Shown piece by piece: positions 1 to 64,000 of a stretch of DNA of 64,000 bases; within the stretch, counting starts at the first letter, position 1; the number at the start of each line of letters is the position of its first letter. Made by a program: the position numbers and the translations under genes. Below the pieces are notes generated by a model. The model did not search any database. It was not told the DNA's origin and was given only the letters and a program-made list of their open reading frames with translations. The DNA is taken from contig OZ024741.1 in NCBI GenBank assembly GCA_964016885.1, positions 183,768,001-183,832,000 on the forward strand. The letters are read 5' to 3'. This DNA is from Eledone cirrhosa (Eukaryota).

Positions 1-1760
1 AGACTGATGCAATGAAATAGGCTTTGGGGTTGTAGTGGGACAATGTTGGTTACACTGTTCGCTAATTCAGAGAAAAAAGAAAGATGATAATAAACAGGTA
101 TTCCATGCAATTTTAAATTTGCTCACCAGATGGTTTATTAAAACCAGAGTATTTATTAGATTAGAACCGGGACATTTTAGCTAGATAGGTTGATAGATGG
201 TTAGTTAGTTAAATACAACAAAACACGCGTGAAAGTAATAGGAAATAATGGTGGAGAGGTTATTGTTTAATAAACTGAAGCGTTTAGTTAATCACTTTTA
301 ATTGTTCTACTATAGCAGCAATGATTAGCTTAAATCGCTTGAAAATGTCGATTCATCTGATTTAGAAAAGCCATGGAAGGTGATTAATTAATTGTATTTA
401 ATAATATAGCAGTTGAATAAATCGAATATAATCACACAGGCTTCTCATTTAATCTTGTTTAATGGGACAGCAGGTCTGCAAATCGAAGCAAGCAATGCAA
501 AAGTTCAGTTTATCATTGGATGAATTGTTAAACGATACGGAACGGCTTAAATTGGGAAGCTAATGGCATCATTCACATGTTTTATTCATTTCTTTTTTGT
601 TTTGTTTTGATTTTTTAAGGTTTTTTTTTTTATCAGGGGAGATTGTCGTTTCTCTCTCTTTTCGCACACATACACACACATGCACATCCCCAGAGCCACA
701 CACTCTCTCTCTTTCTCTTTTCCCTTCTCTCCTATTGTTCCAGATTTGAATAAACAGAGTCTCTTCTTTCCATACACAAGCTCTGAGGCGATTTTATCCA
801 TTGTTTGACAGGAAAATAACGAAGACCGATCAAAAACAAACAAACAAAAAACAAAAAGTAAAACAAATATAAAACACACACACCAACCTAACCAAACTAT
901 ACAAAAGGAAGCTTTATAGGGAGAAAGGAGGGGGAGAGAAAACTTAGTTATTAGCAAACAACTGACTAGGGGGCTACAAAGGGAAATAGACTCCCTGAAC
1001 CCCAAACCCCAAACACTGCCAAAGCAATGCCAAAAACAAGACCACCACATCCACCACCACCAACAACAACAATTTTACATCACCTTAAAGTGTTGATATA
1101 TGCATTCTGTTTTTTTGTTATTATCTTTTTTAGATGTTACTAGGGAATTCGGTGTGACCTTTAAACACCAGAAGCAAGAACAGGGCTTAGATTCTCCATT
1201 TGGTGCGAGGAAATCTTTCGTCTTAATGAGATTAAAATCATCGTTGATGTGTTTAAGTGTAAAGAATGCCATTTATTGATTCCATTTAGTCAAGCCACTC
1301 TTTAATTTTTCATATCAAATCAACTCCATCATCCTTATTTATCGTTATCATCATCATCATCATAATCATCATCATGATCATTATTACTATTATTGTTATT
1401 ATTATTATTATCCTCCCCTACGCAAACCACATCAGAAATCTGTTCTATTGTTAATGATTCATAATAGAATGGTATTTGTTACAGTGGTCGCAGTGGTTTA
1501 AGCGGAGCCTGTAAGGGTGGGGTTCAGTCGGTACACCAGTCTAGGGGTCTGAAGTTTCAATGTGAGACCCGTGAATATCTGCTTCCCCCGCACAAAAATA
1601 AAACAGATACTCCGCATCCCTCTTCAGTTTTGAAACGAACCGCTCTTTGGCCACTGGGACCCAAACTTGTTTTACATTGTCAATTTTTTCTCATAGGCCC
1701 CTAGTTTGACCTACAGTGGTGGTACTTAAATTCACTACAGTGTTATTTGTTACAGATTAG

Positions 1761-2040
1761 AGGCACGTGGTCTATTGGTAAGGGTGTTAGACTTATGATC
1801 ATAATGTCGTGGGTTCGATTCCTAGGTTGCGTATTGTGTTCTTGAGCAAATCTCCGTATTTCACGTTGTTCCAGTATACTCAGCTGAAAATGAGTACCAG
1901 CAATAGCTGGAGGTTTAACCCTGGGATGGACTGGCGTCCTGTCTAGGGGGGTGACTTGTACTATCAGTCGCTTCACGTCATGAAACCGGCATAAGCACCG
2001 GCCAAATGAGCCTTCTGGCTTAAGACAGACTTTAGACTTT
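1761..2040 (+). mobile_element. tRNA-derived SINE (family 2)
   Basis: A-box-like TGGTCTATTGG and B-box GGTTCGATTCC head, central GTGTTCTTGAGCAA and GATGGACTGGCGTCCTGTC blocks typical of metazoan SINE cores, and an (AGACTTT)2 tail. Confidence 0.8.
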
Positions 2041-2132
2041 TTTATTTGTCACAGTGGTAAAAGTAGCCTATGATATGGTGGAATTTTTATTACAGTCATC
2101 TGTAGTTGGACTACGTTATAACAGCATTTGTT

Positions 2133-2740
2133 TCCACCCGCTTTCCTGTCGCTACAGTGCCGGCCGCCTTCCACGCCATGCTGCTCTCAACGAGGTCATA
2201 AAGCATGGCTTGGATGCTGCAGGCTTCCCCTCCCAGCTCGAGCCAGTGGGGCTGGACCGAGAGGACGGCAAAAGGCCAGACGGCTTGACCATCTTCCCGT
2301 CCCGTTCCGTCGACACATTCTCCAGCGGCAACCTGGTGCAGTCTGCGACTAACCCAAGCTCTGCTGCACTTCGGACTGAGGAGGGTAAACTCTCCAAGTA
2401 TCGGTCGGTTTCCGACAGGTTTGTAGGCATGCCCTCAGCAGTGGAGACTTCTGGTGTCTTTGGCCCTAGGGATGCCTCCATACTCACCACCATATGCGCA
2501 GAGCCTCACTAGATGGAATGGCTCTTCCAACGCCACTCCCTTACCATCCTCCGGGGAAACGCCTTCTCTATTGTCCGCCGGGGCCATGGAGCGGCCAGCA
2601 CGTGGGACCCCATTTGCTAATAATAGTGATAGATGGCGAGGGCGAGAGAGATGGAGACTATGTCAGTGGGAGTTTGACCCCTCTGTGTTCGAACCTGGTG
2701 AACGTGTATGTGTATGTTTACATCTATTCTTAAATGGATT
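2133..2740 (+). mobile_element. 5'-truncated, decayed CRE-like non-LTR retrotransposon (restriction-like endonuclease C-terminus)
   Basis: Translates HPLSC..G..RH..LN, EPVGLDREDGKRPDG, E..K..KY, AVETSGVFG and, after a frameshift, WLFQRHSLTILRGNA. These are REL-domain motifs of CRE-type elements. Confidence 0.8.
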
Positions 2741-3400
2741 CATTGTGGACTACATAATAGCGGCATTTGTTGCAGTGGACTACGTTATAGAAGTAGTTGA
2801 TACAGTTGATAGAGTGGTATACGTTATACTGGCGTTTGTTACAGTGGGCTACGTTGTAGCGGCATTTGTTACAGTGGACTACGTTATAGTGGTATTTGTT
2901 ACAGTGGACTACGTTGTAGTTATATTTATTACAGTCGTATACGTTATAGCGGCATTTGTTACAGTGGACTACTTTATAGCAGCATTGTTACAGTGGACTA
3001 CGTTATAGTAGTATTTGTTACAGTGGACTACGTTATAGTGGTATATGTTACAGTGGACTACGTTATAGTGGTATTTGTTACAATGGCATACATTACAGTG
3101 GTATTTGTTACAGTGGACTACGTTATAGTGGTATTTGTTACAGTAGACTACGTTATAGAGGTATTTGTTACAGTGGACTACGTTATAGAGGTATTTGTTA
3201 CAATGGCATACATTACAGTGGTATTTGTTACAGTGGACTACGTTATAGTGGTATTTGTTACAGTGGACTACGTTATAGTGGTATATATTACAGTGGACTA
3301 CGTTATAGTTATATGTTCTATAGTAGTCTACGTTATTGTGATATTCGTTACAGTGGTTTACGGTATAGTGGTCTAACATACAGTGGTTACAGTAGTTTAG
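2741..3400. repeat. 30-bp minisatellite (GTGGACTACGTTATAGTGGTATTTGTTACA)n, about 22 units
   Basis: Direct tandem periodicity; degenerate units also at about 1471, 1740 and 2045-2132. Confidence 0.95.
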
Positions 3401-3419
3401 TAGCGTTAAGTTTATAGGC

Positions 3420-3750
3420 ATGGGCTATAGTGGTCCTAATTACCATGGTCGTAATTTCACGTGGTGTAAGTGGCCTTTATTATAATTGCTTTAGTGATCT
3501 TAATTACAGTGTTCTTAATGATCCTAATTATGGTGTTCTTAGTGGTCTTAATTATAGCTGTTTTAGTAGTCTAAATTATAATGGTCTTTGTAGTTGTAAT
3601 CATGGTGACAAGAGTGGCATTGTTTATAGTGGTCTAAGGGGTCTAATTGGTCTTTAGTATAATGGTTTTGTTATAGTAGTTTTAGTTATGGCTCTCTTAG
3701 TGCTGTAAGTGCCTTGGTTACAGTGGTCTAAGTAGTATTGTTTACAGATG
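3420..3750. repeat. Degenerate ~24-bp tandem repeat (AGTGGTCTTAATTATAGCTGTTTT-like)
   Basis: Recurrent AGTGGTCT..AATTA blocks at about 24-bp spacing. Confidence 0.6.
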
Positions 3751-3897
3751 ACTTAACTGAAGACATCCAGAAAATTCTCTTTAAAAACATGTGTGGTAAA
3801 ATGTTTAGATTGTTATCATTTAGCCTCAAATCCACCCTTACAAAGCAAACATATGAACCAAGATGTTCAAGTAGTGAACACCTCATTGTTTATTTGG

Positions 3898-4269
3898 CAG
3901 ACCTGTCAACTCTCCCCGTCCGACGGAGAGAACTCCCAGCCACTTTGGGGTGGGTGAGAGATGTCTTCTCTCGTGAAAATGGGTATAGCTTTCATTGGCA
4001 GTATCGGTAGAGGGTTGGACGCCATGCTTTCTAGCATAGTTACGTCCCTTTACAGTCTGAGTTCAAATCCTGCCGAGGTTAACTTTGCCTTTCATCCTTA
4101 CGGGGTCGATAAAATAAAGTACCAGTAATGTACTGGGTAATTGCTGGCCTTGTGCCTAAACTAGAAACAATTATGTAAAGTCTCCCACATTTTGTCGCGT
4201 TTCTCCCCGTTTTGGGGCACTTCTTTTCATGGTACTCCCCGTTTAGGCTTTTAGAGGTTGGCAGGCTTG
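3898..4269. mobile_element. hAT-type MITE carrying a SINE insertion
   Basis: TIRs CAGACCTGTCAAC / GTTGGCAGGCTTG; perfect 8-bp TSD TTATTTGG (3890-3897, 4270-4277); empty copies at 24581 and 59974. Confidence 0.9.
3995..4174 (+). mobile_element. tRNA-derived SINE (main family) inserted in the MITE
   Basis: GAGTTCAAATCC B-box, CTTTGCCTTTCATCCTTACGGGGTCGATAAAATAAAGTACCAG core and AGAAACAATT tail; absent from the other MITE copies. Confidence 0.9.
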
Positions 4270-5024
4270 TTATTTGGATATATTATATCCAGCGGTGAAT
4301 TAGCACCCGATTGAATACTTTGCAGTAATGTTCCCGCTCTCAGCGCCATGAGTTCATAACCCCTGAGGTCGACTTTGTCTTTCATTCTTCCATAATTAAT
4401 AGAATAAAGTACCAGTCAAGTACTGGGAGTTGATTTAATCAGCTATCATTCAATGCTGACATGCAAATAAGTTCGCATGGTAAAGCAGAGCTCCCAAAGT
4501 TTCAATCCTAATAGAATTCTAAACTTCAAGAGCCGTTCTTAGTGGATCAGTGGAATTAAAACTAAAGTTCAGTCGCAGTGGAGCCATCAACGAAGTATAC
4601 ATTCCAACTGCACCAAGTAGCTAAGAGAAAAGTTAGAGATATAAAAATTGGAGATCGAACAGTCAAAAGACGGACGTTACAGAGAGATAAGGGAAAGTCT
4701 CCTACACAGCTGTGGAAGAAAAATGGCCGATATGATTAATTGGTTGAAATAAGATGAGACTAATAACTCTGAAAAATATAATATTAACAACAACTTATCT
4801 TAAGACATTTTGACATTTAATCAAGAATAGATTCACTTGGACAAAATTGGCGTCAGGTAAAATACTTAACTTGATGAAAATTAAAGTGATTTATTCTGTT
4901 TGCTGACTTATAGAGAAATGTACAGAGCCAAGGGGTCAATGAATGTGGCTTTCAGTTGAACCATGTACATACTGTTCGTATCCTTTCGTATGAGTCGTTT
5001 GAATTTACACCCATACTTAATATA

Positions 5025-5179
5025 TAACATACACACACGCATACATACATACCTACATACCTACATACGTACATACAAGCATGCATGCATGTATATATAC
5101 TTACATACATGCACACATAGATATATACATACATACATATGTACAAACACACGTACATACGTGCATACACACATTCATG

Positions 5180-5243
<64 letters not shown>

Positions 5244-5660
5244 CATATACATACATGCATGCATACACACATACCTACGCACATACAAACAAACATACAT
5301 GCATACACATACATACAAACATACATACATACATACATGCATACGCACATAGATACATGCACACACACACACATACGCATATACATACATACATACGTAC
5401 ATACATACGTACATACATACATGCACATGCAAACATACATACATAAAGTCATACATAGATACCCACATACATACACGCATACAAACATGCATGCATACAC
5501 ACCTACATAGATACATACATACCCACATGTACATATATAAGTACAAACATACACACATACATATATAAATGCATACATACATACATGCATCCACACGTAC
5601 ATACATACAAACATACATGATGATTGTATATATACATACATACAAACATACATAATACAT
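5025..5660. repeat. Compound (CATA)n/(CA)n/(TA)n microsatellite
   Basis: Directly visible. Confidence 0.95.
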
Positions 5661-5955
5661 GATGGCTGCCAACTCGTTTTCGAGTACGGCCACTACTTTA
5701 TAACCATGTAGGAAAACTCCTACCGATGCGCTGAACGAGTGTGACTTTTTAGTCCAGCCAGCGACTTGAAAACTCTGGTACAAACACTACACTCTTGACA
5801 ATTATTGACACATAGTGCTGGGCCCATGGTAGCATGTGACGACAAGGGCAGAGAGATCTCCAGATATAAAGCAATGCCTGTGCCGTGAAGCTTTTATAGT
5901 GAGCAAAGGCACTGCACAAAGCCAGTCCTACTCTCTTAACCAAGATGATATTTAC
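5661..5955 (-). mobile_element. 5'-truncated copy of the short RTE-derived element, (ATGT)n tail
   Basis: Close reverse complement of 29849-30145; encodes the CSVCTRVFKSLAGLKSHTR C2H2 end. Confidence 0.85.
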
Positions 5956-6201
5956 ATATATACATGATATTTATATATATACATGATATTTACATATATA
6001 CATACATACGTACATACAAACATACATATATATACATACATTTAATATCTATATTCACATGGCAATATTTTTGCCAGTCTGTTTGCCTATCCTCTCTATC
6101 TCTCTATTTCTCTATCTACCTATCCATCTATCTTTATTACTTCTTATATGAATGTCCCCCAAGACAAATCTAGTGATATAAACTAGTAATGACACACACA
6201 C

Positions 6202-6273
<72 letters not shown>

Positions 6274-6614
6274 TATATATACACATATATATACACATAT
6301 ACACTGACACATTACACATTCACACACACACACACACACATCACGTACACATGCACACACACAAATACATGGTGTACATATTTAATCATTACTGATTACT
6401 ATGTATCTTTCATATATTCGCAAGAATCGAGGGGAGGAGGGGAAACGGGGGTGTCATGTAACTTAAGATGGAGGTCGGGTCAAGAATGAAAATCTCAAAT
6501 ATAGCGTATCAGTTTGTAGGTGACAGAGCAGGGACTGGTGGGAGAACGACGGAGGGCAATTGTCACACAATAAACTAGATTGATAGATAAAATAGATAGG
6601 ATATGTATATGTGC

Positions 6615-6696
<82 letters not shown>

Positions 6697-7471
6697 ATGT
6701 GTGTGTGTGTATGTATATATATATGTGTATGTATATGTATGTGTGTGAGTGTGTTTGTGTGTGTTTGTGTGTGTGTGTATGTGTGAGTATGTGTGTGTGT
6801 GTATGTTCGTATACAGAGGGAAAAAAAACTCACAATAAAACAATAAAACAGTCAGATAGGTAGAATACATACATACATACATACCCCCTCCACACACACA
6901 CACATATATATATATATATACATATACACGGCACATATATATATATATATATACACATCTACATATATATATATAATATGCACACACATATATATATCAA
7001 TAAAGAACGATTGTTTCAGGGCTCACACTGATAGAATGATAGGCAATCGTGATAAGATCTCCCTGGCAGTAATGAGAAAGCTTCGGAAAATTGAATTAAA
7101 GTGCTGATAACTTTCAGCAGCCACGCGAGATGACCACGTTTGTACCATTCCCGCGAGATTTGTACGAAGCATGTCCATGAATTGTAAACAAGTCAGCTCA
7201 CCTTAGACCTAAACGCTGAAAGGTAAAATTTATGGCCTTCATAAGCATAGTACACGGCAGCTAACTAACTATAGCTTTACTGTTGTCAGTGGCCAACCCT
7301 GGAAGTCGCTTGGCGAGTCCTTAGGGATAAAGACGTAAGGTTAATGGTATTCAACATTCTAGTAATTTCCACACGTTGGATTTTTCATTCCGCCATCATT
7401 GTAAAAACTGTTTCCTTTAATTCCGCTCATCTTACCATCACCGTCAGCTGGTCTCCCCCACCTCCCACACT

Positions 7472-8180
<709 letters not shown>

Positions 8181-8349
8181 TCTCCCTCTCTCTCTTACTC
8201 TCTTACTCTTTCTTCTCTCTTATATCTTACGCTATCTCTTACGCTCTCTTACACTTTGTTTTTTCTTTCTTTCATCCAATTCCACATTCCTTTCTTTAAC
8301 CCACAGATCTATCCTCCACCTTCCTACACTCAACAATTCAACAACCAGT

Positions 8350-11295
8350 ACACCACACCACACTCCACTCCACCCTACGACAAGACACCACATCACACTA
8401 CACCACACCACAACACACTGCTCCACACCACACCATACTACATGCACCAGACCACACTACAGCACACTACACCAAACCACACTACACCACACCACACCAC
8501 GCCACACCCCGCCACACTACACCACACCACACTCCACTCCACCCAACGACAAGACACCACATCACACTACACCACACCACAATACACTGCTCCACACCAC
8601 ACCATACTACATGCACCAGACCACACTACAGCACACTACACCAAACCACACTACACCACACCACACCACGCCACACCACGCCACACTACACCACACTCCA
8701 CTCCACCCCACGACAAGACACCACATCACACTACACCACACTACAACACACTGCTCCACACCACACCATACTACATGCACCAGACCACACTACAGCACAC
8801 TACACCAAACCACACTACACCACACCACACCACGCCACACCACGCCACCCTACACCACACTCCACTCCACCCCACGACAAGACACCACATCACACTACAC
8901 CACACTACAACACACTGCTCCACACCACACCATACTACATGCACCAGACCACACTACAGCACACTACACCAAACCACACTACACCACACCACGCCACACC
9001 ACGCCACACCACGCCACACTACACCACACTCCACTCCACCCCACGACAAGACACCACATCACACTACACCACACTACAACACACTGCTCCACACCACACC
9101 ATACTACATGCACCAGACCACACTACAGCGCACTACACCAAACCACACTACACCACACCACACCACGCCACACCACGCCACACTACACCACACCACACTC
9201 CACTCCACCCCACGACAAGACACCACACCACAACACACTGCTCCACACGACACCATACTACATGCACCAGACCACACTACAGCACACTACACCAAACCAC
9301 ACTACACCACACCACACCACGCCACACCACGCCACACTACACCACACTCCACTCCACCCCACGACAAGACACCACATCACACTACACCACACTACAACAC
9401 ACTGCTCCAAACCACACCATACTACATGCACCACACCACACTACAGCACACTACACCACGCCACACTACACCCCTCCACACCACACCACACTATACTACA
9501 TCACACTCTACCACAACGCACCACACTACAGCACACCACACCGCACCACACTACACCTTACCACACCACACCACACCACACCGCATAACACTACAGCATA
9601 TTGCACCACACTATACCACACCACACTACACCACACCACACCACACTACACTGCACCACACTACACCACACCACACTACACTGCACCACGCGACACAACA
9701 CTACAGCACACTGCATCACACTATACCACCCCACACTACACCACACAACACCACACTACACTGCACCACACTATACCACACTATACTGCACCCTACCACA
9801 CCACATTATACTGCACCACACTATACTGCACCACAGTACACCGCACTATACTGCACCACACTACGCCACACCACACGACACAACACTACAACATACTGCA
9901 CCACACTATACCACACCACACTACACCACACCAGACCACACTCCACAACACTACACCACACTATACTGCACCACACTATACCTCACCACACCGCACTACA
10001 CTGCACCACACTATACCACACCACACAACACCACACACCATCACACCACACTACACTGCACCACACTATACCACACCACACAACACCACACACCACCTCA
10101 CCACACCACACTATACCTCACCACACCGCACTACACTGCACCACACTATACCTCACCACACCACACCACACCACACAACACCACACCACACCACACTACA
10201 CTGCACCACACTATACCACACCACACCACATCACACAACACCACACCACACCACACTACACTGCACCACACTATACCACACCACACAACACCACACTACA
10301 CAACACCACACCACACTACAGCACACTGCACCACACTATACCACACAACACTACACTGCACCACACTGCACCACACAACACAACACCACACACCACCACC
10401 CCACACCACATTACACTGCACCACACTATACCACACCACACCACACTAAACTGCACCACACCACACCACACCATACCACACCACACCACACAACACCACA
10501 CCACACCACACCACACCATACCACACCACACCACACCACACCATACCACACCACACCACACAACACCACACCACACCACACCACACCATACCACACCACA
10601 CCACACTACACTGCACAACACTATACCACAACGTACCACACTATACTGCACCACAGCACATCACACCACACTACACCACACTACACTGCACTACACTATA
10701 CCACACCGTACCACACCACACAACACCACACTACACCACACTACACTGCACCACACTATATCACACCACACAACACCACACCGCACAACACCACACTACA
10801 CTGCACCAGACTATACCACACCACAACACACCACACTACACCACACTACACTACACTGCACCACACTACACCACACTATACCACACCACACCACACTACA
10901 CCACACTACACTACACTGCACCACACTACACCACACTATACCACACCACACCAGACCACACGACACTACACTGCTCACACTATACCACACCACACTACAC
11001 CACACTACACCACACTACACCACACTATACCACACCACACCACACTACACTACACTACACCACACTATACCACACCACACCACACAACACCACACCACAC
11101 TACACCACACCACACCACACTACACCACACTATACCACACCACACAACACCACACTACACCACACCACACTACACCACACCACACCACACCACACCACAC
11201 CACACCACACTACACCACACTATACCACACCACACAACACCACACTACACCACACCACACCACACTACACCACACTACACCACACAACACAACAC
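8350..11295. repeat. (CACCA/CACTA)n pentamer satellite; 8350-9470 organised as a 164-169 bp higher-order repeat
   Basis: Marker CAAGACACCA at 8381, 8550, 8714, 8878, 9047, 9216 and 9365. Confidence 0.95.
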
Positions 11296-11729
11296 CATAC
11301 TATAGCACGCAACACATCATCACACCAGCCAGCCAGACAACCAACCTCAGTACCATATCACACCCTTGCCCCTCTTCCCAATCCAACCCACCACTTTTCC
11401 TCATCTCCATCCATTCCCACCCCCTCCCATACTCACCTGTCCTTCAAACAACTTCCGTTCTGTGACAACCCCGCCATACTCACCTAGCCACTATCAATAC
11501 AATCTTACACCATTGTCCGCAATCTTTACCATCACCGTTCATTCCAGCTCTGTCGTCTTTCTCCTCCCAATGACACCCAACTACCCACATTAAACCCAAT
11601 GTCACACTATTGCCCACCATCATGTCCCATTCTCTCTCACTCTCTTTACCCTCCTCTCACTCTCTCTCAATCTCTTCATCTTCCACCCCACCCCTCTCTC
11701 AATTTCTTCATCTCCCACTCTCTCAGGCT

Positions 11730-11730
11730 G

Positions 11731-11814
<84 letters not shown>

Positions 11815-11884
11815 TCGTTGTTTCTTTCTTTCTTTCGTTCTTTCTTTCTTGCCTTCGTTCTTTCTTTCTTTCTTTCTTTCTTTT

Positions 11885-11920
<36 letters not shown>

Positions 11921-11924
11921 TCCC

Positions 11925-11980
<56 letters not shown>

Positions 11981-11984
11981 TCCT

Positions 11985-12032
<48 letters not shown>

Positions 12033-12082
12033 TGTCTCACAAGCCACTCTATTTTTTTACGTTTTTCTCTTTCACTCTCTTT

Positions 12083-12166
<84 letters not shown>

Positions 12167-12302
12167 TCTGCGTCTCTGTATGTCTCACAATGCCTCCCAA
12201 TCTTTCTTCGTCTGTCTCTCTCTTTCTCTCATCTGCTTTCTCTGTTTGCTTCTCTGTATGTCTCACAATGCATCTCCATTTTCTCTCTCTCTCTCTCTCT
12301 TG

Positions 12303-12340
<38 letters not shown>
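11730..12340. repeat. (TTTC)n and (TC)n polypyrimidine tracts
   Basis: Directly visible. Confidence 0.95.
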
Positions 12341-13435
12341 ACTCTGTCTCTCTTCCCCCTCCCCCCTCTCTCTCTCTTTCTCTCTGCCACTCTGCTTGTC
12401 CCACAATGCCTCTGTCTCTCTCTCTTCTTTTTTATCTACCTATTTCTGACTCCTTGTCTTTCTCTGACTTCTTATGCGTCTCTGTCTCTCTTTGTTTTTC
12501 TATCTCTCTGTCTCCCCCTTGTTTTCCTTTGTCTCTCTATGTCTCTCTTCTGTTATTCTGCCATCATTGTAAAAAAATCCGTTCTCTCTCTGTAACTCTC
12601 TCCTCATTACCTCAGTACTCTTTCTCTCTCTAGTATTTCTTATTCATTATTGTCTTGCTTCTTCATTCTCCTCTCTCCATACCCTTTTCACCAACCCACC
12701 ACCAGCATCATCATTTCGGTATTTAGTTACGTCTCTTTACGTTCCTAGTTCAAATCTCACAGAGGTCAACTTTGTCTTTAATCCTTCCGGGTTTAATAAA
12801 ATAAAGTTCTAGTCAACTGAACTTTTAGTTATGTTAGAAATTATCTATAATATTGTTATTCTCACGGCGTGTGTTATGTTACGCTTCAAAGGGAAATAAT
12901 CTCGTCCGGACCTTCATTATTACGCTTATCTGTTGTAGTGAAAACAAGCTGAGAATAACAGCAAGAGAAGTTGAGGTGGGGTGAAAATGAAAGTATTTCC
13001 CTGCGTTAAAATTAAACGGTTTAGTTATTTTTTATATACAAAGGATAAACATCTAGCATCTTTAAATAATCATTGAAATCCATCAGTGTTTATTACAAAA
13101 GATAAACGAGTCTAATATATTTCAATAATTGATCAAATCCATCAGTAGGAAAGGCATAACGCCACATAAACTCGATTAAATAACAGTCTAATTGTGTGTG
13201 TGATGAATACCAGAGTCTCGTTTACTTCTATTTGTATTCCCGATCCCACAGAGATTCAACATGCTTCTGTAACAAAAGATGCTTTAGAGTCTCTAGCCGG
13301 CTTTCTCCAGTTCACTCGTTAATTTACTATCATTATTGAATACCTTTTTTGGTAGTTTATTGTAACGATCCCGTAAGGATGGAAAGCAAAGAATCCCCCT
13401 GAAGTCAACTTTGCCTTTTGCGCCTCCGGGGAATT

Positions 13436-13527
13436 CTTCTTCTTCTTCTTCTTCTTCTTCTTCTTCTTCTTCTTCTTCTTCTTCTTCTTCTTCTTCTTCT
13501 TCTTCTTCTTCTTCTTCTTCTTCTTCA
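13436..13527. repeat. (TTC)n microsatellite
   Basis: Directly visible. Confidence 0.95.
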
Positions 13528-13734
13528 CTACCATTACTACCAGCATTTATAATCGTCATCATCATCATCTTTATCAGCTACACAGCTACCCCTAGCAGCA
13601 GCAACAGTAGCAGCAGACCCTCCTCCACTATGCTACCTCAACGACAACCCCTTCACTATCATCGCCACCAAAATAAAAGCACCCGTTTCTTACTAATTTT
13701 ATTCTCTAAGGAAATAAGGAAACACTTTGACTTT

Positions 13735-14770
13735 TTGGAGCGAAGAAAAAAAATCTTTCACTTTCACTTAGAACAAAGGAGATTGTTGAGTCCAAGCTAG
13801 TTGACGAACAGTGTGGTTTTCGCTTCTGTGGTAGCACAGCCGACCAAATATCCCCACTGCGGCAGGGCTTTGGGACGTGTTTCGTAAATCTCGAAAAGGC
13901 ATATGACTGCATTCCACGAGATCTGTTTTAGAAGGTACTGCAGGAGTATGGGATCGATGGTCAGCTTCTTGTTGTCCTGATGCGAATGCCCTAGTATTTG
14001 TGTTATGATAAATGGGGTTTAGGCGAAACCATTCAATGTGGGTGTCGGATTCCGCCAAGCGTGCGTATTGTTACTTATCCTGTCCATAATTTTCATTTAC
14101 AGGATTTACATGTGCAGCCGGGCTGGAAGTGGTATGAGGAGTGGCAGGTGTTGGATCAGTTGGTTGAAATTTGCAGACGACATGGTGCTACTTAATCCGC
14201 CAGAAGTCGGTCACCGACATTTGATAGGTTTTCTGCTGAGTACTGTACGAAATGAACACAAAACAGCGGTGCGAAGACTGAGACACTCATCCTCTCAAAG
14301 AAGTCTGCGCAGTGCACTCTAATTATAAGTGGAGTTCACCTGAAATATGTCGAAATGCTCAAGTGTCTCTGGGCCGTGTTCATGTGTGATGGAAGTTACG
14401 AGGCTGAATTAAGTGCAGGAATTACAAGAACTGGTGAATTGAAACTCACTTATAGAAATATTGAATATACTAGTGTGCTTATTGGGGAAGATAGAAGCAT
14501 CCCAGAAAATAGAAACATCATAATTCGTCCAAAAAGGGGCTCATATATAGCTTGGCATCTTGACCCAGTATGTTACCCTCAAATATTTGTATAGAGTTTG
14601 GAAAGCACAATGATATTATGTTGAGGAACAAAGAACCCTAAATGAGGTGACCAGACAAGATTTGTACTGTTATAGTCTTCATACATAGCTTCAGTGTTAG
14701 AAACCTTTTACAGTCGACACAACAGTTTGAAAGGGGCCATTTACAGCTACGAGCAGAACAGCACAATGCA
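13735..14770 (+). mobile_element. Decayed RTE-clade (Expander/Rex3-like) LINE reverse transcriptase fragment
   Basis: Frameshifted motifs EQCGFR..STADQI, NLEKAYD, EYGIDGQLL, GFRQACVL and FADD. Confidence 0.8.
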
Positions 14771-15446
14771 GTGATTTTCACCTTGTAACTCGAGAACATC
14801 GGAAATAACTACCGAGAAGGCTATACTACCTTCTTCGTTTACTGGGTACAACTGTACCAGTTCTTTCAAGATGTTGTGGCAATAATTGCATTCGAAGAAA
14901 GACTGCTACAGAAAATATTCTGTACAGTGAGATTCTCAACAATATATTGTATAAAGTGAATGATGTTCTGAGATAAATAGCCTAATTCATATATAAATTT
15001 GAGTACAATGTGTGTGTTTGTGTGAATCTATGCGTATGTTTGTGAGAATGTATGCGTATTTATGTGAATATATGTGTGTGAGTGCGTATTTTTGTAAATG
15101 TGTCTGTGTTTGTGCGTTTATATTAATATAGTCATACATATAAATGTATGCATATACACATACACGTCAGCGTCTTGAAAAAAATTCTAGTATTTTAAAT
15201 TTCATTATCTGTTATCTTGTTAAATACTTTTATTTAGATTTACATCTGCCAGGTTATGCTTGATATTTATTACATCGCCACTAACGCTATAAGTTATTTA
15301 AATCCTAACGCTATCTGTTGCTTAGCTTATTATCATAAAGATCGATAATTAACTTAGTGAAACTGTGTTAAGAATATCTTTAAATTTAGACGTCATATTA
15401 AAAGTAAAAAATAAACAAAACCTAAAATTTCCACGTGTCTCACTTA

Positions 15447-15936
15447 GAGGGTCGATAAAATAAAGTACCAGTCATGCACTGGGGTCGATTTAATCGACTT
15501 TCTCCTCCCCCCAAATTGCTGTTCTTGTGCCTACAGTAGAAACAATTATTATTATCATTATCATTATTATTATAAGGGCGATGGATTGGCAATATCGGTG
15601 GAGCGTCGGACAACATGCTTTGTGACATAGAGTTACGGCTCTTTACGTTCTGAATCCAAATCCCACCGAGGTTAACTTTGCCTTTCATTTTTTCCGGGTC
15701 GATAAAATAAAGTACCAGTCACGCACTAGGGTCGATTTGATCGACTTTCCCCTCTCCCAAAATTGCTGGCCTTTTGCCTATAGCAGAAGCCAATGGCAGT
15801 ATCGGTGGAAGGCCGGACGCCATGCTTTCCAGCATAGTTACGTCCCTTTACGGTCTGAGTTCAAAACCCTTCAAAGTTAACTCTGCCTTTAATCCTTACG
15901 GGGTCGATAAAATAAATACCAAAAGTAGAAACAATT
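15447..15936 (+). mobile_element. Three head-to-tail main-family SINEs
   Basis: Repeated GGGTCGATAAAATAAA core and AGAAACAATT tails; heads at about 15576 and 15794. Confidence 0.9.
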
Positions 15937-15940
15937 GCCT

Positions 15941-17642
15941 ATTGGTTCTGTGCAGACATGTTGTAAACTCCTGTAATTTTATTGTTTTCTCTCATTCAAA
16001 TCGTTGTTACAAAAGGGGCATAAGGCATCAGCCTTTGCCCTCAAGAAGGGAGGCCCTTTTACAATTTGAATTTATGCCCACAAATCATATCACGTGACAG
16101 CGACTCGAACAGGAGTCCAAAGGGTGACAATAGTGCCACCACCTCCAACCCCAGCACTGTCATTAACACTACTATAAATTTCACCAACAAAGTCACTGTC
16201 GCCAAGAAGAAGAAGAACAACAACAAGAGTGGCTGCAGAAACACCGGCAATGACAACAACAGTAGCAACAACAACAACAACAACAACGCGATAACGACAA
16301 AAATTACAAAAGCACGTTCGCAGCAACGGCTGCTCAAGCCATGGAACAGCTCCCTGTAGGGAATAAAGTTTGGGTCAGGCAGCCAAACTTGTAGCAGTTG
16401 AAAAAACCTGGACCAACATTAGAACTACAGCACCAACAACAGCACCAGCAAATCCAACAACGCAACCAGGAACAGCTAAATAAACACCACCACCATCACC
16501 ACTGCCACCACCACTAACACCACCACCACCACCACCACCATCACCACCAACAACAACAGTAGCTGTAAGAATCATAAAAGCATCCCATGGGGACTCCCAG
16601 CACAGCTCTACCTCATGCTCTTACAAATACTCACATACATACACACTCACTGACACACTAACACCACATGACCCATCTGAGTCAAATGACTCAGACACAG
16701 AAACCTTCTATTCTCGCAGCGAGGAAGAGTGGGGAGCCCAAAAGGCCCAAGAAACAAAATAAAAGAAGCATAAAACTAAAAAAAACATCTTGCATTATTC
16801 CAACACACTCCAGAAAACTAACAAATCACACTCAGTCCAAACAAAACCACACCTCCATCTAGAGCAATTCCAACACCAACATCATATCTGGCAACACAAA
16901 TATCACAAGCAAAATCACCAATGCCACAACAACCACAGGCAACTACAAAAAGAAAACACACACAACAATAAAACCAGACAGTCATAAATACAAGACCAAT
17001 TAAACACACACACACCAAACTTTGTGATACCCAGGAGAACAGAAAAAACTGATGGACACAGGAGGAACAGAGACGGAGGGAGATATATTTGGTACCAGTA
17101 CTTTCATAGTATCCCAAACCTTATCTATAGCACGCATGTTCCTACAGACATACAAAAGAATGAGGGAGAGCGTCCCCCATGACGTGGAAACACTAATATA
17201 AAAGCTACAAATATGCTTTAAAGGGGTTCTCAAAGGAAACCACATCAGATATGGAAGCCAATCTCCTCAATCTCCAACAACACCGGAAGGGAAAGTAGAC
17301 TCCTTTCTCTCTTTCTCATAACTATTTCCGGCCAACATAGTGATTTTAAGAGTAAGTTGCATAAATGTACGTGGCTTTGGGTCACCATGGAAACAAGGCC
17401 ACTTGCTCAACAACATCAAGTCGCTAGCTATGAATGTCACAGCCGTCAGTGGGACCAGGGTTTCCGCCACACACGCACCATACTCCATTCTTAACGATTT
17501 TGAGATCTACACACCTTGATTAGAAGGCTGGGTGGCAGTACTGTTTAAGGAAGGCTTGGATCTTGAAGTACCGATGATCTTCCTGGATCAAGACGGTAAG
17601 TTGGTGGTCCTAGATGAAGGTAATGTTTTTAGACTGCTAGCC
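15941..17642 (+). mobile_element. Tx1/L1-like LINE copy A, 5' part (UTR, decayed ORF1, N-half of APE)
   Basis: 5' UTR layout like copies B and C; from about 17337 encodes ILRVSCINVRGFGSPWKQGHLLN...GKLVVLD...NVFRLLA, homologous to ORF2 of copy C. Confidence 0.8.
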
Positions 17643-17647
17643 GACTA

Positions 17648-20170
17648 AACTCTTCAGTCTACAGGTGGGTGGTCAGAATAGGCCCATCCACTTGGGTCGT
17701 TCCTGCTACATTCACCTATTATTTAACAAATGTACGGGGGGAGGAACAACACTTCTCTCTTCATCCCCACCCTCCTTTCCAAGTGGAACTTGAAAACGTT
17801 AATGAAGGCTTCGCCGAAGAGGAAAGTGGGTCTTCAGTTATTTCAGTTGCATCCACGACACAACCTTTTTCGATATATCCACCAGGCAGAGGGAAAATGC
17901 TTGCTTTTCCTGGCTAAAAGAAGCAAACCTCACGATAGAGTCGGTCGATAGCCGGATCTGTCCTACATGCGACAAAACTCATCAAGTCAGCACCGCTAGG
18001 ATACTGGACGAGTGCGTACAGAATGGTTTCATCGCTCTGAGCGCATCGCCCACAGGTTCGTGTGACAGCATTTCCATTGCCGTAGAGTTTGTCTAGACAC
18101 AGCAGTGTCCGCCGGTAGCACTGCCAAGGAATTCTGAAAATAGTCGATAGACTTCGGGTCAAATGTTCTCCGGAACAGACTAGTTAGTTCAATTTCGTTG
18201 ACGCCCAGAGTTTCTCCGAGAACGTCCACTACTACTCTCGTTCTTCACTTGACCTACGACTGCAGTTCAGACAAAGAGACGAGAGACGGAAGACTTGTCT
18301 CACAAATAGTGACCATATACTCACCGTTTAGGAACACTTGGAAATGCTGCAGTCACAGTGCACCCCTGCACATCATCAGCCACAGTATACTCAGCCCTCC
18401 ACATAGAGGGTGTTCACAGCAGATAGATCTCCTGAACAATGGAACCTATCCTTTCCACAAAGTGGAATTTAATTAGGTGCGGACGGAGGAAAGGCACGAC
18501 GGTCAGGTGGTAATAGATGACGGCCCGTATTCGCCACCTCTGCTCAACCATTCAGGGATAGCTTTATCTCGGCCCATTTCTAGGTGATAGTGACCCCCGT
18601 GCTCGTTACCTTGTTCCAGTTCTTATCACCTGGAGGTCTGAACCAAATCAGACCCTGAGCAACTTAACCGATCCCTCCGTAAAGCGTCCGGTCATGCTGT
18701 TGAACGGCATGGATTTGCTTTTCCTGGTGCCGAGCTGCAAACCCACTGACACTTTAAAGTTGATCTTTACTCCCATCAATCTTTCATATCCCTCTAAGAA
18801 GGTGTTGACCACCTCGATTTCCGGGATGTTCAGCACGATCACGGAGAGTCTGTCCGTGAATGCCTATGCAACTTTTCCACGTCCTGTTCAGCAGTTCCAG
18901 CTTCCGCAGTAGTTCCTCATGTGTCAGTACATACAGAAGGGAGAAAAGAAGGCATCTTTGACTGACCACGTGCGGGATCTGGAACGGTTCCGATAGATAA
19001 TAATTTACTTTGAACACTGAGCAGATGCCTCTGTGCATTGCAGCGATCCTGCCTCAGAAGACGGGACCGAAGCCGGCTGCCTTGAAGGCGACCTTTAGGT
19101 ATCGATGGTCGAGCCTATCGAAAGCTTTCGATTGATCCAAATTGATCAATCCCATCGAAGCCAAGTTTACTCTCTACTCTCTCTATGACGTATCGCAGGT
19201 TTACTCCTCCCACAAGAGACACATGCTGACTAGCACCAATCTCGTTGTTAGCACCTCATCCAAAATCTTTAACTCTGTGATGAGCCGAATTTTGGGCCGG
19301 AAAATATTTATTACATCCCTCTTGTTCTCGTCTTTCCTCATCAGCGTTACTACGCCCCGGCATACAGAACTGGGAATTTTCTCGTTCTGCTGCCAATTTC
19401 TATCAGTAGACGGCTTCTAAGAGATCGGAGAACAAATCTGGCATGTCTACATAAAACTCATAGGGAAGATCATCCAAATAGGGTCATTTGCGCCTCGTAC
19501 AGCTGGACAGGGCTTCTCGTATCTCGGCTGCTGTTATCGGTTTTGCGCAGCATTTCGCATCAGCCGTTCAGAGTCGCAGCAGGCTATGGAGGTGGGAGCT
19601 GTAGTCTTTTACCGTCTTCAACCACCCGCTCTCCCCCGAACAGTCGTGCAAGTGCTGCTGAAAAGCTACACACATCTTCGACCAGCACGCATTGTCACTG
19701 AACGTTAAAGACCGAATTGTGGCTTTGTTGCCACGCCACACCTCTGCTACTAGAGCCCATCGAACAGTGTTCGTTCCCTAGTTTCTTTAACTCCGACAAT
19801 CCAATATTCGTGTTTCACTTTGAAATAAAAAACGGTAATTCTCGTAGCTAGCAGTCGCCTATCGCTACTTCTGTATTAAATGCTATTGATTCTATTCTAA
19901 TTGCTCTCTGGAGAGCGCCACACAAGCTGTTATTGGTAACTTATCCTGGCAACTGGTGGTTAACTAATGTGCTAATCTAGTCACTCTAGGCTTTACATGC
20001 CGGCAATGACACGTTGAGTTTCCAGTAACTGTGTCCCAGTCTACGAGTTCTATCTAGGTTGACCATGCAGATAACGAATTTGTAATCAGAATAGGTAACC
20101 GTTTAGAAATTGTGGACCACCTCTGCTATTATCCCTATCTGCTAACCTAATCAAAAACCTATCTATAGGT
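17648..20170 (-). mobile_element. Tx1/L1-like LINE copy A, inverted 3' part (APE end, RT, C-terminus), decayed
   Basis: Minus strand gives YWKLN, NLDQSKAFDR, SVGLQLGT, WQCYR, CGRCAQSDETILYAL and FFKFHL, colinear with copy C. Confidence 0.85.
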
Positions 20171-20428
20171 CGAGAAAATAAAGCATCAGTCAAGTACTGG
20201 GGTTGATTTATTCGACAGCCCCACCCTCCCCTCATACCAAAATTAACTGACCTTGGGCCTAAATCATTATTATAAGTCCGTGTTTCCGACTTAAAATCCC
20301 GTCAAAGTCAACTTTGCATTTTATCCTTCTGTAGTTAATAAAATAATGCACCAGTTATGTACTGATGTGATTCAATCGATTGTTATCCGTTACAAAATTG
20401 TGACCTTGTGCTTAAACTAAAAATCATT
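20168..20428 (+). mobile_element. Two degenerate main-family SINE pieces
   Basis: Diverged core and CCTTGTG..TAAA tail; further diverged copies near 4292, 12720, 13300 (-), 20770, 39770 (-) and 58075 (-). Confidence 0.65.
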
Positions 20429-21499
20429 TTTGTTGTTCCTTCCCAGGTCAGTCCTTATCTAGCAGACCGATGATTGAAACATTCCATCTGACCATATTAG
20501 CTTTTAAGTTTAAATCAGGGAAAACATTATTAAATGTATCTTTCTATATTTAAGACCTATATGGTGTGGATAGAGGAAAACTTGACTTTATAGCAGTTTG
20601 AGTGATCGCCTAGAGACTCTATTGTTGGATCGTTTAGTTGTCACCATTATTAACCTTGATAACTTTGATAGGTTTCGGCCAGTATTGGCCCAGGCCATGT
20701 CTAACTTAATAGCACCACCTATTAACATTAGAATATTGTTTAACAATGGTTAGTAACGCCTCTCCATCTCCTCAGCTCAAATCCCTGCCGAGGTCGAGGC
20801 AACATATAATTCCTTCGGGGAGGAGGGTTGATAAAATAAGTACGTGTCATATACTGGTGTCCATTCATGTGTCTATACTCCTCCTCCTACATAACGAGCA
20901 TATCAGACAACCGTATCATACTTCTAAAATTAGAAAACAGAATTCATTGTTACATTTGTTCTAACTGACACCCCTCACTTAAATGGCCTTCATATTCTGG
21001 CATTTTATGGCATTTGAAAAAGCAACAACAAAACCCCCAAAACAAATGATTTTACGATACATGGTCATTGTCTTTTGCTTAAGAAAAGGGCATGGATGGG
21101 AGCAGGACTGAAGTTTAGCCAATTGGACCAATTGTCTAAAGGGTCTCTCGCTAGAGTAATCTACTCTCAACTCGTCAAGTACACATAACAACACATTACA
21201 ATATGTATAGCACCAAATTGATCTCCGCACCTTCTAATGTTGACTCTGGAAGGGAAGATTTAACAGTTTTTTTTTTCCAGTAATCTCTTTCTGAGACACT
21301 TTTCCACCTCTCATTTGAAACGAATTCTTCATATTTCATAAAGAAAAAATATAAAAAATCAATTTTAAAATGGTGGTTTTGTAGAAAAAGAGCTAACTAT
21401 ATTTCTTAAAGAAGTAACAGTCGTTATTGCCAGAGAAACTGGCTACAGAGAATCCAAAGACTCAGTCTTCGAAGACGAAATAAAAAAAAAAATGTCTTT

Positions 21500-21869
21500 G
21501 TTGTGATTATGGTAGTTATGGCTGTTATTATTGTTGTTGTGTTTGTTGATGTTGTTGTTGTGGTGGTGGTGATCGTCGTCGTCGTCGTCGTCGTTGTTGT
21601 TGTTGTTGTTGTTCTTCTTCTTCTTCTTCTTTACTACCAACATTCATCATCATCATCATCATCATCATTAGCACCGCCTCAACTACCAACACCACCGGCA
21701 CCAGTATTTCTTCCTCCACCACAGCCGCCATCCGCCATCACCACTACCATTATTATCGTTATAGTCTAGAGTAATAGTTACAAACTACAGGGGACTGCAT
21801 AAACACACACACACACGCACACACACGCACACACACACAAACACACACATACACACACACACACACACG

Positions 21870-21904
<35 letters not shown>

Positions 21905-21912
21905 GCACACAC

Positions 21913-21994
<82 letters not shown>

Positions 21995-22600
21995 GACGTA
22001 TTTCACCAACATCTTTCTCGTCATTTCCAATTAACTTTAAATATCGCATGCACGCCGCTCCGCTCCCCCTTCTTCCCCATACACTCAGTTTCTCACCCTC
22101 TTCTTTCCCCTATACCTCTTCACCCATTCCTTCCACCTACTTGAAATATTTTCCTTCAATATTTCCCTTCTATCTTTCTTTTCTCTCTGGCCTTCCATAC
22201 GTCCATCCATCCTCTACCGCAGCCCATGATTGTCATCTATCTCTAACAAACCTCCTAACCACACTTACCACCAGCATCACCTATCACCTCCGAACGCCGA
22301 CCACCACAACAACCACTACCACCAGCACCAGTATATAACCGCCTCCCCACCATTACCACCACCACCAACAGCATATACACTGCTATCGCAGCCACCACCA
22401 CCACTACCAGCACCAGCACCAGCACTACCACCACCACTATCTCTCGAAAAACGAGTCTCTTAGTCAACGTAGTTACATCTCACTAACAACATTGCTTAAA
22501 ACCATACGGACACACACACGTACACATATGCACGTCCACATCCATAATGCATTTACACATACACACATACACACATACACATTTACACACACACACACAT

Positions 22601-22637
<37 letters not shown>

Positions 22638-22915
22638 TACACACATATACACGCACACACACATACACGCACACACATACACACACACACACACACACAC
22701 ATATATATGCGTACACATCTAGACACATATACACAGACAGCCAAAATAAAGACACCTACAAAACATATACACAAATATAGACGCAAATATAGACGCGTAT
22801 ACATATATCAGGCATATAACACGAGCATACATACACGTGCAGTCTACTTAGATTTCACCAATAGAACTACTTAACACCTCACATTCATACACTCGCTTTG
22901 AACACAAACACGCAA

Positions 22916-22975
<60 letters not shown>
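21500..22975. repeat. Mixed trinucleotide and (CA)n low-complexity tracts
   Basis: Directly visible. Confidence 0.85.
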
Positions 22976-22977
<2 letters not shown>

Positions 22978-23137
22978 CTCCATATGCGCACAGATTCGCA
23001 AGTACGTTAAAACGCAAACATATTCACAGAGTAAAAGAGGATAGCTGTTATAACCACACACACATTTTAAACGCACATGAATGTGGCATATTGTTATATG
23101 TTTCTACATAAATTGCTTTCTATTTCACTTCATTCTC

Positions 23138-23171
<34 letters not shown>

Positions 23172-23172
23172 G

Positions 23173-23219
<47 letters not shown>

Positions 23220-23389
23220 GTATGCATATATGTATATTACACACGTACATCATTTATTTCTGACAACGGAGCCGATGTTTCGCTCGGTGTCGTTGTCTAG
23301 AATATAAATTTTATTATACTCTACTAAATCAGTATTGAGCTCTTTATTGCACTTTGTGGTTCTTCTTTTAATCAACACACACACACATC

Positions 23390-23462
<73 letters not shown>

Positions 23463-23471
23463 ATATATATA

Positions 23472-23507
<36 letters not shown>

Positions 23508-24580
23508 AAGGCTGGATTATGCGTGTCGTAAAAAGTGACGGCTGTTTTATTAAATATAAAGAAAAGCGCATCCTTTTCAAACGATGGCTAGAACTATTGA
23601 TAAATTTCTCACCTAATGATTTCGAACTTTCTATTGAATAGTAAAATATTACATTTTAATCTCATCCAAAGGTTAGTGACTATTAATTCGAAAATTTGAT
23701 GGTGCATAAAAAACAACCAAACAAGCAACCCCCCACCCACCACCCATTCGCTAAAAACGACGTCTCGCAACGGTTTATAAGCACATAAAACTTGTGCTGT
23801 TGAAAATGACAGGTTTTAAAATTATAACATATTTTGTTGCTACACTGGGAAGTTTAATGTTAGTTATAAAAAATATTAATTAAAAAAGATGATAGAATTT
23901 TTTTTCTAAAAATATTACATCATTACCTCGAATATATTTATAAAACATTGAAAGGCTTGTTGTTTTCTATTTTGCTAACATGTCGAAACCGTTCAGAAGG
24001 AAAATGTAATAATGAAACAGAAGCAATGAACGACATAATATACTGTACATAGTTTCTATTTAAGCACTGCCACTTCACTTACTTTGTGTATATATACACT
24101 TCCACAAACGCATACTAATAGTAAATATATGATACAATCGAAAGACTTACATGTAATTATCATTACTCCAAATTCCATTTCCTACTATATTTATTGTTAA
24201 AACTGCCAGACAATTCATGTATAGTCTACGTGTTACATCGTTATTTATCAGTATACCAAGGTTGTTTAATGAAGAATAAAACTAAACTGTTACTCGAACC
24301 AATCCTGATTTTCATACTCTTAATCACTCACATTTTGCTAGTCAGGGCAGTGTAATAAACACTTCATTCTTCCACTTATATTTTGCTTGCCATTCGTTTA
24401 TTCGCTGTTTGTCATTTGGTATCTTCCCATTAACATATCGCCTTAGTCTGACAGCAAACATTACCACTAAGCTCATTATTAAACCGTATCAATCTATTTC
24501 AATTTGGTACATAATTTATTAATGCATATTTATTGAACGGCTAAGTTGCATTTTTTTTTTTACCATCTGAGGGACAACTG

Positions 24581-24768
24581 CAGACCTGTCAACTCTCCCC
24601 GTCCGATGGGGAGATCTCCCACCCACTTTTGGGTGTTTGAGAGATGTCTTGTGAAAATGGATATAGCTTTCATTATGTAAAATCTCCCCATTTTGCCTAA
24701 TTTTCCCCGTTTTGGAGGCACTATATTTCATGGTACTCACCGTTTTAGCTTTTAGAGGTTCAGGTCTT
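24581..24768. mobile_element. hAT-type MITE (empty copy)
   Basis: Same sequence and TIR as 3898; degenerate TSD GACAACTG / TTCAACTG. Confidence 0.85.
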
Positions 24769-25849
24769 CAACTGAGTAGGAAACAATACCCCGGTCATTC
24801 ACCTTTTCCTTTTCCCTAACCACTCATCAGAAGACCTTTCAGTTTATAGTTTCATCTCATACATCGGATCATCCACCCTTTACATTCAGAAGAATTGCTA
24901 TTTATTCATAGAGCGAGCATTCCAAATGGTTATACTTCGGCATCTCAGTTCCGTTAATCTCTATACACACCTAACACACAAGCTGACTCAATATATTGCT
25001 CTATCATACTCACATGTGTTATGGCTATGGCTATGGTTATGGTTATGGCTTTTCCGACACAAGCATTCTGGCACACGGCATCACGCAGTTAGTGTAAACG
25101 GTTTTTAGGGCTTGTTTAGTCCCGGCTGTTCATTTTTGGAATTTATAGTTCAGAGACACAAGGAAAGGGTGGAGCCCGGCATATTACGTAATGAGATTGT
25201 AGTTGTTTCAGTTAATAATCGTTTTATTATACAGAAATAGTTTGGCGGAATGTACGGCAATGGCAAGAGACAGGACAAGATGGAGAGTGTTGGTTCATAA
25301 GTCCATGACCCCCCAACCCTCAGATATGAGGATGGAATGAGAAGGAAGGATACAGAAACTACGTAATATGATTGCAAGAGCTTGATAATATCTGTCCTCC
25401 CCATACCGATGGCTGGTGTGGGTTTGTGGTTGGTTTACGGTATATAGGGATACCATTACGGTAAATGGTTTAGCGAAATTATGAATGCAGAAGAGTGGTT
25501 GTTATACGTTATTTTCTGAGTGCTTTGGTTGTGATTTAGGGTAATCAACGATCTTACTTGCATGCACACGATCCTACAGTAATGCTGAACAAATAAACGG
25601 ATTTCAAAAACAACAAAAATCAAGCATTTCATTCCACTCTCTCATTTTCTCTCCTTCTTGCCCCTCTCACTATGTATATTTGTTTTATAAATGTGTGTGT
25701 GTCTCACATATGTATGTGTATATATAAATACTATTTGGTCTATGGTTTTTATATATTTGATATATATATTATCCTTATCGAACCCTCTTCGGATTTGAGT
25801 CTTCACATTTATTATTATTACTATATATATATAATGTAGAAACAATTAC

Positions 25850-26068
<219 letters not shown>

Positions 26069-26685
26069 AATTACGGCTTGAGCTCTGGCGTCGGGGTCAA
26101 ACATAGTCCTGTTCTCACTCTACTACCCTAAGTATTGAGTACTCTGGTGCGTTATGGTCCATCTGGTTCTTTACCATACCTCCTTCGTTATAATATATAT
26201 ATATATATATATATAAATTTCTAAAGACCGTCTGATGTTTCTTCCTTAATCATCAGACGTCCTTTAGTCACTCTGATAAGCGATCGTCCATGACGCTAGC
26301 AAGCCACATATGATCACTCAATAATGCAGACGTCGATTACTCCATTCAATGGAAAGTTCAGACCAAATCCATGCCATCGGAAATGGGAATTTGTATTGAT
26401 GAACGAATGAATATCTTACAGAGATTACCTAATAGTACTTGTCTCAATACAAGAGCCAATTTTTTAATCGCTGTGAAATACATGTTACGTAACTACAAAG
26501 ACTCAGGATAAATCGTATCCAGAATGAACTAACGCCATCGCATCAGTCTAACTTCAGTTGTCTCCCTTATCGCCATTGAGCAAAATTCAGTTAGTGTATA
26601 TATACTTCTGTTCTCAGCACAACCTCACTCGGGTTGAAAATCCGGTAGGTGAACCGCAAGTCCTCGGGTATGTTGTGGAACTAAT

Positions 26686-27159
<474 letters not shown>

Positions 27160-27555
27160 TATATCATAACTCGTGTGTTACACCTCTATTCTTTTATATA
27201 TATATATAAAAGAATCCGGCGCTCGAGTTTATATAATTATTACATAATTATTGGAAAACTCAAAACACGGACGAAACCATGGTAGAGGTATTTAAATGTA
27301 TTCTATTTTCTCCTAGTTTATTTTAAACCTAATTCTGCTTAGTTGACTGTATCTAGGCGATTACGCTGTCGAAATATTCGATAAATATTCCACTACGGCC
27401 GACGTGAAGCGCTAGTTTTGGTTATTTGTCGGAGATTCCTTCATAGAAGCCTCATTCGTTTAGCCTGGTCTATTCGATTTTTTATATAGTTAATTATGCT
27501 AATTGGGAGAGGAAATAGTATATATTTTATCTTGTGATTCTATAGACATGTTTTA

Positions 27556-27650
<95 letters not shown>

Positions 27651-28404
27651 CATATAATATATATATGCTTGTCTGTGTGTGTGTGCGTGCGTGCATGTGT
27701 ATGTGTGTTGAGTGTAAATGTGTGCGCGTGTTTTGTATATAAGATGGAAATTCGCACATTGACCGTTTGCCAAATTTCATTTGCATGCCATTGCTCCAGG
27801 TTGCAATGAAAGACACTTGAGTAATGTGTTGCACAATGGAATCTATTCTGGGAATACGTGGTTGAAAATCGAGCTTCGTAATCTCAGGACTAAGCATTTG
27901 ATATCTTCACTGTATGTATGTATGCATGTATGTATGTATGTTTTTCTCTCTCTTAATTTCGAGTACATTTTTGACCAGCCACCTTCCTGGTGGCAAGGTT
28001 GTAAAAGAAAAGAAATTGTCATCCCTTGAATCGCAAGAATGTTTTACAAATTTTGAAGGTGCCAGCTATCGCAGCCATTTGTAGTCTATGAATTAGGGAG
28101 CTGTATGTATGTATGTATGTATGTATGTATGTATGTATGTATGTATGTATGTATGTATGTATGTATGTATGTATGTATGTATGCATGCATTCATGTATGT
28201 ATGTATGTATGTATGTATGTATGTATGTATGTATGTATGTATGCATCTATGTATGTATGTATATACGTAAGTATGTATTTATGTATGTATTTATGTATGC
28301 AAGTATGCATGTATACATGTATGTATGTATATATGTTTGTATGCATGTGTATTCGTGTATACATATATGTATGCATGTATATTTGAAAATTTTTGAAGTG
28401 AATA

Positions 28405-29155
28405 AAAGCCTTGCACACAACTAATCTCACTCTCTGAGCATGGAAACATGTACCGAAAAGAAGAACTGGTCAACATCATCGGGTACCCTCAACACCGCAG
28501 GTGTTTATTCGGAGTATCCCTTTCCTAGTGAAGTGTTGTGACAACAGCTAAGGAGGCATATCACTCCCAGCGGCTTTTCTGCAGGCTTGGGCGCCAACCC
28601 AGGTATTTCCTTTCCAGCGCACACGTGTACACACTATCTAAAAAAGAAGTTAAAATGTATATGCAAAAGCACACTTTTGTACATCCGAGGATATATAAGA
28701 GAAACGAAGTATTTAAATATATAAAAGTTAAAAGAATTAAGAGTTTAAAGAATTAAAAATATATACAAAATAGGTATACGTATGCAAACAGACACCCGAG
28801 GATATATGAAATATACACATACATATACACACACACATATACATATATATATATATACATATACACACATACACACACACACAAATAAAAAAATGCATAT
28901 ACTTAAGTATATAGAGATAGAGTGCTTATACACCCACACACACACACGTACACAGTATTTGGATGGCCGTTGACTCTATTGAGTTCCTCCGGCCTTTGTC
29001 GAGTTATGTTTTTCATCCGGCAGTGTTTCCTAATATCACCCACCTCACCAAGCAAGCTCGGTGCGGTTGCCGGTTTAGTCAGCGACGACCCGAACATGCA
29101 ACAGGTTGTACTGGATTACATGTTACCGATAGCGCTCAAGAGCGACCTGACATAA
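28405..29155 (-). mobile_element. Diverged 5' part of the short RTE-derived family, split by a low-complexity insert (about 28620-28955)
   Basis: Inverted homology to 29544-29900 (GATGATGTTGAC..TTCTTCTTTT and GAGTCAA.GGCCATCC blocks). Confidence 0.75.
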
Positions 29156-29372
29156 GCCAAACTCACGTAGATTATGATCTGAAAAGGTGTAAGGAATGTA
29201 GAAAGGAATGAGCATGCATGGGAGGTTTTGAAAGACATATGAGAACACGCAGTCAGAACCAAGCAGTGGGAAGTCCCAGAGGAGCCTACAGTTGCCATGT
29301 GTGTGCCAGAGGGTGTAAGTCTGGCTTAAAGAGCCACATTCGTGCCTCACATTTTTGAGCATTTTATCCATT
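29156..29372 (+). mobile_element. RTE-clade LINE 3' end with (TATG)n tail
   Basis: Encodes DYDLKRC and YSCHVCARGCKSGLKSHIR, the C-terminal C2H2 motif typical of RTE/BovB-like ORFs. Confidence 0.7.
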
Positions 29373-29410
29373 ATGTATGTATGCATGCATGTATTTATGT
29401 ATGTATGCAC

Positions 29411-29441
<31 letters not shown>

Positions 29442-29543
29442 TGTATGTATGTATGTATGTATGTATGAATGTATGTATGTATGGATGTATGTATGTATGT
29501 ATGTATGTATGTATGTATGGATGCATGTATGTATGTATGTATG

Positions 29544-30145
29544 TCACCAGTTGGTGCTACTGGTAACATGTATCCCAGTACAACTTGTCTCATGGTCGGG
29601 TCGTTGGCGACTAAACTGGCAACCCCACCAAGGTTTCTTGGTGAGGAGGGTGACTTTGGACATCCTGCAGGACTAAAAACAAAACCTGTCAAAGGGAAAA
29701 GGAGCTCTTAAGAGTCAATGGCCATCCATAATCACCGGGAGAGATGACCCCTTAGCCTTTGTCAAAGCAGAATTCTAGAAGGAAAACTCTGATATAGTAC
29801 CTGCAACCCTGATGGTATCCAATGATGTTGACTTGTTCTTCTTTTTGGTAAATATCATCTTGGTTAAGAGAGTGGGACTGGCTTTGTGCAGTGCCTTTGC
29901 TCACTATAAAAGCTTCAAGGCACAGACATTGCTTTGTATCTGGAGATCTCTCTGCATTTGTCATCACATGGTACCATGGGCCCAGCACTATGTGTCAATA
30001 ATTGTCACAAGTGTAGTGTTTGTACCAGAGTTTTCAAGTCGCTGGCTGGACTAAAAAGTCACACTCGTTCAGCACATCGGTAGGGGTTCTCCTACATGGA
30101 TATAAAGTAGTGGCCGTACTCGAAAACGAGTTGGCAGCCACCACC
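29544..30145 (+). mobile_element. ~600-bp non-autonomous bipartite RTE derivative in (ATGT)n
   Basis: Structured 5' UTR-like half plus a 3' half encoding HKCSVCTRVFKSLAGLKSHTRSAHR*; (ATGT)n on both sides; two other partial copies in the window. Confidence 0.75.
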
Positions 30146-31212
30146 ATGTATGTATGTGTGTATGTATGCATGCATGCATGATGCATGTATGCATATATTT
30201 ATGTGTGCGTGCGTAAGCAGTCTTTTGACTTATTCTTCTTTTCTTATATCTGTCTACTTTTTTTTAATATTGAACATTTTCCAAACCAATTTAGATGACT
30301 GCCCCTTTATCAAAATCTTCGCCTTATTATTTCTGTCCCTTTCTCAGCATATAAACTCTTGGTTATTTACACTAGGATGGAACCAAATGGTAGAATGCCT
30401 AATAAATACAGAATCCTTTTGTATGAAACAGTCTGTAATATGTGTATCATCCAATATACCTGCACACCCACACATGCACACACACACATACACATACACA
30501 CATATGCCTATACACATATATGCTTATGTACATACACATATACACATAGACACATATGCCTATACACATACACACATATGCTTATGTAGATACACATATA
30601 CACATAGACACATATGCCTACACACATACACACATAAGCTTATGTACATACACATATACACATATACACATAGACACATATGCATATACACATACACATA
30701 TATACTCCTATTGACACATACACACATTACGCATACACACACATGACATACTCGATAAAACCTCAAACAGACAGGCACATGATGAAATAAATGCATGTTG
30801 TTATTTAGCTCCTTTTTACCCGTACAGGTAAAGGATGTACTAGCAACAAACGGATCCACGGTAACTTCACAGGTGATAATCTTTGCATTAATGAGGAACG
30901 CTTAGGAAACTTTGTTGTAGTGAACTAATTAGAGATAAATGAATAATAATTACAGATAAATGAATAATAAGATGTATAATCACAGCCAAACGGCACAACC
31001 AATTCCTTGTTCAATCTCGTTATGTCAACTGTGACAATGGCTTCACGGCCAATCACATCAATTAATTCCTTATTCAATTTCGTTGTGTCAGCTGAGTACT
31101 AGACTGTTGATAGTAGCGTAGTGGTGGAGCGGGTCAGATCATACTCTGGTGCAGGCAAAGGTTTATACACGTCTGAACTCCAGCAGACCATATGAAAAGT
31201 CGTCGATATATA

Positions 31213-31316
31213 TAATTGTTTCTACGTTAGGCACAAGGCCTGCAATTACTCAGTGTATTACTGGTACTTTATTTTATCGACCCCGTAAGGATGAAAGGCA
31301 AAGTTAACCTCGGCGA
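31213..31316 (-). mobile_element. Main-family SINE, 3' part
   Basis: Reverse complement of core and tail. Confidence 0.85.
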
Positions 31317-31604
31317 ATGAAGCTAAAATGCCGTGACGCTGACACGTCTTTCTGACTAGAATTACAAAACCGTTTCAATGAGTTGGACACTCTATGACGA
31401 ACCGAACCCACGTTTGAAATTCAGTAGCACGAATTAGAGCATCACTTGCCCGAAACAGCAACTCAATGTTTTACTGTGTACACATCTGTATTTAGGATTT
31501 GTGTGTGTTTGTGAGCTTCTATTTGCGTATGTATGTGTATATTTATGAGTTATGAGGGTGTGCCTGCATTTATGTGAGTATGTATATGTATGTGTTCCAA
31601 TGGA

Positions 31605-31778
31605 AAAGCAATGGCCGATACAGCTTGGCACCAGTGACGTTGCAACTCATTTCTAAAGTTCAGTGAACTGGAGCAGCGTGAAATAAAGTGTCTTGCTCAA
31701 GGACACAACGCATCACACGGTCCGAGAATCCTTTCGATTACAAACCCAATGCTCTAACCACTAAGGCATGTACCTTCA
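31605..31778 (-). mobile_element. tRNA-derived SINE related to family 2
   Basis: GTGTCTTGCTCAAGGACACAAC block and TAACCACTAAGGCA head on the reverse strand. Confidence 0.75.
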
Positions 31779-32830
31779 CTTTTTGTGTATATATATTAAA
31801 TAATGTATGTATCTATGCTTGCGTTTCTGTATGTGCGTGAGTCTGGCTTATTGTGTATGTGTGTAGGTGTTTATGTCTCTGAGTGTATGTTTTATTAATA
31901 GTATGTTTGTATGTCTGTGTGCCTGTATTTATGTGAGAATGTATGTGTATGTGTTAGTGTGCGTGTATACATATCAATATGCATGTATGTATATATACTT
32001 GCGTGAGATTGGCTTATTGTGTATATGTGTACGTGCTTGTGTCTGTGAGTGTATATTTTGATATTAATATGTGTTTGTATGTCTGTGTGCCTCTATTTAT
32101 ATGCAAATGTGTGCGTGTATACATATCAATATGCATGTATGTATATATATTTGCGTCTCTGTATGTGCGTGAGTTTGGCTTATTGAGTATGTGTGTAGGT
32201 GGCTGTCTCTGTGAGTGTATGTTTTGATATTAGTATGTGTTTGTATGTCTGTGTTTGTGTGTATGATGGACACCATGTTTGTGTGTGTGTGTGAGAGAGT
32301 TTGATTATATTTCTGTGTATTTTTGCTGAAGTACATGCATATTTTTGTTTTAATCGACCATAAAACTGATGTTTTATGATTTACAAACTCAACCGAATGC
32401 CTGATAATTCAAAAATCCGCCGCCCTGTTCGTATTTCTTCTGTTGGTATCTGTGTTATTGTGGCCAAATAAGCCATACAACATTTGTTGTATTATGATTA
32501 ATGATACCAACACAGATATAATACGTTTCTGTCAGCGGATAGAAACGATGTTATCATGTCAGCAAATATAATTGATATGCTGCTAAAATACATCGGCAGC
32601 CGTTACGATGACAGACCATAACAATATCCTGTCAGCGGTTATAATGACAGAGCATAACAATATCTTGTCAGCCGTTATTATATCACCGAATACATTGATT
32701 TGACGGTTATATCGACAAATAAAAGTTGCAGCAGCACACGGTATGAAATATGTCGATATGTATGTTTATATATATTTTGCATCTCTGTGTTTGTCGTTTC
32801 TTGGACTATATATATATATATATATATATA

Positions 32831-35573
<2,743 letters not shown>

Positions 35574-35575
35574 TG

Positions 35576-35690
<115 letters not shown>

Positions 35691-36114
35691 CATCATTTCC
35701 CGAAGATGGCATATATATAGGTGAAGGTATATATATCTCCTCTGATAATTTGTAATATTTTTTTACATAGATCTTTAACATGATATACATACCAGCACAC
35801 ACATATATATCCAAGAAACGATCGTAAAATGATGAATTTTTCAATATAAGGAACCTGTTCATTGTTTTTATTTCATTGTTTTTATTAATTTATATATATA
35901 TATATATATATGTATATATGTACATACATACATACACACACATATATACATACACATATATATATATACACACACATACACACAGACAACCCCCACCCCC
36001 ACCCCACACACACACATATATATAGTTATATTTTAGGAGGTTCATGCTGCCATTTAAAAACACACGCACCTATAGTTTTTGGTTTTTACTTCAATTTATT
36101 ATAAACTTCCAGTT

Positions 36115-36525
36115 GGTTAATTTAGTAACTGGATGGTTGTTTATTTGTTTATTGTCAAAGTTCTTTCGTCACACATTCTGTGACTTTCTCAGTGACTAAT
36201 TTGTTATTTTATTTGTATCACACCTTTGTTCTGTTTTATTATTTATTTACATATTTATTGTCACTAGTTGGTTGCTTGTTCTGTCTGTGTTTTTCTGGTT
36301 TGTATTATTAGTTTTGTTCTTGTGTCTGTATATCTTTACCTTGTCTTTAGTTACTAGATGTAATGTTGTTGTTATTCCACTAATGTTTTGTATTTAGTTT
36401 CGGCTGGAGTTCGTTTATATTTCCGCTTCTATAATCTGTAGGAGCATTGCGTCTGTTCTGTGTGAGGATAGGATTTTATATTTCTGTTCTTTAGTGTTCG
36501 ATTCTGGCATGATGGATAAATGAAC
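36115..36525 (-). mobile_element. Penelope-like element 3' end (GIY-YIG C-terminus plus 3' UTR)
   Basis: Minus strand HARIEH..KYKILSSH..DAMLLQIIEA..INELQPKLNTK, followed by a hammerhead-like motif. Confidence 0.7.
36154..36196 (-). ncRNA. Variant/degenerate type I hammerhead motif
   Basis: GTCA CTGAGAAA GTCACA gaatg TGTGAC GAAA GAACTT TGAC: stems I and II intact, core non-canonical. Confidence 0.5.
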
Positions 36526-36533
36526 ACTGGCGA

Positions 36534-36584
36534 GAACTCCATGACACTAATGTTTCTGGGTATTACCCTTCATCAGTACAGTTC
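36534..36584 (-). ncRNA. Type I hammerhead ribozyme (copy 1)
   Basis: GAACTgta CTGATGA aGGGTaatACCCa GAAAC attagt GTC^ atggAGTTC: core boxes, GUC cleavage triplet and stems I-III present; proximal stem I mismatched. Confidence 0.75.
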
Positions 36585-36654
36585 ACTGTCCACCTGTCAA
36601 CTGTCAGAGTTAGTGAAAATATATGATATTTTCTAAAATATACAGTGAATGATC

Positions 36655-36756
36655 GGCCTGATTTGCATATTAGCAGACTGGCTGATCAGTCAGATCTGCA
36701 TATTAACAGACCCACTGATCAGCCAGATTTGCATATCAGCAGACTGGCCAGTCAGT
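36655..36756. repeat. Three 33-bp tandem units each carrying an octamer motif
   Basis: ATTTGCAT at 36661 and 36727, ATCTGCAT at 36694; an additional ATGCAAAT at 36875. Confidence 0.85.
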
Positions 36757-36951
36757 TTCCTGTATACGAGCAATCAATGGCCGGCTTTACCATATTCATT
36801 CTACATGACTGAATACAATAAATGTAATCTGAGTTTTTCGAATATTAATAATAACATTCGATTCGTTTGCAATTATGCAAATAAGCCTCATTTTAAAGCC
36901 ATGTCAGTAGAATGAGACCCTCATTCTTCCTCTTGTGTTGGCATGTAAACA

Positions 36952-37001
36952 GAACTGGAGACACTAATGTTTTTGGATATTACCCTTCATCAACGCAGTT
37001 C
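36952..37001 (-). ncRNA. Type I hammerhead ribozyme (copy 2, core mutated)
   Basis: GAACTGcg tTGATGA agggtaatatcca aAAAC attagt GTC tcCAGTTC; direct repeat of copy 1, 417 nt away. Confidence 0.65.
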
Positions 37002-37020
37002 ACTGTTCACCTGTTCAGTC

Positions 37021-37134
<114 letters not shown>

Positions 37135-38080
37135 TTAAATTGATCAATGTTTAGATGGACTGAGTTTTGTTTGAATCAAAAGAAGACATTTTTATTATAT
37201 TAAAAGAAATCTTCAATAAGAGGACTACAACAGAATTAGTTTCAACGTAGAAATTGCGCTGGGTTGCAATATCGAAAGAAAGTGGCGCTAGAATGATGGA
37301 TCACTCGGTCAGTACTATTCCATTTCCCGAATGTTAATCCACACCATATAATTCCTTACACATAAAAGAATTGTAAATTGAGACTTTATCTGCCCACTTC
37401 CCCCTTTACACATGAATTGTTGTCAACAATGCTGTTTTCAAGAACGAATGATGATTAGTATGAATGTATTTTCTATAATGCCGCAAATAAACCACATCGA
37501 TTTCAAGGGAAATATAATGTTACAGGCAACATAGGATATTTGTTATTTCTTTCAACAACAAATAAATAATTGAAATCTATTTGCTAAATACATTAGGCGG
37601 ACACATTCTTTTCCATTTCTTTTCATTTTTAAAACTGGAAGTTTATAATAAATTGAAATGAAAACCAACAGGTGCATGTGTTTTTATTAGCAGCATTATC
37701 CTACCAAAGAATAACACTATCAGTTCCAACACACGTTTTCAGATAGGAAAATCTTCAAAACAAATACAAAAACGAAGTATAAATATATATTGTTATTTCT
37801 GTTTATCTTTTATATACATACAGATATTTATAAAAAAGAGGGTGTGGTAAGATTCCAGGTGGACCATAACGCACCAGAGTACTCGATACTTGGGGGTAGT
37901 AGAGTGGGTAACATGAAAAGGTTCACGACATCGATGGCTAAGCTCCGGCCGTTTCGACAGCTAGATATATATATCCTGCAAGGAACAAGTTGAGGAAAAA
38001 TACTTTGATAAGCAATCCTCTATACTTATTTTGTTCACACATTTGATACACACATACGAAATTTAACCTGACATATCTTC

Positions 38081-38135
<55 letters not shown>

Positions 38136-38136
<1 letters not shown>

Positions 38137-38610
38137 TAGTCGAATTACCCGCGCCTTGCTGCGTTTCACAGATTTGTTTTGTAAGAAAATGATGATTGAT
38201 TTTAAATCAGTGATATAAGTTATGGAGAAAAACTCTGCATTTCAATATTATTCAATGTAAAGTGTAATGCATGAAATATTGGAAAACATTATTTTTGTAA
38301 TATATCAAATCAAAATTACATTATTAAAACTTATTCTTATTTTGTTTCTTGTAAATAATTTTTTTCAAAATATCAATTCAAAACCTTTGTGTATAGGCAC
38401 AATATCTTGTCATTTACCTATGGTTTAAATTTCATATAAATCGAAGGGAAAACATTTTCAGTCGGAGTTTTCAGCGGGGATTTTGTGCCTCTGGGGGAAC
38501 CCTTTGATTAAAATGAAATATACTTATCCAAGTACCCTGGGCAATGTAGTTTCAGAATATATATGGTTATGATGAACAAACAAACAAACAAACAGACAGG
38601 AATACAACTT

Positions 38611-38620
<10 letters not shown>
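38136..38620 (-). mobile_element. Non-autonomous Helitron
   Basis: CTAG 3' end with adjacent GC-rich hairpin remnant in (AT)n; 5' TATATAAAG..(GTTT)n end. Confidence 0.7.
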
Positions 38621-38650
<30 letters not shown>

Positions 38651-38929
38651 TATGCATGGTCCCGTAACACCTGACGGAGTCGTGGGGGCGCCATATTGAT
38701 ATACAGCGTTTATAGGTTAATTTATTAAACCTGGTGGAGCTCAATCTTCTCTAGGTCTGAATTCAGCAAATTTCTTCCAGAGAACGATAGAAAGTGAATG
38801 GAAGTGAGAAATAGATATAAAGGAAGAATCGACGCCAGTACTAGACTGGTAGGTTTTATTTTGTCAACCTTGAAAGGATGAAAGGAGTATATGTATACAG
38901 GGGTTCCTACAGTAGCCGTTCCGCCTCGT

Positions 38930-39130
38930 GCATTTCTGACCTATTATTCATCTCTTGGTTGCGGTATTTGTCAAGAGTTTTTTTTTAACGGAAGAGGCTC
39001 TCATTGTCACGTGTTCCATATGTGTAGCCTCCTTATGGTACTTCCGAAGTATGAGGAGCTACATTTTTTGCACGTGATCTTACAGACCACATATGCTCTC
39101 ATGCACACTTCTGCGTTGTTGGTGGGAAAA
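38930..39130 (-). mobile_element. Penelope-like GIY-YIG endonuclease fragment
   Basis: CMRAYVVCKITCKKCSSSYFGSTIRRLH matches the VVY.I.C..C...YIG.T.R.L pattern. Confidence 0.75.
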
Positions 39131-41184
39131 TTAAGATGTGTACATATATCGCTGTATGTGTCATTATATTTATTACTGGCAGATGAGTGTATTTTCAAGG
39201 GGGATTTTGCTGCTATTTCTAGCAAATCGAGTGACATATTATCGAGAGCACATATTGTTTTATACAATTGGAGTAAATAGTGGTCTAAGTTAATAAATTT
39301 GGACCGACTATGGACAGAAATAACATAACTTAAAGACGAAATAACATAACTCCATACCGCAAGGAACTTATATGTTGCTCCACCGATTGCCACCTATCAC
39401 ATTTAATTATTGCGATGTGAAAACATGGTCAACAAAGTGACAAAAACGGTCGAGTTTCAGAAAACTTCTATATATATTGGTACGTTCCTGAACTTTCTGA
39501 GTTCAAATCCCGGAAGGGTGAATTAGCCTCACTATCAGAATTGACAGAGCGACGGACTCAATTCACTGGGGCACTTAATTATGATCCTATAAGTTCTGAG
39601 GTCAAATCCCGTAAAAATTCGCCTAGAGAATCTTTTCAGCATCAAAGAACCACCATGAGCTTTTCTTCACGGAATTTTCACAGGAGAATAGCCAGAGCGT
39701 ATAGAGTTGGAACAAACGTCATCAGATATTTTGTCCAACACTCTAAATGTTGCGTCAGTTCACTTCACTGGACTTGTAGTTTATTTGATCGATCCCCGCA
39801 AGGATGAAAGGCAAAGTTTACTTCGACTGGATTTGAACTAAAAATAAAAATAACAATGCGTCGGAACAAATGCCACGAGAGCATTTGTCCGACTCTATAA
39901 CGTTTCAGCCAATTGAACACTTTGTTTAGCGGGTACTTATTTGGTTTGATAAATCCCTGAAGGATAAAAGGCAATTCTGACTTCAGATAATTGTGGTGGG
40001 TGGAGTAGGTTCGAACTAGAGAGTAGACAGAGGAACTCAAGTAAATACTACCAGGCGTTACACTGGCTGATATTGCACGCTTTTCAGTCGCCCCACTTCT
40101 TTTTTAACACTAAAGACATATCACAATATCTCAAGACCGATTAACACTTCCAATACTAACAAAAAGAAACTCCATTGTCACCACCCACGCAAACACTCGT
40201 AGATATATGACACACTCACACACAAACACACACACACACATTTACACATACACACACACACACACATACATACACATATACACACACATGCACACACCCA
40301 TGCACACAAACACGTACACACATATATCTAATCCTTAAAATCATTAACAACGACAATAACCATGACAACAACACAAAGATTACCATCTGTAAGCTCATCA
40401 CCATCACTCCCACCACCACCACCACTACCACCACCACACTCACCACACCCACCACTACCAAACCACTGCCAAAGCCACCATCATCACCACCACAACCGCC
40501 ACTACCAAAGGCACCACCAAAGCCTCAACCAAAGCCACCATCACCACCACCTTCACCACCCCTTCATCAATACTACCACCACTACAACCAAAGCCACCAC
40601 CACCGCCACAGCCAAAGCCACCACCACCACCACCAAAGCCACCACCACCACCAACACCAAAGCCACCACCGCCACCGCCAGAGCCACCACCACCACCACC
40701 ACCAAAGCCATCAACTCCACCCAGATGATGAGGACAACGGCGATCACAACAACAACAAGTAAAATAATCTAAAGGTGTTTGCAATTACACCAAGATAGTG
40801 AGACAATAGACAAACACTTGTCATTGACAATCAGAAACAGCAGCTAATTGGATTAAATAGTAGTTGTGTCATCAACTGTAGCATCTTAATGGCAGAAGGA
40901 GGAGAAGATGATGAGAAGGAGGGGAAGGAGATGAGGAGGAGAAAGAGAGGGAAGAATCTTCTGATTTGATTCAGGCTTCTCATTTCAACCAGCATATTAT
41001 AATTGTAATTGTACCATCATCATTGCCAACACCAACTACATCACACAAACACACACACATATATATATATCCAGGGAGTGTAACGCGAAGTTACTGTAGG
41101 TTCACCGGGGTGAGCACTCGATGTTTAAGTTCACGTGAGTATCGAGGTGTAGAGCTAGACAGAGTGTAATATAATATTATTATT

Positions 41185-41318
41185 AACGATCTGAGTTCAA
41201 ATCCCGCCGAGGTTGACTTTGCCTTTCATCCTTACGGGGTCGATAAAATAAAGTACCAGTGATGCACTGGGTAATTGCTGGCCTTGTGCCTAAAGTAGAA
41301 ACAATTATTATTATTATT
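41185..41318 (+). mobile_element. 5'-truncated main-family SINE with (ATT)n tail
   Basis: Near-consensus core and tail; preceded by (ATT)n. Confidence 0.9.
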
Positions 41319-44300
41319 GGTCTGTTCGGACGTCTTTTTGCTCGCTCCCAGTAAGTCGCTTTATTTACCTGTTATAATTATTTGTTGTTAAATTTTTCTT
41401 GTTGTGTAAGGGATATAAGCCCTTGACTTTGCCCTGTAAAGGGGAAAGTATAATATTTGGGCCTTTTGGCCCAAATATTTGAACATTTTACTTTTAAAAA
41501 TTAAAAAAGAAACATGGATGAGCCACCTCCCCAGCAATATCTCTGCTGTCGTGGGACAACGGCGTAAAAGTTGAGAGGAGGGTTATAGAAATTGATACAA
41601 CAAACACCACCACAAACAACGTGAACAAAGACAACACTGAGAACACTAATTTAAAAAAAATTACCACACCAACTACAACAATAACAGCGACAACCAAAAT
41701 ACTGACAACAGAAAAAAATGACAACAAATGCAACAAAGATATTAACACCACTAACAAGAAAATAGACAACAACAACAGCAACAATACAAATTGCACCGAA
41801 AATAACAACAACGGTGGCACCAAAAACACAACCAACAAACAACAGTGATAACAGCAACAACACCAACAACACCGTTTGTAGCAGTAGCAACAGCATCAGC
41901 ACCAACAACAAGACCAGTAGCAGTAGTAGCGGCAGCAATAATGGTGCCGCTGAAAAAGGGGCTACTTCTTTTGCAGGTGTGACCCATAATATAGAGACAG
42001 TGCTAGTCACGGAGGAGGAGATGGCAGTCACAAGAGCCATGGTGACAAGAAATGACAATAGAGTTTCCCTGAAACCGCCACCCGATTTTTTCAAAGACCA
42101 GCAGCTACGGACGGTAACTTACCGCACCGTAAGCAAAATGTCAAATCGGGCGGAGAGAGTCACGGAGGCTCAAATCCAAAAGGCCTTGGGGTGCGTCTAG
42201 GCGCGCAAAACCCACACCACCCGAGGCAAAAACTAAGCCACAGTAGACGTACTTCCCCCCCCCCCAAGAGGCGAAGTCTCACTCTTTGGAAACCCTAAAG
42301 AGTGAGGAGATAGTCTTGGTACCTTCCTACTGCGGGCAGAAAATTGTGAGGGTAAAGTGACCCAGGTCCCGCCCGACGTGCCCATACCTTGGCTGGCCGC
42401 GTCTGTACTTGCTGGAATCGAGGACAGGACCACTATACTGCAAATACAGAGAATGGGATGAGAGAAATGGTCAGGTATAGGCATGTAAATGCTAATACAA
42501 ACTGACAAGGAGTGCATCGAGGCCATCCCAGATATCATAGATCTCGAGGAAGGTCTCCAACACCCTATAATCGTGGAAGGAATGCGCCCTAAGTGCTATC
42601 TCTGTGGGCAAAAGGGTCACCTCAGAGCCTTCTGCTGACAGAAGACAGTCAAGAAGAGAGACCCCCTCCTTCCGACGTCTGACCCGCTGCTACCAAGAGC
42701 AGGGCAGGCAGCAGAGGCAGAAGACACTTCCATGGTGAGTAGGAGGGCAACGTCCGTGGCACTTATACCAAGGCCACGGACACCTAAAACAGCGGCAGCA
42801 GTGGCGGCAACAACAACAGTCGCAGTAGCTACACCGGCGGCAAAATCGCTGGAGCGGGCTCCACTATCACTACCAACAGCCGTGGAGCTCATACCCCTCC
42901 CAGATGCCATGGAATCCGATATGGAGTATGAGGCGAGAGTAAAGTGGCAAGAGGTCTGCCACAAAAAACAAAAACGAAAAATCACTTAGCGAAGACAAAA
43001 AGCGAAGACAAACAAAGAAGGGTAAAGGCAGCAAGGAGACTTGTAGCAACACTATCATCATCAACATCACCACCACCAGCATCACCAAAATCACCAACAT
43101 CGCAAACGCAACAAAGCACACACACCAAACAGCAACAACAAGAAACCAGCAACAAAACCACCCCTCTCCCCAAACAGTATACAGCCATAAACAATGCACA
43201 CCAAGGACTAATGAAACATAAAACAACACAGACATTACAGACTCAAATTACCACACCCCACCAACACCAAGAACATCACCAAAAAACATTTACATAGTGG
43301 AAATTGAACTCGAAGACTACAAATAATTAAAACAAAATTCAGGGGGTCTCTCTCCAAGAGAATCTATAAAGATATCGTCTTGGAGACACCCATGACCAGC
43401 CGAAGGGACGGTTCTACTGTCCCTTCACCACACGATCAAGGTAAGTGATCCTTTCTCACTTACCCCGTTCCTCATCCAACATGGCCGTACTTAGAATAGG
43501 CAGTAAAAATGTACGTGGCCCGGAGTCATCTTGGAAGCAGGGTCACCTGCTCAACGACCTCAGTCACTAAACATAGATGAGGTGGCCATCAGCGACACCA
43601 GAATCTCCGAAGCACGAGCCTTCGCACCGATCTTGGGCGGCTACGATGTATACGCATCTCCCAGCCGTCCATGATCGGGGGGGGGGGGCGGAGTTGCTGT
43701 GCTTTTTCGGAGCGGATTGGATCTCCAGAAGGTAAGTGACCGGCAGCGAAGGTAATGCTTTCAGGCTATTAGCCGTCTACGCCCCAACAGGGGCAGGACG
43801 GCCATATTTCTTCAGACGTCTAGAGACCTTTCTTGGAACGACCCGCTCTTTAGTGTTAGTGGGCGACTGGAACGGTAGACAGGGCTAGTAGACAGGGCAG
43901 GAGGGTGTAAAAGCCTCAACAACATGCTCAGACGTTTTGAACTGTCTGATAGCTATATACTGGATTATCCGAATGTGCCAATGTGGACATGGGCAAACCG
44001 CATAGGGTCATCCAGATCGTATTTAGATAGGGTATTCAGTAGATAAGGCTAGTGTAGGTTGTCCACAATTTAAAGTAGTCGACTACACGGACCACAAATT
44101 TGTGATCTGTGAAGTTGACTTAGATAGACTCCACAGGCAAGGGCCCGGTTACTGGAAGCTGAATGCGTCGTTCCGGGCGCGCAAAGCTTACAGAGACAGG
44201 ATTAGCGAATTAGTTAAGCGTGCGTTGACGGGTGCGATCGCCAACAACAAGTGGCGGTTTACCCTGAAAAGGCCTATTAGTGTAGAATCGATAATGTTTA

Positions 44301-45791
44301 GAAAAGGAGTACTGATAGAGGAAAATAGAGTAGAGGGAGAGTTAGTTAGAAAGCTAGAAGAGGCGTTTAAGACACGCATCGCAACCGACGTGCTTGCGGC
44401 GAGACTGGCACTTGACCAATTCTGCAACGCAAAGCATGAAGGCTGCGTTGTCAGAGACACAAGGAGATGAAAGCCGTTCAATGGGCCCCGGTGGTGGAGG
44501 CACGACGTGGCAACAAGGCCACAATTCGTTCTTTGCCTGATCAAAACGGGCGCATGTCTTCCGCTTTTTGTGGAAGGGACGTGCTCCCAGGGTCAGACGA
44601 TCCATTTGCTGTCAACACCCGTTGCATAGAGGACTAGGCATGCCGTGGCTGATGATGCGCAAACATGCGCTGAGGCTTCGACATCTCTCATGCTTCCTTG
44701 ACAGTGAACAGGTGTGGTCGTCGTTTGCCAGACGCGCTTTTTCCCAGCTCGTCTCCTTGACGGAGCTGCAGTCCTGGATCAGGAAAAGACCGAGGGATAG
44801 CGCTTGGAAGCTGGAATATCTCCAAGCGCTTATCACCCTCTACCAGCTTGGCACTAGTATCGGTGGAACATCCACCTCAGCGTTCTATAGAGGGCTAGGA
44901 AGGGAAAGAGCGACGACGTATTCGGGGAGGGCCTGGACGTCGTAGACGATCAGCTGTTCGCTCTCTTCAAGAGAACTTTCATACTGGGGCCTATGGACAA
45001 CTTCCAAAAACCCCTGGCCTGGCAATGCTACCGGGGAGCGTTGCGGGTTCGGGATAAGCTCTACAGGCACGGAGGTGCTGTCAACAGAGCCGGTCCGAGA
45101 TGCGCGCAGGGCAACGAAACCGTCCTGCACGCACTCGTTCAGTACCCGAGGATTTCTGACTTGTGGAGCTATGTCGAACAACTGCTGCCATGTGTAGGAC
45201 GGAGACGGTTATCGACTGAGTCCATTGTGCAAATAGCCCCGCCCTCCTCCTTTAAAGAGGAGGAAGGGCAGGCAGTTTTTGCCTGGTGGCCATGGTGAAT
45301 GAGATTGTGTGGTGGACAGGGTTGAAAGGGTTGAAGACGGATACTTTCCTCTCCGGCCAATTCCTGATTAACTTTTTCAAATTTCACTTGAAGAGGAAAA
45401 TCAGGGTGGAGAGACAAGTGCTGTCTTCTAGTAAGTTTGTTGAAAGGTGGGTGAAAGTGGCGAGTCTGTCCGAGTGAACGGGCCCGCTCTGAGTAAGTGC
45501 CTATAGACTGAGGAGTGGAAAACTGAGAGAGGACACTTGCTCTGGTGGTCAGGGTGGCCGTGGTCTTTTGTGTGATTTTCGCCACGAGTGACCCTCGGAG
45601 GTTTCCCCCTTTTTGGGGAATTTGTGTTGTTTGAATTTTTTATTTATTTTTATCCCGATTTCTATCTTGTGAAAACCTGTTTACACGACCCAAACCCACT
45701 TTTTATCGTCCTGTACTGGTCCGTGCTGTCTCTAATGTTTTTCTTCATGTTAGCCCTTGTGGCCAATAAAGAAGCCATTATTATTATTATT
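41319..45791 (+). mobile_element. Tx1/L1-like LINE copy B, both ends present, RT domain deleted
   Basis: ORF1 remnants with CYLCGQKGHLRAFC knuckle; ORF2 from ATG 43481 (APE: GDWN, SYLDRV, TDHK, YWKLN); jump at about 44555 to FRFLWKG; AATAAA then (ATT)n. Confidence 0.9.
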
Positions 45792-46005
45792 GGCGACCTA
45801 CGTAGGAAATCGTAGCATCGTGAGCTCCGCAAAGGTTTGTTGTTTTCAGTTGCTGCAAATTGCCATTTATGGAAAATCGTTTGTTGTTAAATTTTTATAG
45901 GATCACAAAATTTGCTTTCGGAAAAGGACACTCAAACAGATTGGGGCCTTGAGCCCAAAATTTTAACTTTTATAATTATAAAAAAAAAATTTCTTTGAAA
46001 AAATC

Positions 46006-47878
46006 ATGGACGACTCACAGCTACACCAATCAGCTGAGAGCCTTTCTCAGAAACTAACACCTCACACCAACACCACCATTGTAAATATTACTACGTTTGC
46101 CAACACTAAAAATATAAGCAGTAGCAATAATTTAAATTTGTCTCATGCAGACATTCATTTGCCGCCATTACCAATGACTGCAGGTGTTGAAGCCGTCACC
46201 CCCACCACCACCACAGCGACAGCAGAAACAAAATAAAAAAATAAATTATCTCGTGACATCGAAATGGATTCACCCAGAATCGACTCTTCCACACCGAACA
46301 CCACTGACGCCACCACCACCACAACTAAAACTAAAAATAACAATAACAAAAATAAAAATAACAACAACAGCAACAACAACAATGAGAATAACAACACCAT
46401 GTCGTTTGCCAAAGCAGCCAAAACATGCGAAACAATCCAGCTAACTCAGGAGGAATTAGATGAAGCCAAGAGAATGGTAAAGAAAGATGGGTACAGGGTC
46501 AGCCTCACCCCACCTAATAAAATGGAGCATCGGCGCCTATGCACCGTATCCTATCGGACGATTAACATAAAATCGCGCCGAGTAGAACGGGCATCCGAAT
46601 CCCAAATCCCAAAAGCTTTGGGACATGTGTGGGCAAAAAAACCCCACATCAGACGTGGGCAGAAATATGGAACCATGGACGTGTTCTTTGAACACCACAA
46701 GAGGCCAGAGAGCACTCCATAGCCCCCATTAAGAAGCGACGACTTCACACTCGTCCCAAGCTATTGTGGCCAGAGACTCGTAAAGATCAGGGTGACTCAC
46801 GTTCCACCGGCCATCGAAATTCTCTGGCTAATGGCTGCCGTCCTCGCCGGCATCGAGGGCAACACTAAAATAATAGAAATAGCAAAAGAAAAGCAGGAGA
46901 ACTGGTCCGGATCTGGGATGGAGCTCCTGATCCAAGCGGACCAAAAAAGCATTGAGGAGATCCCAGAGGTAATAGACCTCACTGACGGCAGCCACCTCAG
47001 CGTAATCGTCGAGGGTAGAAGGCTTAAGTGTGTCGTTTGTGGTGAAGGAACCCACCTAAGGGCTTTCTGCACTCAGGCTAAAAAGTTGAGGCCACCACTC
47101 TTACCCACCCCAGTGACTCAACCATCAACACCACCAGCAGCAGAAATGGCAGCAACAACAGAAGCAACTGTAGCAGCAACAACCCCAGTAACAGTAGCAA
47201 AACCAAGACCACCACCACCCAACGCGCCAGAACTAGCACCAGCGCCTACACCATCCACCACGCAACAAGCAAAACCAATGCCTGTGGAGGATTTTCCACT
47301 CCCCGACCTATCGCAACTGGAGACAGATTATGACGACGAGGAGTGGGAAACGGTATCAGGAAAAAAGAAAAAAAGAAAAAGAAGCCAAAAAAGAAAAAAA
47401 ATTGCTTCTTTCCACCTCCAAAAACAAAATACAGTGGGAAACAAATAAACTATGAAACAAAAAAGTTAGGACAGCTATGCCACCATCAACACAAGCATCA
47501 CAAACGTCATCACCACAAACACCAACACCATCACCATCATTAACCCCAACACCACCATTACCAACACCACAAAAGTCACCAAAAAGCGAAACAGAAACAA
47601 ACCCACAACAAACACAAACAAAACAAAACAACCAAAACGATACACACTACACACCATTAAATTTGAACAACAACCAATTATTACACTACATCCAACGCAA
47701 CACCAGCATCACAGAAAAAGACTACACAACAACCCAAAAGTTCACACCACCTCCACACATACAAATCACTCGCATCACACAGAAAACATACACGACACTA
47801 AAACAAAAATTCCTCAAAGACATTGGAGACTTCCGACAAGCACTCTCCAGGAGGATTTATAAGGACATCCTTCCGTAG
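46006..47878 (+). pseudogene. LINE ORF1 (gag-like, CCHC zinc knuckle), disrupted
   Basis: SFAKAA motif and CVVCGEGTHLRAFC (CX2CX4HX4C); stops and frameshifts present. Confidence 0.85.
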
Positions 47879-47972
47879 GAGGCTACAAACAGTGAAAAGC
47901 ATGGAGAAACCATCCTTCCTCTACGAGAAGTAAGGTAAGTGGTCTTTGCCATCTTTTCCACTCCATTTCAAC

Positions 47973-50900
47973 ATGACGTCACTCAGAATAGGCAGCATAA
48001 ATGCGCGTGGTTTGGAGTCGTCATGGAAGCAGGGCCACCTGCTCAACGAGCTCAGGTCATTAAACATAGATGTAGTGGCCATTAGCGAGACCAGAATCTC
48101 CGAAGCACGGGCCTTCGCACCGATCTTCGGCGGCTACGATGTGTACGCATCTCCCAGCCGTCCTGGATCGGGGGAATGAGTTGCTGTGCTTTTTCGGAGA
48201 GGTTTGGAGCTCGGCATACGGGCCATCTTCCTGGACCCAGAAGGTAAGTTGGTGGTGCTGGGCGTGACCAGATTAGACGGGCAAGCTTTCAAGCTAGTGG
48301 CCATCTATGCCCCGACAGGAGCAGGGCGGCCTGATTTCTTCCGGCGTCTGGAGACCTTTCTTGGAACGTCCCGCTCTTTAGTGTTAGTGGGCGACTGGAA
48401 CGGGATCTTAGATGCACGCTGGGACTGTGTGGTATTAGCGGATAGGGGAGTAAGGTGCAAGAGCCTCACCAACCTGCTCAGGCGTATTGAACTGTCTGAC
48501 AGGTACCGATTGGATTTCCGGAATGTGCCAATGTGGAGTTGGACAAATCGCATAGGGTCATCCAGATCATATCTAGATAGAGTATTTTGTAATGAAATAG
48601 ATAGGTCTAGCATAGGCTGTCAACAATTCAAGATAGTTAGCTACACGGACCACAAATTTGTGATCTGTGTGCTTGACTTAGATAGGCTTCATAGACGAGG
48701 ACCCGGCTACTGGAAGCTAAACGCGTCCTTACCAGCGCGCAAGGCCTACAGAGACCGGATTAGAGAACTAGTTAAGCGGGTGTTGACGGGGGCCATCGTC
48801 AACAACAAGTGTTGGTTTGCTCTGAAAAGAGCGATTAGAATAGAGTCCATTAGGTTTAGTAAGGCTTTAGCAATAGGGAAAAATAGAGCAGAGGGAGAAC
48901 TAGTTAGAAAATTAGACGAGGCGCTTAGCAAAGGCATCGCGACCGACGTACTTGCGGCGAAATTGGCCCTTGACCAATTCTTCAATGCAAAGCGCGAAGG
49001 CTGCGTTGTCAGAGCTAGGGTGCGTGCTCTCAGACACGAGGGGACGAAAGCCGTTCAATGAGCCTGAATGGCAGAGGCGCGTAGTGGCAACAAAGCCACG
49101 ATCCGGTCTTTGGTGGACCACGACGGGCGCATGCTATTCGATCCCGGGCAAATGTGTGAAGCTTTTCAGCGACACTTCGCACAGCTGTCCGGGGGCAGCG
49201 GCGGGCTGGACCGAGGGATGGACTTTAGCGCCTACCTCGACGGACTGCCGCGGCTCTCGGCCACTGAGGAGGAGTGTTGCGAAAAGCCGATAACAACCGC
49301 TGAAGTACGGGAGGCAATGACTGGCTGCACAAGAGGTAAATCGCCTGGTTTGGATGGTCTGCCCTATGAACTTTACGTACGCATGCCAGACTTGTTCGGA
49401 GGTCTCTTGGCGGACGTCTACTGCAACTGGCAACAGAACGGGAGAATTCCCAGCTCTGTGAGCCGAGGAGCTGTGGCGCTGCTGAGAAAGGATCCGAACA
49501 AGGGGGATAACATAGATAATTTCAGGCCCATAACTCTGCTAAACACAGAGTTCAAGATTTTCGCTAAGGTGCTAGCAAAGAGGTTGGCGCTTGCCGCGTT
49601 GGTGGTCTGTTGGGAGAGGCCTAGACATGCGCCATTCCCGACAGATCCATCCACGACAACCTCCACCTCATGCGATACATCGTAGAGAGGGTAGCTAGGG
49701 AACCTGGCACGGGTGGGTCCTTGATCAATTTAGATCAGTCGAAAGCTTTCGATAGGGTCGATCATCGTTACCTAGCGGCAGTCCTGAGGGCGGCTGGCTT
49801 TGGGCCCGTCTTCAGAGGCTGGATCGCTGTCATGCACAGCGACATCTGCTCTGTGGTGAGAGTGAACGGTCACCTTTCGGAACCGTTCAAAATCATGCTC
49901 TCGGTCCGCCAAGGATGTCCCTTCCCGTCCCTCTTGTACGTATTGTCTCTCGAGCCATTACTGCACAAACTGGAGACGTTGAGGGGGATCCCGCGCGAAC
50001 TAGGATGCGGAAGATCCGTGTCAGCATATGCGGACGATGTCACCGTAGTGGTGTCGAACGCCAAACACATCGAGGTGATCGGCACTACACTAAGTGAATA
50101 CGAAGCGGTGACAGGAGCAATGATCAACCAGGAAAAGTCAGTGGGCCTGCAGCTCGGCACCTGGATAGGACGGACGGACCGGTTAAATTGCTAGGGGTCT
50201 GGTTCGGTCCGGACCTCCAGACGGACAAACACTGGGACGAGGTGACGAGCAGGGTGGCTTCTCTCATCCAGAAATGGGCGGAGAGGAAGCTATCCCTGAA
50301 AGGTCGAGCGGAGGTGGCTAACGTGTACATCACGTCCGTCATCTACTACCACCTGACCGTCGTACCTTGTCCTAAGCCCCGCCTGACTGCGCTGTAGCGT
50401 TTGCTCTTTCGCTTTATGTGGAAGGGACGCGCTCCGATGGTCAGGCCGTCCATCTGCTGTCAACACCCGCTACGTGGAGGGCCGGGCATGCCGTGGCTGA
50501 TGATGCGCAGACACGCGCTCAGGCTACGACATCTTCACCTCTTCCTCGACGGTGATCAGGTATGGTCGCCGTTTGCTAGACGCGTCTTTCCCCAGCTCGT
50601 CTCCTTGACGGAGCTGCAGTCCTGAGTCAAGCGAAGACCGAGAGGGAGCGCTTGGAGACTGGAATGTCTTCAGGCGCTCACAGCCCTCGATTAATGTGAA
50701 CGGTGGAAACTCCACCTTGGCGTTCTATAGCGGATTAGTGGAGGGGAAGAGCGGCGGCGTAATTTAGGCGTCGACGAAAATCAACTAGCCAATCTCTTCG
50801 GAAGAACTTTCGGGCCGGGGCCTATGGACAACTTCCAGAAATCCCTGGCCTGGCAGTGCTACCGAGGAGCTTTGCCAGTTCGGGATAAACTCTACAGGCA

Positions 50901-51259
50901 TGGAGGTTCCGTCAGCCGGGCATGTCGAACACCTGCTGTCACGTGTAGGACGGATCCAGCTTTCAGCTGAGTCCATCGTGAGGATTGACCCGTCCTCTTC
51001 CTTTAGCCGGGAAGGGCAGGCAGTTTTTATCTGTCTGGTGGCCATGGCGAAAGAGATAGTGTGGTGGACACGTTTGAAAGGGCTGAAGACGAGCACTTAC
51101 CTCTTCGGTGATGCCCTGATTAATTTTTTCAAATTTCATTTGAAAAGGAAAATCAGGGTAGAGAGGGAAGTGCTCTCTTCCCTGCATTTTGTCTAAAGAT
51201 GGGTGAAAGAAGCAAGTATGGCCCGAATGAATGGGCCTACTCTGAGTATGTGTCTGTAA
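47973..51259 (+). pseudogene. LINE ORF2 (AP endonuclease plus reverse transcriptase), disrupted
   Basis: SINARGL, SETR, IYAP, GDWN, YLDR, TDH, KSPGLDGL, NFRPITLLN, LDQSKAFDRV, RQGCP and YADD (50027); several stops, frameshifts and deletions. Confidence 0.95.
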
Positions 51260-51503
51260 ATTAAAGGTGGAAAACTGGGAGAGGGCACTTGCCCTGGTGG
51301 TCAGGGTCACTGTGGTCTTTTAATGGGCTTTCTCCACAAATGTCCCTCGGAAGTCTCCCCCCCTATTGGGGAATTTTTCTTTGTTATTTTATTACATCCT
51401 CTGTTTTTTTTACACGCAGAAATGCCCATTTGTACCGTCCTGTATTGTCCTGTACTGTCCTTAATGTCTACTTTATGTAAACCCTTGTGGTTAATAAAGA
51501 AAA

Positions 51504-51555
<52 letters not shown>

Positions 51556-52258
51556 GTTCTTTGAGTCTCAGTCATTGATGTTATTTAACTGGAAAGTTTG
51601 ATGAAATGAATATCAAGCCGCTACCTGCAGCCTCAGATATTCAGGACGTATCAGAGGGTTCTTGCTGTCCCAGCAAGCATGCCTTTTGAAGTGTTCCAAA
51701 AAGCAGGGCTTGACTAACATTCTTTAACCATCCTTGGAAACTTTTCGAGATAGTACCTAGTGCGCCTATGACAATCGGGACGACTCTGACTTCATGGCAG
51801 TTCCAAATCCTTTTAACCTCCCACCTGGTATCGGTTAATTTTCTCCCTCTCCTTTTCTTTCACTCTCGTGTCAAATGGGCAGGCTACATCTATAATCAGG
51901 CACGATCATTTTTCCTTGTCCAAAACCACCAGGTCAGGCCTATTGTGTTCCAGTTTCTTATCCGTCTATATCCTAAAATCCTATAGCACCTTCACATGAT
52001 CGTTTTGTGTCACCGACTCTGGCTTATGCTCAGAATGTGGTAAATTGTTTACTTTGCATAGGTGCCAGTTGATCACCCTGCTCATCACATCATGTCTCCA
52101 GCTTTTATAGTGAGTCTGGGCTAGGTGTTTACACTCGGATACAACGTGAGCCACAGTTTCCTCTCTCTACAGATCCTACACAGTGGGCTAGCCTCCTCCT
52201 TGTAAATATGGTATTTCACCCACTTCGTTATGAGTGCATGCTCTTGCGCAGCCATTAG

Positions 52259-52262
<4 letters not shown>
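51556..52262 (-). mobile_element. R4/Dong-like non-LTR retrotransposon 3' fragment with (TAA)n tail
   Basis: LMAAQE..L, CRICR..ETVAHVVSEC, HNRPDLVVLDK, CLIIDVACPFD, VVPIVIGALG and LQKACLL motifs. Confidence 0.9.
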
Positions 52263-52351
<89 letters not shown>

Positions 52352-52579
52352 TCCATATATATGGAAAATAAATTGAAAATGCAACTGTGGTCTTTTAAGG
52401 ATACTTATTTACTTTACCGGTTTCACAGTTCCAATGATTTTCAAAAGTAAAATTGAGATGGAGGGTTTGTATGTTTGTTGTGGTTTGTCTGTTGTGGTTT
52501 AGGATTTGTGCTCAGAACCTACAGAACCAGAACAATGCTCTAAACTTTCTGCCATTCCCCCACCCTTATAAATATATTC

Positions 52580-53455
52580 ATTTTTCTACTTTTGGCACAA
52601 GGCCAGAAATTCGATTAAATCGACTCAGTGTGTTACTGGTACTGTATTTTATCGGCCCCGTAAGGATGAAAGGCAGAGCTAACCTCCGCGGGATTTGAAT
52701 TCAGAACGTAATGGGTCGGAACAAATGCCATAGTTATTTTTCTGACATTCTAACCTTTCTGCCAAAGCATCAATATAATAATGGTTTCTGATTTAGGCAC
52801 AAGGCCAGTAACTTGAAGGGCAGAGGAAAGTCGATTAAATCGACCCCAGTGAATTACTGGTGCTTTATTATATCGACCCCGTAAAGATGAAAAGCAAAGC
52901 TAACCTTGGCGGGATTTGAACTCAGAATTTAAAGGGCCGTAACACTATGCCGCAAATCATGTTGTCCGACGCTCTACCGATTCTGCCAGACCACGGCCAA
53001 TCCACCGCCCTTATGAATAAGCCACCAATATAATAATTGTTTCTACTTTAGGCACAAGGCCAGTAATTACCCAGTGCATTACTGGTACTTTATTTTATCG
53101 ACCCCGTAAGGATGAAAGGCAAAGTCAACCTCGGCGGGATTTGAACTCAGATCGTAAAGGGACGTAACTCTGCTGGAAAGCATGGCGTCCGACCCTCTAC
53201 CGATACTGCCAATCCACCGCCACCAATATAATAATTGTTTCTACTTCAGGCACAAGGCCAGCAATTACCCAGTGCATTACTGGTACTTTATTTTATCGAC
53301 CCCGTAAGGATGAAAGGCAAAGTTTTCTACTGGTACAATATTTTTTCGACCCTGGAAGTATGAAAAGCAAAGTCGGGATTTGAAATCAGACCGTGAAGAG
53401 CCGTAAAAAAATACTCCAAGGTATTTTATATAATGTTCCAGTGTTTCTGCCAATA
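52580..53455 (-). mobile_element. Array of about five head-to-tail main-family SINEs
   Basis: Repeated GGCACAAGGCCAG...ATCGACCCCGTAAGGATGAAAGGCAAAG units; the copy at 53030-53225 is near consensus. Confidence 0.9.
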
Positions 53456-55448
53456 AATAACATTTTTGAATACATGTTTATTAAACGTATACACATGAAC
53501 AGATTTATACACACACGCGCGTAAATATAGCTAGATAGATAATGATAAATACATATAGGGATAGATTGATATAGAGATGAATAGTGGATAGCTACCTAGT
53601 TAGATTGGCAGATAGATAACTAGATAAATAGATAGATTAATGGAAAGAAAAATAGATTGACAAGTGACAGATAGAGAGAAAATTAAATAGATAGATAGAC
53701 GACAGATGATATATGGAATGATCGATATATAGATAGATAGATAGTCCGATGATAGATAGATAGATAGATAGATAGATAAGAACCAAGAGTTCGAGGAAAC
53801 TCGTGATGTTCTACGTCACCTTAAAACACGTAATAAAATTTGTAAAATATTGCTTTTGAGGTCGTGGTGAAAGGTGAATTGAGGCGTTTGGATCACGGCC
53901 CCTGCTGAACTGATTTGTTCCGTTGTGTAAAAACATATACATATAATAAATATTACCTCTTAACCAATCATTCGAATATACCAATTCCATTTCGATAAGT
54001 AAAGAAATAACAATCATTATTTGCACATGTTTCTATCAACAATCCCTGTAAATCTAGTTACAAAAAAAAAAAATAAATAAACAAAAACAAACAACGACAA
54101 ATGAAAAATAACTATAAATAGACAGAAACAAGCAAAAATTGCAGAAAATGAAAAATAAAATAAAATAGAGCAAAAAGAAACACGAAAAAAACTAGTTGAA
54201 GAGAATTAGATTTACATTTATTTGCCCAGTAATTTCATCGTGGTTGCTGATGCAACAACTGTACCGGAAGTCCATTATAAAGCGGATGCTTGAAGCTCTA
54301 TCATAAACAAGATGGCAGAACAGGGAGTATAAACCAATGATCCGAATAATGAAAAAAATTAACGAATAAAAGTATACGTGATATCGACAATCATCTATGC
54401 TGGTGTATGTATATTAAGGGTACAATATCTCGGAACATTTCGATAAAATCTACTGCTGTAGTTTTGTCTTCTATATTTATTATACATTAATCACAAAAAT
54501 AAAACGACAGCTAAGAACAAAAATATATAAAAGCAAAATTTGAACGGAAGCGACATTTTAAAAATGGCGTTTGTCACACGTAGCCATAGCATATAGTGTA
54601 AAAGTACTTAATAAATACTAATGTTCGTTATTTTTTACTGTTTAATTAGAGAGGGAAAGGCAACACCTATGAGCATTTTCAAGGCTTCTGAGACTTGCGA
54701 GAGATAGATAGGAAATCTTGAAACGGGGGATATGGCTCGATTGTTTGGTACATAGTGGAATCTACTAAAGGCATCCAATAACTAGTGGGGGAGTTAAACC
54801 GGGTGACGATTAAGTCTATCACCCAAGTAGACTTCGGTGGACTTTGAGCAGAGAACGCTAAGAGCCGGAAAAAATATTACAGAGTATTTCGTTGCATACT
54901 CCAACCATTTGAACTCAGAGCGCAGAGTGCTGGAAGGAAAACCACAAGTCATTTCACCCTATGGATCTTCCTATTTGCTGTCGTCTTTGTTGTTGTTGTG
55001 TGGAAGCATTGCAGTTACAATAAGTCCTTTTCAGGTTCTGCTATACTGAAAGATATGGGCTTTCTAGAAACATGTGGCAGGTGGCACTTAGGATGGTGTG
55101 AGCATAGCATAGAATTGAGGATTGATAATAACATGTGACCCTGTTTCACTACTCAGATATAAACGACATTGTTTTGAAGGAAATTCAATAAGGAAATAAA
55201 GCTTCTAAAAGTATAGAAATGTTCCATAGCTGACGAATTCATAATGATATATTGAATATATGTAAAAAACAAAAAACCAACAAAAAAACAACAACAACAA
55301 AACAATTCATATTCAACAAATTCTAAGTGAATTGAATAAAAAGAAGAAAATGAAAGAGAAATACATTAGATTGTGAAAATAATGTAAATCTCAGCTGTGC
55401 CCCGCAGACAAAATGTCGAAGGCATTGTTGAGGCGTTTTCATTCGGGA

Positions 55449-55640
55449 GATTGGCAGTATCGGTAGAAGGTCGGACGCCATGCTTTGCAGCATAGAGTTA
55501 CACGCCTTTATGGTCTGAGTTCAAATCCCACCGAGGTTAACTTTGCCTTTCATCCTTACGGGGTCGATAAAATAAAGTACCAGTAATGAATTGGATTAAT
55601 TGCTGGCCTTATGCCAAAAGTAGAAATAATTATTGTTATT
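55449..55640 (+). mobile_element. Main-family SINE (a diverged copy follows at about 55768-55925)
   Basis: Head, B-box, core and ATT tail. Confidence 0.9.
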
Positions 55641-56723
55641 GCTCTTGTTTAACCCTGTGATTCTAATACACAACCTTGTTTAAAGCAAACCATCTGACCC
55701 TTGAGTATTTTCAGCGAAGTTCATTATATCGCAAGTATATATGTGGTTATTATTTCACAGTGTATTTTGGCGGCGAAGTCACGGAGTTGTTAGAATGTAG
55801 GATGGAACATTTTGCGGTAATGGTTTCAGCTCTCTGCACTCTGAGTTCAAATTCCGCCGAGGTCAGCTTTACCTTTTTAGCTTTTCGAGGGTAATAAATA
55901 AAGTCCAGTACGGAGGTTGACTTTTCCTCTCTCTCTTTCTAAGTTTCTTTTTCCTCTGGAAGTAACCGGCTGTGCTCAGATCTGGTGAGGAGCGGGCTCT
56001 GCCTGATTTAAAATGTTCGAGATATGCACTTGTAGCACGATGGCGTTCGAGCTACTCTTCCGGAGTTCAGGGCCCATAGCATGATATTTTAAAATCAGTA
56101 ATTTATGGGAAATTTGACTGCTATTTCCTGTGGATTGAATGACCGTATAAAACCCCTTTGTTAGCTCGCCTGGAAAAAGTTAAAAAAAAAAAAGAAAGAT
56201 GGCGTTAGATATGAATAAAAGGGTGAAAAAAAACAAACATTAACATTTCAAAAGGGATTACATTTTTGCTTGCAGGTTTCCCCACCAATTATTGCTGAGC
56301 AGTAAAAAGAAGAAATAGCCATAAAGGTTGAAGCTTTTATTGCATTTCCTATACAAGTAAAAAGTTTACAGATATTTGTATTCTTCTTCTTTTTACCATT
56401 AACTAAAAGACATGGCACCGTTTTATGGTACCATAGAGACGACTTCATCAATTTCCCTCCCAATATTGATGATATCTCAATGTCGATATTGTTTCAAATA
56501 TATCCGGTGTTAATAACATATCTAACTTGGTGGCTCCTGAGATCATCAGCAATTTGGGTTTTAGATGTACGCACGGTCGAACGTACGTACGTACGTACGT
56601 ATGTATATATGTATGTATGTGTGTATGTATGTTTGTATGTAAGCATGTATGTATGTATGTTTGCATCCATATATATATATATAATATGCATGTATGTATA
56701 AATGAATAAATAGATAGAAATTG

Positions 56724-56812
<89 letters not shown>

Positions 56813-56968
56813 AAGAGAAATAAATAAACATGTATGTATCTGTGTGCGTTGTTTTTTTTTATGTGACTTTTAATTAAAAGCATATATTTAGTATTTTACA
56901 TTCACTGAAATTTTTATTATCTAAAAAGTATTTGGCACTTTATATTAATATATCAAACCCGCACGCAG

Positions 56969-57053
<85 letters not shown>

Positions 57054-57097
57054 TTTCTGGCATTTAAATGTTGACGTGTGCATGTATGAACGGTGTA

Positions 57098-57133
<36 letters not shown>

Positions 57134-59973
57134 TGTATGTATGTTCGTGCATATGTGTGTATATATTTGGAAATATCTTCAAAGTATCGTATTTTATTAT
57201 CATTTTATCATGATTAATTCATCGAATAAAGTTTTTGTCTTGGATTATCAAACCCTACCCCGTGTATGGGGGACTAATCAGATCATGAAATTTATTCTTG
57301 AAATTAAATTTTGAAATCTTGATCTATGATGGATCCTTCGTCAGTTTCAGCGATGAGCAGTAGTTCAATGAATTGGACCACTTACACGTTAGTTTAGCGT
57401 GTAAGTGACTGAGTATTACATAGACTTGTGCAAGCATAACGTAATTCCCAAGCTGAGTCAGAGCAACGCAAGAGATATACCTGAAACTTAGATTTGTAGA
57501 TACAGTCTACCAGAGGGACTTCCACGCATTATCCATCTACCCTATTTCCCTCACAAAGAACTATCCATTTATTATGTCTGATGGAACCTACACGCAGTCC
57601 ATCTACCTGCTAGAAATATCAGTTAAGTCTCCTTCGAATCACAATTCACTGCTTAGAAACATGGTGTTAGATAATATTGTCCTAGATTTATTATATGTCA
57701 TAAAAATCAGAATGCTTATGACCAAAGTATATTTGATTATATGTTAGCTCGATTAAGGCTGACCTAGTGTTAACATTATAATCCTAATTATAATCATAAT
57801 CATCACCACCATCATCATCATTGTCATACCACCAAGACAACAACAGTGATGACAATGATGGTGGTGGTGTACAACAATAACAACAACTGTTTATTGCTCA
57901 TAAATGTGAACGAATCATATCCTAGAGACCTTGAAAGCCTCTCACCGTTAGCCGGGTCCCGAAAGACCCAATTTTTCGCTTCGATCGAAGCTGGTGATAT
58001 AAAGCAGAATTTCAACTTAGAACGCAAAGAACGGGAGACAATACTGTAAGCTATCCTGCTCGACGCTGAAGCAACCCCCTGATACTTTATTTACCGACCC
58101 CAAAATGATGAAAAGCAAAATTAACTTCGGTGTGATTTGAATGCAAGGCTCAGAGAGCCGGAACAAGTATGAAGACATTCTATCTGACGCTCTAACCCCT
58201 CCACCAATCTACTGTCTTGATAATAAGACCACGAATTTACAGGCAATGAGTTTAGTGGATTTGAAATCTCAGCGTAAAGTCACGTAATTAAATGTTCCGG
58301 CCATATTTGTTCAACGGAATTCGAACTCGGAACGTAAAGAGACGGACTTCCCCACTCATGTGTTTAATCCGCCCTTCTACTGTTTCTGCTGTTTTTAACG
58401 ATAACGTTCTGCTCCGAAATCAACATCGATTTTCTGTTTTGATAAGCTCTGAACAAAATAGGTATTATTAACTGACACTGGCTTTCCCTCAAGGGTTTTA
58501 TGCACTCAGCTTGATATCAGTGATCAGGTAATAAGCTATTCGATTTCTTGTGCAGTGCAATGCGGCGTGTACGAAATTGTTTAGTCGCAAGCTAACTTAT
58601 ATTATTATAATTTTCTTTACTCACTTCAGTAAACGAATCTTCTTGAAGAAAAAAATAAATAAATTCAAGACTGGTATCTTGCTAGCAGGAAAATTTCCAC
58701 GTGCACGCTTGCTTACCTAAACATAGTTACCTGCATCAAATCTGCACCATTTTCGAATTCTACATTGTCTGTCGTGATAGCTGAAGAGTTGAAAATTTAA
58801 CCAACGGCTAGTAATTGTAGTACTGGTCAACTTCCGGTTAGTCTCCCACCAAGAGAGAAGACCACTATTTAAATCTGTTGTGGAATCAATGTTATTTCAG
58901 AAATGTATGATAAATTTAGTCTCTCTTTTTGCCTTTGTCAGCTGAGCTGTAGTGCACATTTATTAGTCAGTTGGTATTATATTTGTCCATCGAGACAACA
59001 TTAATATATATTCTAACATATCACCTCCCTCTAGCTTATTTATCAATTGGAATTGTGTTTAATGATGGGCATTTTGAAAAGTGATATGGCTGAAATCCAA
59101 AATGAATCTTGCTGAAATAACATGACGTCTACCTTGCATCAGTGAAAGAACTATACACTAATGACAAAGCAAAAGAGATAGTTAAGATAAATAGAGGTCA
59201 ATTTTTTTCTTCTTTCTCACGGTTGATTAATAAAAATAGCGGGATTTTAGGACGCAATAGTTGATGGAAATGGTAGATCACCGCCTTATATATACCTTAC
59301 GGCATTTACTTTCCATCCTAAACTCTGTTCTAATCCTACTATGTTCTGGATAATTAATGATCGTAATAATTATATTAACGTATCTTAGAAATACCGTGGT
59401 AGCGCAGTAGATAGAGCGTCCGTTCTCATAATAAATGTTAGAAATCGATAAATCAGGCAGAACATTGAACTAAATACACCTTACAATATTTCATTTCTAA
59501 GGTCTGAGTTCAAATGTAGCCTTATCAGAATTTTGCTTTCTAAGGCACAGCTTTCGAAACATTTCACATTTTGGACTCAATTTAAAAAAAACAAAAGTTT
59601 TCGTGACAAATTAACTAGGTTATGATAGTGATGTAAAATTAATTAAATTAATAAATAAACTGTGAAATTTCACATTACACGCCACCAGTCACATGAGTAG
59701 ATGTACGCAAAGCTGTCAGAGCGCAAATATGCTTCACATCTTTGTAAAAATTGATTAGATTAGACTTAACACAGCTAGAGATTATCAACAACAAAAATTC
59801 TGGTCAATGGGGTTGAGAAAATCGGAACTAGTCAATGGAATATCAGTCGAATATATCCGTCTTTTAGAAAAAATAAACTTGGGCTACGATATTTAGGGCA
59901 GATGGAAATAGGCACAGAGTTTGATAAAAAGAAATGAAATTATGATGTTTATTTATTGTTGCTTTTGTTGCTG

Positions 59974-60149
59974 TAGACCTGTCAACTCTCCCCGTCCGAC
60001 GGGGGCATTTACAATAGCATTTGGCCAGGGTGAGAGATATCTTCTCTTGTGAAAATGGGTATGACTTTCATTATGTAAAAATTCCCTATTTTGGGGCGCT
60101 TTTGTTTCATGGTTTTTAAAGTTTGGGTTTTTCAAGTTTGGTAGGTCTG
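59974..60149. mobile_element. hAT-type MITE (third copy)
   Basis: AGACCTGTCAAC...GGTAGGTCTG ends; TTGTTG-containing degenerate TSD. Confidence 0.8.
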
Positions 60150-60249
60150 TTGTTGTGTAGCTCTAGATCAACTCCGATCCAAGCACATCGAGGATCAAAT
60201 ACGTTTCAGATGTGACCATTATATCAGGAACTACAGTGTTCAACAAGGC

Positions 60250-60698
60250 CAGTATTTCTCAAACGGTGTTCTCCAGAACCCTAGGGTCTCCGCAAGAAGT
60301 CGCTAGGGGTTCTGGAAGGAACTGATAAATAAGCTAATGCATTTTTGAGTAAATTTTGTTTAATTTTATATTCGTAATTTCATGTTCGGCATATTGCAGG
60401 AAAATCCTTGGTTATTATAATAAAGGCTTTCTTCGTGAATGAAAACCTCGGTATGAGGTCTCATGAAGAAGTAGTATGATTTTTGTTTTGTATTGCCAAT
60501 AAATTTGACAGAAAAGGAGTGGGGTCATTTTTTCCTTAAACTAGTTACCCGAAAAAATATATTATGTTTACCACGTGGACTACGATAAAAATATAAAAGA
60601 GAAAGATATTAATAATAGTATACATAATGATTTTTATGCAGGGTTTCCTTGAGACACGAAAACTACTTTAAGGGTTCCACAAAAACTGAAAAACGCTG
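60250..60698. mobile_element. hAT/Charlie-like non-autonomous element
   Basis: TIRs CAGTATTTCTCA / TGAAAAACGCTG, subterminal GGGTTC motifs, right flank ATCTAGAG; left TSD does not match. Confidence 0.65.
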
Positions 60699-61769
60699 AT
60701 CTAGAGCACTCATCTTTATTACAGACATTGGTGGCATATTTTGAGGATTATTTGACTGTTAATGGAGCAGATCGTATGGCGTATATACATGAGCGAATGG
60801 AGCTCTTCGTTTAAAAGGGAGAAAAAGGTTGGCTTGGCCGACATATTTACACAGGTAAAAATGTAAATAACAATTTCTAACACTTGTTTTGATTGTGCAC
60901 AGCAACACAGCCTTATCCTTATATTTATATATTGTTCTTATTACTTTTCCTATGAATTCTTAAATATAACTTTCTCTCTCTCTCTCTCTCCCTTTTTTTT
61001 CCTCTTTCTCTCTGTATATATAATTAGTATACCCTACTCAATGCCACATCTGCCACAAAATTTGCAAATTACAGGAATGTTTAAAGAGACATTTAAAGTG
61101 CATACATCATAGTTCTTGCCAAAACTCACCTTAATTTGTTTGGTCGAAATTTTGCTTCCATGCTTAGTCTAAAACGCCACATAAGACAAAATGCTGGAAA
61201 TAAACTACAGGTGCATTGAGTGACCAAGCCCTGTATTGCATTCAGCAGTCAACTAATGCCGGTAGGTTTTTGTAAAATCTAAAGGAAAGGGATGTTTCTC
61301 TTTGTTGAATATAAGTCACCATTTGGTTGAAGATGTAAATTCCAATTTAGCGGAGAAGTATTTAGAAGTTGGTAAGGTTGCCACGAGTAACCAGGTTTGG
61401 TAGAAAGATATAATAGGAATATCGACAACGACTTTTAGCTTGGTTTTACATTATTTATTAACAGAGGTTGAGCTGGCATGCCAAGAGAAATTAAACAAAC
61501 GAATTAAGATTCCAGAAAGACACGGGCTACAGGCTGAGAGAAGCGTTGCCAGGCCGTGGTTAAATTGTTGTGTTACATATTGGCTAGTGATTTCACGGCG
61601 CAAGAAAAATGGTTGTTTACCTAGCACGGTCGAAGCTACGAGTCGTCTAGCCTGGAAGTGGTGGCGTCCTCAAATCTTTGCGGGCTATTTCTCCCTCAGA
61701 ACGCGTAGGGATACATCCGCTTCTTCGCTGAGCTGAGCCAAATCAATCACAGATAATGTATGTGAGCCC

Positions 61770-62150
61770 GCGGAATGTAGGTCACTACACATCTATCCAG
61801 CGATTCCCTCCTGAGACATTCTAACCACACGCTCATAGTATTAGAGCTGTGATCCCTCAAATCGGAGAAGTAGGGGTTCTACCTGGAGTGGCTCTCTGAT
61901 CTCTGAGCTACGCAATTTATCGAGTAACGTTACTCCAAAGACCCTTCGGATGTACCCCATTTCGGCCGCTTCTATTTGCAGGAAACCCAGGGGTAGACCC
62001 CGAGCAATATCCATGAGCTTCGCTGGTCTCGCTTGGAGATCCAGCTGGATCAGTTGGAGACGGTTGCTTCTGACAGGACCCGCTGGAAAGAGTTTTCGAA
62101 GACTCTGCCCACACGACCCTCTCAGGGATAAGTGAGTGAAAAAGAAATAA
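61770..62150. mobile_element. RTE (Expander/Rex3-like) 3' fragment with inverted 5' half
   Basis: Minus strand: AAEMGYIRRV.GVTLLDKLRSSEIRE.LQVEPLLL..RMSQE. Plus strand: RKPRGRP...LETVASDRTRW...LPTRP*. Confidence 0.85.
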
Positions 62151-62163
62151 CACAATACACACA

Positions 62164-62267
<104 letters not shown>

Positions 62268-62493
62268 AATATATATATATATATATGACTGTTGAAAATT
62301 GCAAACTTGACTGTCACCACAGAATATGAACCTGAAGATTGCGAAAGCATGAAAGTACTTGTTCAATTAACACTTAACATTTAATATTCTACCATATTAT
62401 TTCATTCTAATACCATTGTAAATTTTAAAGGATTATAAATAAAACGAGTAAACCAGACAAAGTTAGAATTCCTTTTATTAATATATATATATA

Positions 62494-62524
<31 letters not shown>

Positions 62525-64000
62525 GACAGAAAATTATGAGAAACCTAAAAACTCTGATCAACCAATACAAAGAACGACTCACTAACAAGGAATTCAGCTT
62601 CATCACAGACTTCACAAGTAAATCCAGCCTTTTCTACAGTATCCCTAAAGTACATAAAAGCGAATTAATAAGTAAGGCATGCAAGGAAGCCACAGACATA
62701 GTCATCAATGTCCCATCACCCAATGATCTCAAATTAAGACCTATAATAGCAGGCCCCGCTTGCGAAACCCACCGCCTTAGCAACTTCATTGATACCCTTC
62801 TCAAGCCCTTTCTCAAACACATCAAAAGCTATATAAGGGACGACCTAGATATGCTCAATCACCTCCCTAATATGCCCCTTTCTGAACAAACCCTACTAGT
62901 GACGTTCGATGTAGTCAACCTATACTCCAACATCCCCCACAACCTAGGAATAGAAGCTATCCAATTCTGGCTGGATAATTACCACAATGAACTCCCACAA
63001 CGCATCAAAAAAGAATTCGTGATAGAAGGACTCAAATTTATCTTGGAGAACAATTATTTTGTTTTCAATAACAAACCCTACAGGCAGAAATCTGGGACCG
63101 CTATGGGAACGAAAACAGCCCCCACTTATGCCAACCTAGTCATGGGATACCTGGAAATCACCCTCTACACTAAAGTCCTAAACAAATTTGGAAACACTCT
63201 CCACTTACACATAGAAAGGAACTGGAAGCGATATCTAGATGACTGCTTCATCCTTTGGCACGAAAACATCGAGAAACTTAAAGAATTTCACACCCTTATA
63301 AATGGGCTCAACACGAATATTAATTTCACGATGGAATACAGCCATCAACAACTCCTTCCTTGACATCCTCATTAAGATTCATAACAAAAAAATAGAAACA
63401 GACATATACTACAAGCCCACAGACTCCAAGCAATATCTTCCTTTCAACTCTTGCCACCCTAGACACGTTAAAATTAATATTCCCTACAACTTAGCCAAGA
63501 GAATCTGTACTATAGTCTCCAATAAAACACCTGTTACTTACGGCTACAAGAACTAAAGGACACACTCATAGGCAGGGACTACCCTGCATCACATATTGAC
63601 AATGGAATCCAACGTGACCTAAAACTCAGTACCCAGGACCTTAGACACCCTAAAGTAAATCAACCGAAACTAAAAGCTCTTCCATACATCTCCACACACA
63701 ACCCCCTCAACAATGAGGCCTTTGACACCATCCTCCAGAACATCTCTGTGTTGAAAAAGGACCATAGAATGAACCAAATCCTACGAACACACGATATCAT
63801 AAAGAGCAAAAGACAATCTAAGTCAATGAAAAACATCCTAACACATGCCAAAGTTCTGCCAACCACAACAACGAAACCCACAGTAAAAAAATGCGATAGA
63901 CCCAACTGTGGCATATGCATCAACCTAATAGAGGGTTCGGAATTCTATTTCAAAGAAGGACAACGTTTTATAGTAAAGCACAATTTCACATGCGCATCAG
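62525..64000 (+). mobile_element. Penelope-like element (Neptune-type) RT-thumb-Zn linker; 5'-truncated in (AT)n, frameshifted, runs off the window
   Basis: FYSIPKVHK, LRPII, FDVVNLYSNI, GTAMGT..AP.YANL, WKRYLDD, FLDI, YYKPTD, SCHP, CDRPNCGIC and FTC; frameshifts near 63355 and 63535. Confidence 0.95.

Follow-up and report, generated by a model that had tools for sequence, protein, structure and literature searches.

The window, a stretch of 64,000 nucleotides of the Eledone cirrhosa genome, carries a copy of a dispersed, non-coding hammerhead family that we assign with high confidence to the non-LTR retrozymes, that is, to non-autonomous Penelope-like elements of a kind already known. The assignment follows from the lack of coding capacity, from the Penelope-type marks at the ends of its insertions, and from the absence of any locus, among the 254 inspected, at which the unit is the pseudo-LTR of a coding element. 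Taken as a whole, the observations are probably best explained by a family that is mobilised by Penelope-like elements, internally promoted and partly self-cutting, and of which the window holds a decayed copy.

A dispersed hammerhead family and its copy in the window

The family was searched for in the whole genome (3.0 Gb, microsatellite-rich). Its 34-nt hammerhead core had 1,305 exact matches and the reversed control 0, so that the family cannot be attributed to chance, and the 3' 26-mer had 3,807 (3,456 + 351). A first-look search with the unit gave 3,175 candidates, 40 of which were scored. The consensus, derived from 24 distinct full monomers of 411-470 nt, is 438 nt long, with 38.6% GC and a longest ATG frame of 75 aa. 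From the exact matches and the median divergence from the consensus (4.9% in 381 segments), the genome likely holds on the order of 10,000 segments in all. The same divergence implies that the family may be inactive now and, the best other full-length copies being 94% alike, a recent burst is not evident. A host SINE has inserted repeatedly in the AT-rich hairpin of the unit, at consensus ~109-120 (L066, L079, L083, L086 and others). Three contigs from another organism also match the unit, and one loose end has a CTGACGA variant of the core; these are too few to use.

The consensus contains the boxes CUGAUGA, GAAA and GUC. The predicted helices are I (~20 bp with a bulge), II (4 bp) and III (3 bp); in 218 copies, roughly nine out of ten, the pair that closes helix II is A-A where G-C is usual. 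One strand of helix III is self-complementary (predicted -8.8 kcal/mol as a dimer), and a competing predicted fold, in which the core is hidden, exceeds the hammerhead in stability by ~6 kcal/mol (-32.8 versus -26.6 kcal/mol). The earlier note had allowed that other copies might keep the CUGAUGA and GAAA boxes or the stems poorly. Across 627 segments, however, all 17 positions with a variant at 12% or more fit the predicted fold (nine unpaired, seven still paired, one compensated) and none of them falls in the catalytic core, although these variants mark a few subfamilies and thus count as few events. Cores were intact in 62/98 unbiased copies, and the intact tandem copies that the note had envisaged do exist, with both cores intact in 18 of 35 tandem pairs, the window copy not being one of them. 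A scan with Rfam Hammerhead_1 (RF00163), proposed in the same place, gave a different outcome: the window had no match at the gathering score or at E up to 10, an intact copy of the family had none either, and the 18 matches in the genome all came from another family, none from the ~438-nt unit. The hammerhead call consequently rests on the core motifs, the helices and the pattern of variants.

Table 1. The element in the window and its immediate flanks (window positions)
Feature	Position	Strand	Remarks
PLE-B 3' end (different Penelope-like element)	36025..36513	-	broken GIY-YIG C-terminus, 3' UTR, decayed minimal hammerhead ~36196-36154
Inverted short piece from the endonuclease region of a coding Penelope-like element	36514..36541	+	joins the unit at the GUC or at most 2 nt from it
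Decayed copy of the ~438-nt family	36543..37013	-	consensus 385-438 plus one full unit (1-438); monomer 90.6% to consensus
Downstream hammerhead	36543..36600	-	CUGAUGA/GAAA/GUC core intact; helix-I 3' strand lost
Predicted snRNA-type promoter	36596..36668	-	octamer 36668-36661; ATCAGT box 36653-36648, mutated in the window copy; TATA-like box near 36624; predicted start near 36596
Three 33-bp repeats, each with octamer and ATCAGT-like box	36650..36748	-	long RNA hairpin, consensus -36.9 kcal/mol
Region of the family's two 3' ends	36798..36823	-	consensus 138-148, tail 165-180; tail end deleted in the window copy
Fourth ATGCAAAT, private mutation	36875..36882	+	inside a family palindrome
8-bp hairpin, family-wide	36909..36927	-	one compensatory pair
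Upstream type I hammerhead, damaged core	36938..37013	-	cut site after 36960
(GA)n microsatellite	37025..37130	+	just past the element's 5' end

In the window, two direct 55-nt repeats, 89% alike and spaced by 417 nt, lie on the minus strand, their GUC ending at 36960 and 36543 (Table 1). The earlier note took them for two type I hammerheads that bound a 417-nt unit. Both hammerheads are indeed present, but both are damaged, and 417 nt is a real spacing in the window but not the unit of the family, the window copy having a deletion of ~19 nt at 36799/36798. The upstream hammerhead carries C3>U at 36993 and G12>A at 36973. In the downstream one the helix-I 3' strand, from the cut site on, is replaced by DNA of another Penelope-like element; the junction shows 8-of-9 microhomology, and it could have arisen when the template was switched onto a cleaved RNA end, or by a microhomology-mediated deletion. 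With this damage and 89.8% identity to the consensus over the alignment, this is a dead copy, in agreement with the decay that the note had supposed.

The 8-bp hairpin singled out in the note recurs throughout the family, its compensatory pair being A-U in 271 cases, G-C in 50, G-U in 10 and A-C in 3. The fourth ATGCAAAT, in contrast, had to be rejected as a family feature, since it is due to a substitution private to the window copy: five segments have it, whereas the two family forms occur in 223 and 124.

We recognised no host gene near the locus, and repeats and pieces of retroelements account for the long frames of the window. Among these are a broken LINE-like element at 46723-49685, with frames that by eye are ORF1-like, endonuclease-like and RT-like; inverted repeats of 85-102 nt at 34009-35358, 89-95% complementary and ~0.7-1.2 kb apart, which may be MITE-like or an inverted insertion; and a degenerate (ACACC)n satellite of 3 kb at 8350-11297. 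A further PLE-B 3' end at 37643-37790 (+) faces outward, as does the one in Table 1, and the two flank the element.

The 33-bp repeats and host snRNA promoters

The three 33-bp repeats are present as the earlier note described them, with ATGCAAAT at 36727 and 36661 and the one-mismatch octamer ATGCAGAT at 36694. Host U2, U6, U1 and U5 genes were taken for a comparison of promoters. In the 13 non-redundant host U1/U2/U5 promoters used, a TCAGT-type box (regex [TC]CA[GA]T) is present without exception at -55 to -58, together with a TATA-like box at -29 to -36. TATGC(A/T)AAT occurs at about -77 in host U6 genes of three unlinked places and is absent from four other U6-like loci and from one SINE-interrupted array copy. 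Each 33-bp repeat combines an octamer of the host U6 type with an ATCAGT-type box as in host U1/U2/U5, and the third repeat of the consensus is laid out with the octamer at 312, ATCAGT at 327 and ATATAT at 356.

A matrix made from the U1/U2/U5 promoters found its best site in the unit at consensus 328, with a start near 385. The score of 14.6 lies within the leave-one-out range of the host promoters (12.6-23.7) and was reached by 0/300 shuffles and by 10 of 127,900 window positions; the two top-scoring sites both fall within the 33-bp repeats. The starts predicted separately from the U6 octamer and from the U1/U2/U5 box, at 385-388, agree within 3 nt and coincide with the 5' edge of helix I; 385 is also the consensus position at which the window copy begins. 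The promoter of newt satellite 2 reportedly also includes an octamer, with a start ~47 nt before the cut. The 5' ends of copies do not concentrate sharply at the predicted start, 385.

On this likeness to host genes, we see the case for a snRNA-type promoter in the unit as evenly balanced. The earlier note's idea of a family that promotes itself through octamers is thus retained in part: the boxes do resemble host snRNA promoters, at modest statistical strength, and the octamers are three, not four. Only a little less credible is that the 33-bp repeats are kept for their RNA structure, the likeness being due to chance in AT-rich DNA and transcription coming from neighbours. The repeats do form the most stable hairpin of the unit, and the unit lacks the AATTAAA element found at about -90 in host U1/U2/U5 promoters. 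Moreover, an independent matrix from U1 and U5 genes only, fetched after the idea arose, was equalled by 13/500 shuffles and 14/256 window tiles (p ~0.03-0.05), and it scored the opposite strand equally (12.7 versus 12.8). Chance, however, does not readily explain why two separate host elements should point to a single start at the edge of the hammerhead, or why both top sites should lie in the repeats, and a snRNA promoter has been reported for newt satellite 2, itself a hammerhead repeat (Coats, Zhang and Epstein 1994, as cited in the accessible part of PMC2220036).

Two further candidates were dropped. A snRNA 3' box in the unit was given up when an ungapped 3'-box matrix yielded no significant match (451/500 shuffles scored as high), a one-base-gapped likeness at consensus 123-135 being visible by eye. 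A Pol III terminator at the T-run of consensus 167-180 had rested on the coincidence of this run with the tail end. The comparison also provided candidate octopod snRNA promoter elements upstream of the host genes (L311-L354): AATTAAA at ~-90, TCAGT at ~-57 and a TATA-like box at ~-30 for U1/U2/U5, and TATGC(A/T)AAT at ~-77 plus TATA for U6. A candidate host snRNA 3' box of the AAAATCAGA type was seen in the same set.

Insertion ends, RNA template and predicted cut

Copies of the family have variable 5' ends and two fixed 3' ends, at consensus 138-148 and, with a tail, at 165-180; they thus end 138-180 nt beyond the GUC, not at it. A (TA)4 abuts 239/284 of the 3' ends, versus 500/5,000 background windows. 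To analyse the 5' ends we used 181 segments anchored on the 3' 26-mer (165 loci, two sets), excluding duplicates, anchors with less than 450 nt upstream and three nested anchors. An inverted piece of the family stands at the 5' end in 111/181 segments. Partial tandems occur among the copies, and their head-to-tail junctions are seamless.

The copies that extend past a whole unit bear on the form of the RNA template. Of the unbiased copies, seven extend beyond the second GUC, and none of them goes on for more than 100 nt, against a survival of 58/82 over the same distance in the first pass; in a mixed set, 39/43 such crossers stop within 119 nt and 4/43 go further, the longest copy having 2.5 units. 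These stops, ~100 nt above the second cut, favour linear read-through RNA over circles, although they may also be compatible with a length-dependent fall-off.

The classical retrozyme cycle, in which multimeric RNA is cut at both hammerheads, ligated to a 438-nt circle and copied by rolling reverse transcription, appears to us rather unlikely for this family, and we are equally doubtful that circular RNA is formed today. Several observations do agree with it. The predicted circle of the consensus is highly self-paired (z = -12.2, versus -7.9 for the window monomer, 60 shuffles each) and its fold rebuilds the hammerhead at the junction; the head-to-tail junctions have no seams; a circle would restore the upstream promoter that a linear daughter loses; and circles have been shown for the retrozymes of mussel, coral and axolotl (PMC7229834, accessible text). 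Where the two halves of long copies overlap, 569/662 diagnostic sites agree, versus 384 expected for random pairs, an agreement that either a linear or a circular template allows. A circle, however, has no 5' limit and would be expected neither to stop most crossers so early and hold copies to 2.5 units nor to give 3' ends at a fixed distance beyond the cut. Length changes are also not enriched at the point where ligation would have joined the ends (2/205), and the search for scars there was dropped. Under a linear template, the upstream promoter could be regained via rare circles or local duplication.

The 5' ends gather at the predicted cut. Of the segments that reach +22, 51/133 end in +1..+22, compared with 6/82 in the 22 nt upstream (-21..0; p = 2e-7); for the 3' arm of a hairpin of higher stability the figure is 5/54 (p = 4e-5). 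The pile-up is found in both sets (23/57 and 23/69), with one segment per locus (41/114 versus 6/73 upstream), and in inverted (33/80 versus 5/47) as well as non-inverted copies (18/53 versus 1/35). When a 22-nt window is slid over the whole pass, the best one starts exactly at +1. Within the interval, +6 (8 ends) and +15 (6 ends) match +1 (7 ends) in frequency, the seven at +1 giving p ~0.01 for a single pre-chosen position. At the same time, 82/181 copies read through the cut site, so that cleavage would be partial at best.

The pile-up is likely a fossil record of cleavage in vivo, and on this evidence from genomic copies we lean towards a hammerhead that did cut in vivo. The self-cleaving family of the earlier note thus gains indirect but good support from the gathering of 5' ends, while the Rfam match is lacking. 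Alternatively, the hammerhead is a non-cutting relic and the pile-up comes from stalling or snap-back of the reverse transcriptase in helix I, which we consider unlikely. The pile-up does cover the 3' strand of helix I, so that stalling predicts a nearly equal interval, and a relic would agree with a minimum-energy fold that buries the core, with the A-A closure of helix II and with the many copies that read through the site; in vitro, 8/9 Xenopus retrozyme dimers remained uncleaved (bioRxiv 10.64898/2026.07.22.740005, accessible part). Yet the more stable hairpin in the same RNA shows only a quarter of the hazard, the core is untouched by any common variant, seven ends lie exactly at +1, and the effect persists in non-inverted copies.

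With a hammerhead that cuts in part, the cycle could proceed as follows. Transcription would begin ~50 nt ahead of the GUC, with possible further starts one or two repeats higher, and the RNA would extend 140-180 nt past the GUC, sometimes through a whole further unit. The hammerhead, with A-A closing helix II, a competing fold that is the more stable one and a self-complementary helix III that would favour dimers, would cut only part of the transcripts. The cut 3' fragments would then give the short copies from +1, and uncut read-through RNA the copies of 1.5 units. A coding Penelope-like element would likely supply, in trans, the reverse transcriptase and endonuclease that copy the unit RNA, with insertion by target-primed reverse transcription at (TA)n.

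Relation to Penelope-like elements and known retrozymes

The mobilisation by Penelope elements proposed in the earlier note is supported by the copies, which combine (TA)n targets, 5' truncation, inverted 5' pieces, partial tandems and an optional tail; these marks match those listed for Penelope-like elements in the accessible part of Craig et al. 2021 (PMC8557442). The note had also considered that the unit might occur only as the pseudo-LTR of a coding Penelope element. In flanks of 1-1.5 kb on each side, searched by tblastn with one Penelope protein as query, a Penelope ORF was nearby at 16/254 loci, whereas an ORF running to its stop and then to the unit was found at 0/254, as was a RT + GIY-YIG ORF directly upstream of the unit. 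At the ORF-bearing loci inspected, ORF and unit are parted by (TA)n or joined mid-ORF. That the unit is the pseudo-LTR or 3' UTR of a yet unfound coding Penelope-like element, with the copies as its 5'-truncated remains, is therefore very improbable: the insertion marks are of the right type and the search covered short flanks with a single query, but in addition to the 0/254 loci the unit start is always preceded by the unit's own tail (24 full monomers, 89 long segments), and the hammerhead is of the canonical type with a long helix I, whereas that of PLE-B is minimal.

PLE-B is a very large coding family (36,981 first-look candidates, frames up to 679 aa) with a RT and with GIY-YIG at the C-terminus. 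It shares the (TA)n target with the unit and is a candidate helper; no DNA likeness was found between the unit and PLE-B loci. We likewise found no sequence shared by the unit and the second Penelope-like element of the window or the sister hammerhead family. We name PLE-B and the endonuclease piece from their motifs together with homologues. Pfam gave only a weak RVT_1 match for PLE-B (E 0.0025) and nothing relevant for the endonuclease piece; the best homologue of a retroelement protein of this genome is from Octopus vulgaris (68% identity). An ORF fragment adjoining the unit was rejected as its reversed coding partner, since (TA)n parts the two elsewhere and PLE-B has a hammerhead of its own.

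Three other observations concern neighbouring elements. At one locus (L009/L013, G000:C4:203872473-203875945), which is duplicated ~120 kb away, a Penelope ORF fragment is fused mid-frame to the unit within the hammerhead core, with short microhomology at the joint. A second, unrelated hammerhead family (L370-L387, e.g. G000:C3:10277077-10277121) passes Rfam Hammerhead_1; it has (TA)n targets, two 3' ends, inversions, and at least 1 kb of AT-rich upstream sequence without a match to the PLE-B protein. Finally, another Penelope-like element, presumably Neptune-like by its motifs, lies after (TA)n at 62527-64000 of the window (also L388); it is 5'-truncated and frameshifted, contains RT, CxxC linker and GIY-YIG, is unlike the unit, and had no hammerhead motif that we could find adjoining it.

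At the level of sequence, the family falls within the definition of metazoan non-LTR retrozymes given in the accessible text of Cervera and de la Pena 2020 (PMC7229834): a non-coding unit of 150-450 bp with a type I hammerhead, less than 50% GC, head-to-tail copies and a highly self-paired predicted circle. The nearest mollusc retrozyme described there is that of mussel, and in the axolotl HHR_Amex2 the base of helix II is mismatched, as it is by A-A in our unit. Compared with the retrozymes in that text, the unit occurs mostly as dispersed copies of 0.3-1.5 units and not in long arrays, its Penelope-type ends, inversions and (TA)n targets are directly visible, and it adds a candidate internal promoter.

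A Penelope origin of animal retrozymes has been argued by Li, Clavereau and Pollet 2026 (bioRxiv 10.64898/2026.07.22.740005), whose accessible text leaves the mechanism of mobilisation open. They reach the conclusion drawn here on mobilisation by Penelope-like elements, and the share of monomers differs widely among families. Their case, in the part available, draws on co-occurrence and on homology of pLTRs; its sample comprises 31 vertebrates, 3 insects and 1 anthozoan and includes no mollusc. For our unit, the insertion ends provide the evidence, and no coding element among those compared had a pLTR homologous to it. With EN+ Penelope-like elements, as described in the accessible parts of PMC8557442 and of Cervera and de la Pena 2014 (PMC4209133), the unit shares 5' truncation, partial tandems, an inverted 5' copy, a tail of 30-40 bp at one end only, (TA)n targets, and a hammerhead near the 3' end with an extra base after A9. 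It differs from them in having no ORF, and from their minimal hammerhead in its long helix I with an internal bulge and its 3-bp helix III. With newt satellite 2 (PMC2220036, accessible part) it would share the internal snRNA-type promoter reported for that hammerhead repeat, except that ours is predicted from host snRNA genes only and is triplicated.

In the literature searched, with most subscription papers outside reach, neither a retrozyme from a cephalopod nor a study of insertion ends at the cut site turned up, and the accessible main text of a 2026 O. vulgaris repeat annotation (PMC13282606) does not mention hammerhead, ribozyme or retrozyme. The family may already be catalogued, for example in Repbase, Dfam or supplements. 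What our analysis would add is evidence from insertion ends for in vivo cleavage and linear templates, and a candidate snRNA promoter of host type.

The role of the hammerhead in Penelope-like elements is called unclear in the accessible part of Craig et al. 2021 (PMC8557442). Since the 5' ends of copies mark the ends of RNA templates, they offer a test from DNA only of both the role of the hammerhead and the way of mobilisation and, if the pile-up does reflect cleavage, the same count could be applied to any retrozyme or Penelope family. We propose, tentatively and with less than even confidence, that the insertion ends record the whole RNA cycle of the family, with a captured and triplicated snRNA promoter whose transcripts begin at the edge of the hammerhead, ~40% cutting in the germ line, and a Penelope enzyme acting on linear templates, both cut fragments and uncut read-through RNA, and not on circles; as a part of this joint proposal, and just as tentatively, the promoter would have arisen independently of that of newt satellite 2. 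If true, this would be direct genomic evidence for hammerheads acting in vivo, and would make the rolling-circle model unnecessary for animal retrozymes.
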